DNA from: a virus
Lineage: Duplodnaviria > Heunggongvirae > Uroviricota > Caudoviricetes
Virus record (IMG/VR): IMGVR_UViG_2663762945_000004
Coordinates: 1 to 6,584 of that record
Length of the DNA: 6,584 nucleotides
Reading direction: 5' to 3' (one strand)
Shown here: positions 1 to 6,584 of the stretch, one piece after another
How the letters are laid out: each line of letters opens with the position of its first letter
Numbering within the stretch: the stretch's first letter is position 1
The notes under the pieces: generated by a model
Seen by the model: the letters and a program-made list of their open reading frames with translations, nothing else
Database searches by the model: none
What the model was told of the DNA's origin: nothing
Made by a program: the position numbers and the translations under genes

Positions 1-510
1 ATGCAGCTTAAGCTCCGGATACATAGCGTTAACTTCTGGCATTTTCATCAACGCTTCAACGATATGGCCGTCGAATGTTGCCATGTCTTCCTGCAACAAT
101 TCCTGTGCGCTAATCACCATATCAACAGTGATGTTTTCACATGTGTCGAACTTAACCATGACAGCGTTCTGTACTTCAGGGGCTAGGTTGTCAAAAGTGA
201 CGTTCATCGGATCTGATTCAGTCTCAACCGGGACAAAGGAAGCTGACTCCTCATCCCAGCGGTTTTCCTGCATATATTCAGCATCCCAGGAATCGAGGGC
301 AGGGCGGGGTATACCGGGTTTATCCTCGCAAACAAGAAATTTATAAGCGCAGTCCTGAGCAGCCGGATATTGCTCCAGGAATTGCCAGGTAAATTTGGCA
401 CGGGCGCGGCGTTCGTCGCCAGCTTCAATGGCAGTGGCTACAGCGACTGCACCTTCTTCCTTTATTGCCTGTTCGTCCGGAATAGCGGCGCAAATAAAGA
501 CTTTACTCAT
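1..510 (-). CDS. Hypothetical phage early-left protein, 3'-truncated by the window start (170 codons, no stop in window)
   Basis: Hand translation of the minus strand from ATG at 510-508 (GAGGT about 9 nt upstream) gives an uninterrupted frame to position 1: MSKVFICAAIPDEQAIKEEG...NAMYPELKLH. Absent from the ORF track because it has no stop in the window; the plus-strand ORFs 1..186 and 83..346 are its antisense shadows. No family recognised. Confidence 0.55.
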   Translation of the reverse strand, partial: MSKVFICAAIPDEQAIKEEGAVAVATAIEAGDERRARAKFTWQFLEQYPAAQDCAYKFLVCEDKPGIPRPALDSWDAEYMQENRWDEESASFVPVETESDPMNVTFDNLAPEVQNAVMVKFDTCENITVDMVISAQELLQEDMATFDGHIVEALMKMPEVNAMYPELKLH

Positions 511-589
511 GTTGTTTTAACCTCATTACAGATTTAAGGGTGAACAAATCCCTGCCATTGCTGGCATATAAAATGAAACCGGATATTAA

Positions 590-802
590 TTACGGCGCTG
601 TTTTAAGTCCTGCCGGGATTTCGTTATTATCCATGTGAATAACTTTATCGACCGGATAACAGTTGCCGGGAATTTTCTGTTCCGCTGCGGCAGCCGTGCA
701 TTCTTTCATTGAACCGTAAATGTCAATAACCAGATTAACAGGCTCGCCAGTATTAAGATAAACTGTCAGAGCGAGTGCAAATGCTGTATTCACTGCCAGC
801 AT
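590..802 (-). CDS. Small hypothetical protein (about 70 aa from internal Met; ORF extends to 847)
   Basis: Minus-strand ORF with stop at 590. Hydrophobic N-terminal stretch (MLAVNTAFALALTVYL) from the ATG at 802. Neither candidate start (847 or 802) has a well-spaced Shine-Dalgarno. Start at 802 would overlap the upstream ORF by 13 nt. Confidence 0.25.
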   Translation of the reverse strand: MLAVNTAFALALTVYLNTGEPVNLVIDIYGSMKECTAAAAEQKIPGNCYPVDKVIHMDNNEIPAGLKTAP

Positions 803-978
803 CCTTTTTGCATCAGACGTAAACGGGCCAGCATTGAAACAATGCATATTTGATTTAATAGCTCCCGTTCGTGTTTTCTCTTATTAATAGCATCTTCAGT
901 AAATACAGGGTTACTGATTCTGACACCAATTTCAAAGCAACCTTCAGACGTATTAACGTTTGGTAATAACGTTTCCAT
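790..978 (-). CDS. Small hypothetical protein (62 aa)
   Basis: ATG at 978 preceded by GAGGA with 7-nt spacing; the SD overlaps the TGA stop of the upstream Rha-family gene (989-991), suggesting co-transcription and coupling. No family recognised. Confidence 0.4.
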   Translation of the reverse strand: METLLPNVNTSEGCFEIGVRISNPVFTEDAINKRKHERELLNQICIVSMLARLRLMQKGCWQ

Positions 979-988
979 TATCGCGTCC

Positions 989-1546
989 TCAGCAATGAAT
1001 TTTGAGTAATTGCTCCACAGTCATATTTTTAATTGAGTTCCGGTTAACAAGAGTCCATCCCTGTTTTTCCAGATAAAACCGGAAAGTCTCCAGGGTACAG
1101 ACGAGAGCGCCATCAGGAACGGTTTCGGTGAATCTGATGTTGCCGCGTTCGTCGAAGTGAACAACCAGAGTGCGGCCATCGCCTGAAATTATTTTGTCAG
1201 TGGGTGGGGTGTTATTCTGGCACAGCTCGGCCTCCATGCGATCGAACTCAGCAATGTAGGCTTCTTTAAATGCAGCGGCTTTTTTGCCAGTGAATCCCAT
1301 CACCAGGAAAACGAAGCCGTTTTTGGTGATTTGGTACATTGGGAGTTTGCGTCCGGTTGAGTCGGTGTATTTGCTCGACACAAAATTGTGCTCAGTGAAT
1401 TTTGCTGAACAGTCCAGATTGCGAATTTTATCCAACACTCGTTCGTGGCGTTTGCCAAAGAACTCGGCGATCGCAACAGACGTAGTGACAGCGCGACCAT
1501 TTTCGATGGTTACGTCAGGGTGAGAAAGGGTAAGGGTAGTAGCCAT
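989..1546 (-). CDS. Rha-family phage regulatory protein (pRha domain), possible antirepressor-type regulator
   Basis: Translation from ATG at 1546 (GGAGG SD 7 nt upstream) gives MATTLTLSHPDVTIENGRAVTTSVAIAEFFGKRHERVLDKIRNLDCSAKFTEHNFVSSKYTDSTGRKLPMYQITKNGFVFLVMGF..., which I recognise as an N-terminal Phage_pRha-type domain. The track ORF continues in frame upstream to an ATG at 1843 (AGGTGAG SD), so the true start is ambiguous. I prefer 1546 because the pRha domain is normally N-terminal and the upstream extension contains a terminator-like hairpin. Confidence 0.7.
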   Translation of the reverse strand: MATTLTLSHPDVTIENGRAVTTSVAIAEFFGKRHERVLDKIRNLDCSAKFTEHNFVSSKYTDSTGRKLPMYQITKNGFVFLVMGFTGKKAAAFKEAYIAEFDRMEAELCQNNTPPTDKIISGDGRTLVVHFDERGNIRFTETVPDGALVCTLETFRFYLEKQGWTLVNRNSIKNMTVEQLLKIHC

Positions 1547-1715
1547 GATGGCAGCCTCCGCGATGAATTTGATTAACTCACCACCGAGGTTTTCCACGAC
1601 CATAAGGGTGGTGAGACGTACAGGGGTGGAAATACCGGTCATCACGGAACCCGGCCAGCCTTGCGGCAGCCCTGCACGCCCCACCATAATGCGAATGTGG
1701 CTGTGCTTAACGCAT

Positions 1716-1738
1716 AAAAAAACCGCCTGAGCGCGGTT
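1716..1738 (-). terminator. Putative intrinsic terminator on the minus strand (hairpin plus U-tract)
   Basis: Plus strand reads aaaaaaaccgcctgagcgcggtt. On the minus-strand transcript this is a stem AACCGC / GCGGUU (4 GC + 2 AU pairs) with a 6-nt loop, followed by a run of 7 U. The stem is short, so strength is uncertain. It lies about 170 nt upstream of the Rha start at 1546. Confidence 0.4.
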
Positions 1739-1865
1739 ATGCGCCGTGAATGATTTCGGGTTTCCACGCCCGGCACCCGTTTTATAAGGTGCAGGCGAAC
1801 TATAATTCCACCCGTTCTGGTTTTCAATAGCTACATTCAACATTTTCTCTCACCTTTCATCACCG

Positions 1866-2021
1866 AAGTGAATTTTGTGATGCGGTGCCTGGTGCCTCCA
1901 GGTGACGTTAACCAGTTAACAATTAACGCCGGATACAGAGAACCCACCCATAACACACTGTTTTTGGTTTTAACTGTTCCGCGTGCGCTTAGCCGCATTC
2001 ACCGCATCACAAAATTCACTT
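1866..2021. repeat. Perfect 22-bp inverted repeat (arms 1866-1887 and 2000-2021) flanking a 112-bp spacer
   Basis: Left arm aagtgaattttgtgatgcggtg is the exact reverse complement of right arm caccgcatcacaaaattcactt. The spacer contains a small hairpin (cctgg tgcct ccagg, 1888-1902) and two GTTAAC palindromes. No convincing ORF overlaps it. Confidence 0.85.
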
Positions 2022-2383
2022 TAAAAAGGGCGGCAGAGCAGTCACGGAGTAAAACTGATACCGCCAAACGTCACCAGAAAATTGATAACAGAGGGCGTTG
2101 CAGCGGAGTTGTCACTTAAGCGTATGGTCAACCTGACAACCCGGCGTCCTCAACGGGGGAAGGAATAACCCCGCCATACTTACCGCCGCGCCATTTCGCG
2201 GATTGCCACAACCGGAAGCGCACGGTCGAATTAAATTTAACGACAAAGTACAGAGAGACGAGCTTCTCCGTGCGTTTTCGTGTTATGCCCTGACTTTTCA
2301 GGGATATATCCTTTTCAGTAAACTGTCAGTGCCGGATTCTTATCCGTGTCCGGCGCACGCACTCTACCTCACCTGTGAATAAA

Positions 2384-2758
2384 TTAATGATTAATTGATA
2401 TTTTGTTGTTTGATTCAACTTTCCCATCGGATGTGTGATGCTTTAAATCACAGGAATTAATACTGCTTGCTGTAAAATGATTTTCAAGGGGAGCTATTCG
2501 AATCCCTTTCTTTTTCATTAACAAGCCAAATCCTTTATTAATGATGTCCATTAATTCCAGAAAGTATTTTTCATGTAAATCCTGGTTATCAGAGAGCTGC
2601 TTCTCTTCGTACAGCCCGATAAAGGCTCGGCGTACGTTACCGGATATATTGTCGATGGTTTCTTTTTCTACGGTACTCAGGTCAAGAGTCGCCAGTTGAG
2701 AGCGAACCACATTCGATGCCATTTCCTGGAATGGTACTGGTAAATCTTTAAATTCCAT
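2384..2758 (-). CDS. Hypothetical protein (124 aa from Met at 2758; ORF extends to 2770), unknown function
   Basis: ATG at 2758 has a GAGGT SD with about 6-nt spacing. The alternative ATG at 2770 overlaps the upstream ORF stop by 1 nt (TGATG). Protein MEFKDLPVPFQEMASNVVRSQLATLDLSTVEKETIDNISGNVRRAFIGLYEEK..., no family recognised. The 3' two-thirds (about 2381-2580) is about 30 percent GC by hand count, far below the neighbours. Confidence 0.55.
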   Translation of the reverse strand: MEFKDLPVPFQEMASNVVRSQLATLDLSTVEKETIDNISGNVRRAFIGLYEEKQLSDNQDLHEKYFLELMDIINKGFGLLMKKKGIRIAPLENHFTASSINSCDLKHHTSDGKVESNNKISINH

Positions 2759-2769
2759 CGTCAACCTCA

Positions 2770-2922
2770 TCAGTCGGAGTTTCTTGCTAACCAGCGACGC
2801 GCGCCAGCTTCGGTTTTAAACGTTTTGCTTTTGGTATACGTCATCGCGGTGAACGTACCGTCCTGGTTGGGGAACACGCCACATACCAGAGATTCGCTGT
2901 TGCCAAGATCGATAGTATCCAT
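2770..2922 (-). CDS. Small protein (50 aa from Met at 2922; in-frame ORF extends to 3003), resembles small YdaF/DUF1391-like prophage proteins
   Basis: ATG at 2922 preceded by GAGGT at 4-nt spacing. An upstream in-frame ATG at 3003 also has a GAGG SD, so the start is ambiguous. Sequence MDTIDLGNSESLVCGVFPNQDGTFTAMTYTKSKTFKTEAGARRWLARNSD; the YdaF/DUF1391 resemblance is from memory and unverified. Confidence 0.5.
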   Translation of the reverse strand: MDTIDLGNSESLVCGVFPNQDGTFTAMTYTKSKTFKTEAGARRWLARNSD

Positions 2923-3098
2923 GCTGACCTCATTTCCCCTTAACGCCGGGGTAGCGGAACAAAAACCTGCTGCATAGTTATTAAAGTTGAACCCTGCCGT
3001 CATGTTCTTACGCCTCGGGCTGGCTACTTAACCCCTGACCACTGCCTGGTAACTCGAAGTATTGCCCTGCATTCTGTGGGGCGGGGTGGGTGGCAGGT

Positions 3099-3156
3099 AT
3101 ATAATGTACTTTGTGTTCATTGTTGTAAAGTACATTTAGTACATTTTGTGTGTAAA
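3099..3156 (-). promoter_or_regulatory. Putative leftward early promoter with operator-like repeats (pL/oL analogue)
   Basis: Three copies of the 7-mer ATGTACT or its reverse complement at 3104-3110 (forward), 3129-3135 and 3138-3144 (reverse). A candidate minus-strand sigma70 promoter overlaps them: -35 TTTACA (plus 3129-3124), 17-bp spacer, -10 CATTAT (plus 3106-3101). A plus-strand TATAAT also occurs at 3100-3105. Confidence 0.35.
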
Positions 3157-3219
3157 AAAATGAGATGGGATAAAGTGAAGCACAAACCCGGAGGAAGGCG
3201 CTACCGGATTTATGCTGGT

Positions 3220-3639
3220 TTAAGAGGCTTTTTGTTTTTTCTTTCGTGCTAACTCTTCGTAAATTGCATTGTACTTCTGTTTTTTCTCTTCAAGAGTTTT
3301 TAAAAGTTCATCTGTCTCACTGTCAGGGAGCTCGTCCAGAAGGTCAATGATGATTTTTTGTCTTGGATTTAACTCCTGATAGAAACGTACCTGTCCACTT
3401 TCTTCTGTATCCTCTCCCAAAAGATAGGTTGGTGTTGTTCCTATTAGTGTTGCTAATTCCCTTAATTTCTCCCGGCGAGGAATTGTTTCGCCATTAAACC
3501 ATTTGCTAACCGCTTTTGGTGTTAATTTCATTCGACGGGCAATTTCTGCCTGCCTTCCATGTTGTTCATAACCAGCGTTTTCACAGGCTAGCGCAAGCCT
3601 ACTGGCGAACTCTTTACGCGCTTTATCTTCATGAACCAT
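3220..3639 (-). CDS. Prophage repressor, HTH XRE family (CI-like, 139 aa), no LexA-like S24 peptidase domain
   Basis: ORF-track protein has an N-terminal XRE-type helix-turn-helix (QAEIARRMKLTPKAVSKWFNGETIPRREKLRELATLIGTTPTYLLGED) and a short charged, probably helical C-terminus (EELARKKKQKAS). It is divergent from a Cro-like gene. No SD precedes the ATG, consistent with a leaderless transcript as for lambda cI from pRM. Confidence 0.85.
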   Translation of the reverse strand: MVHEDKARKEFASRLALACENAGYEQHGRQAEIARRMKLTPKAVSKWFNGETIPRREKLRELATLIGTTPTYLLGEDTEESGQVRFYQELNPRQKIIIDLLDELPDSETDELLKTLEEKKQKYNAIYEELARKKKQKAS

Positions 3640-3718
3640 AAGTTCAATGATATTCGCTCTTGAATGTACTGTCAGTTCTGTTATAGCATGTACTCAAAGT
3701 TCACATTGTGAGGGTGAT
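3640..3718. promoter_or_regulatory. Divergent promoter/operator region (pRM-like leftward, pR-like rightward)
   Basis: Two forward ATGTACT copies at 3664-3670 and 3688-3694. Candidate pR: -35 TTGAAT (3660-3665), 16-bp spacer, -10 TATAGC (3682-3687). Candidate pRM on the minus strand: -35 CTGACA (plus 3675-3670), 17-bp spacer, -10 TATCAT (plus 3652-3647), ending about 7 nt before the repressor ATG. An 11-bp perfect palindrome TCACATTGTGA (3701-3711) sits just before the cro-like SD. Confidence 0.45.
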
Positions 3719-3973
3719 ATGAACCAGAAAACACTTGAAGATGTAATCAAAACTGTTCGCGTTGCTGTTGTGGCCGACGTTTGTGGTGTCAGCCAAAGAG
3801 CAATCTATAAATGGATGGATAACGGAAAATTGCCTCGCACAGAATATACCGGCGAAACAAATTACGCTGAAAAAATCGCTCTTGCATCAAACGGATTATT
3901 TTCTGCCGATGCAATTTTAACTATTGGCAGGAATAAAACTACTACGAAAAAGCTGATGGGAGTTGATTCATGA
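3719..3973 (+). CDS. Cro-like HTH regulator, YdaS family (84 aa)
   Basis: ATG at 3719 preceded by GAGGGTG. Protein MNQKTLEDVIKTVRVAVVADVCGVSQRAIYKWMDNGKLPRTEYTGETNYAEKIALASNGLFSADAILTIG... has the Cro/YdaS-type HTH pattern. Divergent from the repressor. Its TGA stop overlaps the next gene start (ATGA at 3970-3973). The track ORF starts upstream at 3647 but lacks an SD there. Confidence 0.8.
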   Translation: MNQKTLEDVIKTVRVAVVADVCGVSQRAIYKWMDNGKLPRTEYTGETNYAEKIALASNGLFSADAILTIGRNKTTTKKLMGVDS

Positions 3974-4395
3974 AAATCAAGCATGAACACATCCGCATGG
4001 CGATGAATGCCTGGGCGCATCCGGACGGCGAAAAAGTACCGGCTGCGAAAATTACCAAAGCGTATTTCGAGCTGGGAATGACGTTCCCGGAACTGTATGA
4101 CGACAGCCATCCGGAAGCCCTGGCTCGCAATACTCAGAAAATTTTCCGCTGGGTGGAGAAAGACACCCCTGATGCGGTTAAAAAAATTCAGGCGTTGTTA
4201 CCAGCTATCGAAAAAGCAATGCCACCTCTGCTGGTGGCCCGAATGCGCAGTCATAGCTCAGCCTATTTTCGGGAACTAGTGGAGACGCGGGAACGACTGG
4301 TGAGAGACGCTGATGATTTTGTCGCAGTGGCGATCGCTGGTTTCAACCAGATGAATCGTGGTGGCCCTGCAGGAAATATTGTGGCTGTGCATTGA
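3970..4395 (+). CDS. ydaT: YdaT-family protein (CII-like regulator; family historically annotated as a putative toxin), 141 aa
   Basis: Protein begins MKIKHEHIRMAMNAWAHPDGEKVPAAKITKAYFELGMTFPELYDDSHPEALARNTQKIFRWVEKD..., which I recognise as the YdaT family of Rac-like prophages. Start overlaps the upstream stop by 4 nt, indicating translational coupling. Confidence 0.78.
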   Translation: MKIKHEHIRMAMNAWAHPDGEKVPAAKITKAYFELGMTFPELYDDSHPEALARNTQKIFRWVEKDTPDAVKKIQALLPAIEKAMPPLLVARMRSHSSAYFRELVETRERLVRDADDFVAVAIAGFNQMNRGGPAGNIVAVH

Positions 4396-4466
4396 CTCGC
4401 AATATTCATACCGGATCGCTTCCGGCAATTTGTGAGTAAAAAGATTCGGTATCAAAAGAGGTGAGT

Positions 4467-5228
4467 ATGGCTAACGCCTGGCTCAGATTATGGCATGACA
4501 TGCCAAATGACCCTAAGTGGCGAACAATTGCCAGGGTGTCAGGGCAGCCAATTGCAACAGTGATGGCAGTGTATATCCACCTCCTGGTGAGCGCGTCACG
4601 AAATGTCACGCGAGGTCACATTGAGGTCACGACAGAAGATTTGGCAAGTGCGCTCGACGTGACAGAAGAGGTAATTGATTCAATTTTGCAGACGATGCAG
4701 GGGCGGGTACTTGATGGTGATTTAATCACTGGATGGGAAAAACGCCAGGTGCTTAAAGAGGACAACGGCAATATTTCGCAAACCGCAAAATCTCCTGCAG
4801 AGCGCAAGAGGGCGCAGCGAGAGAGGGAAAGAAAGCGGGAACAAAATGGCGATTGTCACGGCGCGTCACGAAATGTCACGCATATGTCACGACGAGTCAC
4901 GACAGATAAAGATACAGATAAAGATACAGATCAAGAAGATCAAAACACTATGGTCCATGGCGTAAAAAACGCCACGAACCAGGCAGGGGATGTTCAGACC
5001 GTCAATCTTGGTCAGCCAGCAGGCACGACACCGGAAGCCGATTCAGCGTATGCGCTGAAAGCCGATTCGGGCGCTGTGCAGCAGGTGATGACCGCAAGGC
5101 CGGAGCAATCACACCAACTGCAGCAGCCCGAAGCCGATTCCGCCATTCAGCGGGAAGCCGATCGGGTAGTCCCGGAAAACACCGGGCAGTCTGTGGGACG
5201 AGTGGATTACCGGAACTCGGGCTGGTGA
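4467..5228 (+). CDS. Replication initiator-like protein (lambda O analogue) with iteron arrays inside its coding sequence
   Basis: ATG at 4467 with AGAGGTG upstream (the track starts at GTG 4461). N-terminus MANAWLRLWHDMPNDPKWRTIARVSGQPIATVMAVYIHLLVSASRN... followed by a winged-helix-like segment (TEDLASALDVTEEVIDSILQTMQGRVL). An acidic TDKDTDKDTDQEDQ linker is encoded by a tandem repeat. Two GTCAC iteron arrays lie inside the gene, as the lambda origin lies inside O. The family name is not verified. Confidence 0.65.
   Translation: MANAWLRLWHDMPNDPKWRTIARVSGQPIATVMAVYIHLLVSASRNVTRGHIEVTTEDLASALDVTEEVIDSILQTMQGRVLDGDLITGWEKRQVLKEDNGNISQTAKSPAERKRAQRERERKREQNGDCHGASRNVTHMSRRVTTDKDTDKDTDQEDQNTMVHGVKNATNQAGDVQTVNLGQPAGTTPEADSAYALKADSGAVQQVMTARPEQSHQLQQPEADSAIQREADRVVPENTGQSVGRVDYRNSGW
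4592..4636. repeat. Iteron array 1: four GTCAC(G) direct repeats at 10-11-bp spacing
   Basis: GTCAC begins at 4596, 4606, 4616 and 4627. The units are gtcacgaaat, gtcacgcgag, gtcacattgag and gtcacgacag. Confidence 0.6.
4855..4905. repeat. Iteron array 2: five GTCAC(G) direct repeats at 10-11-bp spacing (candidate replication origin core)
   Basis: GTCAC begins at 4855, 4865, 4875, 4886 and 4896. A 21-bp segment GCGCGTCACGAAATGTCACGC is shared exactly with array 1 (4592-4612 and 4861-4881). The array is immediately followed by an AT-rich tandem repeat. Confidence 0.6.
4902..4940. repeat. Tandem 12-bp repeat (acagataaagat twice, then a degenerate third copy), AT-rich, adjacent to iteron array 2
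   Basis: acagataaagat at 4902-4913 and 4914-4925, then acagatcaagaagat. It encodes the TDKDTDKDTDQEDQ linker and is placed like the AT-rich unwinding region next to the lambda ori iterons. Confidence 0.6.
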
Positions 5229-6229
5229 TCGTTAAGCCGGGCCGTGAATCCATGCCGGTATTCCACAATACCCGGGTACTGGTGGAGCCGGAACCGAAAA
5301 GCATGCGTAATCTGCCGTCCGGGGTCGTTCCTGCCGTTCGCCAGCCGCTGGCGGAGGATAAATCATTACTGCCATTTTTCAGCGACGAACGAGTGATTCG
5401 TGCTGCTGGTGGCGCTGGCGCATTGTCTGACTGGTTACTGCGCCATGTTAAATCCTGCCAGTGGCCACACGGCGATTATCACCACAGTGAAACCGTCATT
5501 CACCGTTATGGTACCGGCGCAATGGTGTTGTGCTGGCACTGCGACAACCAGCTGCGCGACCAGACCTCCGAATCACTCGGGCAACTTGCTCACCAAAACC
5601 TGTCTGCATGGATGATTGACGTCATACGCCATGCAATGAATGGCTCGCAGGAACGGGAATTATCGCTGGCTGAATTATCCTGGTGGGCGGTCCGCAATCA
5701 GGTGGCGGACGCGCTACCGGAAGCGGTATTACGTCGTTCGCTGGGGTTGCGTGCGGAAAAAATCCGCTCAATGTACCGTGAAAGCGACATCGTACCGGGA
5801 GAGCAGACCGCCACCAGCATACTGAAACAGCGCACAAAAAATCTTGCGCCGCTGCCTCACGCCCACCAGCAACAGAACCCACCACAGGAAAAGACGGTGG
5901 TCAGCATTGCCGTTGATCCTGAGTCTCCGGAATCTTTCATGAAACGACCTAAACGTCGCCGCTGGGTTAACGAGAAATACACACGCTGGGTGAAGACACA
6001 GCCGTGTGCGTGTTGTGGTAAGCCAGCCGACGATCCCCATCACCTGATTGGTCATGGTCAGGGCGGAATGGGGACAAAATCTCACGATATTTTCACGCTA
6101 CCGCTGTGTCGGGAGCATCACAACGAGCTTCATGCGGATCCTCTGGCGTTCGAAGAAAAGCATGGTTCTCAGGTTGATTTAATTTTTCGTTTTCTTGATC
6201 ACGCCTTTGCAACTGGCGTGCTTGGGTAA
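5225..6229 (+). CDS. DUF968-family prophage protein with a C-terminal Cys/His HNH-like motif (putative nuclease or zinc-binding)
   Basis: The track ORF starts at GTG 5225, overlapping the upstream TGA (GTGA); an alternative ATG is at 5252, and neither has a clear SD. The C-terminus CACCGKPADDPHHLIGHGQGGMGTKSHDIFTLPLCREHHNELH matches the motif I associate with DUF968 (YdfU-like) proteins. Family assignment is from memory. Confidence 0.7.
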   Translation: MIVKPGRESMPVFHNTRVLVEPEPKSMRNLPSGVVPAVRQPLAEDKSLLPFFSDERVIRAAGGAGALSDWLLRHVKSCQWPHGDYHHSETVIHRYGTGAMVLCWHCDNQLRDQTSESLGQLAHQNLSAWMIDVIRHAMNGSQERELSLAELSWWAVRNQVADALPEAVLRRSLGLRAEKIRSMYRESDIVPGEQTATSILKQRTKNLAPLPHAHQQQNPPQEKTVVSIAVDPESPESFMKRPKRRRWVNEKYTRWVKTQPCACCGKPADDPHHLIGHGQGGMGTKSHDIFTLPLCREHHNELHADPLAFEEKHGSQVDLIFRFLDHAFATGVLG

Positions 6230-6241
6230 AAGAGGTGACTG

Positions 6242-6584
6242 ATGATCATAGATTTGGTTTTACCTTACCCGCCGACGGTGAACACTTACTGGCGACGCCG
6301 TGGCAGCACATATTTTATCTCGGAGGAGGGAAAGCGTTATCGCCGGGCTGTGGCGCTTATTGTTCGCCAGCAGCGGCTGAAATTAAGCCTGTCCGGAAGG
6401 CTGGCGATAAAGGTGATTGCAGAGCCACCGGATAAGCGTCGTCGAGACCTGGACAATATCCTGAAAGCACCGCTGGATGCGCTGACGCATGCGGGAGTGT
6501 TAATGGACGATGAGCAGTTTGATGAAATCAATATCGTTCGTGGTCAGCCAGTATCTGGTGGACGTATGGGGGTGAAGATTTACC
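6242..6584 (+). CDS. rusA: Crossover junction endodeoxyribonuclease RusA (Holliday junction resolvase), 3'-truncated by the window end
   Basis: Hand translation from ATG 6242 (AGAGGTG SD 4 nt upstream): MIIDLVLPYPPTVNTYWRRRGSTYFISEEGKRYRRAVALIVRQQRLKLSLSGRLAIKVIAEPPDKRRRDLDNILKAPLDALTHAGVLMDDEQFDEINIVRGQPVSGGRMGVKIY. This has the RusA motifs (PPSxNxYxR, DxRRRDxDN, DD). It is missing from the ORF track because there is no stop in the window; track ORF 6235..6435 is in the wrong frame. Confidence 0.85.
   Translation, partial: MIIDLVLPYPPTVNTYWRRRGSTYFISEEGKRYRRAVALIVRQQRLKLSLSGRLAIKVIAEPPDKRRRDLDNILKAPLDALTHAGVLMDDEQFDEINIVRGQPVSGGRMGVKIY

Follow-up and report, generated by a model that had tools for sequence, protein, structure and literature searches.

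The roughly 840-base gap at positions 1547-2383 of the window (the whole 6,584-nt stretch of viral DNA that was analysed) is best read, with a probability of about 0.85, as two RNA-based units on the minus strand: the DicF portion of a dicBF operon of the Qin type, and an immunity cassette resembling those of P4, P1 and Gifsy-1 that controls rha. The gap contains known regulatory RNA genes and is well explained and ordinary; the absence of ordinary protein genes reported by the first-pass annotation is real but not unexplained. All RNA features of the gap lie on the minus strand. Three Rfam families exceed their own gathering thresholds there, on the same strand and in the expected order, namely DicF (RF00039, 76.7 bits against a threshold of 48), isrK (RF01394, 65.4 against 50) and C4 (RF01695, 77.6 against 45). 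Since these matches are joined by a domain with a 22-bp stem that folds with z = -6.6, the content of the gap is above chance. Of the origins proposed earlier, a structured leader or regulatory RNA was right, as the gap carries DicF, an IsrK/seqA-like RNA, a C4/CI-like RNA and the leader of the DicF precursor.

The DicF RNA occupies 2080..2028 (minus strand), with its U run extending to 2022. The match (E = 3.7e-16) covers the full model, positions 1-52, the letters are identical to those of K-12 dicF, and the hairpin and U run of the intrinsic terminator fold as expected. As in the dicBF operon of the K-12 Qin prophage (ydfABC-dicF-dicB-ydfD), DicF lies between a ydfA-like gene (DUF1391, 3003..2770) and an intact dicB (978..790), which are 92% and 90% identical to their Qin counterparts, respectively. 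Window positions 2377..1869, comprising the leader and the hairpin between dicF and dicB, aligned with positions 2585-3092 of the K-12 locus (L003) at 92% identity. The window differs from Qin in that an unrelated 128-aa ORF replaces ydfB and ydfC, and dicF and dicB are set apart by an IsrK-C4-rha cassette of 864 bp.

By homology to the K-12 spacer between ydfC and dicF, positions 2080..2383 (minus strand) form the 5′ leader of the DicF precursor. Conserved blocks alternated with variable patches in the leaders of 30 unique homologues, and the leader ORFs had no protein-family match in Pfam or PHROGs. The fold of the leader as a whole was not unusually stable (z = -1.34), so that only local stems are worth citing. 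In one of these (2210..2282, minus strand, inverted repeat I5, local fold -23.3 kcal/mol), 2282..2268 pairs with 2226..2210, and the 3′ arm is located about 137 nt upstream of the 5′ end of DicF. In K-12, DicF is excised from the polycistronic dicBp transcript by RNase III as well as RNase E, and the 190-nt RNase III product starts at the corresponding distance 5′ of DicF (PMC10448788). Because of this matching distance and the homology, the stem at 2282..2210 is probably where RNase III cuts to give the ~190-nt form of DicF. The earlier suggestion of a processing site was correct in this respect, as the two K-12 enzymes cut the homologous leader. A 12-bp hairpin (2103..2145, minus strand, inverted repeat I7, fold -15.1 kcal/mol) lies about 20 nt upstream of DicF and was near-invariant in 30 sequences, even in those with a differing DicF body.

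In the proposed course of events, an early-left promoter upstream of the ydfA-like gene would give a transcript that runs through the 128-aa ORF into the ~300-nt structured leader. RNase III would cut at about 2282..2210 and RNase E would trim the product to the 53-nt DicF (2080..2028), with its own terminator as the end. DicF would then act in trans, together with Hfq, on mRNAs including that of ftsZ, an action that has been shown for the identical K-12 RNA and that we infer here.

The perfect 22-bp inverted repeat described in the first pass was recovered at 1866-1887 / 2000-2021, and the several smaller hairpins were also found again by an inverted-repeat scan and by folding. The repeat closes a long hairpin domain in the dicF-dicB spacer (1866..2021, minus strand), with a minimum free energy of -69.7 kcal/mol compared with -43.7 kcal/mol for shuffled sequences (z = -6.63; none of 200 shuffles was as good). 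This very stable hairpin separates dicF from the original position of dicB. Its match to the Rfam family STnc100/PasD (RF02076; model positions 21-154 of 206) reached 39.3 bits, below the gathering threshold of 47, and the resemblance is only a lead. In the literature on RNase III targets, no cut site was given for the 22-bp hairpin, and only the 1990 work on DicF was cited.

The repeat might instead be a miniature mobile element, such as a MITE or an IS remnant, since it is perfect and terminal in style, has 112 bp between its arms, and borders the inserted 864-bp cassette with its flanking 9-bp repeat. We consider this very unlikely. The repeat is found at the same dicF-dicB position in K-12 and in 30 unique homologues, and it has neither a second copy in the window nor a target duplication of its own. 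The whole domain, internal hairpins included, has the exceptional fold described above, the stem differences among homologues (C-G to U.G and G-C to G.U) preserve pairing, and the sub-threshold similarity to an sRNA family likewise argues for an RNA structure.

The same spacer is involved in a second alternative, in which the gap would be what is left of one or several decayed protein genes, such as a broken dicB or ydfC, as the earlier proposal of a decayed pseudogene implied. RefSeq does list a pseudogene ('DicB, incomplete, missing C-terminus') equivalent to window positions 1873..1956, and the ORF 1837..1998 is matched by PHROG 24763. However, this is the sole RefSeq pseudogene call, and the K-12 sequence equal to 1873..1956 is the normal spacer in front of an intact 62-aa dicB, in which the frame is merely open and lacks an ATG. 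The window has its own intact dicB, the leader at 2080-2383 is non-coding in K-12 as well, being a mapped substrate of RNA processing there (PMC10448788), and the remaining ORFs of the gap are without family matches. Gene decay is therefore a highly improbable origin of the gap. The small ORFs of 1547-2383 were also rejected as hidden genes after scans of both strands, in which the only family matches were Phage_ASH (to the in-frame extension of Rha) and PHROG 24763 (to 1837..1998). The plus-strand ORFs 1868..2119, 2203..2382 and 1545..1730 and the minus-strand ORF 2112..2246 matched no Pfam or PHROG family, and the minus-strand ORF 1642..1827 matched none in PHROGs, to which its search was confined. 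The first of these ORFs had been described as lacking protein-like features, in agreement with this result.

The second RNA-based unit belongs to an insertion. Relative to K-12, a cassette of 864 bp (1005..1868, minus strand) containing the promoter-like site, the IsrK-like RNA, the C4-like RNA, the C4 targets and rha has been inserted in the dicF-dicB interval, at the 3′ base of the 22-bp hairpin. It is flanked by the 9-bp direct repeat TGAATTTTG at 1869-1877 and 996-1004; the breakpoints of the K-12 alignment overlap by 9 bp, and the junction sequences were read directly. The left junction was identical in 40 of 40 unique upstream sequences aligned from loci carrying the module. The cassette is a phage-P4-style RNA immunity unit that is predicted to control the downstream rha.

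The promoter-like site TTGAAA-17-TATAGT (1799..1827, minus strand) had 10 of 12 matches in a consensus scan, which returned five sites in total as against 3.7 in shuffled sequence, i.e., about equal numbers. The site is invariant in the E. coli set, its -10 element is kept in Citrobacter and P4, and its predicted +1 at about 1792 coincides with the first position of the Rfam isrK match. It is a putative promoter, the likely analogue of PLE of P4 and PisrK of Gifsy-1. The 77-nt IsrK/seqA-like RNA (1716..1792, minus strand) comprises two hairpins, a b1 segment (1767..1761) in the second loop, an a1 segment (1752..1744), and a terminator (1738..1721) followed by a U run, which is the terminator-like hairpin of the first-pass annotation. 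The model c4-a1b1 (RF03163) gave a sub-threshold score of 28.7 bits (threshold 46.7). The RNA thus has the model match, the promoter-like site and the Rho-independent terminator that characterize the IsrK family, with promoter activity and read-through being predicted.

The C4/CI-like antisense RNA (1604..1691, minus strand) has the family fold of a 17-bp closing stem and two hairpins, and RNAfold returned the same fold at -42.9 kcal/mol. The closing stem was 99.7% paired among homologues with seven pairs changed on both sides, and four of five pairs in hairpin 1 were changed in this way. Two segments are exposed, the loop a′ (1647..1639) and the single-stranded b′ (1632..1626), and both have one upstream and one downstream complementary site on the same transcript. 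The upstream sites are a1 and b1 of the IsrK-like RNA; the downstream targets are b2 (1597..1591) and a2 (1566..1558), both on the minus strand. As read from the sequence, a2 overlaps the SD of rha (GGAGG, 1559..1555), 8 nt before the ATG at 1546, and an in-frame AUG is present near b2 at 1603..1601.

The pairing network was evaluated in alignment A1, which contained 21 distinct homologous sequences and in which both C4 loops co-varied with their two upstream and two downstream sites. Within it, 96% of the cells were paired, compared with 37-46% when the partners were slid, 23 pairs changed on both sides, and none of 500 shuffles reached any of the measures. All seven b1-b′ pairs were 100% paired, six of them being changed on both sides; the nine a1-a′ pairs were 91% paired (seven changed on both sides), and the nine a′-a2 pairs 89% (six changed on both sides). 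Pair counting was unsuitable for b′-b2 because a 3-nt gap broke the MAFFT register, and this interaction was judged by duplex energies instead. In the window, a′-a2 forms a duplex of 11 bp (-16.5 kcal/mol) and b′-b2 one of 7 bp (-9.1 kcal/mol). The summed energies of cognate combinations ranged from -21 to -32 kcal/mol, whereas the means of non-cognate combinations were -9 to -18 kcal/mol. Six b-types and 11 a-types of specificity were seen.

The gene behind the targets is the 185-aa short form of rha (989..1546, minus strand), with its ATG at 1546 and the SD GGAGG. The start chosen in the first pass was upheld, as distant phage Rha homologues align from residue 1-12 of the short form; two homologues (L038/L047) share this ATG but differ in the sequence upstream of it. 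The protein matched Pfam Phage_pRha (E = 1e-30) and the anti-repressor and Rha families of PHROGs. Judged by these families, short Rha is an antirepressor-type protein of the Rha/Bro network and would be the regulated product, the likely analogue of P4 kil, Gifsy-1 anrP and P1 ant; its target of action we infer. The repressor of the window is only 29% identical to DicA.

The following operation of the cassette is proposed. The internal promoter at 1827..1799 would be constitutive and give the 77-nt IsrK/seqA-like RNA, with transcription mostly stopping at the terminator, and read-through transcripts would carry the C4/CI-like RNA. Pairing of a′ and b′ with a2 and b2 would cover the rha SD, so that short Rha would not be translated; an early stop of transcription is also probable after C4-target pairing. 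Alternatively, the C4 segments could pair with a1 and b1 of the IsrK-like RNA, which would compete with the downstream targets and could in this way turn on rha, an effect demonstrated in Gifsy-1. Upon derepression of the early-left operon, transcripts from upstream would be translated from an ATG at 1843 through the terminator, C4 and its targets into rha. Such translation would override the RNA control, as eta translation does in P4.

The ATG at 1843 opens a 284-aa ORF (989..1843, minus strand) with the SD AAGGTG (1856..1851) 7 nt upstream, and both elements are conserved even in Citrobacter. The first-pass statement that the gap has no ORF with a credible start and SD is thus only partly right, as this frame is the in-frame extension of Rha. 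It spans the promoter-like site, the IsrK-like RNA and the C4-like RNA and continues into rha. Fifty of 52 unique variants had no stop in this frame, as opposed to 4-12 stops in the other frames. The frame contained no polymorphic stop columns, compared with 13 and 11 in the other two, and this count rejects chance as the reason for the open frame. Variable columns of the extension were distributed over the codon positions as 51/50/49 of 99, with no third-position excess, as opposed to the coding pattern of 76/49/134 of 185 in rha. The extension evolves like RNA while its frame is under selection to stay open. The stretch 1547-1843 is accordingly not simply non-coding, since the frame there is kept open in homologues, which the annotation itself had named as evidence against its reading. 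Its dismissal of the Rha extension was right as to the RNA-like evolution and wrong as to the frame, which is maintained as in P4 eta.

In P4, eta and kil are nested genes, and translation of eta from an upstream promoter overrides RNA immunity and prevents premature termination (PMC10111431). The open frame is best explained by this nested design, with the long ORF as the probable analogue of eta, because the ORF at 1843..989 likewise starts before the internal promoter, is in frame with rha and spans the RNA genes. An antitermination site in the sense of lambda N/nut, another of the earlier suggestions, received no support; the control of termination would, as in P4, depend on RNA and translation. 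The long frame is likewise open in P4, ST64B, an Stx1 phage and phage cdtI. It is not open in C4 modules with other downstream genes (JLK-2012, a Yersinia phage and 569R5), and the translational override would therefore be lineage-specific.

The long ORF has also been taken for a protein in its own right, in which 1547-1843 would encode the N-terminal 'Ash' domain of a 284-aa Ash-Rha protein and the RNA matches would be incidental. RefSeq annotates it as a CDS (WP_000935598.1, a 284-aa protein), Pfam finds Phage_ASH at aa 14-108 (E = 7.7e-15) and Phage_pRha at aa 120-204, PHROG 995 covers all 284 aa, and the intactness of the frame with its conserved ATG and SD fits equally. We nevertheless regard this explanation as having only a slight chance of being true. 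The codon positions of the extension lack the third-position excess seen in rha and expected of a genuine protein domain, its variation is clustered at three groups of sites co-varying in the manner of base pairs, and an intrinsic terminator and a conserved promoter-like site lie inside the supposed domain. All nine Phage_ASH ORFs examined overlie isrK or C4 matches, eight of them overlying both. In P4, Phage_ASH (PF10554) is represented by the obsolete 'cI' CDS, which overlies the CI RNA gene, and not by epsilon. The statement of one paper that 'Ash' is the antirepressor epsilon of P4 was thus rejected, epsilon being PF25738. In Gifsy-1 orf45, the nucleotide sequence is conserved and the amino-acid sequence variable (PMC4825925). 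When the 99-aa extension was searched for homologues, most of the entries found were partial 'ash family' records, of little further use.

The preferred reading, an RNA immunity unit kept open for translation, agrees with several known systems. IsrK is homologous to seqA and C4 to CI, and these RNAs also occur in lambdoid prophages (PMC3632133). The satellite phage P4, whose immunity region has seqA, the CI RNA and seqC within the nested genes eta and kil, matches the same Rfam families (C4 74.9 bits, isrK 60.8 bits) and has the same order of elements as the window: a promoter with the -10 TATAGT inside a long ORF, a seqA/IsrK-type RNA with its terminator, a CI/C4-type RNA and the targets, among them one that overlies the SD of the first short gene. 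In both, no stop interrupts the long frame where it crosses the RNA genes, and the starts of the short genes are near-identical (CTGCCATCATGGCTAC, MATTLT..). By contrast, the short gene encodes a 185-aa Rha-domain protein in the window and the 65-aa Kil in P4, and the spacer between terminator and C4 measures 24 nt compared with ~107 nt. The window cassette is located between dicF and dicB of a lambdoid DicA-type prophage, whereas P4 is a satellite, and the upstream promoter is predicted to be that of the early-left operon instead of a delta-activated late promoter.

Gifsy-1 of Salmonella shares the lambdoid prophage context and an antirepressor-like downstream gene. It produces a terminated IsrK and a read-through mRNA from its own promoter with a leaky terminator, IsrK activates anrP translation, and the translated orf45, with its AUG at ~nt 107 of the transcript, overlies a processed stable RNA (STnc1160) (PMC4825925). 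The corresponding AUG of the window (1687..1685) is found at the 5′ base of C4 and is nt 106 counted from 1792. The orf45 stop of Gifsy-1 overlaps the anrP AUG, but such a stop was absent from the window and the 50 intact variants, in which the 47-codon frame is stop-free and fused to rha; therefore, the details of coupling may differ. The upstream neighbour is antQ in Gifsy-1, and dicF with the hairpin in the window.

The immI region of P1 and P7 (c4, icd, ant), as generally described, also carries an antisense RNA of the same Rfam family on the same transcript as its target. There, a′ and b′ are each matched by one copy upstream (a1, b1) and another downstream (a2, b2), a downstream site occludes a ribosome-binding site, the gene under control encodes an antirepressor, and specificity changes by swapping short segments. 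In P1 and P4, RNase P excises the mature C4/CI RNA, which represses in vivo; for the window RNA, processing and repression are predicted by analogy. Unlike P1/P7, the window has no separate icd-like gene, the SD of the regulated gene is covered by a2 instead of b2, and an intrinsic terminator lies between a1/b1 and C4.

The arrangement is carried by about 300 of 5,426 complete E. coli genomes. Near-identical prophages in RefSeq have no RNA genes listed at the gap; the IsrK/C4 stretch is labelled as an 'Ash/Rha family' protein and the dicF-dicB spacer as a 'DicB pseudogene'. No new kind of system is revealed here. Recognising the RNAs leads to a correct view of the control that such prophages exert over an antirepressor-type gene and over DicF and DicB, which inhibit cell division. 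The locus is also a clean natural example of an RNA gene overlaid by an ORF that is kept open only to be translated, a property that is testable.

More tentatively, and with considerable doubt, the cassette may couple two switches. In the lysogen, the internal promoter would hold Rha off by way of the C4-like RNA, and firing of the early-left operon would start a translation-driven positive feedback. If so, ribosomes that start at ATG 1843 would unfold both the IsrK terminator and C4, and the long Ash-Rha protein would be made together with DicB. The feedback would commit the prophage to derepression and tie derepression to cell-division arrest, and the interchangeable a- and b-types (6 × 11 seen) would make up a network of hetero-immunity between co-resident prophages and satellites. 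Such a linkage of two switches would be new for a lambdoid prophage with a Rha-type gene.

The window is the immunity region of a lambdoid prophage. Besides a cro-like gene, it contains a DicA-like repressor (3639..3220, minus strand) and a leftward operon whose first members are a ydfA-like gene (DUF1391, 3003..2770) and a 128-aa ORF (2770..2384) of PHROG 6937, to which no function is assigned. Judged by identity to K-12, this region is a sharp mosaic, with the repressor (3220-3639) only 29% identical to DicA, the ydfA-like gene (compared over 2770-2925) and dicB (790-978) 90-92% identical, and the unrelated 128-aa ORF in the positions of ydfB and ydfC. Within the replication-protein gene (4461..5228), a 46-bp direct repeat (4591-4636 and 4861-4906, 85% identical) with abundant GTCACG-type motifs may represent a pair of origin iteron clusters.

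The first-pass annotation had seen no ORF with a credible start and SD between the upstream ORF and Rha. From 2383 down to ATG 1546 an ordinary protein gene is indeed lacking, and Pfam and PHROG scans of the small ORFs on both strands of this gap returned no family. The perfect 22-bp inverted repeat (1866-1887/2000-2021) and the terminator-like hairpin (1738..1721, minus strand) that it had reported were also recovered. An Rfam search over the whole window produced five minus-strand matches within the gap: DicF (2079..2028; 76.7 bits, gathering score 48), isrK (1792..1716; 65.4 bits, gathering score 50), C4 antisense RNA (1691..1604; 77.6 bits, gathering score 45) and, below their gathering scores, a partial STnc100 (2016..1874; 39.3 bits versus 47) and c4-a1b1 (1805..1753; 28.7 bits versus 46.7). 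The expected transcript start of a promoter-like site, TTGAAA-17-TATAGT (1827..1799, minus strand), lies at about 1792, the first nucleotide of the isrK match.

The upstream half of the gap (2377..1869) corresponds to the ydfC-dicF-dicB interval of the K-12 Qin prophage at 92% identity, with an identical DicF sequence, and colinearity resumes over dicB and ydfD (1004..2, 90% identity). The ydfC-dicF spacer of K-12, about 340 nt, is likewise non-coding. In K-12, DicF arises by cleavage of the dicBp polycistronic transcript, with RNase III yielding a 190-nt species and RNase E the 53-nt RNA (PMC10448788). A stem at 2282..2268/2226..2210, about 137 nt upstream of DicF, is at the right distance to be a candidate RNase III site, a placement suggested by homology. 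Conserved blocks were found in the leader across 30 unique homologues, among which the hairpin at 2145..2103 was almost invariant and was kept even where the DicF body was replaced, while the fold stability of the whole leader was not unusual (z = -1.34). In six of the comparison loci (L076, L066, L060, L091, L044, and L065), the DicF body or its 5′ seed part (window 2095-2028) was swapped for other sequence, with the upstream hairpin, the terminator, and the 22-bp hairpin further downstream all conserved; the RNAs of these loci resemble variants of DicF whose target specificities differ.

The 156-nt domain closed by the 22-bp stem is very stable (-69.7 vs. -43.7 kcal/mol, z = -6.6), has a sub-threshold resemblance to the prophage sRNA family STnc100/PasD, and occurs in K-12 with two G.U pairs in the same repeat. 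The 'DicB pseudogene, missing C-terminus' annotated by RefSeq in near-identical genomes, equivalent to 1873..1956 on the minus strand, is ordinary dicF-dicB spacer, present in K-12 upstream of an intact dicB. As the spacer in K-12 has a fortuitously open frame leading into dicB, this call is probably an annotation artefact.

Relative to K-12, an 864-bp cassette (1868..1005) is inserted immediately upstream of the dicB ribosome-binding site, flanked by the 9-bp repeat TGAATTTTG (1869-1877 and 996-1004). This arrangement was present in about 300 of 5,426 complete E. coli genomes. A search with the 185-aa Rha collected 88 loci, 79 of which carried the whole upstream module. Two others, L038 (1367-1456) and L047, encode Rha homologues with the same start codon and the SD AAGGAGG without the IsrK/C4 module; in L038, the only one of the two scanned, an sRNA-Xcc1 match (RF02221, 67.4 bits) directly upstream of rha suggests another RNA controller for the same gene. 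A Salmonella contig (L099) carries two tandem IsrK/a1b1-C4 modules (1061-1402 and 1747-1954), each under a called protein gene. The order DicF, IsrK, C4 also occurs in a metagenome contig (L100, 756-1327 and 1972-2327), where no rha was called and an IS110-family transposase gene lies a few hundred bases further downstream.

The covariance check proposed in the first-pass annotation was run on the module alignment of the Rha loci, and compensatory pairing was found in the C4 stem and between short co-varying segments. Segment b′ (1632..1626), the single-stranded 3′ junction of C4, co-varies with b1 (1767..1761), in the second hairpin loop of IsrK, and with b2 (1597..1591) downstream of C4; likewise, a′ (1647..1639), the loop of C4 hairpin 2, co-varies with a1 (1752..1744) and a2 (1566..1558), the latter overlapping the GGAGG of ATG 1546. 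Among 21 distinct sequences, the 17-pair C4 closing stem was paired in 99.7% of cells, b1-b′ (7 pairs) in 100%, a1-a′ (9 pairs) in 91%, and a′-a2 (9 pairs) in 89%, with 7, 6, 7, and 6 pairs changed on both sides, respectively. None of 500 shuffles reached the observed values, and sliding the partners by 1-3 columns reduced pairing from 96% to 37-46%. Six b-types and 11 a-types were seen, with summed duplex energies of -21 to -32 kcal/mol for cognate combinations versus means of -9 to -18 for non-cognate ones.

In RefSeq, a 284-aa protein starts at ATG 1843, and Pfam places Phage_ASH on residues 14-108; the question is whether this upstream extension of Rha is coding. Its variable sites are spread without bias over the codon positions (51/50/49 of 99), whereas Rha proper has a coding pattern (76/49/134 of 185). 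The frame is nonetheless maintained. It was stop-free in 50 of 52 unique variants, while the other two contained 4-12 stops; polymorphic stop columns numbered 0 against 13 and 11, which held for both halves of the extension. Citrobacter retains ATG 1843 and its AAGGTG. In P4, ST64B, an Stx1 phage, and cdtI, the corresponding frame stays open over 140-220 codons, but it does not in modules joined to other genes.

Each part is of an already described kind. Phage P4 has the same Rfam matches and layout, and the agreement extends to the beginning of the first short gene; a2 over GGAGG is the hallmark of the P1/P7 c4 and P4 CI systems. IsrK corresponds to seqA and C4 to CI, and such systems have been mentioned in lambdoid prophages (PMC3632133); the Gifsy-1 locus was dissected experimentally (PMC4825925). 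In P4, the RNA genes lie within eta together with a constitutive promoter; Kil is the short form, made from read-through transcripts, and full-length eta is translated only from an upstream promoter, its translation preventing termination (PMC10111431). The maintained frame matches this eta/kil design. In Gifsy-1 orf45, as in the extension, nucleotides are conserved while amino acids vary, and anrP translation depends on that of orf45 (PMC4825925); here, the equivalent AUG (1687) opens a frame that continues into rha without a stop. The combination of parts, a P4-type cassette that carries rha and is inserted between dicF and dicB, represents a new member and context, not a new system.

The analysis shows family membership, the pairing network, the insertion, and the maintained frame; that the promoter is active, how the RNAs are processed, which way the regulation runs, and the target on which Rha acts are inferences. 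In the lysogen, transcription from the internal promoter would yield the IsrK-like RNA, and read-through of its terminator would add the C4-like RNA, whose pairing with a2/b2 would block the rha ribosome-binding site, probably with early termination. The IsrK-like RNA would compete for the C4 loops and could switch on rha, and derepression of the early-left operon would allow translation from ATG 1843 to override the C4 block.

The identification of 'Ash' with P4 epsilon, a naming used in one paper, was rejected because epsilon belongs to another family, PF25738. The P4 member of Phage_ASH (PF10554) is an obsolete 'cI' CDS over the CI RNA gene. All nine Phage_ASH ORFs examined (window 1547-1843, L092 8168-8584, L093-L097, L099 1001-1459, and L100 1001-1327) lie over Rfam C4 matches on the same strand, eight of them over isrK matches as well. 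PF10554 appears to profile, as protein, the translated sequence of IsrK/seqA plus C4/CI RNA genes. Many annotations reading 'ash family protein' may therefore denote RNA genes, or eta-like ORFs whose frame is preserved for translation alone.

Follow-up and report, generated by a model that had tools for sequence, protein, structure and literature searches.

An IsrK/C4-type RNA gate predicted in the leader of a Rha-family antirepressor-type gene of a lambdoid prophage

Antirepressors of the Rha type trigger prophage induction, and the homologous switch of Gifsy-1 decides induction and toxicity. In the immI region of phages P1 and P7 (c4, icd, ant1/ant2), a single transcript supplies both the C4 RNA and its targets, which are the a1 and b1 segments upstream and the a2 and b2 segments downstream, b2 being situated on the first gene's ribosome-binding site; what the region ultimately produces is an antirepressor. 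In P1 and in P4, C4 is processed from the operon transcript, by RNase P, into a stable RNA that represses in trans. We know of no description of a terminator placed after a1/b1, and yielding a discrete small RNA, as a feature of P1.

In phage P4, the CI RNA and seqA are located inside eta, as is a constitutive promoter, according to a published summary (PMC10111431). The same account describes Kil as an internally initiated, truncated Eta, attributes full-length Eta to an upstream late promoter only and, citing Forti et al. 1999, states that termination is prevented by translation of Eta and that a Rho-dependent terminator lies downstream. The immunity factor produced from the eta region is reported to be an RNA, both in this account and in PMC4825925. 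The position of CI and seqA inside genes of the Bro network is likewise already in the literature.

The isrK-orf45(STnc1160)-anrP locus of Salmonella Gifsy-1 has been dissected by Hershko-Shalev et al. 2016 (PMC4825925). Its downstream genes are driven from the isrK promoter, the IsrK terminator is leaky and lets only some transcripts pass, and the resulting long transcript is translationally silent. The short IsrK RNA switches on orf45 translation in trans, and that of the AnrP antirepressor follows through coupling; anrP translation rose more than 100-fold when IsrK was supplied in trans. STnc1160, the C4 homologue, is a stable RNA processed from the read-through transcript. Accumulation of IsrK as an RNA of ~77 nt with partial read-through of its terminator is documented for the Gifsy-1 RNA only (PMC4825925).

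Layout of the locus

The stretch of DNA analysed here (6,584 nt, hereafter the window) comes from a lambdoid prophage of the Qin/DicB type in E. coli/Shigella, of which it forms the immunity and early-left region. The matches returned by an Rfam scan of the window all lie on the minus strand, in the order DicF, STnc100, c4-a1b1, isrK and C4. The features that concern us are listed below.

2079-2028, minus strand: DicF (Rfam, 76.7 bits against a gathering score of 48)
2016-1874, minus strand: weak match to STnc100 (Rfam, 39.3 bits; gathering score 47)
996..1868, minus strand: 873-bp cassette holding ATG 1843 with its Shine-Dalgarno (SD) sequence, the promoter, IsrK, C4 and the Rha gene
989..1843, minus strand: long open reading frame (ORF) of 284 codons, an Eta-like extension joined to Rha (ORF list, Pfam, RefSeq, frame conservation)
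1799..1827, minus strand: sigma-70-like promoter TTGAAA-17-TATAGT (consensus match only, 10/12 matches)
1805-1753, minus strand: c4-a1b1, sub-threshold (Rfam, 28.7 bits; gathering score 46.7)
1716..1792, minus strand: IsrK/SeqA-type small RNA (Rfam RF01394, 65.4 bits; gathering score 50; E 1e-12; model positions 1-77 of 77; stem covariation)
1792-1773, minus strand: hairpin 1 of IsrK
1772-1757, minus strand: a1 hairpin of IsrK, with a1 GUGGAAA at 1767-1761
1753-1744, minus strand: b1 of IsrK, UCAUUCACGG, the copy of the b' target in this RNA
1716..1738, minus strand: predicted intrinsic terminator of IsrK (terminator scan, -9.2 kcal/mol, homologous regions)
1604..1691, minus strand: C4/CI-type antisense RNA (Rfam RF01695, 77.6 bits; gathering score 45; model positions 1-87 of 87)
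1685..1687, minus strand: AUG, nt 106 of the transcript from the IsrK promoter and homologue of the first orf45 AUG in Gifsy-1
1650-1639, minus strand: b' loop of C4, GUUCCGUGAUGA, with partners b2 in the leader and b1 in IsrK
1632-1626, minus strand: a' segment of C4, UUUCCAC, with partners a2 in the leader and a1 in IsrK
1591..1597, minus strand: a2 target GUGGAAA, complementary to a'
1555..1566, minus strand: b2 target, UCAUCGCGGAGG, complementary to the b' loop of C4 and overlapping the SD GGAGG (1559-1555)
989..1546, minus strand: Rha-family antirepressor-type gene (185 aa) with the internal start ATG 1546, the regulated product

A preliminary description of this DNA had drawn attention to a minus-strand hairpin with a seven-U tract at 1716-1738, some 170 nt upstream of the GGAGG-ATG start at 1546, and had described it as terminator-like. 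Both elements are indeed present. The stem-loop at 1738-1721 (AACCGC-GCUCAG-GCGGUU) has a short stem of 6 bp and runs into further U residues, which complete a U7 tract at 1722-1716; the GGAGG and ATG follow at 1559-1555 and 1546, 170 nt downstream of that tract. Taken by itself, such a motif does not rise above chance, since a consensus scan returned four sites in 2.8 kb against 3.4 expected from shuffled sequences. The end of the isrK model coincides exactly with the U tract, which identifies the hairpin as the IsrK terminator, and an equivalent hairpin followed by T6-8 occupies the same position in all 60 distinct IsrK regions recovered (60/60). Compensatory changes were detected in the IsrK stems, at 7 of the 15 pairs of the consensus structure. 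On this sequence evidence, the hairpin serves an IsrK/SeqA-type small RNA, located in the leader of the Rha gene, as its Rho-independent terminator, and the earlier reading as terminator-like is borne out to that extent.

The RNA has the architecture of IsrK, with three hairpins of which the last is a Rho-independent terminator with a U tract, and it possesses its own promoter (a consensus match) as well as the expected position upstream of a C4-like RNA and of an antirepressor gene. The promoter at 1827-1799 places the predicted transcription start near 1792, where position 1 of the isrK model also falls, and its -10 box TATAGT is identical in P4 and aligned with that of P4. The fold of the 77-nt IsrK alone is no better than that of shuffled sequences (z = -1.2); the 263-nt leader as a whole folds with a z-score of -3.7. 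As both RNAs score above the curated Rfam thresholds, and in view of the literature on CI and seqA inside Bro-network genes, the system is of a known kind rather than a new one, and is here placed before a Rha antirepressor.

The P4 immunity region (PLE, seqA, CI RNA, seqC and nested eta/kil) has the same layout as this locus, and the order -10 box, a1/b1, terminator with U run, C4/CI, a2/b2 and SD-ATG is common to P4, Gifsy-1 and the window. The segment of P4 from the ribosome-binding site to the start, GGAGGCTGCCATCATGGCTAC, is identical here over 21 nt, and the first ~11 codons are shared (MATTLTLSHPD here, MATTLTPSHPE in P4 Kil). As at our locus, the start of the P4 long ORF precedes the internal promoter, and its frame is that of the gene initiated internally (PMC10111431); in-frame ATG codons are found in P4 133-149 codons upstream. 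The Pfam family Phage_ASH is matched by both extensions, and the old 'cI protein' ORF of P4 matches it over the CI RNA. The two loci differ in their C-terminal part, which is a Rha DNA-binding protein here and the 65-aa, Icd-like Kil in P4, in ~78 extra nt between terminator and CI in P4, in the a segment (GUGGAAA here, GUGAGAA in P4), in the b specificity and in the host element, a lambdoid prophage here and a satellite phage in the case of P4.

Gifsy-1 resembles the window in its promoter, 77-nt IsrK, C4-like RNA and SD-ATG of a ~185-aa Rha/antirepressor-type protein, and the AUG of orf45, at A107, has its counterpart here at nt 106 of the transcript (PMC4825925). In Gifsy-1, however, orf45 is read in a frame other than that of anrP and closes with an AUGA on the start of anrP, which provides translational coupling, whereas the equivalent frame in the window continues uninterrupted into Rha and, in the other direction, reaches back beyond the promoter. 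The cassette of Gifsy-1 comes after antQ in the late region, unlike the one described here, which is part of the early-left operon and has dicF and dicB on either side, and the specificity sequences of the two differ. The immI region of P1 shares the layout and the antirepressor output, and both a C4 and a c4-a1b1 match are found in the window. P1 has a separate icd between c4 and ant, whereas at our locus the first regulated start is that of Rha itself; P1 Ant is moreover a different protein from Rha, and we do not class the locus as a P1-type immI.

Antisense pairing at the internal Rha start

The protein initiated at ATG 1546 belongs to the Rha family (Phage_pRha PF09669 and TIGR02681, 106.6 and 105.9 bits, above cut-off), and its PHROG matches are anti-repressor families. 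Between the hairpin and this gene lies the C4 RNA, an element missed in the preliminary description. Its a' and b' segments are complementary to a1/b1 upstream and to a2/b2 downstream, where b2 overlaps the ribosome-binding site of rha, the first gene under control. The predicted b'-b2 duplex spans the SD of ATG 1546 with an energy of -19.3 kcal/mol, a value equalled by 2 of 500 shuffled targets. Judged from the window by itself, b' pairs with b1, and a' with a2, marginally better than with shuffled targets (67/500 and 60/500 as good, respectively), and the support for these two pairings comes from covariation across loci rather than from window energies.

We assembled the covariation set from IMG/VR loci containing the C4 core and loci encoding relatives of Rha. 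With four variants represented, a' is the exact complement of a1 and a2 in 99-100 of 101 sequences; the loci in this set are relatives of one another, and neither these counts nor those below are numbers of independent events. Exact matching does not hold for b', as the loop ends are unpaired and a G-U pair occurs in the window, and duplex energies were used instead. Among 19 classes of b' loop, the best partner is the b2 segment preceding the SD of the same locus in 18 cases, with a mean duplex energy of -13.9 kcal/mol for a locus's own b2 and -5.5 kcal/mol for foreign targets. The corresponding means for the b1 segment of IsrK over the same 19 classes are -11.2 kcal/mol (own) and -4.4 kcal/mol (foreign). 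This three-way covariation is the strongest evidence that ATG 1546 is a genuine antisense-controlled start and that IsrK carries mimics of the C4 targets. A hairpin sequestering the SD (CCUC...GGAGG), which appears in the single-sequence fold and is specific to the window, was not recovered as a conserved structure; what is conserved instead is an a2-presenting hairpin made from the 3' strand of C4.

Taken together, we find it likely that translation of Rha is under an IsrK/C4 gate like those of P4, P1 and Gifsy-1, with the hairpin acting as a leaky IsrK terminator and the long ORF as an eta-like bypass. Transcription would begin near 1792, and most transcripts would end at the hairpin and U7 tract to give a 77-nt RNA bearing a1 and b1. 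The transcripts that read through would include the C4-type RNA (1691-1604), which would probably be processed to a stable antisense RNA. Pairing of b' with b2 over the SD of ATG 1546, and of a' with a2, would block translation of Rha, and C4 pairing would probably also provoke Rho-dependent polarity on rha and on dicB downstream. Because IsrK carries the same targets, it would compete for C4 and could thereby switch translation on, unless it does so by remodelling the long transcript as in Gifsy-1. Leaky termination and translational control have been demonstrated in the homologous systems of Gifsy-1 and P4 and may by analogy operate here, whereas the processing of C4, the Rho polarity and the role of IsrK as a decoy are steps that we infer for this locus. 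The preliminary description had considered a regulated gate before an antirepressor-type gene, a view that the IsrK/C4 elements and their covariation support; for Rha expression it had envisaged antitermination or a separate promoter, in place of which our data point to C4 antisense control of the SD of ATG 1546 as the main regulated step.

The switch could also work strictly as in Gifsy-1, with AUG 1687 translated only when short IsrK opens the structure in trans and with C4 serving mainly as a structural element in cis. As this AUG is in frame with Rha here, 47 codons upstream, the product under that mechanism would be a 232-aa Rha isoform. The correspondence of nt 106 with A107 of orf45 (PMC4825925), the conserved alternative pairings of the 3' strand of C4 and the more than 100-fold effect of IsrK on anrP translation in Gifsy-1 are all in keeping with this mechanism, but AUG 1687 is devoid of an SD, and no pairing is stronger or co-varies better than that of the C4 loop with the SD of ATG 1546, which implies that control acts directly on the internal start, as has been reported for kil in P4. 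We therefore regard the strict Gifsy-1 mechanism as unlikely, and note that it is a sub-model of the preferred IsrK/C4 gate rather than its contradiction.

The open frame across the leader

The -35 box at 1827 is preceded by ATG 1843, whose frame remains open to ATG 1546. The preliminary description had credited this ATG with an open frame and a good SD. The frame stands (284-aa ORF, 989-1843); the SD, GGUGAGAG, is moderate, with a predicted anti-SD duplex of -4.6 kcal/mol as compared with -9.5 kcal/mol for ATG 1546. Because it begins upstream of the internal promoter, the ORF is the counterpart of P4 eta, and ATG 1843 is usable only on transcripts from the upstream operon. The long ORF would accordingly be translated only from early-left operon transcripts (through dicF), and rha expression would escape the RNA gate as ribosomes traverse IsrK, the terminator and C4. 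Prevention of termination by Eta translation has been reported for P4, and we infer by analogy that the long ORF is translated, and ATG 1843 used, at this locus.

The frame is conserved as an open frame. Over the 300 nt upstream of the gene, the gene frame is free of stop codons in 88 of 98 distinct loci, as compared with 1 and 7 for the other two frames, and the mean numbers of stops over the same interval are 0.6 in the gene frame and 5.0 and 2.7 in the others (98 loci). In 7 of the 10 exceptional loci another frame is open, which is the Gifsy-1 arrangement. The distance from the 5' AUG of C4 to the gene ATG amounts to 135, 138 or 141 nt, all multiples of three, in 74 of 82 loci, and the frame is kept in 71 of 76 close relatives. 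The locus thus shares with the nested eta/kil pair of P4 both a long-ORF start upstream of the promoter and an open frame maintained in evolution, and this positive conservation upholds the earlier caution that a long in-frame isoform should not be dismissed.

Conservation of the open frame is not accompanied by conservation of a protein sequence. Among 36 Rha-type relatives, substitutions in the extension are spread over codon positions 1, 2 and 3 without periodicity (49/58/59, p = 0.58), as opposed to 92/65/208 in the Rha body (p = 2.5e-21). A comparison of homologues had been put forward earlier as a means of choosing between a conserved extension and a terminator; it returned the open frame without protein-level conservation, and the choice itself proved false, as open frame and RNA structures coexist here as they do in P4 eta/kil (PMC10111431). 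The substitution pattern indicates that the frame is kept translatable while the sequence evolves as RNA. This combination fits the eta/kil precedent, in which translation, rather than a folded Ash domain, would be what matters.

Current annotation suggests instead a genuine two-domain Ash-Rha protein of 284 aa, in which the hairpin would be incidental and without a role in termination. In RefSeq (PGAP) the 284-aa form is the one annotated, as a Rha family protein, Pfam assigns residues 14-108 to Phage_ASH (PF10554; 55.7 bits, gathering score 26, E 7.7e-15), PHROG 995 spans all 284 residues, many homologues bear the name 'ash family protein' at NCBI, and the frame is conserved. Yet the 'domain' is filled by two Rfam families scoring above their gathering thresholds, a conserved promoter and U-run terminator lie inside the ORF, the internal ATG has a strong SD that is targeted by the C4 loop, and the codon periodicity present in the Rha body is absent from the extension. 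Furthermore, the variable 'residues' of the protein alignment are exactly the a and b specificity segments, which co-vary as base pairs, and the P4 immunity factor from the same region is reported as an RNA (PMC4825925, PMC10111431). AlphaFold predicted no secondary structure for residues 1-110 (pLDDT 28-38), which lends weak support only, as the whole model is poor (mean pLDDT 45). Neither codon-position bias nor a predicted fold thus marks Phage_ASH at this locus as a domain resembling a folded protein. The conserved and variable positions of Ash are explained, at the level of sequence, by RNA structure and RNA-RNA specificity, and we consider the two-domain protein very unlikely.

One N-terminal part is found joined to Rha, to Kil-like or to other C-terminal parts; protein searches with the 99-aa extension, which retrieved mostly partial proteins, yielded only names and these fusion partners. 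We tentatively propose, as a possibility that we would not yet call probable, that the Ash 'domain' is an RNA-immunity cassette kept translatable, and that ribosomes starting at ATG 1843 upon derepression of the early-left operon override the terminator and the antisense targets to give an extended Rha. If so, a single cassette would offer two routes to the expression of antirepressor and dicB, of which the RNA gate would affect only one, and the annotations 'Rha/Ash two-domain protein' and 'ash family protein' would have misread a regulatory RNA as protein. In the literature on Stx phages, 'Ash' appears without an assigned function (PMC8951638). RefSeq, Pfam and PHROGs all treat the leader as a protein domain, and the present analysis is of value for the annotation of 'Ash' proteins.

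Cassette and prophage context

Comparison with prophages devoid of the module shows that the cassette corresponds precisely to the long ORF together with its SD. A direct repeat, CAAAATTCA, borders it at 1877-1869 and 1004-996, and it is inserted between dicF with its structured leader and dicB, at the foot of a large stem structure. Its boundaries are defined by cassette-free prophages, which read ...CACAAAATTCA|TTGTTGAGGACGCGATAATG(dicB).

These comparisons leave little room for the hairpin as an ordinary operon-end terminator of the dicF unit, with Rha expressed from its own promoter further downstream, which we consider scarcely credible: it is true that DicF and a large structured element precede the hairpin on its strand, and a promoter between 1546 and 1706 had been suggested earlier, but a promoter scan returned no promoter-like site on the minus strand in that interval, the predicted promoter being located upstream (1827-1799) inside the extension ORF, the hairpin moves with the cassette and not with dicF, being missing from cassette-free prophages, and promoter and a1/b1 targets always precede it at a fixed distance.

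Besides DicF and DicB, the window encodes an HTH repressor (3639-3220), YdaS/YdaT-like genes, a DUF1391 protein and a DUF1482 protein; a scan for tRNA and tmRNA genes in the window found none. We also considered translational coupling of ATG 1843 to a 53-aa ORF at 1998-1837, whose stop codon overlaps the start (ATGTTGA), and rejected it, as a 95%-identical relative carries -2 and +1 indels there; given these indels and the strongly structured RNA of that segment, the ORF is probably not a gene.

An RNA gate just upstream of the cell-division inhibitor dicB would bear on how prophages of this type are induced. Positions 950-2400 of the window (1,451 nt) were matched over at least 80% of their length in 322 of 5,426 complete E. 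coli genomes, and related leader sequences are present in many Stx-converting phages.

Boundaries and surroundings of the cassette

The 873-bp isrK–C4–rha cassette is flanked by the direct repeat CAAAATTCA and lies downstream of DicF in the early-left operon. Its insertion point coincides with the 3' foot of a 22-bp stem closing a structured element and, in cassette-less prophages, is located directly upstream of dicB, which encodes the cell-division inhibitor DicB.

996–1004 and 1869–1877: direct repeat copies
1866–2021 (minus strand): structured element of 155 nt with the 22-bp closing stem; minimum free energy −69.3 kcal/mol, z = −8.4
2028–2079 (minus strand): full-length DicF sRNA (Rfam, 76.7 bits; gathering threshold 48)

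The structured element matches STnc100 below threshold (39.3 versus 47), and part of it is annotated by PGAP in a relative as a DicB N-terminal pseudogene fragment. A 53-residue open reading frame (1998–1837) overlaps this element and is broken by indels in the same relative. At higher coordinates, the window encodes the following genes.

3639–3220 (minus strand): helix-turn-helix (HTH) repressor, divergent from the YdaS-like gene
3647–3973: YdaS-like HTH gene
3970–4395: YdaT-like gene
5225–6229: DUF968/HNH-like protein

Alternative pairing and annotation of the leader

In the stem that closes C4, the 3' strand (CCACC) can instead pair with a GGUGG farther downstream (1604–1612 with 1581–1587, minus strand), and this pairing, which shows compensatory changes across loci in our cross-locus alignment (A5), places the a2 target in a hairpin loop. 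The resulting hairpin possibly corresponds to the alternative folds, structures A and B, of the Salmonella prophage Gifsy-1. Some viral contigs carry two isrK–C4 leader copies within ~1.5 kb, which suggests tandem cassettes.

Contig L016: 1177–1565 and 2707–3087
Contig L041: 763–1046 and 1177–1566

The RNA cassette (989–1843, minus strand) is read as protein by RefSeq WP_000935598.1, Pfam PF10554, PHROG 995 and the NCBI 'ash family protein' names; a study of Stx phages lists the Ash domain without assigned function (PMC8951638).

The rha start region and cell-division inhibitors

The ribosome-binding site, start codon and first ~11 codons (MATTLTLSHPD) of Rha are common to kil of satellite phage P4, with 91% identity over 45 nt (window 1514–1559, minus strand, versus L082 900–945), and the two sequences diverge beyond this point. 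This shared start followed by divergence places the recombination junction between cassette types within the coding sequence. The C-terminal portion of P4 Kil (L082 914–1111) is a match to NCBIfam NF033153, a family of Icd-like cell-division inhibitors, and this similarity links P4 Kil with P1 Icd. In the window, dicB is found 10 nt past the Rha stop codon.

Follow-up and report, generated by a model that had tools for sequence, protein, structure and literature searches.

The perfect 22-bp inverted repeat at positions 1866 to 2021 of the window (the whole stretch of 6,584 nt of viral DNA analyzed here) is, with a probability of about 0.8, the closing helix of a structured RNA domain placed directly after the small RNA DicF, by which RNA reading through DicF is cut by RNase III. 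The feature is the RNase III processing stem already described downstream of DicF, and in this sense it is already known. The present analysis itself established the helix with its position and strand, showed that it is conserved and covaries, and found it orthologous to the corresponding element of Escherichia coli K-12. The finding itself changes little: a processing site described in 1990, belonging to one of the first bacterial small RNAs, was re-identified from raw sequence. What is new, modestly, is the family relation of the element and the relation of helix length to genomic setting, the helix being short in stand-alone copies and long in many operon copies. The stem closes a conserved multi-hairpin domain that appears related to the abundant, functionally obscure STnc100 family.

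A repeat search of the window returned the two arms exactly at the coordinates given by the first-pass annotation, 100% complementary and separated by a spacer of 112 nt. That annotation had judged the repeat too long for chance, and rightly so: the mean number of matches to the 22-mer in 200 dinucleotide-preserving shuffles was 0.00, and this control rules out a chance origin. Within the window the 22-mer is present at two sites only, with up to 3 mismatches allowed (against the same mean of 0.00 in the shuffles). By a back-of-envelope calculation, ~1e-7 inverted repeats of 22 perfect bp would be expected within 200 nt in 6.6 kb.

The window belongs to a Qin-like lambdoid prophage. The early operon of this prophage, of the dicBF type, is transcribed on the minus strand, and the gene order of the window is the same in close relatives, both E. 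coli genomes and phages. Since DicF and the surrounding genes all lie on the minus strand, the repeat must be read on that strand. The minus-strand RNA then carries, in order, the DicF hairpin, UUUUUA, the 5' arm (2021 to 2000), the 112-nt interior, the 3' arm (1887 to 1866) and the ATG at 1843 (Table 1). The closeness of the left arm to this ATG, put at first at about 20 bp upstream, holds on the minus strand only (22 nt), and the ATG is doubtful as a real start.

Table 1. Position of the inverted repeat, of the parts of the RNA domain and of neighboring genes and signals in the window.
Feature	Position	Strand	Sequence, basis or remark
DicA-like HTH repressor	3639..3220	-	
DUF1391/YdfA-like protein	3003..2770	-	
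128-aa ORF	2770..2384	-	
DicF small RNA (seed region and Rho-independent terminator hairpin)	2028..2080	-	Rfam and K-12 alignment
Terminator U-run, UUUUU and one A	2022..2027	-	entire gap between DicF hairpin and stem
Right arm of the repeat	2000-2021		CACCGCATCACAAAATTCACTT; 22 nt, repeat search of the window
5' arm of the 22-bp closing helix (RNA sense)	2000..2021	-	repeat search
Junction AAU ahead of inner hairpin 1	1997-1999	-	sequence
Inner hairpin 1	1981..1996	-	GCGGCUAAGCGCACGC; MFE and centroid folds, RNAalifold consensus
Variable central domain (hairpin 2)	1931..1980	-	sequence and length vary among relatives
Inner hairpin 3	1904..1930	-	GGCGUUAAUUGUUAACUGGUUAACGUC; single-sequence and consensus folds
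Inner hairpin 4	1888..1902	-	CCUGGAGGCACCAGG; STnc100 alignment, motif scans, fold
3' arm of the closing helix	1866..1887	-	repeat search
Left arm of the repeat	1866-1887		AAGTGAATTTTGTGATGCGGTG; 22 nt, repeat search of the window
Leader, 22 nt, from stem to candidate ATG 1843	1843..1865	-	Shine-Dalgarno-like AGGUGAGAG
Rha ORF, 284 aa	989..1843	-	first ~100 codons overlap RNA signals in 1604-1843
Sigma-70-like promoter	1827..1799	-	
c4 a1/b1 target match, sub-threshold	1805..1753	-	
isrK	1792..1716	-	65.4 bits
Terminator	1738..1721	-	
C4 antisense RNA	1691..1604	-	77.6 bits
DicB	978..790	-	
DUF1482/YdfD-like protein	847..590	-	

DicF is matched by the Rfam model RF00039 from 2079 to 2028 on the minus strand, with 76.7 bits for a gathering score of 48 (E = 3.7e-16). 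Its 53-nt extent was taken from the alignment to the annotated dicF of K-12 (L004:1083-1135 in our numbering of the K-12 locus). The stem starts 6 nt past DicF, at 2021, and the junction, CCGCCCUUUUUA followed by AAG, is common to all dicF-type relatives. The minus-strand RNA folds into a multi-branched domain of ~156 nt that is closed by the helix of the two arms and has four inner hairpins within the 112-nt interior; the minimum free energy (MFE) is -69.7 kcal/mol (z = -6.6) and none of 200 shuffles was as stable. The closing helix consists of 22 Watson-Crick pairs and is present in both the MFE and the centroid folds. The inner hairpins are not equally conserved among the relatives described below. 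Inner hairpin 1 is nearly invariant among the 26 relatives, and hairpin 4 is the most conserved motif, common to STnc100-type RNAs as CCGGGAGGCACCCGG. Compensatory changes are found at the base of the variable central domain (columns 42-44 with 101-103, e.g. AU to CG in 6 sequences), and hairpin 3 has two covarying pairs (107-127, GC to UA or AU, and 108-126, UA to GC).

The dicF-dicB spacer of K-12 (NC_000913.3, dicF at 1649382-1649434 and dicB from 1649609) aligns over the whole element, with 96.3% identity over 162 nt by blastn (L004), and folds to the same helix, of 21 bp, three of them G.U. The region is transcribed in K-12. There the 3' end of the 53-nt DicF is a Rho-independent terminator, and when RNase III processes the full-length dicBF mRNA made by read-through, another 3' end arises, that of a 72-nt DicF (Faubladier 1990, as cited in PMC5069750, PMC9438474 and PMC6582626). 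One of these three sources, a review, speaks of the “downstream processing site” of DicF, and the dicA-dicF-dicB intergenic regions are among the RNase III substrates listed in the literature. Counted from the annotated 5' end of DicF, 72 nt lead to L004:1154, i.e. to nucleotide 13 of the 5' arm, the window equivalent being 2009. Furthermore, Table S1 of Gordon 2017 (RNA-seq of an rnc deletion) contains a dicF-dicB intergenic position, 1649470, flagged “Known = Yes”; it has 0 reads in both wild-type replicates vs 26 in delta-rnc, as a coverage-ratio peak and not a mapped RNA end. This position is L004:1171, inside the element and 8 nt beyond the 5' arm. The reported processing of a ~96% identical ortholog, the 72-nt count and the delta-rnc site thus support the RNase III substrate that the first-pass annotation had proposed. 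Taken from the literature on the K-12 ortholog, the dependence on RNase III and the 72-nt product would apply to the window by analogy.

The upstream side of DicF has also been linked to RNase III: a 2023 study places a different site there, at the 5' end of a 190-nt precursor, and does not discuss the downstream one. When the region 2075-2385 of the window was folded for such an upstream site, no significant stability was found (z = -1.2). According to the review, DicF made from a plasmid without the downstream site is still functional, so that the activity of DicF in itself does not require the stem.

We propose that the fate of the transcript would be decided at the DicF terminator. If polymerase stops there, the stem would never be made and the product would be the 53-nt DicF. 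If it reads through, the arms would pair over about two helical turns and be cleaved by RNase III, an enzyme that accommodates ~22 bp and the staggered cuts of which leave 2-nt 3' overhangs. The cut in the 5' arm would fall after arm nucleotide 13, between 2009 and 2008, and make the 3' end of the 72-nt DicF; by the double-cleavage rule and the geometry of 2-nt 3' overhangs its partner would separate 1877 from 1876. Of the two base pairs that staggered RNase III cuts enclose, at least one is usually G-C, and the pairs between the two cuts predicted in the window are G12-C and U13-A. This placement inside the stem relies on secondary statements and on nucleotide counting, and would be uncertain by a few nucleotides. 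Cleavage would separate the downstream message from a DicF that carries a 19-nt tail, which would probably be trimmed back to the terminator hairpin, and an inner domain of ~132 nt would be released. The downstream message would gain a new 5' end ~10 nt into the 3' arm. This message would be that of dicB in K-12, and that of the isrK/C4/Rha module and then dicB in the window; cleavage may have an effect on these downstream genes.

Three motif scans, two over viral contigs and the third over species-representative genomes, supplied the relatives of the element. The first viral scan and the genome scan used the hairpin 4 motif, and the anchor motif of the second viral scan was inner hairpin 1. 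Twenty-six distinct elements have the arm type of the window; they come from E. coli, E. albertii, E. ruysiae, Shigella flexneri, Citrobacter braakii and viral contigs. In these 26 relatives 96.5% of the stem cells are paired, vs 33-52% when the 3' partner columns are slid by 1-3. Two stem pairs show compensatory double changes (U-A to C-G and A-U to G-C) and five vary to G.U. The single-sided stem changes amount to 41 G.U cells vs 4 A.C, or roughly 5 vs 3 when taken as independent events. This asymmetry favors selection on the minus-strand RNA, and not on the DNA or on the opposite transcript.

The second viral scan also returned the same core between entirely different long arms, e.g. CAACAGACCUUGCAAUGCAGUG (21-22 bp) and AAUCAGGAUUUGCAAUGCGGUG (20 bp). 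Over 30 distinct arm pairs, which represent three unrelated arm sequences, compensatory double changes occur at 12 of the 22 positions; an arm pair was kept in this set only if at least 18 of 22 positions were paired, which inflates the paired fraction and does not create the diversity of the arms. The first pass had looked to compensatory changes that preserve the stem as a mark of a paired RNA: such changes are present in both sets, and the arms are conserved together.

Every copy with the arm sequence of the window directly follows a DicF-family terminator hairpin. After the 3' arm, three unrelated continuations are found among relatives: dicB, another ORF or the Rha module. Similarity to relatives stops right after the 3' arm, which is a mosaic junction, and phage matches to the window start right at the edge of the arm because the continuation switches there.

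The element was found in 4642 of 5426 complete E. coli genomes (~86%), with a median of 2 copies per genome and a maximum of 9. The number of copies goes with that of lambdoid prophages, as expected where a genome has several of them. Additional copies, which were at first thought to favor a mobile element, do therefore exist, but without the unrelated, duplication-flanked insertion sites of one. In one copy (L074 46-2105) the central domain is split by ~1.9 kb with IS1-type and IS3-family transposase ORFs.

In the rows inspected the element usually has no annotation, or is annotated as an incomplete DicB pseudogene. PGAP gives part of it in one genome (L002 3075-3158, NZ_CM128597.1; about window 1875-1958) as an “incomplete cell division inhibition protein DicB” pseudogene, a label that probably stems from similarity to N-terminally extended DicB models. 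Near-identical Escherichia-type dicF-spacer DNA also appears in the records of unrelated organisms: MAGs of Veillonella parvula (L135) and Candidatus Nanosynbacter (L137), an Actinobacillus phage (H49) and Aeromonas phage AP1 (H50, MT713136.1, 254 kb), the last being 97.7% identical over 222 nt. Binning or assembly contamination is the likely origin of these.

Disparities between the window and K-12 appear downstream of the 3' arm. In K-12 and in phage Tritos dicB comes directly after the stem (K-12 L004:1295-1310), whereas in the window a module of ~0.9 kb with isrK, C4 and Rha intervenes between the stem and dicB (790-1865). The junction of this module, which resembles P1 immI, is exactly the end of the 3' arm. 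At the position equivalent to the leader of the window, K-12 has the Shine-Dalgarno sequence and the start codon of dicB (alignment with K-12 and E700025). In the 284-aa ORF the N-terminal part gives a match to Pfam Phage_ASH, and residue 120 is the first of the Rha domain. Translation of Rha probably starts at the ATG at 1545, with GGAGG 8 nt ahead of it, and the Pfam “Ash” match may be the translation of conserved RNA genes. The long Rha ORF of relatives is annotated by PGAP.

Some other features were seen along the way. In the MFE fold of the K-12 read-through RNA, the 5' seed of DicF (UGGUGACGUUU, L004:1087-1098) pairs with the first codons of dicB (AAACGUUAUUAC, 1311-1324), and the window equivalent would be DicF 2076-2065 with the dicB start at ~978-960. 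Repeats of GTACA(T/A)T and AGTACA are located at 3100-3150 and 3655-3710, on the side of the DicA-like gene (3220-3639) that faces the ydfA-like gene and on the side that faces a divergent Cro/YdaS-like gene; these resemble the operators of an immunity switch. A perfect 21-nt direct repeat, GCGCGTCACGAAATGTCACGC, is present at 4591-4611 and 4861-4881, 270 nt apart, and clusters of the motif (T/G)GTCACG at 4595-4650 and 4855-4905 lie inside a replisome-organiser-like ORF (4461..5228). The repeat and these clusters look like origin iterons in an O-like replication gene.

The position of the stem just ahead of a gene raises the possibility, which we hold to be somewhat unlikely, that the helix chiefly controls the downstream cistron, as a 5' stabilizer or translational gate switched by RNase III in the manner of the lambda N leader, the 3' end of DicF being incidental. 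The 3' arm is 22 nt before the ATG in the window and ~15 nt before the dicB ATG in K-12, other long-stem relatives have a Shine-Dalgarno sequence and ATG 30-55 nt downstream of the stem, and DicF made without the site is functional. In dicB-type relatives the helix can even be extended to ~28 pairs, the DicF U-run pairing with UUGAGGA, which contains the Shine-Dalgarno sequence of dicB. But the pairs of this extension are weak ones, A-U and G.U; the K-12 MFE fold shows only part of it, and the window, with the flank CGGUGAUG, lacks it. Moreover, the stem is constant in front of different downstream genes (dicB, another ORF or the Rha module). A role for the downstream gene is nevertheless compatible with a processing stem behind DicF, our main explanation.

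The interior of the domain leads to the STnc100/PasD RNAs, which are prophage-encoded, Hfq-associated sRNAs of enterobacteria. The Rfam model of STnc100 (RF02076) matches the window from 2016 to 1874 with 39.3 bits (E = 5e-6 for the window), i.e. below the gathering score of 47. The alignment puts the closing helix and the hairpins of the model onto those of the element. The architecture, GGUGAAU and CACCNGGAGGCACCNGGCACC are present, but the pairs of hairpin 1 become non-canonical in the alignment and the central part could not be aligned. For the K-12 copy and the relatives with the hairpin 1 of the window, no STnc100 match was obtained at the gathering level. The element and STnc100 have in common GGUGAAU, UCACCNGGAGGCACCNGGCACC and a lambdoid prophage setting, and appear to agree in the plan of a closing helix around several hairpins, but the element has a different hairpin 1, lacks a promoter and terminator of its own, being inside an operon, and has a helix of 22 instead of 4-9 bp.

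Bona fide STnc100 loci, which score well above threshold, share the GGUGAAU junction and UCACCGGGAGGCACCCGGCACC, and STnc100-type loci have a sigma-70-like promoter (TTGACA-17-TAAATT) just upstream. On the minus strand of the window nothing promoter-like was detected from DicF to the stem, nor does a U-run follow the 3' arm. The closing helix measures 4-9 bp in 76 distinct STnc100-type copies, with one copy at 11 and up to 13 if one irregularity is included, vs 20-28 pairs in dicF-type copies, and intermediate forms occur in two loci (L017 and L089). The unpaired junctions and loops GAAU, UCA and AGGCA are invariant across relatives. The long-helix copies found are embedded in longer transcripts, and some short-helix copies of the GAAUGCGGCU-type sister group adjoin a DicF-like sRNA.

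The relatives with the hairpin 1 of the window appear to form an unannotated sister group of STnc100/PasD. The similarity to STnc100 rests partly on one 22-nt motif. The reciprocal covariance-model search, in which STnc100-type loci scored 28-66 bits, was discounted as evidence of homology because these loci had been gathered using that shared motif. The mark of the family may be GGUGAAU-GCGGCU.AGCGCACGC ... CACCNGGAGGCACCNGGCACC, and many operon copies may have independently evolved unrelated helices of 18-22 bp.

Three to five STnc100-like elements were found together in some viral contigs (L019 375-987, L029 1728-2340, L067 4382-5476 and L012 2326-3362), with a spacing mostly of ~255 nt and in some cases of 400-480 nt (R1 model matches). 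In L141 and ~20 similar loci, which make up one subtype, the order is reversed: a short helix of 9-12 bp comes first, and within ~15 nt a DicF-like sRNA (GCUGUGUGUAGUC...) with its terminator. Linkage of the element with DicF-family sRNAs may therefore exist in both orders.

On this basis the 22-bp stem could be the short closing helix of the family, of at most ~9 bp, lengthened by ~14 bp, which would fit the role of an RNase III stalk. A further step, and a doubtful one, is to see in it chiefly an excision stalk for the 112-nt four-hairpin core, itself a functional RNA related to STnc100/PasD, which RNase III would release as a third product next to DicF and DicB. This would extend our preferred reading rather than replace it. 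It draws on the 39.3-bit match with helix and hairpins in matching positions, on the invariant GAAU, UCA and AGGCA, on the helix lengths of stand-alone and dicF-type copies with their intermediates, and on the abundant expression of STnc100 copies in EHEC. However, the match stays below the gathering score, much of the similarity lies in one 22-nt motif, the reciprocal search is not independent, and in K-12 the interior is depleted in the wild type (0 reads vs 26 in delta-rnc), which suggests that the released piece is degraded. In the same way we consider it improbable, though worth stating, that an RNase III stalk was grafted onto a widespread, partly annotated prophage RNA family so that a third product of ~130 nt is excised from dicBF-type operons. 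If the core were functional, operons of this type would encode one more regulator, and the division between terminator-made and RNase III-made DicF would be worth revisiting, e.g. under antitermination during prophage induction.

Readings at the level of DNA fare much worse. A protein-binding dyad had been named at first among the alternatives, and an operator, a cruciform or a recombination site for module exchange may be added to it; perfect dyad symmetry and the mosaic junction at the end of the 3' arm are in line with these. But the spacer of 112 bp far exceeds that of known dyad operators, and G.U and A.C, found in 41 and 4 cells respectively, are equivalent mismatches for a DNA repeat and not for a minus-strand RNA helix. 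In addition, the arm sequences differ wholly between subtypes while pairing is kept, which argues against a sequence-specific binding site. We regard a role as DNA as very improbable.

A MITE beside dicF with the arms as its terminal inverted repeats, another of the initial suggestions, is hardly credible: the perfect 22 bp, the short length (~156 bp), the multiple copies and the similarity that stops at the outer edge of the left arm would suit such an element, but there is no target-site duplication (flanks ...UUUUUA and CGGUGA..., on the DNA ttaaaaaggg at 2022-2031 and ttcatcaccg at 1856-1865, which do not form a direct repeat), copies with the arm of the window lie in a single context, after a DicF-family terminator hairpin, and follow lambdoid prophages in number, the arm variation is compensatory and tolerant of G.U, i.e. 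the pattern of a selected RNA helix, and the interior, a conserved structured RNA, has nothing related to a transposase.

Several other candidates were tried and rejected. The repeat is not an intrinsic terminator: the 3' arm is followed by CGGUGAUGAAAGG with no U-run, and a terminator scan found nothing there. A coding region, or a long N-terminally extended DicB, was rejected as well. The minus-strand ORF 1837..1998 has no Pfam match; the element is 153, 157, 158, 159, 160, 163, 164, 167, 170 or 172 nt long among relatives, and since these steps are not multiples of 3 the region is not coding. Repeats of the retron msr/msd kind were dismissed, with no reverse transcriptase gene nearby and the region being the DicF spacer.

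Among known systems the closest is the dicBF site of K-12, which has the same position right after the U-run of the DicF terminator, ~96% identity and the same closing helix. The two differ in that the helix of the window is fully Watson-Crick, with 22 bp vs 21 bp including three G.U in K-12, and in that isrK/C4/Rha occupies ~0.9 kb before dicB. The lambda N leader and sib, to which the stem was compared from the start, hold as functional analogies and not as homologs. What they have in common with the stem of the window is a hairpin for RNase III, placed in an early-left transcript of lambdoid type, and a cleavage that alters the fate of neighboring RNA, but there is no homology in sequence or structure. 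At sib, cleavage triggers 3' exonucleolytic decay of the int mRNA, whereas in the window the terminator hairpin of DicF would stop such decay and leave a mature sRNA. In T7 early mRNAs and in the processing stalks of rRNA, a long helix brackets or separates functional RNAs within a polycistronic transcript. The likeness to the helix of the window would lie in the double cut with a 2-nt 3' overhang, by which units are released; the difference is that those helices are usually irregular hairpins or join sequences on both sides of a large RNA.

Follow-up and report, generated by a model that had tools for sequence, protein, structure and literature searches.

A DUF1391 gene and a chimeric 124-aa gene at the head of a predicted dicBF-type operon in a lambdoid prophage

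Genes and features of the locus

The DNA analysed here (the window) is a stretch of 6,584 nucleotides, positions 1 to 6,584 of the IMG/VR virus record IMGVR_UViG_2663762945_000004. A preliminary description of the window had singled out two minus-strand ORFs, of 50-77 and then 124-128 aa, that either overlap at stop and start or are separated by 11 nt. Both are present, the small ORF at 2770-3003 or 2770-2922 and the large ORF at 2384-2770 or 2384-2758. The features that bear on them are listed below, from high to low coordinates.

3970-4395, divergent from the repressor: YdaT/CII-like gene (Pfam/PHROG)
3647-3973, divergent from the repressor: Cro-like gene (Pfam/PHROG)
3220-3639, minus strand: prophage immunity repressor with DicA-like HTH, 139 aa (Pfam HTH_3, 1.8e-9; PHROG transcriptional regulator)
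3101-3136, minus strand: dicBp/PL-type promoter candidate (-35 TTTACA at 3129-3124, -10 CATTAT at 3106-3101), overlapped by operator-like repeats
2770-3003, minus strand: long form of the small ORF, 77 aa; a start at an internal ATG gives the 50-aa form
2770-2922, minus strand: DUF1391 gene (YdfA/YdaF homologue), 50 aa (Pfam PF07151, 97.3 bits; 91% nucleotide identity to K-12 ydfA)
2759-2769, minus strand: intercistronic gap of 11 nt carrying the GAGG Shine-Dalgarno of the 124-aa gene (...GAC TGA tgaggttgacg ATG GAA...)
2384-2770, minus strand: long form of the large ORF, 128 aa, with a TGATG overlap with the small ORF
2384-2758, minus strand: 124-aa gene, starting 11 nt past the DUF1391 gene
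2600-2758, minus strand: codons 1-53 of the 124-aa gene, conserved N-terminal two-helix 'MEFKDLP' domain (45% GC; dN/dS 0.18)
2384-2599, minus strand: codons 54-124 and stop of the 124-aa gene, AT-rich (31.9% GC) and lineage-specific, with the third helix (residues 61-83) and the tail (85-124)
2080-2383, minus strand: non-coding spacer, homologue of the K-12 ydfC-dicF untranslated region (DicF precursor)
2028-2079, minus strand: DicF small RNA (Rfam RF00039, full length, 76.7 bits against a gathering score of 48)
790-978, minus strand: dicB, cell-division inhibitor (Pfam DicB, 131 bits)
590-847, minus strand: DUF1482/YdfD-like gene, after dicB (Pfam DUF1482, 70 bits)

The short forms of 50 and 124 aa are the better gene models, because a GAGG lies 6-7 nt 5' of each short-form ATG (...GGGGAAATGAGGTCAGC-ATG for the DUF1391 gene, TGA-TGAGGTTGACG-ATG for the 124-aa gene), homologues in the RefSeq/PGAP annotation are called as 50 aa plus 124 aa with an 11-nt gap, the Pfam DUF1391 model does not align before residue 29 of the 77-aa form nor PHROG 6937 before residue 5 of the 128-aa form, and in 7 of 77 related loci an in-frame stop interrupts the 81-nt 5' extension of the small ORF. 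The 77-aa form, which reaches to 3003, is probably an over-extension. A plus-strand ORF of 59 aa (2203-2382) was considered as a convergent partner gene and rejected, being broken in 39 of 49 full-length homologous copies.

The small ORF had been called YdaF-like, and its match to the Pfam family DUF1391 (E = 4e-28) agrees with a YdfA/YdaF-type protein. This protein is highly conserved, with at least 82% identity in the best 120 matches listed, which come from Escherichia, Shigella and Salmonella. Its AF2 model (pLDDT 82.9) consists of three strands and a C-terminal helix. Neither a sequence search nor Foldseek returned a PDB entry with E below 0.3; resemblances to PH-domain fragments and to the N-terminal domain of lambda Int were weak and not significant. 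A search of the literature for ydfA, ydaF or the MEFKDLP family (see below) found no characterising paper. The 'ydfA' of IncI plasmids (PMC12111858) has the name alone in common and is taken as unrelated.

The promoter candidate, some 170 nt before the first codon of DUF1391, has a consensus score of 9/12, and since the scan returned 3 sites where 3.3 were expected, it does not by itself stand above chance. A perfect 10-nt inverted repeat (AATGTACTTT/AAAGTACATT) at 3103-3112 and 3127-3136 flanks the candidate, and the motif ATGTACTnnnnnGTTC at 3104-3118 occurs again at 3664-3678 and 3688-3702, in the repressor/cro intergenic region. Repeats shared in this way are the pattern expected of an OL-type operator set, and the repressor may bind at 3101-3136. 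The consensus scan found no promoter-like site for the 124-aa gene itself between 2759 and 2930, and no boxA was found in the leader. The repressor, the promoter candidate and the operator repeats bear out the earlier placement of the pair beside the repressor and at the head of a leftward operon.

The window thus reads, in order, DicA-like repressor, operator-covered promoter candidate, ydfA-like gene, 124-aa gene, untranslated DicF precursor, DicF, an inserted C4/isrK-Rha module, DicB and YdfD. The repressor also matches the NCBIfam DicA subfamily at 2e-15, under that model's cutoff. Two blocks align closely with K-12 DNA: 2777-2960 matches ydfA at 91% nucleotide identity, and 1869-2377 matches Qin at 92% over the segment that begins 43 nt past ydfC and runs through dicF up to dicB. 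Because the repressor, DUF1391, DicF, DicB and DUF1482 follow the K-12 Qin order and are accompanied by these blocks of 91-92% identity, the two ORFs are, on gene order and alignment, the first two predicted cistrons of a dicBF-type early-left operon in a Qin/Rac-like lambdoid E. coli prophage. What marks such an operon is found here: an adjacent DicA/CI-like repressor with a divergent Cro-like gene, a promoter-proximal ydfA, and DicF inside an extended untranslated spacer, with dicB and ydfD after it. The identity of the locus as a known operon had been missed in the preliminary description.

The likeness to the dicBF operon of K-12 Qin (dicA, ydfA-ydfB-ydfC-dicF-dicB-ydfD) lies in gene order, strand logic and a DicA-like repressor upstream. 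The window differs in three respects: a single 124-aa gene stands in place of ydfB and ydfC, a module of C4/isrK-Rha antirepressor type lies between DicF and dicB, and the repressor has a different immunity specificity, the promoter/operator region being without homology to K-12. The block between the two K-12-like stretches, 2378-2776, is almost exactly the 124-aa gene and occupies the slot of ydfB-ydfC. In Rac (racR-ydaG-ydaF(-sieB)-kilR), too, a DUF1391 gene (ydaF) is among the first leftward genes past the repressor and before the cell-division inhibitor, and some loci with the 124-aa gene bear RacR itself. In Rac, unlike in the window, ydaF comes after ydaG and is itself followed by a convergent sieB, and tblastn found no MEFKDLP-domain gene there.

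In published work, ydfA, ydfB and ydfC are small promoter-proximal genes of unknown function, and the characterised products of dicBF are DicF, DicB and YdfD only (PMC5069750, PMC10448788). The K-12 promoter dicBp is repressed by DicA, and the ydfABC-dicF transcript is processed to DicF (PMC10448788, PMC5069750). In the window, transcription would likewise start at the promoter candidate upstream of the DUF1391 gene. Under the DicA-like repressor there would be little expression of the operon in the lysogen, and derepression would release it as at K-12 dicBp; such control is suggested because the promoter candidate overlaps operator-like repeats that also occur at the repressor/cro promoters. 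One polycistronic mRNA would then give the ydfA-like protein and the 124-aa protein from separate GAGG ribosome-binding sites, the 3' untranslated part of the same mRNA would be the DicF precursor, and the transcript would run on to dicB.

Coding potential and composite structure of the 124-aa gene

Selection on the large ORF was assessed with 38 distinct 124-aa alleles, out of 78 sequences, by comparing dN/dS over the six reading frames. The annotated frame was the only one without stops and had the lowest dN/dS of the six in every segment (0.18 in the N-terminal part, 0.18 in the middle and 0.33 in the tail); these values are pooled pairwise estimates from related sequences and are therefore indicative rather than a formal test. 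The start, the Shine-Dalgarno and the length of 124 aa are kept across the 38 alleles. Judged by this pattern of substitution, the 124-aa ORF is a genuine coding sequence under purifying selection. Of 5426 complete E. coli genomes, 672 (~12%) have it at a coverage of at least 80%, and it is labelled 'hypothetical protein' throughout the source databases. Copies with a truncation or with internal stops also occur.

The ORF might instead be a functionless passenger, a remnant retained only through its location in the DicF precursor transcript. A protein without a known domain, a tail that is modelled at low confidence by AF2 and evolves fast, and the truncated and internally stopped copies would fit such a remnant. 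Purifying selection in the annotated frame over the entire ORF would not, nor would a start, a Shine-Dalgarno and a length that are constant in 38 alleles, nor an N-terminal domain kept down to ~25-35% identity across Enterobacterales genera, and we regard a passenger as very improbable.

The gene changes in composition along its length. Its codons 1-53 have a GC content of 45.3%, and the last 71 codons with the stop 31.9%. Measured in 216-nt intervals over the whole window (mean 48.5%, sd 6.2%), this stretch is the lowest, and all intervals with GC at or below 31.9%, 0.4% of the total, start at 2359-2384. A fall in GC over the 3' two thirds of the gene had been described; the fall is real and slightly shorter, at ~57% of the gene.

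The large ORF had also been said to belong to no recognisable family, and searches of the 124-aa protein against Pfam, NCBIfam and PADLOC indeed gave no match. The profile and structure searches were likewise empty: the best match of the N-terminal-domain profile among PDB sequences had E 0.22, which is noise, and the best Foldseek match of the 124-aa AF2 model in the PDB had E 3. PHROG 6937 matches the protein end to end (1.8e-76), and residues 1-55/64 also match PHROGs 1363, 2151, 9419 and 33007. All five are annotated 'unknown function' and are sequence clusters, so that they name a family and explain nothing. Against BFVD, the sole Foldseek match was a 52-aa family member of Stx phage phi191, which superposes on the N-terminal hairpin (TMt 0.86).

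A profile search of 1.84 billion representatives returned 62 clusters only, all of them small proteins of prophage type. Beyond the close full-length or fragmentary relatives, what these clusters have in common is the first ~52 residues, with the consensus MEFKDLPxxIQxIAAxxLxxxL...KEPxxxLARxVRxAFxxLY, in which L6, P7, Q11, A14 and F46 are invariant in an alignment of 30 members. Pfam has no entry for this domain. Many MEFKDLP members are stand-alone proteins of 50-68 aa, from Salmonella, Klebsiella, Raoultella, Serratia, Hafnia, Yersinia, Kluyvera and Atlantibacter. Others carry unrelated C-termini and reach up to 208 aa; some of these C-termini also exist as separate PHROGs, and one protein joins a YdfC-like N-terminus to the MEFKDLP domain. 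The label 'formyltetrahydrofolate deformylase' on some members of 63-68 aa is a mis-annotation that no NCBIfam model supports.

The AF2 model of the 124-aa protein has a modest mean pLDDT of 61.6, with helices at residues 8-23, 32-56 and 61-83 and a low-confidence tail (85-124). The two N-terminal helices reach a pLDDT of about 80, and with its N-terminal motif and this predicted two-helix hairpin the protein falls within the MEFKDLP family. It is mildly acidic (pI 5.9; N-terminal domain pI 4.65), and no membrane segment was predicted, the maximum 19-residue hydropathy (KD19) being 0.51.

The earlier suggestion of a chimeric gene is supported by these data, because the break between the conserved N-terminal domain and the variable, lineage-specific C-terminal part coincides with the drop in GC; the edges of the cassette lie exactly at the gene ends. 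At the level of the alignments, the 124-aa gene is shown to be an exchangeable cassette in the ydfB-ydfC slot, and its C-terminal part is shown to have been gained by recombination.

Pairing with DUF1391 across prophages

In 81 informative loci with the 124-aa gene, DUF1391 lies directly upstream in 51, ydfB-ydfC stand between the two genes in 26, and ydfC is present without DUF1391 in the remaining 4. The 124-aa gene is thus not adjacent to DUF1391 at 30 of the 81 loci; at the other 51 the 11-nt gap (-164 start-to-start) is identical. In complete E. coli genomes, DUF1391 DNA was found at 6188 places spread over 3681 genomes, and the 124-aa gene at 985 places spread over 891. Among 82 loci, the 124-aa gene is always upstream of DicF and/or DicB where the DNA on that side was available. 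The repressor upstream varies among loci (DicA-like, RacR, the type seen in the window, and others), and three arrangements occur.

Five distant homologues (P0163, P0160, P0154, P0172 and P0173) are promoter-proximal, just downstream of an HTH or S24 repressor, and four of the five, on longer contigs, lie upstream of Kil, KilR and ExoVIII. DUF1391 was found at the P0154 locus only, the other four of the five loci with upstream flank being without it; a further homologue, P0159, was recovered on a 1.5-kb contig only and is uninformative upstream. In an Stx phage, the N-terminal-domain homologue is in the early-left region, far from the repressor and downstream of recombination genes, and the promoter-proximal position is therefore not universal. 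Small convergent ORFs found in related prophages were considered as a conserved partner and rejected, as they belong to unrelated families and have no Pfam match.

We conclude that DUF1391 and the 124-aa gene are paired only loosely, with partners that can be exchanged, and form no obligate module, so that the check on conserved pairing proposed in the preliminary description came out negative. This bears directly on its suggestion of a type II toxin-antitoxin pair, in which DUF1391 would be the antitoxin and the translationally coupled 124-aa protein the toxin. The small-then-larger co-directional layout with an 11-nt gap, or possibly a TGATG overlap, does resemble such a pair, and the exact spacing is kept in 51 of the 81 loci. 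Conserved co-occurrence, however, is lacking at the 30 non-adjacent loci, both those with ydfB-ydfC in between and those without DUF1391. DUF1391 is found at far more places than the 124-aa gene, and most distant homologues lack it. Neither protein has a toxin or antitoxin family in Pfam, NCBIfam or PADLOC, or a PDB fold at E below 0.3, and the putative promoter appears to bear operators of the prophage-repressor type rather than those of an autoregulated toxin-antitoxin promoter. In K-12, moreover, inducing the ydfA-containing operon with dicF and dicB deleted and ydfABC and ydfD intact is not toxic (PMC5069750). A toxin-antitoxin pair is accordingly a highly improbable account of the locus, and the 124-aa protein and DUF1391 do not make up a self-contained two-gene system.

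The pair had also been put forward as a defence system. The 124-aa gene might be a moron expressed in the lysogen for superinfection exclusion or abortive infection, like rexAB or sieB. An AT-rich 3' part is typical of morons, the site beside the repressor is the classical location of exclusion genes, and related prophages have a hotspot of small convergent ORFs at the 3' end of this gene family, comparable to sieB in Rac. DicB, another product of the operon, reportedly protects against phages (PMC10448788). Against a moron, the conserved part of the gene is the N-terminal domain and not the AT-rich part, and the gene stands on the operon's strand within what is probably a repressor-controlled operon, with no promoter-like site of its own at 2759-2930. 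The protein has no membrane segment, unlike SieB or RexB, and no SieB Pfam match, and with the PADLOC-DB v2 defence models 0 families were found at E up to 1 for both proteins. With no PADLOC match, no membrane segment and a place in an operon that the repressor would silence, defence is an unsupported label and a lysogen-expressed exclusion gene an unlikely one. To call the 124-aa gene a host-interaction gene, as had also been done, is reasonable. In K-12, some expression from this operon is reported for stationary phase and for a subpopulation of cells (PMC10448788), and the gene may have a role in the lysogen.

Proposed role of the 124-aa protein

The best explanation, to which we give a probability of about 0.6, is that the two ORFs open a repressor-controlled dicBF operon as its first cistrons, with the 124-aa gene as a chimeric cassette for a soluble early accessory factor. 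The protein would be small, soluble and non-enzymatic and made early after derepression. From its size, predicted fold and position, and by analogy, it probably acts by binding a protein of the host or of the phage; the helical hairpin would do the binding, and the variable C-terminus would tune its specificity. Family, PDB-sequence and fold searches gave no match to an enzyme or defence family.

Ral, Kil, CIII and the Ea proteins, accessory products of lambda's PL operon, are small and come from non-essential, repressor-controlled early-left genes with a mosaic distribution. The 124-aa protein resembles them in position and size only, and by this analogy it could be an accessory host-modulating or phage-development factor of the Ral/Kil/CIII kind. 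Compared directly, CIII and the 124-aa protein had no detectable similarity (hhalign probability 1%, with an approximate CIII sequence).

A role in regulation was weighed against this, the protein acting either on the lysis-lysogeny decision, as a CIII-like protease inhibitor that protects the YdaT/CII-like activator, or on operon expression, by antitermination past DicF. The gene is promoter-proximal in many prophages that have YdaS/YdaT (Cro/CII-like) genes, the family members that stand alone (50-68 aa) are comparable to CIII in size, and a terminator past DicF needs read-through for dicB to be reached (PMC5069750). Set against these points are the absence of detectable similarity to lambda CIII and of the arginine-rich motif and nut site of an N-type antiterminator, the N-terminal domain being acidic and the leader without boxA. 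The gene is also absent from many functional-looking dicBF operons, that of K-12 included, and is therefore not required for operon expression. Taken together, we consider a regulator of this kind doubtful.

The accessory-factor reading can be extended, tentatively, to the MEFKDLP proteins at large. They may be an undescribed family of early-left-operon effectors in lambdoid prophages of Enterobacterales, whose hairpin binds one conserved target or dimerises, and whose C-terminal modules, often together with convergent morons, are swapped by recombination so as to diversify specificity; the 124-aa protein would be one variant. Such effectors could serve in host takeover or counter-defence.

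The 124-aa gene is thus far an uncharacterised example, within an operon that is itself known, of a familiar kind of gene, the small accessory genes near the promoter in lambdoid early-left operons. The analysis removes a tempting toxin-antitoxin or defence label as unsupported. It assigns a very common 'hypothetical protein', carried by roughly one complete E. coli genome in eight, to a defined regulatory setting, the DicF/DicB operon with its control of cell division, metabolism and phage sensitivity, and it shows the promoter-proximal part of the dicBF operon to be a site of cassette exchange. If the conserved hairpin does target a host protein, the family would add one small phage effector.

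Mosaic structure of the window and its replication gene

The exact mosaic of the window was found in no complete E. coli genome, the best whole-window match among them reaching 80-81% coverage at 96-97% identity. One related locus, L080, combines the repressor type of the window with ydfA-ydfB-ydfC and a 124-aa gene 80% identical to that of the window, an arrangement that illustrates how the immunity region and the operon cassettes would reassort freely. ORF 4461-5228, whose relatives are annotated as phage replisome organizer, contains closely spaced GTCACG/TCACGA repeats in two clusters (4593-4632 and 4855-4903). The clusters have the look of origin iterons lying within the replication gene, as iterons do in the lambda O gene.

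Neighbors and naming of the MEFKDLP-domain family

The gene encoding the MEFKDLP domain, the conserved N-terminal two-helix domain of the 124-aa protein, very often has ydfC as its direct upstream neighbor, separated by a 22-nt gap (L006 3760-4408, L007 3760-4408 and 30 of the loci L008-L089). No ydfC is present in the window itself. In one 149-aa database protein (P0162) a YdfC-like N-terminus is fused to the MEFKDLP domain, and together these arrangements hint that YdfC and the family are functionally linked. Stand-alone members of 63-68 aa from Hafnia, Serratia, Salmonella and Yersinia (P0172, P0381, P0407, P0410, P0430) carry the name 'formyltetrahydrofolate deformylase' in the NCBI and UniRef databases. 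This is very likely a propagated mis-annotation, because no NCBIfam model supports the name on these members.

In related prophages, the MEFKDLP-domain gene is overlapped or abutted at its 3' end by a small opposite-strand ORF. These ORFs are listed below together with the convergent ORF of the window:

Opposite-strand ORFs at the 3' ends of MEFKDLP-domain genes
2203-2382 (window), plus strand, 59-aa ORF with a TTG start, convergent with the 124-aa gene at its 3' end
L090 6295-6588, small ORF
L094 6271-6507, small ORF
L097 5377-5595, small ORF
L099 5189-5467, small ORF
L100 1080-1301, small ORF
L006 4386-4619, small ORF
L001 3744-4019, small ORF

The plus-strand ORF of the window was rejected as a gene because stops or frameshifts break 39 of its 49 full-length homologous copies. 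The ORFs of the seven related loci belong to several families, unrelated to one another, and none has a Pfam match. This suggests that the 3' end of the gene is a moron-insertion hotspot, comparable to the position of sieB in Rac, and such insertion may be a source of the variable C-termini of the family. In strain Ec-U5 (L001 3997-4317), the homologue of the 124-aa gene has become a pseudogene, interrupted by a stop at codon 52; its 3' end differs and is overlapped by a 91-aa opposite-strand gene.

RNA elements between DicF and dicB

RNA elements and inverted repeat of the DicF-dicB interval
1866-1887 and 2003-2024, immediately 3' of DicF, long-range inverted repeat with arms GTGAATTTTGTGATGCGGTG / CACCGCATCACAAAATTCAC
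1716-1792, minus strand, isrK (Rfam, 65.4 bits, strong)
1604-1691, minus strand, C4 antisense RNA (Rfam, 77.6 bits, strong)

The region of the inverted repeat shares homology with the K-12 dicF-dicB spacer and has a sub-threshold STnc100 match (1874-2016) between the arms; the repeat may correspond to the stem at which the long form of DicF is described as being processed by RNase III. A sub-threshold Rfam match to the c4 target element also lies within 1604-1805 (minus strand). The C4, isrK and c4 target element matches all fall in the 5' third of ORF 989-1843 (284 aa), a mechanical call; for the real Rha/antirepressor gene, the ATG at 1546 (MATTLTL..., GGAGG upstream) is the probable start. 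The C4/isrK-Rha insert between DicF and dicB looks like an RNA-controlled antirepressor module, resembling those of the P1 immI or Gifsy isrK type. The Pfam Phage_ASH match (residues 14-108 of the 284-aa ORF) coincides exactly with the C4/isrK RNA genes, and the ASH protein family may in part represent translated RNA genes.

Follow-up and report, generated by a model that had tools for sequence, protein, structure and literature searches.

The window, that is, the whole 6,584-bp stretch of DNA analysed here, harbors a repressor gene with short inverted repeats on both sides that overlap predicted promoters ( Table 1 ). The genes of the predicted rightward pR operon are ordered cro, cII-like ydaT, and replication genes, and those of the predicted leftward pL operon DUF1391, DicF, C4 RNA, Rha, and exonuclease. 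PGAP gives the same 84-aa start for the Cro-like gene in close relatives. YdaT of CP-933P has been shown to behave like CII (PMC8630535). The C4 RNA scores 77.6 bits against Rfam, and the Rha-family gene matches Pfam Phage_pRha, with anti-repressor families among its PHROG matches.

Table 1. Genes, predicted promoters, and predicted operators of the immunity region (positions in the window).
Feature	Position	Strand	Sequence or elements	Placement and support
Candidate antirepressor module, pL operon	989..1691	-	C4 antisense RNA (1604-1691), then Rha-family gene (989-1546)	
First pL-operon gene, DUF1391/YdfA family	2770..3003	-		Pfam DUF1391; place matches ydfA after dicA in Qin
pL, predicted leftward early promoter	3101..3129	-	-35 TTTACA (3129-3124), 17-bp spacer, -10 CATTAT (3106-3101)	Promoter scan
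OL1	3104..3120		ATGTACTTTGTGTTCAT	Between pL -35 and -10, overlapping -10; core match, PWM 18.2
OL2	3128..3144		AAGTACATTTAGTACAT	Adjoins and overlaps pL -35; holds both reverse ATGTACT copies; PWM 18.6
Immunity repressor, 139 aa	3220..3639	-		HK022/933W-type HTH N-terminal domain and DicA-type helical C-terminal domain
OR3	3631..3647		ATGAACCATAAGTTCAA	Repressor start codon (CAT, 3637-3639) within spacer; PWM 22.1, highest in window
pRM-like repressor promoter, predicted	3647..3675	-	-35 CTGACA (3675-3670), 17-bp spacer, -10 TATCAT (3652-3647)	Scan, 10/12 matches
pR, inferred rightward early promoter	3660..3687	+	-35 TTGAAT (3660-3665), 16-bp spacer, -10 TATAGC (3682-3687)	
OR2	3664..3680		ATGTACTGTCAGTTCTG	Between pR -35 and -10; spacer bears pRM -35-like hexamer; PWM 16.4
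OR1	3688..3704		ATGTACTCAAAGTTCAC	Directly downstream of pR -10, over expected pR start; PWM 18.8
Cro-like lytic repressor, 84 aa	3719..3973	+		60% identity to HK022 Cro, E 1e-33
CII-like/YdaT-family regulator, second pR-operon gene	3970..4395	+		Pfam YdaT_toxin; PHROG 163 CII-like activator, E 3.5e-45

An earlier note on this DNA pointed to the 7-mer ATGTACT as a candidate operator half-site clustered on both sides of the repressor gene, and its count holds: the five copies at 3104(+), 3129(-), 3138(-), 3664(+), and 3688(+) are the only ones in the window. Dinucleotide-preserving shuffles of the window contained 0.47 copies on average and three at most, and none of 200 reached five. The preferred preceding A is found in four of the five copies and is missing at 3688. 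When one mismatch is allowed, 16 matches occur across the window for 13.6 expected, i.e., there is no enrichment, and ATGTACT alone therefore describes the sites poorly. The operator unit is instead a 15–17-bp inverted repeat, (A)TGWAC-N5-GTWCA(T), with 5-bp half-sites TGWAC. The pattern GWAC-N5-GTWC has five matches in the window (3106, 3130, 3633, 3666, and 3690), all confined to the two clusters, where 0.28 would be expected and no shuffle of 200 gave five or more. Position weight matrix (PWM) scores of the five sites range from 16.4 to 22.1 and the next-best window position scores 3.4, although the core columns are partly circular because the PWM and locus scans used a regular expression that came from these same sites.

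Each of the five ATGTACT copies thus overlaps what is, by this definition, a genuine operator half-site, but the 7-mer is not itself the repeat unit. The two reverse copies (3129 and 3138) belong to a single operator, OL2, and the 3129 copy ends with two bases in its unconserved spacer; with 3134 A>T in four of four close relatives, this copy is lost there though its half-site is kept. Five further half-sites of the GTTC/GAAC type, together with the whole of OR3, lie beyond the copies originally listed. The pseudo-palindromic symmetry described as A-W-GTAC-W-T is present, but it reflects merely a self-complementary GTAC core, and the operator dyad is that of the 15–17-bp repeat. No paper with the exact operator strings was found in the literature searched.

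The arrangement of the five sites is that of coliphage HK022. Site centres lie at 3112 and 3136 in OL and at 3639, 3672, and 3696 in OR, giving a spacing of 24 bp from OL1 to OL2, 33 bp from OR3 to OR2, and 24 bp from OR2 to OR1, with 500–580 bp between OL and OR. In HK022, whose operators also read TGWAC-N5-GTWCA, the centres (2208/2232 and 3007/3040/3064) have the same 24 bp and 33 + 24 bp spacing, the sites stand at identical distances from the hexamers of pL and pR and from the start of cI, and the start codon lies inside OR3. GenBank X16093 lists the HK022 sites, in order, as TGTACTTAAAGTTCA, AGTACCAATAGTACA, TGAACCATAAGTTCA, TGTACTATCAGTTCC, and TGAACCATAAGTTCA, in features labelled ‘potential’; a passage of PMC8053113 cites their experimental confirmation by Carlson & Little 1993. 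Binding of HK022 CI to neighbouring sites is cooperative, and the protein also connects OL and OR by looping (PMC8053113). OL1, which is kept in 23 distinct loci of the OL alignment, occupies the same place as the HK022 oL site 2201–2215, and the counterparts of OL2, OR2, and OR1 are the sites at 2225–2239, 3033–3047, and 3057–3071. OR3 shares its entire 15-bp core with the HK022 oR site TGAACCATAAGTTCA at 3000–3014, and most relatives have an OR3 equivalent at −8 relative to the start of the repressor gene. A third OR site at 3640–3656 (AAGTTCAATGATATTCG), extrapolated 24 bp from OR2, was rejected, since the HK022 annotation and the core pattern both put OR3 at 3631–3647, 33 bp from OR2.

HK022 differs from the window in having a weak OL3 and an extra core-pattern match just downstream of its cro, the latter a further CI operator according to PMC8053113; no equivalent of either was detected in the window (the best remaining PWM score is 3.4, and the lowest among the five sites 16.4). 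The pL operon of HK022 carries nun/cIII/kil, whereas that of the window carries DUF1391/DicF/C4/Rha.

Overlap between the ATGTACT copies and promoter hexamers on both flanks of the repressor gene, also proposed earlier, is borne out by the promoter scan and by homology to the annotated HK022 promoters. The predicted pL has the geometry of the annotated HK022 pL −35/−10, and its hexamers are kept in the OL alignment. The pR assignment rests on positional homology to the annotated HK022 pR (TTGACT ... CATAAT) and on conservation; a strict consensus promoter scan of the window did not return pR, the −10 of which, TATAGC, is without the final T. Both pRM-like hexamers are kept across 33 aligned OR regions, in which the OR2 spacer reads CTGAYA/CTGAAA. 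The predicted pRM start is the A of the repressor ATG (3639) or the adjacent base, no Shine-Dalgarno sequence is visible upstream of the gene, and the repressor mRNA is probably leaderless.

Pfam assigns the 139-aa repressor to HTH_3 as its sole family. Its N-terminal domain is 47% identical to HK022 CI over residues 4–102 (E = 6e-32), and the divergently transcribed Cro is likewise homologous to its HK022 cognate. The recognition helix, at about residues 41–48 (PKAVSKWF), is near-identical to those of HK022 and 933W CI, reading LTPKAVSKWFNGE in the window repressor and VTPKAISKWFNGE in HK022. The stretch TPKAVSKWFNG, which includes K42 and K46, is invariant among 11 aligned homologues. Similarity to DicA extends over residues 30–137 (29% identity, E = 5e-15), including the whole C-terminal domain, and PHROG 5736 matches residues 27–139. 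In the AlphaFold model, the C-terminal domain consists of one helix at 92–103 and a long helix at 106–138. An S24 peptidase domain, with its Ala-Gly site and Ser/Lys dyad, is not found in the repressor, which has only the Pfam HTH and ends at residue 139; the AG ... G[DN]SM motifs present in relatives of 220–250 aa are absent. HK022 CI, by contrast, is a 235-aa protein with an S24 autocleavage domain. The earlier description of the protein as CI-like therefore fits its N-terminal domain and fails for its C-terminal domain. Among solved structures, a sequence search with the repressor gave just a weak match to P22 C2 (E = 0.006), and a Foldseek comparison of the AlphaFold model matched generic XRE-type HTH proteins (E > 0.001 throughout), none of which shed light on the C-terminal domain.

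The operator layout is conserved well beyond this element. We scanned 33 proteobacterial loci encoding the same helix, drawn from Enterobacterales, Vibrio, Haemophilus, and Pseudomonas, plus two Firmicutes controls. In 29 of the 33 loci, the repressor start is preceded or overlapped by three core sites (about −65, −41, and −8), in agreement with the expectation that the motif would recur across homologous prophages; the Firmicutes controls have no such sites. Most of these loci also have a pair of sites spaced 24–25 bp apart and located 0.5–3.1 kb downstream, including loci in which additional genes (HigBA, an AAA ATPase) have been inserted in the interval. In a variant with 89% repressor identity, the half-sites show 0 differences in 50 bases compared with 47 in 165 other non-coding bases (Fisher p = 6e-7). 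Unrelated prophages match the window sequence only up to about position 3091, immediately left of OL, which marks a boundary of the module. Database entries submitted as phage genomes, Tritos and vB_EcoS-666R9 among them, contain the immunity module at 97–99.5% identity, and 1047 of 5426 complete E. coli genomes (about 19%) carry the 711-bp region over at least 80% of its length.

Several other characterized systems share parts of this organization. The N-terminal domain of the 933W/phi24B CI is 51% identical to the window repressor over residues 1–73, and its 15-bp sites, two in OL and three in OR, have the same G-(A/T)-A-C-N5 core. Passages of PMC3317979 report that operator positions 2–5, G-(A/T)-A-C, set binding of the 933W repressor, with T favoured at position 3; that K42 and K46, both kept in the window repressor, are modelled as base contacts; and that binding to adjacent sites is reportedly non-cooperative. 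The differences are an outer operator base of C/G in 933W (CGTAC...GTACG) and T/A in the window, a helix that starts SSKG rather than TPKA, and the S24 domain of the 933W repressor. Lambda resembles the window in its 17-bp pseudo-symmetric operators, a promoter-proximal pair spaced 24 bp centre to centre, divergent pRM and pR, OR3 over the pRM start, and a leaderless cI-type transcript (predicted in the window). Its operator sequence is unrelated, however; the window has only two OL sites and a repressor missing the S24 domain, and OR2 encloses the pRM −35 in the window but abuts it in lambda.

The size of the repressor, in contrast, is that of DicA, Gifsy GfoR/GtgR, and RacR, short repressors of about 135–150 aa with no Ala-Gly/S24 cleavage module. 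Repressors of the DicA/Gifsy/RacR class are inactivated by antirepressors (PMC3121763, PMC10448788), many of them under LexA control, and GfoR acts as a dimer (PMC3121763). The Qin region of DicA has the same gene order of cro-like gene, divergent repressor, pL, DUF1391, and DicF. Helix and operator vary together in this comparison, as DicA has the same architecture but another recognition helix and another operator, Oc, TTGTTAGTCATAACTAACAA (PMC3441716). DicA operator specificity was rejected for the window: sites in the DicA intergenic region and in dicBp are of the TTAG/CTAA type (PMC3441716), those in the window TGWAC-N5-GTWCA. By description, the PaaR2/YdaS/YdaT switch of CP-933P in E. 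coli O157:H7 is also similar, with a short CI analogue, a leaderless mRNA, a divergent Cro-like YdaS, a CII-like YdaT, sets of operators at both OR and OL, and, between repressor and OL, an additional gene cassette (PMC8630535); HigBA occupies this place in the Salmonella relatives L004 and L005. The operator consensus of the CP-933P switch differs, consisting of GTTTAGTAA inverted repeats, and PaaR2 octamers are reported (PMC8630535).

We consider it highly probable that the left cluster is OL, and the right cluster OR, in the immunity region of a lambdoid prophage whose specificity is of the HK022 type; dimers of the 139-aa repressor would be expected to bind the sites. The bipartite oL/oR control suggested in the earlier note appears well supported by the match in sequence and geometry to HK022, by CI and Cro homology, and by the layout in about 30 diverged loci; the support comes from comparison and from experiments on the homologues HK022 and 933W. 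The five 17-bp sites, with the consensus ATGWAC-N5-GTWCAT, would each be read by the recognition helix PKAVSKWF, in which K42 and K46 would contact the G-W-A-C core of each half-site. With OL1 and OL2 over the −10 and −35 of pL and OR1 and OR2 over pR, occupancy of the sites would shut both lytic operons. OR3 overlies the predicted start of the repressor's own transcript, an arrangement that would result in negative autoregulation, and Cro would be expected on the same sites. We infer repressor binding and cooperativity, like the promoter positions, the leaderless start, and the antirepressor route, from such comparisons. Among the points that count against this explanation, OR2 encloses the predicted pRM −35, which is hard to reconcile with activation as in lambda and does not explain how repressor synthesis is maintained.

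The sites could be real and yet be used mainly by another protein, such as Cro alone, the YdaT/CII-like activator, or the Rha-family regulator, with the 139-aa protein reading something else. Cro is an HK022 Cro homologue, lambdoid Cro proteins bind the same operators as their repressors, and binding by the 139-aa repressor is itself a prediction from homologues. This alternative is nevertheless very unlikely, given that the helix is near-identical to its counterparts in the CI proteins of HK022 and 933W, the operators of which have window-type sequence (PMC3317979). The sites also track the repressor N-terminal domain, YdaT being swapped for other genes in loci L004 and L007, and CII-type activators read direct repeats at pRE rather than inverted repeats on pL and pR.

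It is still harder to credit that the repeats are promoter hexamers in AT-rich context, alike by chance in two similar promoters and without operator function. Each cluster does overlap a predicted −35 or −10, and the lack of enrichment of the one-mismatch 7-mer is in keeping with such an origin. Half-sites off the hexamers are equally conserved, however, namely the distal half of OL2 (3139–3143), the downstream half of OR1 (3699–3703), and OR3, and about 30 diverged loci preserve both the dyad symmetry and the 9-bp spacing of the core. Substitutions are located in spacers rather than half-sites. The flanking DicF, DUF1391, and YdaT, typical of cryptic Qin/Rac-like elements, would fit a decayed cryptic-prophage relic with inherited sites that have no present regulatory role. 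We regard this as very unlikely in view of the nearly identical module in deposited phage genomes, the intact repressor and cro frames, the frequency of the 711-bp region among complete E. coli genomes, and the visible constraint on the half-sites.

The operator reading also bears on induction. A short DicA/Gifsy-type C-terminal domain without S24 leads us to expect induction by way of an antirepressor and not by RecA-stimulated self-cleavage, and the prophage probably needs an antirepressor to be induced. LexA boxes (CTGT-N8-ACAG, at most one mismatch) number two in the window for 1.9 expected, neither at a predicted promoter. The C4/Rha module of the pL operon might act as the antirepressor of the 139-aa repressor. 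No Rem/GfoA-type antirepressor was identified within the window, and the antirepressor could be located outside it.

An HK022-type DNA-binding domain is usually paired with an S24 C-terminal domain, which provides strong cooperativity, looping, and RecA-triggered cleavage. We tentatively suggest, as a possibility that may well prove wrong, that the window represents a natural domain swap, in which an HK022-type DNA-binding domain and its five-operator array are run by a DicA-type C-terminal domain and induction now depends on an antirepressor, for which the Rha-family protein of the pL operon is a possible candidate. If so, the paired 24-bp geometry would have been retained without the S24 cooperativity surface. 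With the −35 of a presumably leaderless pRM enclosed in OR2, the repressor would then either purely auto-repress or help RNA polymerase from the opposite DNA face, like CII. A module of this kind in about one-fifth of complete E. coli genomes could also show cross-reactivity toward HK022 and related phages, in the form of shared immunity or of cross-talk between repressors.

The repeats themselves are an operator type familiar for many years from coliphage HK022; the observation is correct but ordinary and adds no new regulatory element. Less ordinary is the short DicA/Gifsy-type C-terminal domain of the repressor where an S24 peptidase would be. What results is an exact predicted map of the operators and promoters of an immunity module that about 19% of complete E. 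coli genomes carry, that also occurs in inducible phages, and whose pL operon bears DicF and other host-affecting genes. Because the module is tied to the specificity group of HK022 and 933W, with its already measured rules of binding, whether it shares immunity with HK022, how a short repressor that is non-cleavable operates an array usually served by an S24-domain CI, and which antirepressor induces it become testable.

The heptamer ATGTACT occurs five times in the 6584-bp window, at 3104, 3664 and 3688 on the plus strand and at 3129 and 3138 on the minus strand. These are exactly the copies listed in the earlier note, and none of 200 dinucleotide-preserving shuffles reached five (mean 0.47, maximum 3). 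The proposal that these copies are operator half-sites is supported, but the unit itself had to be redrawn. Because the enrichment vanishes once a single mismatch is allowed (16 matches versus 13.6 expected), the data suggest that the heptamer is not the true unit. Repeat finding extended three of its copies to ATGTACT-N4-GTTC, and GWAC-N5-GTWC cores are found in five places in the window and nowhere else in it (0.28 expected; five reached in 0 of 200 shuffles). The repeated element is thus a 17-mer of the form (A)TGWAC-N5-GTWCA(T), and the five heptamers make up half of its ten half-sites, with both reverse copies lying within the single operator OL2. OR3 is an addition to the earlier list, which overlooked it because its two halves are both GAAC/GTTC-type. 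A position weight matrix built from 127 sites of other lineages gives the five sites scores of 16.4–22.1 and the next-best window position 3.4; the comparison is partly circular, since the pattern that picked the training sites also constrains the core columns.

Coordinates of the proposed operators, promoters, genes and RNAs in the window
Feature	Position	Strand	Details
C4 antisense RNA	1604-1691	-	Rfam 77.6 bits, above gathering score
isrK	1716-1792	-	Rfam 65.4 bits, above gathering score
DicF	2028-2079	-	Rfam 76.7 bits, above gathering score
DUF1391 gene	2770-3003	-	left of OL
pL (predicted)	3129 to 3101	-	TTTACA-17-CATTAT, promoter scan
OL1	3104-3120		ATGTACTTTGTGTTCAT
OL2	3128-3144		AAGTACATTTAGTACAT
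Repressor gene	3220-3639	-	139 aa; Pfam matches HTH_3-type only
OR3	3631-3647		ATGAACCATAAGTTCAA
pRM-like promoter (predicted)	3675 to 3647	-	CTGACA-17-TATCAT, promoter scan
pR	3660-3665, 3682-3687		TTGAAT, 16-bp spacer, TATAGC; assigned by homology
OR2	3664-3680		ATGTACTGTCAGTTCTG
OR1	3688-3704		ATGTACTCAAAGTTCAC
Cro-like HTH protein	3719-3973	+
YdaT/CII-like protein	3970-4395	+

The best-supported reading of this region, judged from sequence, is a lambdoid immunity switch of HK022 specificity. Among phage records, tblastn aligned the repressor with HK022 CI (47.5% identity, residues 4–102) and with the CI proteins of 933W/phi24B (50.7% identity, residues 1–73). In pairwise BLASTP, its N-terminal domain is 47% identical to that of HK022 CI (E 6e-32), and the Cro-like protein is 60% identical to HK022 Cro (E 1e-33). 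The HK022 record (GenBank X16093) annotates the pL and pR hexamers together with "potential repressor binding sites" in oL (TGTACTTAAAGTTCA, AGTACCAATAGTACA; centres 2208/2232) and in oR (TGAACCATAAGTTCA, TGTACTATCAGTTCC, TGAACCATAAGTTCA; centres 3007/3040/3064). The sites of the window share their sequence type, spacing and offsets, with centres 24 bp apart in the OL pair and 33 and 24 bp apart in OR, and one annotated HK022 site is identical to the 15-bp core of the window OR3. In both phages the first OL site is overlapped by the pL -10 and the second abutted by the pL -35. On the right, the final base of the pR -35 coincides with the first of OR2, the pR -10 falls in the gap separating OR2 from OR1, and the cI start codon occupies positions 6–8 of the OR3 15-mer. 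The element is of a known kind, HK022-type operators having been annotated since 1989.

An extra core site is present in HK022 and its closest S24-type relatives (L008, 3323; L019, L023 and L024, at -332, -338 and -345 from the repressor start). It lies about 270 bp beyond OR1, directly after cro, and has no counterpart in the window. This is probably the CI operator reported about 300 bp downstream of OR in HK022 (PMC8053113).

The phi24B/933W operators have the same G(T/A)AC-N5 core but a C/G outer base. Affinity for the 933W operator is set by positions 2–5, G-(A/T)-A-C, with T preferred at position 3; K42 and K46 of the recognition helix sit on these bases in a structural model, and the mutants S41A and K46A have been made (PMC3317979). 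K42, K46 and the entire TPKAVSKWFNG peptide are invariant in an alignment of 11 homologues, and the recognition helix of the window repressor spans residues 41–48 in an AlphaFold model.

Contigs whose repressors are 89%, 65% and 62% identical have the same operator arrangement, as does the contig of a Raoultella S24-type CI with 62% identity over the aligned N-terminal part. A wider scan (one genome per species, queried with the recognition-helix peptide) returned 35 loci. The motif, which the earlier note had proposed to seek in homologous immunity regions, is retained there in its layout: 29 of 33 proteobacterial loci have three core sites, at roughly -65, -41 and -8 relative to the start of the repressor (Enterobacterales, Vibrionaceae, Pasteurellaceae, Pseudomonas, Salinicola and one Pseudooceanicola MAG). 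Most of these loci have an additional pair of sites, 24–25 bp apart, 0.5–3.1 kb downstream. Core sites were absent from two Firmicutes loci, which share only the short peptide. Half-sites and pR hexamers are conserved in the aligned OR regions, as are a TATAAT-like pRM -10 directly adjoining OR3 and a CTGAYA/CTGAAA hexamer within the OR2 spacer. The variant with 89% repressor identity differs from the window at 0 of 50 half-site positions (five of them also within repressor coding sequence), at 4 of 25 in the spacers and at 43 of the remaining 140 intergenic ones (Fisher p = 6e-7). At position 3134, an A>T change in all four close relatives destroys the 3129 heptamer and leaves the AGTAC half-site intact.

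Several of these loci have features of their own. Two Salmonella loci have a HigB/HigA toxin-antitoxin pair (L004, 3053-3720; L005, 3088-3755) inserted between the repressor gene and OL, and the Raoultella locus has an AAA-ATPase gene there (L007, 3308-4750), mirroring the paaA2-parE2 arrangement of CP-933P. In the Haemophilus loci the OL pair is joined by a third site 29 bp away. Records assigned to the alphaproteobacterial Pseudooceanicola MAG (L039) and to a Streptomyces assembly (L020, a 1-kb contig titled Streptomyces sp.) also contain HK022-type repressor and operator modules; the Streptomyces contig is nearly the same as enterobacterial HK022-like sequence and probably represents contamination.

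For many unrelated E. coli prophages and phages, the match to the window reaches only to about 3091, in the DUF1391 leader, and similarity is lost exactly at the beginning of OL. Judged by this sharp mosaic junction, 3091/3092 is the left edge of an exchangeable immunity cassette. Of 5426 complete E. coli genomes, 1047 contain at least 80% of the 711-bp region, which makes the module very common, and Tritos is one of the phage isolates that have it as well. The Tritos record labels the YdaT/CII-like gene "Rha family" and annotates Cro as 108 aa (TRITO_34; L001 4698-5024, window 3647-3973), starting from an ATG among the OR sites, beside OR3. This longer annotation is probably wrong: the start at 3719, which PGAP uses and which gives 84 aa, comes with a GAGGGTG ribosome-binding site and an alignment to the N-terminus of HK022 Cro. 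Further to the right, iteron-like GTCAC(G) repeats recur about every 10 bp in two blocks, 270 bp apart (4591-4619 and 4853-4900), inside the replication-initiator gene (4467-5228); they include an exact 21-bp duplicate, and a tandem 12-bp ACAGATAAAGAT x2 is found at 4902-4925. The region is probably the phage origin.

In the proposed switch, repressor dimers on OL1/OL2 and OR1/OR2 would block pL and pR, OR3 would cover the point where the repressor's own transcript, probably leaderless, begins, and Cro would act on the same sites. Repressor binding, where the promoters lie, leaderless initiation and possible cooperativity are all inferred. The promoter scan did not return pR, and it placed the pRM-like start on the A of the repressor ATG, about 33 bp downstream of the OR2 centre. 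In lambda OR2 abuts the pRM -35, whereas here it encloses the predicted -35, a misfit to the lambda model, so that a filled OR2 might either repress or help pRM. Adjacent operators are bound cooperatively by HK022 CI, according to the statement in PMC8053113 that cites Carlson & Little 1993, and OL-to-OR looping by HK022 CI has been shown in vivo (PMC8053113).

Most relatives are S24-type CI proteins of 220–250 aa with AG and G[DN]SM motifs. Pfam found no S24 peptidase domain in the 139-aa repressor, whose short, helical C-terminal domain is homologous to that of DicA of prophage Qin (29% identity over residues 30–137, E 5e-15); AlphaFold models a disordered linker (77–87), a helix (92–103) and a long helix (106–138). 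DicA differs from the window repressor in both recognition helix and operator (PMC3441716), a contrast that illustrates how the two change together. DicA, RacR and the repressors of Gifsy cannot be cleaved; antirepressors such as Rem, GfoA and GftA inactivate them (PMC3121763, PMC10448788).

No LexA box was found in the window. The minus strand left of OL also carries a 128-aa ORF, DicF, isrK, C4 RNA, a Rha-family gene, DUF1482 and an exonuclease fragment. Directly downstream of DicF on this strand is a perfect 22-bp inverted repeat (arms 1866-1887 and 2000-2021, 112 nt between) that might fold into a long hairpin in the RNA, perhaps one at which RNase III processes the 3′ end of DicF. The Rha-family gene (989-1546) directly follows the C4 antisense RNA and matches anti-repressor PHROGs, an arrangement resembling c4/ant in the immI region of phage P1. 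The two are a candidate antirepressor route, by which the non-cleavable repressor might be induced. What is less ordinary in this proposed switch is the pairing of a short, DicA-type repressor with an operator array normally run by an S24-domain CI.

Follow-up and report, generated by a model that had tools for sequence, protein, structure and literature searches.

How a prophage is released from repression by a protein that carries no evident means of cleaving itself is the question raised by the immunity region described here, which lies within a 6,584-nucleotide stretch of a Caudoviricetes genome (positions 1 to 6,584 of IMG/VR record IMGVR_UViG_2663762945_000004; the whole stretch is referred to as the window). 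Prophages of this immunity type, which is found in about one-fifth of complete E. coli genomes, control dicB and dicF, two genes that inhibit cell division and confer phage resistance, and are not known to respond to any inducing signal. The explanation that best accounts for the locus as a whole, and which we regard as probable, is that of a Qin/Tritos-like repressor that is not cleaved, accompanied by an RNA-gated cassette encoding a Rha-family protein. The repressor is the following.

3220 to 3639, minus strand: maintenance repressor of 139 aa, with an XRE-type HTH domain at about residues 1-78, then a DicA/GfoR-type helical C-module at about residues 85-139

The repressor ORF runs from 3639 to 3220 with ATG as the start and TAA as the stop codon. 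The domain search of this protein proposed in the original prediction returned HTH families only (HTH_3, E=1.8e-9, residues 29-73) with no match to Peptidase_S24 (PF00717) or detection of an S24 peptidase-like domain in Pfam. The AlphaFold2 model is all helix with a mean pLDDT of 82.8, and consists of a five-helix HTH domain (2-74), a low-confidence linker (79-82) and the helices 82-88, 92-103 and 106-138, so that the approximately 55 residues after the HTH are helical throughout. No beta strands are present in this model, which excludes the S24 fold; the Ser/Lys dyad is absent from the protein, and no Ala-Gly was found on reading linker residues 76-90. Searches of the PDB by sequence and by fold matched only the HTH domains of P22 C2, the 434 repressor and similar proteins. 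Thus, the ORF, the Pfam search and the model together confirm the architecture predicted for this repressor: 139 aa, an HTH at the N-terminus, a short helical C-terminus and no LexA/S24-like fold.

What stands in place of the S24 domain is a helical C-module of about 55 residues (..LLxLFxxLPxSE..), common to DicA, GfoR and at least 15 other immunity types, which was recognized in the window repressor by a C-module HMM (E=3e-28) and in the multiple alignment. BLASTP aligns the repressor with DicA at 29% identity over residues 30-137, C-terminal helices included (E=5e-15), and with GfoR (E=3e-10) up to the start of the C-module. By sequence the protein is a DicA/GfoR-class short repressor. Since it has neither an S24 domain nor the Ser/Lys dyad, RecA-stimulated autocleavage is very unlikely, and the earlier expectation that induction bypasses such cleavage is supported by the missing fold as well as by the class membership. 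The further suggestion that repressors of this kind are inactivated by antirepressors in Gifsy-type and other prophages is already published for the class, which the original prediction had overlooked: the short Gifsy repressors are not cleaved and are inactivated by the binding of antirepressors (PMC3121763), and DicA, which has no Ala-Gly cleavage site, is inactivated by the antirepressor Rem (PMC10448788).

The same HTH domain is elsewhere fused to S24 in other enterobacterial repressors in the multiple alignment, and proteins whose N-domain is 62-72% identical (P0021 and P0033-P0038) bear an S24 domain, which could suggest that the 139-aa protein is a non-functional, truncated remnant of an S24-type CI. 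However, its last 55 residues are not out-of-frame debris, as the module is conserved in DicA, GfoR and many short repressors. Moreover, the protein is 100% identical to CI of Tritos, a plaque-forming phage that this identical protein represses (PMC9928086), and about 1000 genomes have conserved the immunity region with at least 95% identity. The conserved C-module and the functional phage Tritos effectively refute the dead-remnant reading. Given its identity to Tritos CI and its common E. coli immunity type, the protein itself is not new, and with high confidence it can be regarded as a maintenance repressor that does not cleave itself and that serves as the equivalent of CI in a lambdoid E. 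coli prophage of the Qin/Tritos kind. This repressor is embedded in the following elements.

3631 to 3704, no strand: right operator region (OR) with three 17-bp sites ATGWAC-N5-GTWCAT (3631-3647, 3664-3680 and 3688-3704)
3104 to 3144, no strand: left operator region (OL) with two sites (3104-3120 and 3128-3144) that overlap the leftward promoter
3647 to 3675, minus strand: promoter-like site of the repressor gene, CTGACA-17-TATCAT (10/12 in the consensus scan)
3101 to 3129, minus strand: pL-like leftward promoter TTTACA-17-CATTAT from the promoter scan, covered by the OL sites
3719 to 3973, plus strand: Cro/DicC-like small HTH protein, divergent from the repressor (HTH_17; phrog_35; HTH regulator in the annotation of relatives)
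3970 to 4395, plus strand: YdaT-family protein, CII-like activator (PF06254; phrog_163)
2770 to 3003, minus strand: YdfA-like DUF1391 protein, first gene of the leftward operon (PF07151, E=4e-28)
2384 to 2770, minus strand: 128-aa ORF of the family phrog_6937, which has no assigned function, replacing ydfB/ydfC of Qin and Tritos in a region that Tritos does not share
2028 to 2079, minus strand: DicF sRNA and its terminator (Rfam RF00039, 76.7 bits against a gathering threshold of 48)
790 to 978, minus strand: DicB cell-division inhibitor, downstream of the cassette (PF05358, E=1e-38)

The setting of the repressor is hence that of a CI/Cro-type switch: a Cro-like gene diverges from it, and both pL and pR have repeated operators. 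Five sites of the ATGWAC-N5-GTWCAT type occur in the whole window, all of them at OR or OL, a number reached in none of 200 shuffles, and the first OR site (3631-3647) overlaps the repressor start codon. Because 8 nt separate the end of the -10 element of the repressor promoter from the ATG, without a recognizable Shine-Dalgarno sequence, the repressor mRNA is probably near-leaderless, as is lambda cI from pRM. Judging from this anatomy, the repressor would bind the five sites, shut off pR with the cro-like, YdaT/CII-like and replication genes as well as pL with the ydfA ... dicF ... dicB operon, and probably autoregulate from its near-leaderless promoter. As for DicA, derepression without self-cleavage would be expected to involve a protein antagonist, stochastic switching driven by Cro, or a combination of the two, given this architecture and the literature on the class.

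A link to the SOS response is not evident, since neither a LexA box nor a GfoA-like gene was found in the window or in Tritos. No exact CTGT-N8-ACAG LexA box is present in the window, as stated in the original prediction, and the two sites with one mismatch compare with a chance expectation of 1.89. The whole Tritos genome likewise has no exact box, and its three one-mismatch sites, with AT-rich spacers, lie away from the promoters of candidate genes and were discarded. In tblastn searches of the window, the whole of Tritos and the KKa014, EC08, B19695 and ST131 loci no homologues of Rem or GfoA were detected (best E about 0.05), which is weak evidence, as such small antirepressors diverge too fast for tblastn. 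A 92-aa ORF that precedes DUF968 in relatives was considered as a candidate Rem and is not Rem-like.

These results bear on the possibility that derepression requires no antirepressor from the window, but results from repressor instability combined with Cro-driven bistable switching, or from a small unrecognized antirepressor whose gene lies in another part of the prophage, possibly one that is missing from this copy. About 3.5 kb are deleted from the replication region of this prophage between the O-like gene and DUF968, and the equivalent of the deleted region carries rem in Qin and gfoA in Gifsy-1. DicA undergoes Rem-independent switching, spontaneously or upon exposure to heat or urea, in a DicC-dependent manner (PMC10448788). 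Tritos with its identical repressor forms plaques, exhibits low-level spontaneous induction and is absent from the phages reported as ciprofloxacin-induced (PMC9928086), and it contains no recognizable Rem, GfoA, Rha or AnrP homologue, C4 or IsrK, nor an exact LexA box. Nevertheless, the absence from Tritos counts for little when small antirepressors escape tblastn, and such a route leaves an intact, RNA-gated AnrP-like gene in the window unexplained. Overall, this possibility is conceivable but less likely than not. As separate observations, the O' protein of the window is truncated and unique, and the whole window occurs in no complete E. coli genome, with the best matches covering about 80%.

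Destruction of the repressor by another protease, such as an ImmA/IrrE-type metalloprotease or host Lon/ClpXP, instead of the binding of an antagonist, is improbable. Tritos has a gene for an ImmA/IrrE metallopeptidase with a fused XRE HTH, and this gene is expressed in the lysogen (PMC9928086 Table 1), and linker 79-82 of the repressor is predicted to be disordered. However, Pfam and phrog searches identified no such protease gene in the window, the Tritos ImmA gene is located in the accessory nin-like region and not beside the repressor as in ImmR/ImmA pairs, and the precedent for the class is stoichiometric antirepression without cleavage (PMC3121763).

Returning to the favoured explanation of an uncleaved repressor accompanied by an RNA-gated Rha cassette, the sole candidate antagonist of the repressor within the window is the Rha-family protein, whose gene and control elements are arranged as follows.

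1005 to 1868, minus strand: inserted cassette of 864 bp comprising P_isrK, IsrK, a C4-like RNA and Rha, absent from the colinear Tritos, KKa014 and K-12 Qin
1799 to 1827, minus strand: cassette promoter TTGAAA-17-TATAGT (10/12 in the consensus scan), transcription start at about 1792
1716 to 1792, minus strand: IsrK sRNA and its intrinsic terminator (Rfam RF01394, 65.4 bits against 50)
1604 to 1691, minus strand: C4-type antisense RNA (Rfam RF01695, full length, 77.6 bits against a gathering threshold of 45)
1555 to 1597, minus strand: C4 targets in the Rha leader, a2 GUGGAAA (1591-1597) and b2 UCAUCGCGGAG (1556-1566)
989 to 1546, minus strand: Rha-family protein of 185 aa, candidate antirepressor, with a KilA-N/Bro-N-like N-domain (13-110), a linker and an AnrP-type C-domain (120-185)

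The presence of a Rha-family regulator, announced in the original prediction, is borne out by a match to PF09669 at 989-1546. Its assignment to the leftward operon holds in so far as the gene is on the same strand and downstream, but it cannot simply be counted among the genes of the pL operon: it is part of a cassette that was acquired separately, has a promoter of its own and is inserted past the DicF terminator, between dicF and dicB. On reading the sequence, this cassette is flanked by a 9-bp direct repeat TGAATTTTG at 996-1004 and 1869-1877, and Tritos, KKa014 and K-12 Qin are otherwise colinear with the window but lack it.

Equally overlooked was the probable control of Rha by RNA. The cassette promoter ends 7 nt before the 5' end of IsrK, whose model begins at 1792, the first base of IsrK. 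IsrK carries the C4 decoy targets a1 (1761-1767) and b1 (1744-1753), for which there is support from covariation, with the c4-a1b1 model matching at 28.7 bits, below its gathering threshold of 46.7. The loops of the C4 RNA, b' = GUUCCGUGAUGA (1639-1650) and a' = UUUCCAC (1626-1632), face the targets in the Rha leader, where b2 overlaps the Rha Shine-Dalgarno GGAGG (1555-1559) and the b'/b2 duplex extends over 11 bp covering this GGAGG. Among 19 cassettes with 15 distinct b' loops, the cassette's own b2 was the best partner of its own b' in all 19, with duplex energies of -17.2 kcal/mol for cognate against -7.9 kcal/mol for non-cognate pairs; covariation was scored by such per-cassette energies, since the register of the duplex shifts by 2 nt between classes and defeats column-wise pair counts from MAFFT. 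The leader is homologous to that of Gifsy-1 isrK-orf45-anrP, a homology that takes in the promoter, IsrK and its terminator, the C4-like element and the Shine-Dalgarno region, and the orf45-equivalent AUG runs in frame into Rha. Starting from the AUG at 1686, the Rha product would have 232 aa. Gating of Rha by antisense RNA is hence very probable. The current annotation needs correcting, as it treats the IsrK/C4 RNA region and Rha as one protein of 284 aa ('Ash+Rha') and so hides the riboregulator.

In this arrangement, the constitutive-looking promoter yields terminated IsrK, and read-through yields the C4-type antisense RNA together with the Rha mRNA. The C4 loops pair with the Shine-Dalgarno region of Rha, and IsrK bears decoy copies of these targets. 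By homology with Gifsy-1 IsrK-orf45-AnrP and P1 c4-icd-ant, the translation of Rha would normally be blocked and would be freed once IsrK titrates the antisense element. Rha thus released might then, again by homology, engage the C-module of the repressor through its AnrP-type C-domain and remove the repressor from DNA.

The properties of the protein are in part consistent with such a role. Phage_pRha (PF09669) matches residues 21-105 with E=6e-31 and 107.4 bits against a curated cut-off of 29.9. Its C-domain is homologous to that of AnrP according to profiles (phrog_2379, E=9e-8; hhalign 93.7%), from which this homology came, as direct BLASTP of Rha against AnrP is weak (E=0.039). Expression of AnrP raises antQ-operon mRNA and induces Gifsy-1 (PMC4825925). 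The leader homology to Gifsy-1 and the AnrP-like C-domain taken together make Rha a reasonable candidate antirepressor. AnrP itself is not known to bind a repressor. With the C-module HMM, 66 of 80 viral loci were found to have a repressor of 123-176 aa on the upstream side of Rha. Loci with the AnrP-type C-domain have a short repressor in 61/80 and an S24 repressor in 0/80 cases, no S24 being found beside AnrP-type Rha with an S24 HMM built for this analysis, whereas loci with the P13374-type C-domain have S24 in 29/53 and a short repressor in 0/53; this association of C-domain type with repressor class is confounded by phage lineage, since the loci of the P13374 type represent little more than a single immunity type.

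The distribution of the cassette points in another direction. The immunity region of the window is present in 1047 of 5426 complete E. coli genomes and the cassette in 396, and the two adjoin each other in 15 genomes, as compared with about 76 joint cases expected if they were independent. With an adjoining cassette in 15 of the 1047 genomes of this immunity type, the cassette is clearly accessory and dispensable for it. The proposal that Rha antagonizes the repressor thus gains from the Gifsy-1 leader homology and the AnrP-type C-domain and loses from the cassette being optional. It is quite possible that the cassette is a mobile accessory module that does not act on the neighbouring repressor and has another target, be it the repressor of a co-resident or superinfecting phage, as in inter-prophage competition of the P1 Ant or Gifsy cross-talk kind, or DNA, since the KilA-N/Bro-N/APSES-like, DNA-binding type of fold of the Rha N-domain means that the protein could be a transcription factor. 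The insertion with its 9-bp flanking repeat, the lack of enrichment beside this repressor and the occurrence of the cassette next to at least 12 different immunity types, with nearly identical Rha proteins adjoining many different repressors, speak for this possibility, as do related Rha cassettes in Stx2a phages with S24 CI repressors and the strong diversification of C4 specificity classes, expected of an immunity-like module competing with other copies. On the other side, the AnrP-type C-domain is common to a protein that induces its own prophage (PMC4825925), and all repressors found beside this Rha type bear the same C-module, so that one broad-specificity antagonist fits the many-immunity distribution equally well. 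Overall, direct action of Rha on this repressor is conceivable but somewhat doubtful.

A broader proposal, which we consider unlikely but of consequence, is that the AnrP-type C-domain of Rha and AnrP is a dedicated reader of the C-module conserved in repressors of the DicA/GfoR class. In that case, the cassette gated by IsrK and C4 would act as a portable 'master key', independent of SOS, for any short-repressor lambdoid prophage in a polylysogen, indifferent to the DNA-binding specificity of the repressor, with each cassette silenced by a private class of antisense RNA, and the second type of C-domain, found in P13374 ORF29, would do the same for CI repressors of the S24 type. Such a pairing would explain SOS-independent induction and cross-talk among many prophages of E. 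coli and Salmonella. If it is false, the locus amounts to an ordinary immunity region to which an accessory moron has been added.

Among known systems, the layout of Qin in E. coli K-12 resembles that of the window, with a repressor, a leftward ydfA ... dicF ... dicB operon and a divergent Cro-like gene (DicC in Qin), and DicA (135 as against 139 aa) has the same HTH_3 N-domain and a homologous helical C-module. However, the identity of 29% and the different operators make DicA and the window repressor different immunity types, Qin is devoid of the IsrK/C4/Rha cassette, and no homologue of Rem was found in the window or in Tritos. GfoR and GtgR of Gifsy-1 and Gifsy-2 are likewise short (136 aa), uncleaved and bound by antirepressors (PMC3121763), and GfoR aligns with the window repressor, but their antirepressors GfoA and GftA are LexA-controlled, unlike the window and Tritos, where no LexA box or GfoA-like gene was found. 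Lambda CI, P22 C2 and LexA share a related HTH (P22 C2 is the best PDB sequence match), with a CI/Cro-type switch and multiple 17-bp operators, but are autocleaving S24 proteins, in contrast to the window repressor with neither S24 domain nor Ser/Lys dyad. SinR/SinI of B. subtilis and the SPbeta-type arbitrium repressor with its small antirepressor (1b0n, 9iaq) also combine an XRE HTH with a short helical oligomerization domain engaged by an antagonist, a structural analogy only, with an HTH-driven Foldseek E of about 0.015 and no sequence relationship in the C-module.

For the cassette, the closest counterpart is Gifsy-1 isrK-orf45-anrP, with a homologous leader, the same three-way a/b complementarity and a homologous protein C-domain, which differs in that AnrP has an ORF6N N-domain instead of the Rha N-domain, in that the Gifsy-1 locus lies downstream of Q and not between dicF and dicB, and in that orf45 is a separate ORF, whereas the same AUG in the window leads in frame into Rha. 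In phage P1, a single transcript gives rise to the C4 RNA by processing and also contains its target, the antirepressor operon. The immI region of P1/P7 (c4, icd, ant1/ant2) shares with the window a C4-family RNA, an upstream a1/b1 decoy, a2/b2 over the ribosome binding site, and specificity classes set by covariation of loop and target, but its effector is P1 Ant and not a Rha protein with an AnrP-type C-domain, icd is absent from the window, and in place of the P1 C1 repressor the window represents a lambdoid prophage with a repressor of the DicA type.

The window covers the immunity and early region of a Qin/Tritos-type lambdoid prophage, with the following features.

Features of the window (coordinates, strand, description)
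978 to 790, -, dicB, followed on the same strand by a ydfD-like gene and the end of an exonuclease gene
1546 to 989, -, Rha-family gene
1691 to 1604, -, C4-type antisense RNA
1792 to 1716, -, IsrK
2016 to 1874, -, long hairpin resembling STnc100, with 23-nt inverted arms, between dicF and the cassette
2079 to 2028, -, DicF sRNA
2384-2770, -, 128-aa ORF (phrog_6937), taking the place that ydfB/ydfC have in the leftward operon of Qin and Tritos
3003 to 2770, -, YdfA-like DUF1391 gene
3129-3101, -, pL-like promoter
3639 to 3220, -, repressor ORF, 139 aa
3719-3973, +, Cro-like gene
3970-4395, +, YdaT/CII-like gene
4461-5228, +, O-like initiator, truncated
5225-6229, +, DUF968 gene, followed by the start of rusA

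The replacement of ydfB/ydfC by the 128-aa ORF is also found in ST131 prophages. The hairpin scores 39.3 against Rfam STnc100, below the gathering score of 47, and Tritos and Qin have one too.

Pfam matches of the repressor ORF (3220-3639) are confined to HTH families (HTH_3, E=1.8e-9), with no S24 peptidase found by this search. The AlphaFold2 model (pLDDT 82.8) is helical throughout, with an HTH domain of five helices, a disordered linker (79-82) and three C-terminal helices, and searches of PDB by sequence and by fold recovered the HTH domains of P22 C2, the 434 repressor and related proteins. Five 17-bp sites of the form ATGWAC-N5-GTWCAT, a number reached in none of 200 shuffles, occur in the window, two over the pL-like promoter and three between the repressor and the Cro-like gene. 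An exact LexA box is absent from the window and the two one-mismatch matches are at chance level. Thus, what the original prediction had stated as fact, namely a real ORF with an HTH and a helical C-terminus, no S24-like protease fold and no LexA box, is confirmed in all points. Upstream of the repressor gene (3639-3675, -), a -10-like hexamer lies 8 nt before the start codon, which is located inside an operator site and has no Shine-Dalgarno, suggesting that the repressor mRNA is near-leaderless and autoregulated, like that of lambda cI from pRM.

A protein with 100% identity to the repressor is annotated as CI of Escherichia phage Tritos, which is prophage 3 of strain LF82. Tritos forms plaques, shows low-level spontaneous release and is not among the LF82 prophages reported to be induced by ciprofloxacin or trimethoprim (PMC9928086). 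Tritos also encodes (36945-38090) a fusion of an ImmA/IrrE metallopeptidase and an XRE HTH, for which expression in the lysogen is reported (PMC9928086). A search of 5426 complete E. coli genomes found the 631-bp immunity region in 1047, with identity of at least 95% in nearly all.

As to its class, the repressor aligns with DicA of Qin over residues 30-137, C-terminal helices included (29% identity, E=5e-15), and with GfoR of Gifsy-1 (E=3e-10), while RacR barely aligns. Multiple alignment resolves two modules: an N-terminal HTH domain, 62-72% identical to that of S24-bearing repressors of 235-240 aa from Raoultella and relatives, and the C-terminal ~55 residues (..PRQ..LL.LFD.LP.SE..LL..), common to DicA, GfoR and other short repressors with unrelated HTH domains. 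In 66 of 80 viral contigs, an HMM of this C-module detected a repressor of 123-176 aa upstream of Rha, and these repressors have at least 15 different N-domains. Since the HTH is related to S24 repressors and the C-module to DicA/GfoR, the alignments depict the window repressor as a domain-swapped relative of cleavable repressors; that it is a truncated cleavable repressor was rejected on the same grounds. Gifsy repressors stay uncleaved and lose activity through antirepressors, and their group has been said to include DicA and RacR (PMC3121763). DicA is inactivated by Rem, a Qin protein, and in addition undergoes DicC-dependent, Rem-independent switching, spontaneous or by heat or urea (PMC10448788). 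It is very likely that the window protein is a repressor and non-cleavable, and the main claim, a non-cleavable repressor of an antirepressor-controlled class, is supported. Lack of cleavage and antirepressor control are already published for this class, and the identical protein is already annotated in a studied phage.

This copy of the prophage bears a deletion junction at 5208-5228, where about 3.5 kb of KKa014 is missing. The junction lies 28 nt into the DUF968 gene, whose first 10-16 codons are missing, and the O-like initiator ends at position 249 of 356 of its profile; with the initiator cut and ~3.5 kb lost, the copy is probably replication-defective. In relatives, the missing stretch contains hokD, DUF977-family and other small genes, and the equivalent position is that of rem in Qin and of gfoA in Gifsy-1. 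Any cognate small antirepressor once encoded in this stretch would have been lost here; no Rem or GfoA homologue was found by tblastn in intact relatives either.

Colinear comparison with Tritos, KKa014 and K-12 Qin identifies 1005-1868 as an 864-bp insertion directly upstream of dicB, bounded by a 9-bp direct repeat TGAATTTTG (996-1004 and 1869-1877), of which Tritos and K-12 Qin have a single copy located 18 nt upstream of dicB. This repeat resembles a target duplication or a junction at microhomology, but the cassette contains no transposase. The control elements inside the cassette are its own good sigma-70-like promoter, with a -10 that ends 7 nt upstream of where the IsrK match starts, IsrK together with its intrinsic terminator, and a full-length C4-family RNA. 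Hence, the Rha-family gene assigned to the leftward operon is indeed in the window, but it sits in an inserted cassette with its own promoter. In public annotation, Rha is lengthened to 282-284 aa with Pfam Phage_ASH (PF10554) as N-terminus. The extra stretch (1547-1843, -) consists of the cassette promoter and of IsrK and C4, so that 'Ash' may be a match to translated RNA; against this reading, the Rha-upstream frame is open for at least 97 codons in 31 of 35 distinct leaders. Moreover, the window retains, as AUG 1684-1686, the orf45 start codon of Gifsy-1 (UUAUGGUGGGG, inside C4); it is in frame with Rha (to 1546) and adds 47 codons, so that Rha may exist in a long and a short form, much like Ant1/Ant2 of P1.

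Within the cassette, the 12-nt C4 loop GUUCCGUGAUGA has its complement in UCAUCGCGGAG, a target overlapping the Rha Shine-Dalgarno, and a further C4 segment, UUUCCAC, has its complement in GUGGAAA, located upstream of UCAUCGCGGAG. Another copy of both targets is present in IsrK. This a1b1 / c4 / a2b2 order is shared by the phage P1 immI region and the isrK locus of Gifsy-1, and the leader of the latter can be aligned to that of the cassette. In 19 representative cassettes (the window, 15 viral contigs, two Stx2a phages and Gifsy-1), with 15 distinct b' loops and 7 distinct a' segments, the own b2 target was the best partner of the b' loop in 19/19, at a cognate mean of -17.2 kcal/mol versus -7.9 +/- 2.8 for non-cognate pairs, and the own a1 was the best partner of a' in 19/19. 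The loop, its decoy and its RBS target thus covary, as they do in the P1/P7 heteroimmunity classes, which makes it very likely that the RNA gating of Rha is functional. Such tight, cassette-specific antisense control of translation argues that the Rha product is potent. C4 loops and targets fall into many specificity classes (window 1604-1691; viral-contig loci L013-L092; phages P13374 and Stx2a_WGPS2, L011 and L012; Gifsy-1, L009). Their a and b types are shuffled among cassettes, which suggests that cassettes recombine with each other and that private antisense control is selected.

The proposed link between Rha and the repressor is plausible and better founded on this RNA-gated, AnrP-related cassette, although the cassette is an optional insertion; direct inactivation of the window repressor by Rha is a tentative and somewhat doubtful reading. 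Against it, the cassette adjoins this immunity type in 15 genomes only, several of them one strain, out of totals of 1047 genomes with the immunity region and 396 with the cassette. Near-identical Rha proteins adjoin many immunity types, and Tritos, despite its identical repressor, has no Rha, AnrP, C4 or IsrK anywhere. AnrP itself is not known to bind a repressor. Should Rha inactivate the repressor, the conserved C-module would be the likely docking site, whereby one protein could serve many immunity types. In favour of the link, 61 of 80 viral loci have Rha with an AnrP-type C-domain downstream of a short repressor with the C-module and 0 have it near an S24 repressor; for Rha with the other C-domain (as in P13374), the position is downstream of an S24 CI in 29 of the 53 loci and near a short repressor in 0. 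This partition is, however, confounded by phage lineage. A more far-reaching reading, less likely than not, is that the AnrP-type C-domain would recognise the common C-module of short repressors. Rha and ORF6N N-domains and at least two C-domains (AnrP-type and phrog_1760-type) are found behind C4/IsrK leaders in each of the four possible combinations (4863-5648 of phage P13374, 4644-5795 of Stx2a_WGPS2 and 33513-34076 of Gifsy-1), which indicates modular shuffling of antirepressor-like proteins.

Also in favour of Rha as an antirepressor is the case of Gifsy-1, in which AnrP expression raises antQ-operon mRNA and induces the prophage, and deletion of the isrK promoter abolishes its stationary-phase induction (PMC4825925). 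The N-domains differ, being ORF6N in AnrP and Phage_pRha in the window Rha, and BLASTP gave no alignment between the two proteins. However, the two C-terminal domains are homologous: phrog_2379, the profile of the AnrP family, has a match in Rha at residues 101-173 (E=9e-8), and the Rha C-domain profile has one in AnrP at 135-181 (hhalign probability 93.7%, E=2e-7). In Gifsy-1, a leader homologous to that of the cassette controls AnrP, and the repressor of that phage, GfoR, has the C-module in common with the window repressor.

Follow-up and report, generated by a model that had tools for sequence, protein, structure and literature searches.

A probable two-array replication origin inside the initiator gene of a Rac-like lambdoid prophage

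Introduction

Phages lambda and SPP1 are the textbook examples of replication origins embedded in the gene of their own initiator, and in both the iterons are found only in the segment encoding a flexible linker. In P4, 8-bp direct repeats bound by the initiator form two clusters, ori and crr, both of which are needed in cis, with looping between them. In the iteron plasmids P1 (incA), F (incB/C) and R6K, two iteron arrays flank or overlap the rep gene, and the extra array, which can loop or handcuff, sets copy number. For SPP1, gp38 (G38P) is known to bind direct repeats beside an A/T-rich unwinding element within its own gene (PMC6316719).

Here we describe a 6,584-nt stretch of viral DNA (the window; positions 1 to 6,584 of IMG/VR record IMGVR_UViG_2663762945_000004). 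Judging by comparison with related loci, positions 4591–4981 are probably the cis-acting replication origin of a Rac-like lambdoid prophage, located inside the gene of its own initiator. What sets this locus apart is a second, selected array within the codons of a folded DNA-binding domain, in a large gamma- and beta-proteobacterial family of prophage initiators. Our literature searches found no replication or binding reports for this initiator family, and those on this iteron, DnaT-like phage initiators and non-lambdoid Stx replication types returned nothing relevant.

The initiator and its truncation in the window

The candidate origin lies within the following gene:

4467..5228, + strand: remnant of the initiator gene (253 aa), matching its 356-aa full-length relatives through nt 5209
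4467..4760, + strand: folded N-terminal domain (aa 1–98), helical, with a helix-turn-helix plus a hairpin
5209..5210, no strand assigned: deletion joint; its left side is initiator codon ~248, its right side is 37 nt inside a DUF968 (ydfU-like) gene

The window protein matches phrog_3729, "replication initiation protein" (E=4e-172, profile positions 1–249 of 356), and was aligned to relatives from E. coli 504838 and phage Tritos, while in Shigella flexneri L003 the 356-aa protein is complete. Sources of the full-length initiator include phage Tritos (OV696610, 32105–33175), where a DUF977 gene neighbours it, and S. flexneri SFBU0723. Our searches turned up over 1,500 homologues, and most complete E. 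coli genomes carry the module. The name given to the family by NCBI is "phage replisome organizer". Searches of the window protein against Pfam (E<=0.01) and NCBIfam returned no family, domain and profile searches detected no primase or helicase domain, and there was no match to a Rep family of the iteron-plasmid type. In a full-length relative, Phage_rep_O did not match at E<=1.

The AlphaFold2 model has pLDDT values of 72–94 for aa 1–98 and below 50 from aa 135. The N-terminal domain is the presumed iteron-binding domain. Pfam Phage_rep_org_N (PF09681) aligned to it over model positions 1–118 of 121 but scored 12.8 bits where the cutoff is 23.3 (E=0.12), and PHROG replisome-organizer and DnaD-like families matched at 1.7e-6 to 6.6e-10. 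A Foldseek comparison of the AlphaFold model with PDB gave nothing significant, the weak matches all being winged-helix regulators. As there is no significant structural or Pfam match, both labels, "winged helix" and "replisome organizer", are based on weak matches. The C-domain of full-length relatives matches DnaT structures (6aep, E=2.9e-9; 9zbt, 9e-7) and also the DnaT tail. The initiator is probably a distant "replisome organizer" with a predicted DnaT-like C-domain, and not a lambda O protein.

The gene order in relatives is cI, cro, YdaT (cII-like), initiator and helicase loader. The gene downstream of the initiator is lambda-P-like in loci L059 and L063, DnaC/IstB-like in L060–L062 and DUF977 in Tritos-type relatives. 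Relatives are flanked by recE, racC, kilR and sieB, that is, by the Rac prophage backbone.

In the window this arrangement is interrupted. The common sequence ends at aa 248, and past nt 5209 reading goes out of frame into the DUF968 gene and then reaches a stop, leaving the initiator without its 107-aa DnaT-like C-domain. The helicase-loader position is deleted as well, and the DUF968 gene follows instead. The joint displays TA / CCGGA microhomology and was absent from every complete E. coli genome and phage record searched. We nevertheless consider it real, since the identical 253-aa product is present in five independent assemblies. Because the deletion took both the initiator C-domain and downstream genes, the origin, though itself intact, should be inactive. 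It probably cannot fire alone and would depend on a full-length initiator from its own iteron class, supplied in trans. The truncated protein, which keeps the DNA-binding domain and has lost the DnaT-like domain, may conceivably be retained as a dominant-negative blocker of incoming phages with the same type of iteron, a class to which phages Tritos and Evi belong. That the origin resides in a deletion-crippled module matters to anyone testing it.

Two iteron arrays within one gene

Three repeat features are found in the initiator gene:

4591..4631, + strand: iteron array I, four GTCAC(G/A) units at 4595, 4605, 4615 and 4626
4851..4901, + strand: iteron array II, five GTCACG units at 4855, 4865, 4875, 4886 and 4896
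4658..4663, − strand: lone inverted GTCACG, 27 bp past array I, in codons 64–66 ("DVT")

The first-pass annotation of this DNA had described nine GTCAC(G) units arranged as 4 + 5 at 10–11-bp spacing, and we find exactly these, all on the + strand. Successive units are 10/10/11 bp apart in array I and 10/10/11/10 bp apart in array II, GTCACG is complete in eight of the nine, and 260 bp separate the first units of the two arrays. The same annotation correctly pointed out an exact 21-bp block, GCGCGTCACGAAATGTCACGC, common to both arrays (4591–4611 and 4861–4881). A second common block of 11 bp, GTCACGACAGA (4626–4636 and 4896–4906), has the same 270-bp offset. The inverted unit had been overlooked. 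It is present in most GTCAC-class loci and missing from the CGAACG class, and codon 65 within it is GTG in all 16 relatives that have Val at this position. We also considered a GTCAC trio at 2041, 2070 and 2111 (to 2115) as a third array; it lies in or beside the DicF RNA gene, with two of its members inside, and was rejected.

The clustering of GTCAC is not due to chance. The maximum per 50 bp is five, compared with three or fewer in 2000 dinucleotide-preserving shuffles. When synonymous codons were resampled with the protein kept fixed, the mean was 1.76 GTCAC copies, and nine copies were reached in none of 20,000 resamples.

Array I corresponds to codons 43–55, which encode the end of helix 3 and the loop preceding the helix-turn-helix, and array II to codons 130–145 in the disordered linker. 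The array I loop has reduced pLDDT, and relatives tolerate 7-aa (21-nt, two-unit) insertions there. Thus, as modeled, both arrays sit in protein segments that are predicted to tolerate change, a loop and a disordered linker.

Selection on the DNA

If the repeats had no cis role, they could be a by-product of a peptide motif, of replication slippage in a low-complexity linker or of chance. The linker is indeed disordered and of low complexity, and the copy number of both the iterons and the 6/12-bp unit of the adjoining run varies between close relatives. However, the 10-bp spacing of the units takes the hexamer through all three reading frames (giving CH, SR and VT in array II), so that no one peptide motif is conserved. 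Moreover, the synonymous sites of array I are frozen inside a folded domain: their normalised entropy in 18 divergent relatives is 0.14 versus 0.81 elsewhere (p=2e-6), and the GTC, ACG, GGT and CAC codons of array I are kept in all 18. In the CGAACG class, the corresponding values are 0.14 and 0.65 (p=1.4e-5). The resampling result and the co-variation of the arrays across classes, described below, speak against a by-product as well, and we regard this explanation as extremely improbable. Synonymous-site conservation shows that selection acts on the repeats as DNA, independently of the protein they encode. The dual coding and cis-acting constraint proposed in the first-pass annotation is thereby upheld, by frozen synonymous sites in two independent iteron classes and by the three-frame reading.

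Architecture and co-variation in related loci

Of 50 related loci examined in gamma- and beta-proteobacteria, 42 have both arrays in these positions, as defined by the top 5-mer of region I recurring at least twice in region II while being nearly absent elsewhere in the gene. In relatives, array I lies within the N-domain codons and array II in the linker beside an (AGATAA)n run. There are three hexamer classes, GTCACG, CGAACG and GTAACG, and within a locus arrays I and II always match. An initiator with an unrelated N-domain (P0033) has the same two-array layout, with three copies of AAGGGGCTT in each array. Recognisable arrays are missing in seven to eight family members, which means that some lineages can do without array I, at least.

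This layout bears on the idea that the arrays are recognised in partition, as a centromere-like site, or in packaging. Plasmid centromeres of the parC type are sets of direct repeats spaced ~10–11 bp, and the two one-turn-spaced sets found here resemble R1 parC. Yet neither the window nor the related loci contain partition genes, the elements are integrated lambdoid prophages, and the arrays are always within the replication initiator gene, beside the A-rich run. We therefore give this idea very little credence.

Which component of the locus determines the iteron type? Loci L058 and L059 have 99% identical cI and 97% identical cro but different iterons; likewise, the window and L058 differ in iterons despite 97% identity of YdaT. 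Such natural swaps indicate that iteron type follows the initiator N-domain rather than cI, cro, YdaT or the C-domain. A comparison of iteron and protein co-variation among homologues had been proposed at the outset, and its outcome agrees with the origin reading: the arrays co-vary, and iteron type tracks the N-domain. Co-inheritance of array I and the N-domain is trivial because they are physically the same DNA, and only array II gives an independent signal.

The swaps also weigh against the repeats being sites for CI, Cro or the cII-like YdaT, for example at an internal promoter. Lambda CII activates at TTGC-N6-TTGC inside coding sequences, so that intragenic short direct repeats with 10-bp spacing are just what it recognises, and the window has a weak promoter-like match on the − strand at 4879–4852. 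However, the repeats differ between loci with near-identical cI and cro (L058/L059) or near-identical YdaT (window/L058), the counts in our promoter and terminator scan equal shuffle expectation, and hosts and phages whose immunity regions are unrelated carry the arrays. Such a regulatory role seems highly unlikely.

The 21-bp block had been interpreted as a duplicated iteron block. A recent duplication or gene conversion between the arrays did not stand up to comparison, as the two arrays of one locus do not share longer blocks than arrays from different loci do (p=0.22). Instead, the block is a family-wide conserved double unit, CGTCACGmAATGTCACGC, and the two arrays are an old design found throughout the family. 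Across loci, the distance from the last unit of array I to the first unit of array II is 211–319 bp, mostly 227–229 (one scripted distance of 130 bp is artefactual, caused by a stray GTCAC at position 259 of the gene). No constant helical phase between the arrays was seen across loci; without such phasing, a rigid loop gets no support.

The A-rich run and the inverted repeat

Two further elements follow array II:

4902..4950, + strand: purine-rich, A/T-rich run, (ACAGAT/AAAGAT)n with 6- and 12-bp periods, encoding TDKDTDKDTDQEDQ
4951..4981, no strand assigned: imperfect inverted repeat, TGGTCCATGGCGT / ACGCCACGAACCA with a 5-nt loop, just past the A-rich run

TRF reports the tandem repeat ACAGATAAAGAT in 2.9 copies (4902–4936) and an underlying 6-bp period in 5 copies (4902–4931). 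The repeat adjoins array II and is translated as TDKDTDKDTDQ, just as the earlier description of array II abutting an AT-rich 12-bp tandem repeat that encodes TDKDTD would have it. GC content at 4900–4959 is 0.33–0.35, the lowest within the initiator gene, and AT skew is +0.46 to +0.63; the run itself is only ~66% A+T. It is the presumed DNA-unwinding element. An (AGATAA/AGATAC/AGAGAA)n run lies directly 3′ of array II in every iteron class, and the same kind of run is also present in the unrelated P0033 and K-12 YdaU initiators.

The inverted repeat resembles a − strand terminator. Its DNA, TGGTTCATGGCGAAAAAAnCGCCAgTGAACC, is conserved among proteins merely 47–57% identical and also in initiators with a different N-domain. 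It is a possible third origin element. A search of 4440–5300 found no DnaA box with one mismatch or fewer.

A model of the origin and the role of array I

In the mechanism that we propose, the winged-helix-like N-domain would bind GTCACG direct repeats one helical turn apart, such that the initiator would stack along one face of the DNA. The five-unit array II would load the initiator beside the purine-rich A/T run, which would then melt; the conserved inverted repeat lies just beyond the melting run. In full-length relatives, the DnaT-like C-domain might then engage the single strand, the DnaC/IstB-like or lambda-P-like helicase loader that the following gene encodes, or both. Array I, with four units plus one inverted, is placed ~230 bp upstream within the codons of the DNA-binding domain and would be a second, selected binding array. 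It is most likely auxiliary, an enhancer that would strengthen or shape the initiator–DNA complex, and the main alternative is a role in control.

According to that alternative, array II and the A-rich run are the origin, and array I is a control element that is not part of the firing origin. Initiator bound there, within its own gene, could block transcription from the early rightward promoter (autoregulation); the array could also act by initiator titration or by origin pairing (handcuffing). Arrays of the incA type in P1/F-type plasmids titrate the initiator or pair origins. Several properties of array I would suit such a role: it is ~230 bp from the A-rich run, is not helically phased with array II and lies in a transcribed gene with most of the coding sequence still downstream, and some family members without it keep the A-rich run. 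In favour of control, too, extra iteron copies in lambda inhibit the replication of repLambda phages (PMC3349717). On the other hand, negative copy control is not a known need of lytic phage origins, and initiators with an unrelated N-domain and K-12 ydaU-like genes show the two-array layout again, which suits a structural role at least as well. We consider the control role rather unlikely, though worth keeping in view.

The loop encoded by array I (aa 43–56) is the clearest N-domain difference between iteron classes (SRNVTRGHxDVT, SNATERGRTQN and QNVTRDENGVT), while the helix-turn-helix and the N-terminal helices are largely common to them. By eye, no clear class-separating residues were found outside the loop, in a comparison confounded by phylogeny. 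A speculative and improbable, if attractive, extension is that the ~40 nt of array I double as binding sites and as the code for a surface loop that helps to read those sites. If true, the lock and part of the key would be on one stretch of DNA, and a single recombination or conversion event that also rewrote array II could switch origin specificity.

Specificity classes, and even initiators with an unrelated N-domain, keep one two-array plan. In the locus, nature has cleanly overlaid a protein code and a cis-acting code, an overlap that can be measured at synonymous sites. It also offers a simple route to predicting origin specificity and incompatibility among Rac-like and Stx-related prophages, and raises the testable question of what a second intragenic array contributes to origin firing or control.

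Comparison with known systems

Rac of E. coli has been reported to hold an active origin, oriJ (PMC3945230). Our literature searches did not find the oriJ map position, and for this reason its link to the ydaU module is a lead only. The K-12 Rac ydaU-ydaV module shares the prophage backbone with the loci analyzed here, and YdaU ends in the same PPGFRG tail. The ydaU gene contains the same AAAGATACAGATAAAGAT run, preceded by TGTTCAA-like repeats, and has two GCTGATGTT(C/G)AA copies within its N-domain codons. It differs in the N-domain (DUF1376) and in the sequence of the repeats.

P4 ori and crr are similar in having short direct repeats in two separate clusters. However, the P4 initiator is the unrelated alpha primase-helicase, and its clusters are kilobases apart and outside the codons of a DNA-binding domain. 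Iteron plasmids likewise have two iteron arrays at the initiator gene, but their iterons are 17–22 bp long, compared with a 6-bp core here, and they possess a WH1-WH2 Rep, DnaA boxes and intergenic arrays.

SPP1 oriL/oriR resembles the present locus in having direct repeats and an A/T-rich element in the organizer's own gene, with a second repeat set elsewhere (PMC6316719). In SPP1, this second site, oriR, lies at a distance of ~13 kb and comes with an unwinding element of its own, whereas the second array here is 230 bp off in the same gene and has no A-rich run of its own. Furthermore, homology of our family to Phage_rep_org_N is below threshold, at the E-value of 0.12 given above.

The parallel with lambda is the most extensive. 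In both cases the origin is in the initiator gene, in the linker between a DNA-binding N-domain and a loader-recruiting C-domain, and a purine-rich A/T run and an inverted repeat come, in that order, after the iterons (PMC3349717). Even the positions are close, with lambda iterons in codons 117–145 (PMC3349717) and array II in codons 130–145. The initiator also belongs to a cro-cII-initiator operon in both. The lambda-like origin envisaged in the first-pass annotation is therefore apt as regards embedded iterons and an A/T-rich repeat, but it does not extend to lambda O homology, a single cluster or 18-bp dyads. The window initiator has no Phage_rep_O homology, and the C-domain of its family is DnaT-like. 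In lambda, the P helicase-loader gene is directly downstream, the position that is deleted in the window. The four sites of lambda are 18 bp long and dyad-symmetric, whereas the repeats here are direct, 6 bp long and spaced 10–11 bp. Finally, lambda has one cluster and no iteron-like copy in the part encoding the N-domain, whereas the locus described here has two clusters, of four and five units.

Iteron arrays within the initiator gene

The first-pass annotation had read the initiator gene as containing nine GTCAC units, an exact 21-bp block shared between their two arrays and a tandem 12-bp repeat, and all three were recovered. The units lie on the + strand at 4595, 4605, 4615 and 4626 (array I) and at 4855, 4865, 4875, 4886 and 4896 (array II), with the full GTCACG hexamer in eight of the nine. 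The 21-bp block is present at 4591-4611 and 4861-4881 and is followed by an 11-bp block that recurs at the same 270-bp offset. The 12-bp repeat, ACAGATAAAGAT, begins at 4902 and has 2.9 copies, with an internal period of 6 bp; its GC content is the lowest in the gene, and its A skew is strong. An extra inverted GTCACG at 4658-4663 had been overlooked. One more feature completes the region:

4951-4981: imperfect 13-nt inverted repeat directly 3' of the A-rich run, encoding NTMVHGxKNA

On the - strand this inverted repeat scores as a terminator-like hairpin with a T-rich tail. Its DNA is conserved between proteins that are just 47-57% identical, and also across different N-domains.

We asked how far the clustering departs from expectation. 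Five GTCAC units occur within 50 bp, compared with at most three across 2,000 shuffles, and synonymous resampling with the protein fixed reached nine copies in 0 of 20,000 trials. The clustering is therefore far beyond chance and also exceeds what the protein sequence forces. The blocks shared by arrays I and II were no longer within loci than between loci (p=0.22), and the distance between the arrays showed no helical phasing.

Further along the gene, a 36-nt direct repeat (5031-5066 and 5127-5162, 75% identical) encodes PEADSA... twice in a disordered linker. The exact segment between its copies is absent from several E. coli homologs (324-aa forms, such as P0005), suggesting recurrent deletion by recombination between the repeats.

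Selection on the DNA of the arrays

The 10-bp unit spacing shifts the reading frame by one per unit, so that successive units are translated as Cys-His, Ser-Arg and Val-Thr and no single peptide motif is conserved. We compared codon usage in 18 gap-free GTCAC-class genes, taking conserved residues elsewhere in the domain as a control. Nearly all synonymous codons are used at the control residues (normalised entropy 0.81), compared with an entropy of 0.14 at codons 43-56 (Mann-Whitney p=2e-6), where GTC, ACG, GGT, CAC, GTC and ACG are each found in 18 of 18 genes. Nine CGAACG-class genes gave an equivalent result (0.14 versus 0.65, p=1.4e-5). Selection acts on the DNA of the arrays. Array I spans the end of helix 3 and the loop after it, a loop that tolerates 7-aa insertions, equal to two extra units, and array II is located in the disordered linker; thus, both occupy sites where the protein can absorb sequence imposed by the DNA.

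Conservation of the two-array plan

We collected 49 loci from the genomes of gamma- and beta-proteobacteria and six more via specific proteins; 50 were analysable. In 42 of the 50, the most-repeated 5-mer of gene nt 110-240 is found again at least twice at nt 330-560 and only 0-1 times in the remainder of the gene. Three hexamer classes emerged, GTCACG (the window and most loci), CGAACG and GTAACG, and at each locus both arrays are built of one identical hexamer. The start of array I always falls near gene nt 129-139, and its units are spaced 10/10/11; a purine-rich (AGATAA/AGATAC/AGAGAA)n run, encoding an acidic DK/DT/EK peptide, always directly abuts the end of array II. Because GTAACG is unreadable in one of three frames (TAA stop), coding constraint visibly shapes iteron spacing in that class: in three of its loci (L022, L027 and L060) the array-I units are often 21 bp apart, in one frame, or form GTAACGTTAC palindromes, in place of a regular 10-bp spacing.

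Recognisable arrays are missing in seven or eight family members. Relatives from Serratia (L040) and Pantoea (L050) have no arrays and carry, after the N-domain, an inserted domain with a YVYYV...GISxNPWAR motif that resembles a GIY-YIG/T5orf172-type domain; they represent a different architecture on the same N-terminal domain.

The E. coli initiator P0033 (L058:3001-4110) combines an unrelated N-terminal domain with the same C-terminal half. It has its own two arrays, with AAGGGGCTT occurring three times at gene nt 172-205, within N-domain codons, and three times at 442-472, at 11-bp spacing; a purine-rich run and then the same inverted repeat come after the second array. Hence more than one DNA-binding fold goes with the two-array plan. 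A third N-domain type, DUF1376, is found in ydaU of K-12 Rac (L065:3120-3977), which has the PPGFRG C-terminal tail in common. Here, TGTTCAA-like repeats lie 5' of the same AAAGATACAGATAAAGAT run, and two GCTGATGTT(C/G)AA copies fall in N-domain codons. An active origin, oriJ, is reported for Rac (PMC3945230), and the ydaU repeat region may be the site of this experimentally known origin; the map position of oriJ was not found in the literature searched. Several specificity classes have conserved the two-array plan.

Linkage of the repeats to the initiator N-domain

Natural module swaps bear, indirectly, on which protein binds the repeats. Between L058 and L059, cI and cro are 99% and 97% identical, and the N-domains and repeats differ. 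The window and L058 have 97% identical YdaT, and again N-domains and repeats differ. Between the window and L059, cI and cro are unrelated and the C-domains are different, whereas the N-domains are 89% identical and the repeats are the same. Repeat type tracks the initiator N-domain only. This linkage is trivial for array I, which is itself N-domain DNA, and informative for array II.

The remnant encoded in the window had no Pfam or NCBIfam match, and the full-length protein aligned over the whole Pfam Phage_rep_org_N model below threshold (E=0.12). PHROG replisome-organizer and DnaD-like families match at 1e-6 to 1e-10, most homologs are labelled 'phage replisome organizer' at NCBI, and the family profile matches the C-terminal domain of primosomal protein DnaT (6aep, E=2.9e-9). 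In the AlphaFold2 model, residues 1-98 form a confident helical domain with a helix-turn-helix and a hairpin, followed by a basic helix (110-126) and by disorder from residue 135 on. Foldseek returned no significant match, the weak ones all being winged-helix regulators. Among phage records, only 25 carry a gene for the N-domain, and none of them is a classical model phage. Since the next gene in relatives is a helicase loader, either DnaC/IstB-like or lambda-P-like, the initiator gene sits where O does in a lambdoid replication module, although it is not an O homolog.

Genomic setting and truncation of the initiator

The window is the entire contig CDRC01000327.1 of assembly GCA_000939695.1. 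It carries the part of a Rac-like lambdoid prophage that serves immunity and replication. The early-left operon comprises DicB, a Rha/Ash-type regulator, C4 antisense RNA, isrK and DicF, the three RNAs scoring above the Rfam gathering score. Features of the window are:

1604-1691, - strand: C4 antisense RNA
1716-1792, - strand: isrK
2028-2079, - strand: DicF
3220-3639, - strand: cI-like repressor
3719-3973: cro-like gene
3970-4395: YdaT/cII-like gene
4467-5228: iteron-bearing initiator gene
3' of the initiator gene: DUF968/HNH gene, then RusA
5209-5210 (context 5190-5240): deletion joint fusing initiator codon ~248 to the DUF968/ydfU-like gene, with TA/CCGGA microhomology

Close relatives in E. 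coli and Shigella Rac-type prophages are located between recE-racC-kilR-sieB and the prophage right end, and temperate phages such as Tritos and Evi also carry them. C4 and isrK fall within a mechanically called 284-aa ORF (989-1843; Ash and Rha domains), the true start of which is for this reason probably further downstream (ATG near 1545). The region next to DicF-DicB looks like an isrK/C4-controlled antirepressor-type module. Between DicF and isrK, the early-left transcript contains a perfect 22-nt inverted repeat (1866-1887 and 2000-2021, AAGTGAATTTTGTGATGCGGTG and CACCGCATCACAAAATTCACTT) with 112 nt between its arms, which may form a long RNA hairpin or serve as a processing site.

The 4467-5228 product matches PHROG family 3729, 'replication initiation protein' (E=4e-172), only over profile positions 1-249 of 356. 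The alignment is identical to phage Tritos, E. coli 504838 and S. flexneri SFBU0723 up to nt 5209; beyond it, the relatives run for 107 more codons, and the window enters sequence 37 nt inside a DUF968 gene that is intact elsewhere. Past the joint, the initiator frame has five further codons and a stop. Both genes are truncated, and the native start of DUF968 is not the mechanically called GTG at 5225. The identical 253-aa joint product occurs in five independent assemblies, so the deletion is real rather than an assembly error. The joint was absent from all complete E. coli genomes and phage records searched.

Besides the initiator C-domain, the deletion took out the DUF977 gene and, downstream, several kilobases of genes. 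It left the cis element intact, with 100% identity to its counterpart in full-length relatives. With the C-domain and downstream module missing, the putative origin of the window is expected to stay silent if no co-resident prophage provides a full-length GTCACG-class initiator. Complete E. coli genomes that have any match contain a median of two and a maximum of nine matching places, many of which cover only part of the query.

Proposed mechanism and comparison with known origins

The sequences show that the repeats exist, are constrained at the DNA level, co-vary and are linked to the N-domain; the mechanism is inferred. N-domain monomers would line one helix face on array II and melt the adjacent purine-rich run, and the DnaT-like C-domain would then engage single-stranded DNA and/or the loader. 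For array I, we favor an auxiliary, complex-building role; the main rival is a control element acting as a transcriptional roadblock or through titration or handcuffing. P4 ori/crr and plasmid control arrays are functional analogs of a two-array system.

Literature searches returned no description of this origin or these iterons. In lambda, four 18-bp dyad-symmetric iterons within O codons 117-145 are followed by an A-rich run and an inverted repeat (PMC3349717). The window reproduces this layout, with array II at codons 130-145, the A-rich run at 4902-4950 and then the inverted repeat. It differs from lambda in its repeat type, short direct hexamers spaced one helical turn apart, and in having a second array; the part of lambda O encoding the N-domain holds no iteron-like copy. 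SPP1 gp38 similarly binds direct repeats beside an unwinding element in its own gene, as well as a second, distant site (PMC6316719). Intragenic phage origins are known from lambda and SPP1; the putative origin described here differs in being bipartite, with one iteron array overlapping the codons of the DNA-binding domain.

Follow-up and report, generated by a model that had tools for sequence, protein, structure and literature searches.

YdfU of the Qin prophage, a DUF968 protein in Pfam, belongs to group 7 of the His-Me finger nucleases together with the DUF1364 protein YbcO (PDB 3g27). DUF968 proteins are also found in Gram-positive phages, where they are encoded near homologues of dnaB, dnaC and ssb (PMC4118853). 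A further relative, P1 Ref, is a RecA-dependent HNH endonuclease (PDB 3plw) of small size (109 residues in the solved chain) that does not have the N-terminal domain of about 220 residues present in YdfU. As for phage replication modules, the reference is the O/P pair of lambda, in which the origin lies inside gene O.

The DNA analysed here (the window) makes up an entire contig (6584 bp) of an E. coli draft genome and spans the early part of a lambdoid prophage of the Qin/Rac type. It resembles the lambda O/P module in having repeats followed by an A+T-rich stretch within the initiator gene, and a cII-like gene before it. However, Pfam reveals no sequence relationship between the initiator and lambda O, and the initiator gene is not followed by a P gene, a place occupied in intact relatives by a DUF977 gene. 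In the window, the next gene is a DUF968 gene that, compared with ydfU, is without its native ribosome-binding site, start and codons 1-9 (15 residues if translation starts at GTG 5225) and adjoins a truncated initiator, not the usual rem/92-aa ORF. We propose, with a probability of about 90%, that the adjacency of initiator and DUF968 does not represent a new replication module but a scar left by a deletion in a lambda-like prophage of E. coli.

The initiator gene and its putative origin

An intact gene of the cII-like/YdaT family (3970..4395, + strand; Pfam YdaT_toxin, 1.1e-09; phrog_163 'CII-like transcriptional activator', 3.5e-45) precedes the initiator in the left arm of the window, as it does in three related loci (L001, L002 and L018). 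The initiator gene ('phage replisome organizer'; 4467..5228, + strand; 253 aa) may start at GTG 4461 or ATG 4467 and ends at 5228. Its product matches phrog_3729 'replication initiation protein' (4.1e-172), with residues 3-251 aligned to positions 1-249 of the 356 in the profile. The gene is truncated at its 3' end: aligned with the O protein of phage 689R5 (356 aa), the product matches as far as ...GRVDY, and in P0122 residues 1-249 are 100% identical to the window initiator and are then followed by PDVFEQVW... The window copy is made up of native codons 1-249, four foreign codons (RNSGW, from out-of-frame DUF968 DNA) and TGA, and lacks the last 107 of the 356 residues of the complete initiator. 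The full-length cluster (P0123, 356 aa), which has 5786 members, is 98% identical to the N-terminal domain of the window initiator.

The missing C-terminal module (profile positions 247-356) matches phrog_1701 'DnaD-like helicase loader' (4.9e-52) and also phrog_9327 'primosomal protein'. Moreover, full-length relatives end in ...SEPDNEIPPGFRG, which corresponds to the last 22-24 residues of DnaT (6aep, 2ru8, 9zbt_D); in the 356-aa subtype this match reaches 18.8 bits, far under the NCBIfam cutoff of 201. The DnaT DNA-binding domain of Pfam is present in a sister initiator subtype (1.4e-17) that is accompanied by a lambda-P homologue, whereas the 356-aa subtype matches DnaT by the short tail only, and the window initiator lacks that tail. 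The function of the DnaT C-terminal tail is not described in a paper on the preprimosome (PMC13377028), and a literature search for 'DnaT-like' gave no match. Two places where a loader could have been hidden were considered and rejected. The initiator C-terminus does not match Pfam Phage_lambda_P even at E up to 5, and the gene that follows the intact 356-aa initiator is Ren-like DUF977, not P/DnaC, and matches phrog_142 'Ren-like exclusion protein'.

We infer that, in the intact subtype, helicase-loading proteins of the host were probably engaged through the C-terminal module and that the window copy is most likely replication-dead. The initial annotation had suggested replication through host loading factors as one of two options. 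This may hold for the intact ancestor, with its Ren-like next gene and DnaT-like tail; from the window copy, precisely that C-terminal module is gone. It is also conceivable, though somewhat doubtful, that the parent subtype is truly loader-less and could enlist DnaB-DnaC or PriA of the host through DnaT mimicry, the window then being a natural deletion mutant.

Two clusters of the hexamer GTCACG lie inside the initiator gene, both on the + strand. The first, at 4595..4631, consists of putative iterons (copies at 4595, 4605 and 4626, with an inverted copy at 4658), and the second, at 4855..4925, is a putative origin core in which five GTCACG between 4855 and 4901 follow a phasing of about 10 bp and are succeeded by an A+T-rich tandem of two ACAGATAAAGAT units (4902-4925). 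The hexamer occurs 10 times in the window against 2.9 expected, and 9 of the 10 copies fall within 4595-4901; a 21-nt repeat, GCGCGTCACGAAATGTCACGC, is found at both 4591 and 4861. Like ori-lambda within gene O, the repeats and the A+T-rich stretch would represent an origin, whose putative core has been kept despite the truncation.

A junction that truncates both genes

In every relative, the left-arm homology stops at 5214 and the right-arm homology starts at 5208, leaving TACCGGA (5208..5214) common to both arms; the sequence at this point is TATCCGGA in the left parent and TACCGGA in the right one. Up to 5214, the window is 99.1-99.3% identical to relatives with the 356-aa initiator, and from 5208 it is up to 99.6% identical to prophages with a DUF968 gene of 349 codons. 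In a base-by-base comparison, it equals the O gene of phage 689R5 up to GTGGATTA and the DUF968 gene of an O104:H4 prophage from TACCGGAACTCGG onward. The break points are 1.2-5.6 kb apart in relatives (5.6 kb in phage 689R5 and 1.17 kb in strain UTME-7), and contiguous left and right arms are found in none of 5426 complete E. coli genomes. The junction is real, since the identical sequence is present in five assemblies from different samples: the 29-mer spanning it recurs without mismatch in four assemblies besides the window, namely one NCBI draft genome and three ENA metagenome assemblies, with 0 mismatches over 1.3-2.6 kb. An exact-match scan of the GTDB species-representative genomes with the same 29-mer gave 0 matches, a result of little weight with one genome per species.

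On the right side, the ydfU-type DUF968 gene (5225..6229, + strand; 334 aa) is truncated at its 5' end, its native DNA beginning at 5208 with codon 10. The native gene of a related locus (L003) has 349 codons and the start region GGAGGTAACGTG, whose GTG lies 28 nt 5' of the junction point; in the window, initiator DNA takes the place of the GGAGG ribosome-binding site, the GTG start and codons 1-9, and the first usable start is GTG 5225, that is, native Val16. Relatives are 15-16 residues longer at the N-terminus, the alignment of the ORF to phrog_96 begins at profile position 17, and in homologues down to 25-30% identity query residue 2 is aligned with target residue 17. The native N-terminus, M-R-V-L-L-R-P-V-L-V-P-E-L-G-L, is conserved across the family, and this strand is deleted in the window copy; residues 1-20 of the DUF968 model are structured (pLDDT 88-91). 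ATG 5252 was also considered as a native start and discarded because Met25 is Ile in several relatives; in addition, residues 1-24 are conserved and the native GTG has GGAGG. The HNH domain of the window copy is intact and the ORF is open from GTG 5225, and some DUF968 protein could still arise by termination-reinitiation at GTGA and may keep residual HNH activity.

The initial annotation had read the two genes as directly coupled, with DUF968 in the place of a loader. The overlap it described is indeed there (TGA 5226-5228 and GTG 5225-5227 in GGCTGGTGATCG), and the following ORF (5225-6229, 334 aa) agrees with the roughly 330 residues given. However, GTGA sits 11 nt past the deletion junction that truncates both genes, and its GTG corresponds to a Val codon inside the native DUF968 gene, not to a designed start. 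The truncation of both ORFs relative to their families was invisible at that stage.

The event would have been an illegitimate recombination at the short imperfect microhomology TA[T]CCGGA, joining initiator codon 249/250 to DUF968 codon 10 in different reading frames. It would have removed the 107-residue C-terminal module of the initiator, the gene after it (a Ren-like DUF977 gene in relatives), any intervening accessory genes of the nin type (in relatives ea22, hok, rem and a 92-aa ORF), and the 5' end of DUF968 (ribosome-binding site, start and codons 1-9). The initiator frame would then continue for four codons into DUF968 DNA and terminate at a TGA; the apparent GTGA coupling would arise because this chance TGA overlaps the native Val16 codon, and the loader would be missing because the replication module of the window is broken.

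TACCGGA is overrepresented on the + strand of the window (5 observed, 0.5 expected). It was examined as a specific site and not retained, because its frequency is comparable in most, though not all, related loci (both strands) and the excess is thus probably compositional. Close to the junction, GCTGGTGA (5219..5226, + strand) is a 7/8 sequence match to Chi (GCTGGTGG), and its last bases form part of the GTGA overlap; most DUF968 alleles have a perfect Chi at this position (codons G-L-V-V). The 5' end of DUF968, with TACCGGA 11 nt upstream of the Chi site, has been a deletion end point twice, independently, and may be a recombination hot spot.

The DUF968 protein and its usual neighbours

The assignment of the second ORF to DUF968, with an HNH-like character, is confirmed by Pfam (PF06147, 3.9e-77; 258.5 bits against a cutoff of 27.8, residues 145-331) and by phrog_96 'HNH endonuclease' (1.1e-169). 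The C-x-C-C ... HH ... C-x-x-HH-x3-H motif reported for its C-terminus reads PCACCGKPADDPHHLIGHG...PLCREHHNELH, and the His-Me finger (HNH) nuclease core with the following helices is encoded at 5990..6217 (+ strand). A usable AlphaFold2 model (pLDDT 84.3) was obtained from an alignment of 30 diverse representatives; with 20 close homologues (78-99% identity), the pLDDT was 50.9, the N-terminal domain was unusable and Foldseek returned nothing. The good model predicts a beta-beta-alpha metal core with zinc-binding cysteines and a catalytic His, and fold comparison relates it to the HNH nucleases P1 Ref and YbcO, the modelled similarity to Ref being limited to the HNH core. Foldseek against the PDB gave nothing under E = 0.5 for this model, and the top-ranked entries were rich in HNH nucleases (Cas5-HNH, IscB, Gme HNH, Cap5 and ScoMcrA). 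PDB sequence-profile searches with the DUF968 alignments yielded no match and missed even YbcO; Ref and YbcO came out of the fold comparison alone.

That the window encodes no P/DnaC-type loader, as first stated, stands: none of its ORFs has an AAA+, IstB_IS21, Bac_DnaA, DnaC or Phage_lambda_P match in Pfam, PHROGs or NCBIfam, and Walker motifs are absent, both as [AG]x4GK[ST] in the six frames of the window and as hhhhD[DE] in the three proteins checked. The same applies to the statement that the DUF968 protein has no recognisable loader features, by sequence and by predicted fold; structure comparison of the model found no AAA+, DnaC or lambda P fold, and a loader-like fold is absent from the predicted N-terminal 220 residues. 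For DUF968, the most plausible role is in recombination or on branched DNA and not in helicase loading, and a recombination-linked role beside RusA fits published views (PMC4118853, PMC5714182).

As far as the window reaches, the neighbourhood downstream of the junction is the usual one. rusA, coding for a Holliday-junction resolvase (6242..6584, + strand; Pfam RusA, 2e-17), comes after DUF968 and continues beyond the window end, and in relatives Q is next. The order DUF968-RusA-Q is found in L003, L004, L010-L016 and L018; the core 92aa-DUF968-RusA-Q is present in all of six contigs and its extended form, hok-rem-92aa-DUF968-RusA-Q, in four. A Phage_lambda_P gene was found in four relatives (L010-L012 and L018), and in 3 of the 6 contigs the DUF968 block lies downstream of such a gene. 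In intact phages, DUF968 is located about 1-6 kb from the replication genes. DUF968 is a putative HNH nuclease of the nin region, with RusA and Q as its usual companions. The closest structural relative found for it is the recombination-linked nuclease P1 Ref, and its constant neighbour is RusA.

Origin of the arrangement

A native compact module, with a purposeful translational coupling of the initiator to a DUF968 protein that takes over from, or aids, the helicase loader or some other step of replication, would fit the real GTGA overlap, the lack of both a loader gene and a P-loop in the window, and the location of DUF968 near dnaB, dnaC and ssb homologues in the Gram-positive phages cited above. 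It is contradicted by the junction mapping and is very improbable: the junction truncates both genes, the GTG is an internal codon, the arrangement is known as only one identical allele in 5 assemblies and is missing from all 5426 complete E. coli genomes, the usual place of DUF968 is beside RusA and Q and kilobases from the replication genes, even where the phage encodes lambda P, and its model is similar to HNH proteins only. Of the initial reading, the lack of a loader and a plausible link to recombination near RusA remain, but the designed coupling in place of a loader does not. Even less probable is a chimera of two repeated prophage segments created by a short-read assembler. The contig is short, the draft assembly is rich in similar prophages and the junction 29-mer is missing from the GTDB representatives, but the identical junction recurs in the NCBI draft and the three metagenome assemblies, and the arms share merely 5-7 nt.

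Instead of an internal deletion, an exchange may have taken place between two lambdoid elements (either two resident prophages or one prophage with an infecting phage), with the same consequences for both genes. Several such prophages are present in most E. coli genomes, with a median of 2 matching places and a maximum of 15, and the best matches of the two arms are in different lineages: UTME-7 is 99.3% identical in the left arm and only 88% in the right (88-91% for the right arms of UTME-7 and 689R5), and the O104:H4 prophage has the best right arm (99.6%) but another initiator type. No prophage in the sampled genomes has both arms at at least 99%, and the event may therefore have been between two elements. 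However, given lambdoid mosaicism an unsampled single parent is equally plausible, and the orientation and order of the arms are as in intact phages; we consider such an exchange unlikely.

Read as a deletion scar, the arrangement is a case of ordinary prophage decay; it is rare and almost certainly not functional. This closes a false lead, as an initiator and an HNH protein without a loader need no new mechanism, and it illustrates a general trap in the reading of prophages from sequence only, namely that deletions can create overlapping stop and start codons. The DnaT-like tail of the intact initiators offers a modest, testable hint about how these phages load the host helicase. Finally, DUF968/YdfU is a very common uncharacterised prophage nuclease of E. 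coli, present in most sequenced strains.

A junction between two prophage arms

The window is the entire contig CDRC01000327.1 of draft assembly GCA_000939695.1 and holds the early region of a Qin/Rac-type lambdoid prophage of E. coli. The minus strand harbors a partial exonuclease gene (1-510), DUF1482 (590-847), dicB (790-978), an Ash/Rha ORF (989-1843), the DicF RNA gene, a ydfA-like DUF1391 gene (2770-3003) and a cI/DicA-like repressor gene (3220-3639), and the plus strand a Cro-like gene (3719-3973), a cII-like gene of the YdaT family (3970-4395), the initiator (4467-5228), the DUF968 ORF (5225-6229; Pfam, PHROGs) and rusA (6242 to the end; Pfam). The DicF gene is complete (2028-2079, minus strand; Rfam RF00039, 76.7 bits, E = 3.7e-16) and occupies the intergenic gap that follows the ORF at 2384-2770, upstream of both the Ash/Rha ORF and dicB. 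Two other RNAs on the minus strand, C4 antisense RNA (1604-1691; RF01695, 77.6 bits) and isrK (1716-1792; RF01394, 65.4 bits), fall within the first third of the Ash/Rha ORF. This resembles the c4-icd-ant type of antirepressor control in P1/P7, and the true protein start may be located further downstream.

The initial annotation had described an initiator coupled directly to a gene for an HNH-like protein of about 330 residues, with no helicase loader. The two genes do overlap in GGCTGGTGATCG (TGA 5226-5228, GTG 5225-5227), and the second encodes 334 residues with a Cys/His-rich C-terminal end (PCACCG...DDPHH...CREHHNELH), matching Pfam DUF968 (3.9e-77) and phrog_96 ‘HNH endonuclease’ (1.1e-169). 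All six reading frames of the window lack a Walker A motif, and none of its ORFs matches the DnaC/IstB/DnaA or lambda-P families. The adjacency holds, but almost certainly not as a functional replication arrangement, the junction truncating both genes: the annotation correctly read a broken locus, for which no new mechanism is needed. Neither gene family is new, nor is the context in which each usually occurs.

A first hint of truncation came from PHROG profiles, where the initiator spans positions 1-249 of 356 and the DUF968 ORF begins at position 17. By megablast against phage genomes and 5426 complete E. coli genomes, the match ends at 5209-5214 in every relative of the left part and begins at 5208-5210 in every relative of the right part. 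The two parts are contiguous in none of the 5426 complete genomes, and the one place with over 80% query coverage separates them by 1.17 kb. In blastn, the best relatives of the left arm are strain UTME-7 (2777-5214, 99.3%) and phage vB_EcoS-689R5, hereafter 689R5 (3960-5214, 99.1%), and that of the right arm (5208-6584) is a prophage of O104:H4 strains (99.6%). The window tracks the 356-codon O gene of 689R5 to ...GGGACGAGTGGATTA, where the parent goes on with TCCGGATGTG, and then tracks a 349-codon DUF968 gene from TACCGGAACTCGGGCTGG, ahead of which the parent has ...GGAGGTAACGTGCGGGTATTACTTCGACCTGTTCTGG. At the crossover the parents have in common TA(T)CCGGA only, a very short stretch of 5-7 nt, which indicates illegitimate, microhomology-type joining. 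From these alignments, the adjacency is best read as a deletion-type junction of two prophage arms. It may have arisen by deletion inside one prophage or, since the best matches of the two arms lie in different lineages, by the joining of two elements. The junction sequence recurs with 0 mismatches over 1.3-2.6 kb in another NCBI draft genome and three ENA metagenome assemblies, and by this recurrence is real; the allele is rare and looks clonal.

What each gene has lost

The initiator protein is native through Y249, followed by RNSGW and a stop, and lacks 107 C-terminal residues (PDVFEQVWREYPLRAG...SEPDNEIPPGFRG). These are kept in the main cluster (P0123, 356 aa, 5786 member sequences) and in P0122, whose residues 1-249 are 100% identical to the window protein. 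The truncated gene retains nine copies of GTCACG in two clusters (4595-4631 and 4855-4925) with a phasing of about 10 bp, then two copies of ACAGATAAAGAT, a likely origin with iterons.

The DUF968 gene now lacks the GTG start, the first nine codons and the GGAGG ribosome-binding site ahead of them. Its first remaining in-frame start, GTG 5225, is the native Val16 codon, and the TGA ending the initiator is made of native codons L15-V16-I17 (CTG GTG ATC) in a different frame. Close homologues share the N-terminal peptide MRVLLRPVLVPELGL almost without change, an equivalent N-terminus is found in representatives down to 25-30% identity, and almost all full-length matches pair residue 2 of the query with residue 17 of the target. 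ATG 5252 was rejected as the native start, since this Met is Ile in several relatives.

The DUF968 protein and its usual neighborhood

A structural model from close homologues was unusable (pLDDT 50.9), and one from 30 diverse sequences reached pLDDT 84.3 and pTM 0.51. It consists of two domains with a disordered linker at residues 226-239, and the N-terminal residues form two short strands (pLDDT about 90). Foldseek gave only weak matches, with HNH nucleases prominent in the top ranks. A loader fold here would have spoken against the initial annotation; structure comparison found no AAA+, DnaC or lambda-P fold, so the protein as modelled is not a loader. The confidently modelled N-terminal domain (residues 1-220; 5225-5880) has no relative found in the PDB. 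Its invariant signature, C93-Q94 ... C118-W119-x-x-D122 around a beta-hairpin plus helix, looks in the model like a second, degenerate zinc or HNH-like element. The family is small (181 clusters at 50% identity). The nearest counterparts of the protein's catalytic domain are HNH proteins of phages that are linked to recombination. The activity of P1 Ref is RecA-dependent.

The order hok, rem, 92-aa ORF, DUF968, RusA, Q, lysis genes is present in four of six further contigs with a 349-aa DUF968, and the core from the 92-aa ORF to Q in all six. A Phage_lambda_P homologue lies 5-7 kb upstream in three of them; phages that have a P-type loader can thus carry DUF968 too, and it is a nin-region gene rather than part of the replication module. 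This is in line with the placement of DUF968 (YdfU) with DUF1364 (YbcO, PDB 3g27) in group 7 of the His-Me finger superfamily, with RusA and Q as named neighbors (PMC5714182), and with a description of DUF968 proteins from Gram-positive phages as an Orf-like domain joined to an HNH motif, which also mentions fusions with Erf, Rad52 and RusA (PMC4118853). The deleted interval varies among relatives: the break points are 1.17 kb apart in UTME-7 and 5.6 kb apart in 689R5, where the O C-terminus, a DUF977 gene, ea22-type genes, hok, rem and the 92-aa ORF lie between them.

A second, independent fusion (P0010, 441 aa) joins another upstream gene, for a DNA-binding protein after DUF1627, to DUF968 at the same TACCGGA 7-mer (6308-6314 in the related locus L018, also in L019 and L020), and may be worth noting as a by-product. 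A Chi site, GCTGGTGG, lies 11 nt downstream of this fusion point (7/8 in the window). The coincidence of two fusions at one 7-mer could reflect a hot spot or chance. TACCGGA occurs five times in the window, always on the plus strand (2638, 3202, 4409, 5208, 5715), where 0.5 would be expected, and none of 200 shuffles attained that count; because most related prophage loci, though not all, likewise show a several-fold excess on both strands, the enrichment is probably compositional. Many aberrant versions of these genes exist in public assemblies (P0001-P0004, P0032, P0046, P0122), for example internal duplications of DUF968, a DUF968-RusA fusion and an initiator-DUF977 fusion; these prophage regions often decay or mis-assemble.

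Helicase loading in intact relatives

In the intact 356-aa subtype, the gene directly next to the initiator is DUF977, which matches phrog_142 ‘Ren-like exclusion protein’, so a loader gene of its own is missing from this subtype. The module deleted from the window copy matches the C-terminus of phrog_1701 ‘DnaD-like helicase loader’ (4.9e-52), as well as the C-termini of phrog_270 and phrog_26426 (replication proteins) and phrog_9327 ‘primosomal protein’. Over its final 22-24 residues the module matches the very C-terminal end of DnaT (NCBIfam E = 0.001; PDB 6aep, 2ru8, 9zbt_D), and the tail ...SEPDNEIPPGFRG that ends full-length relatives (the O protein of 689R5, L001 6507-7577; P0123 residues 333-356) is a copy of that of E. 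coli DnaT. A sister subtype, 87% identical over the N-terminal 150 residues, carries the Pfam DnaT DNA-binding domain, and in L018 a lambda-P homologue follows it. Our literature search found no paper on the DnaT-like tail or module of these initiators, and the tail may be a by-product worth noting. It is reasonable to infer that the C-terminal module, which the window copy lacks, links the initiator to host helicase loading.
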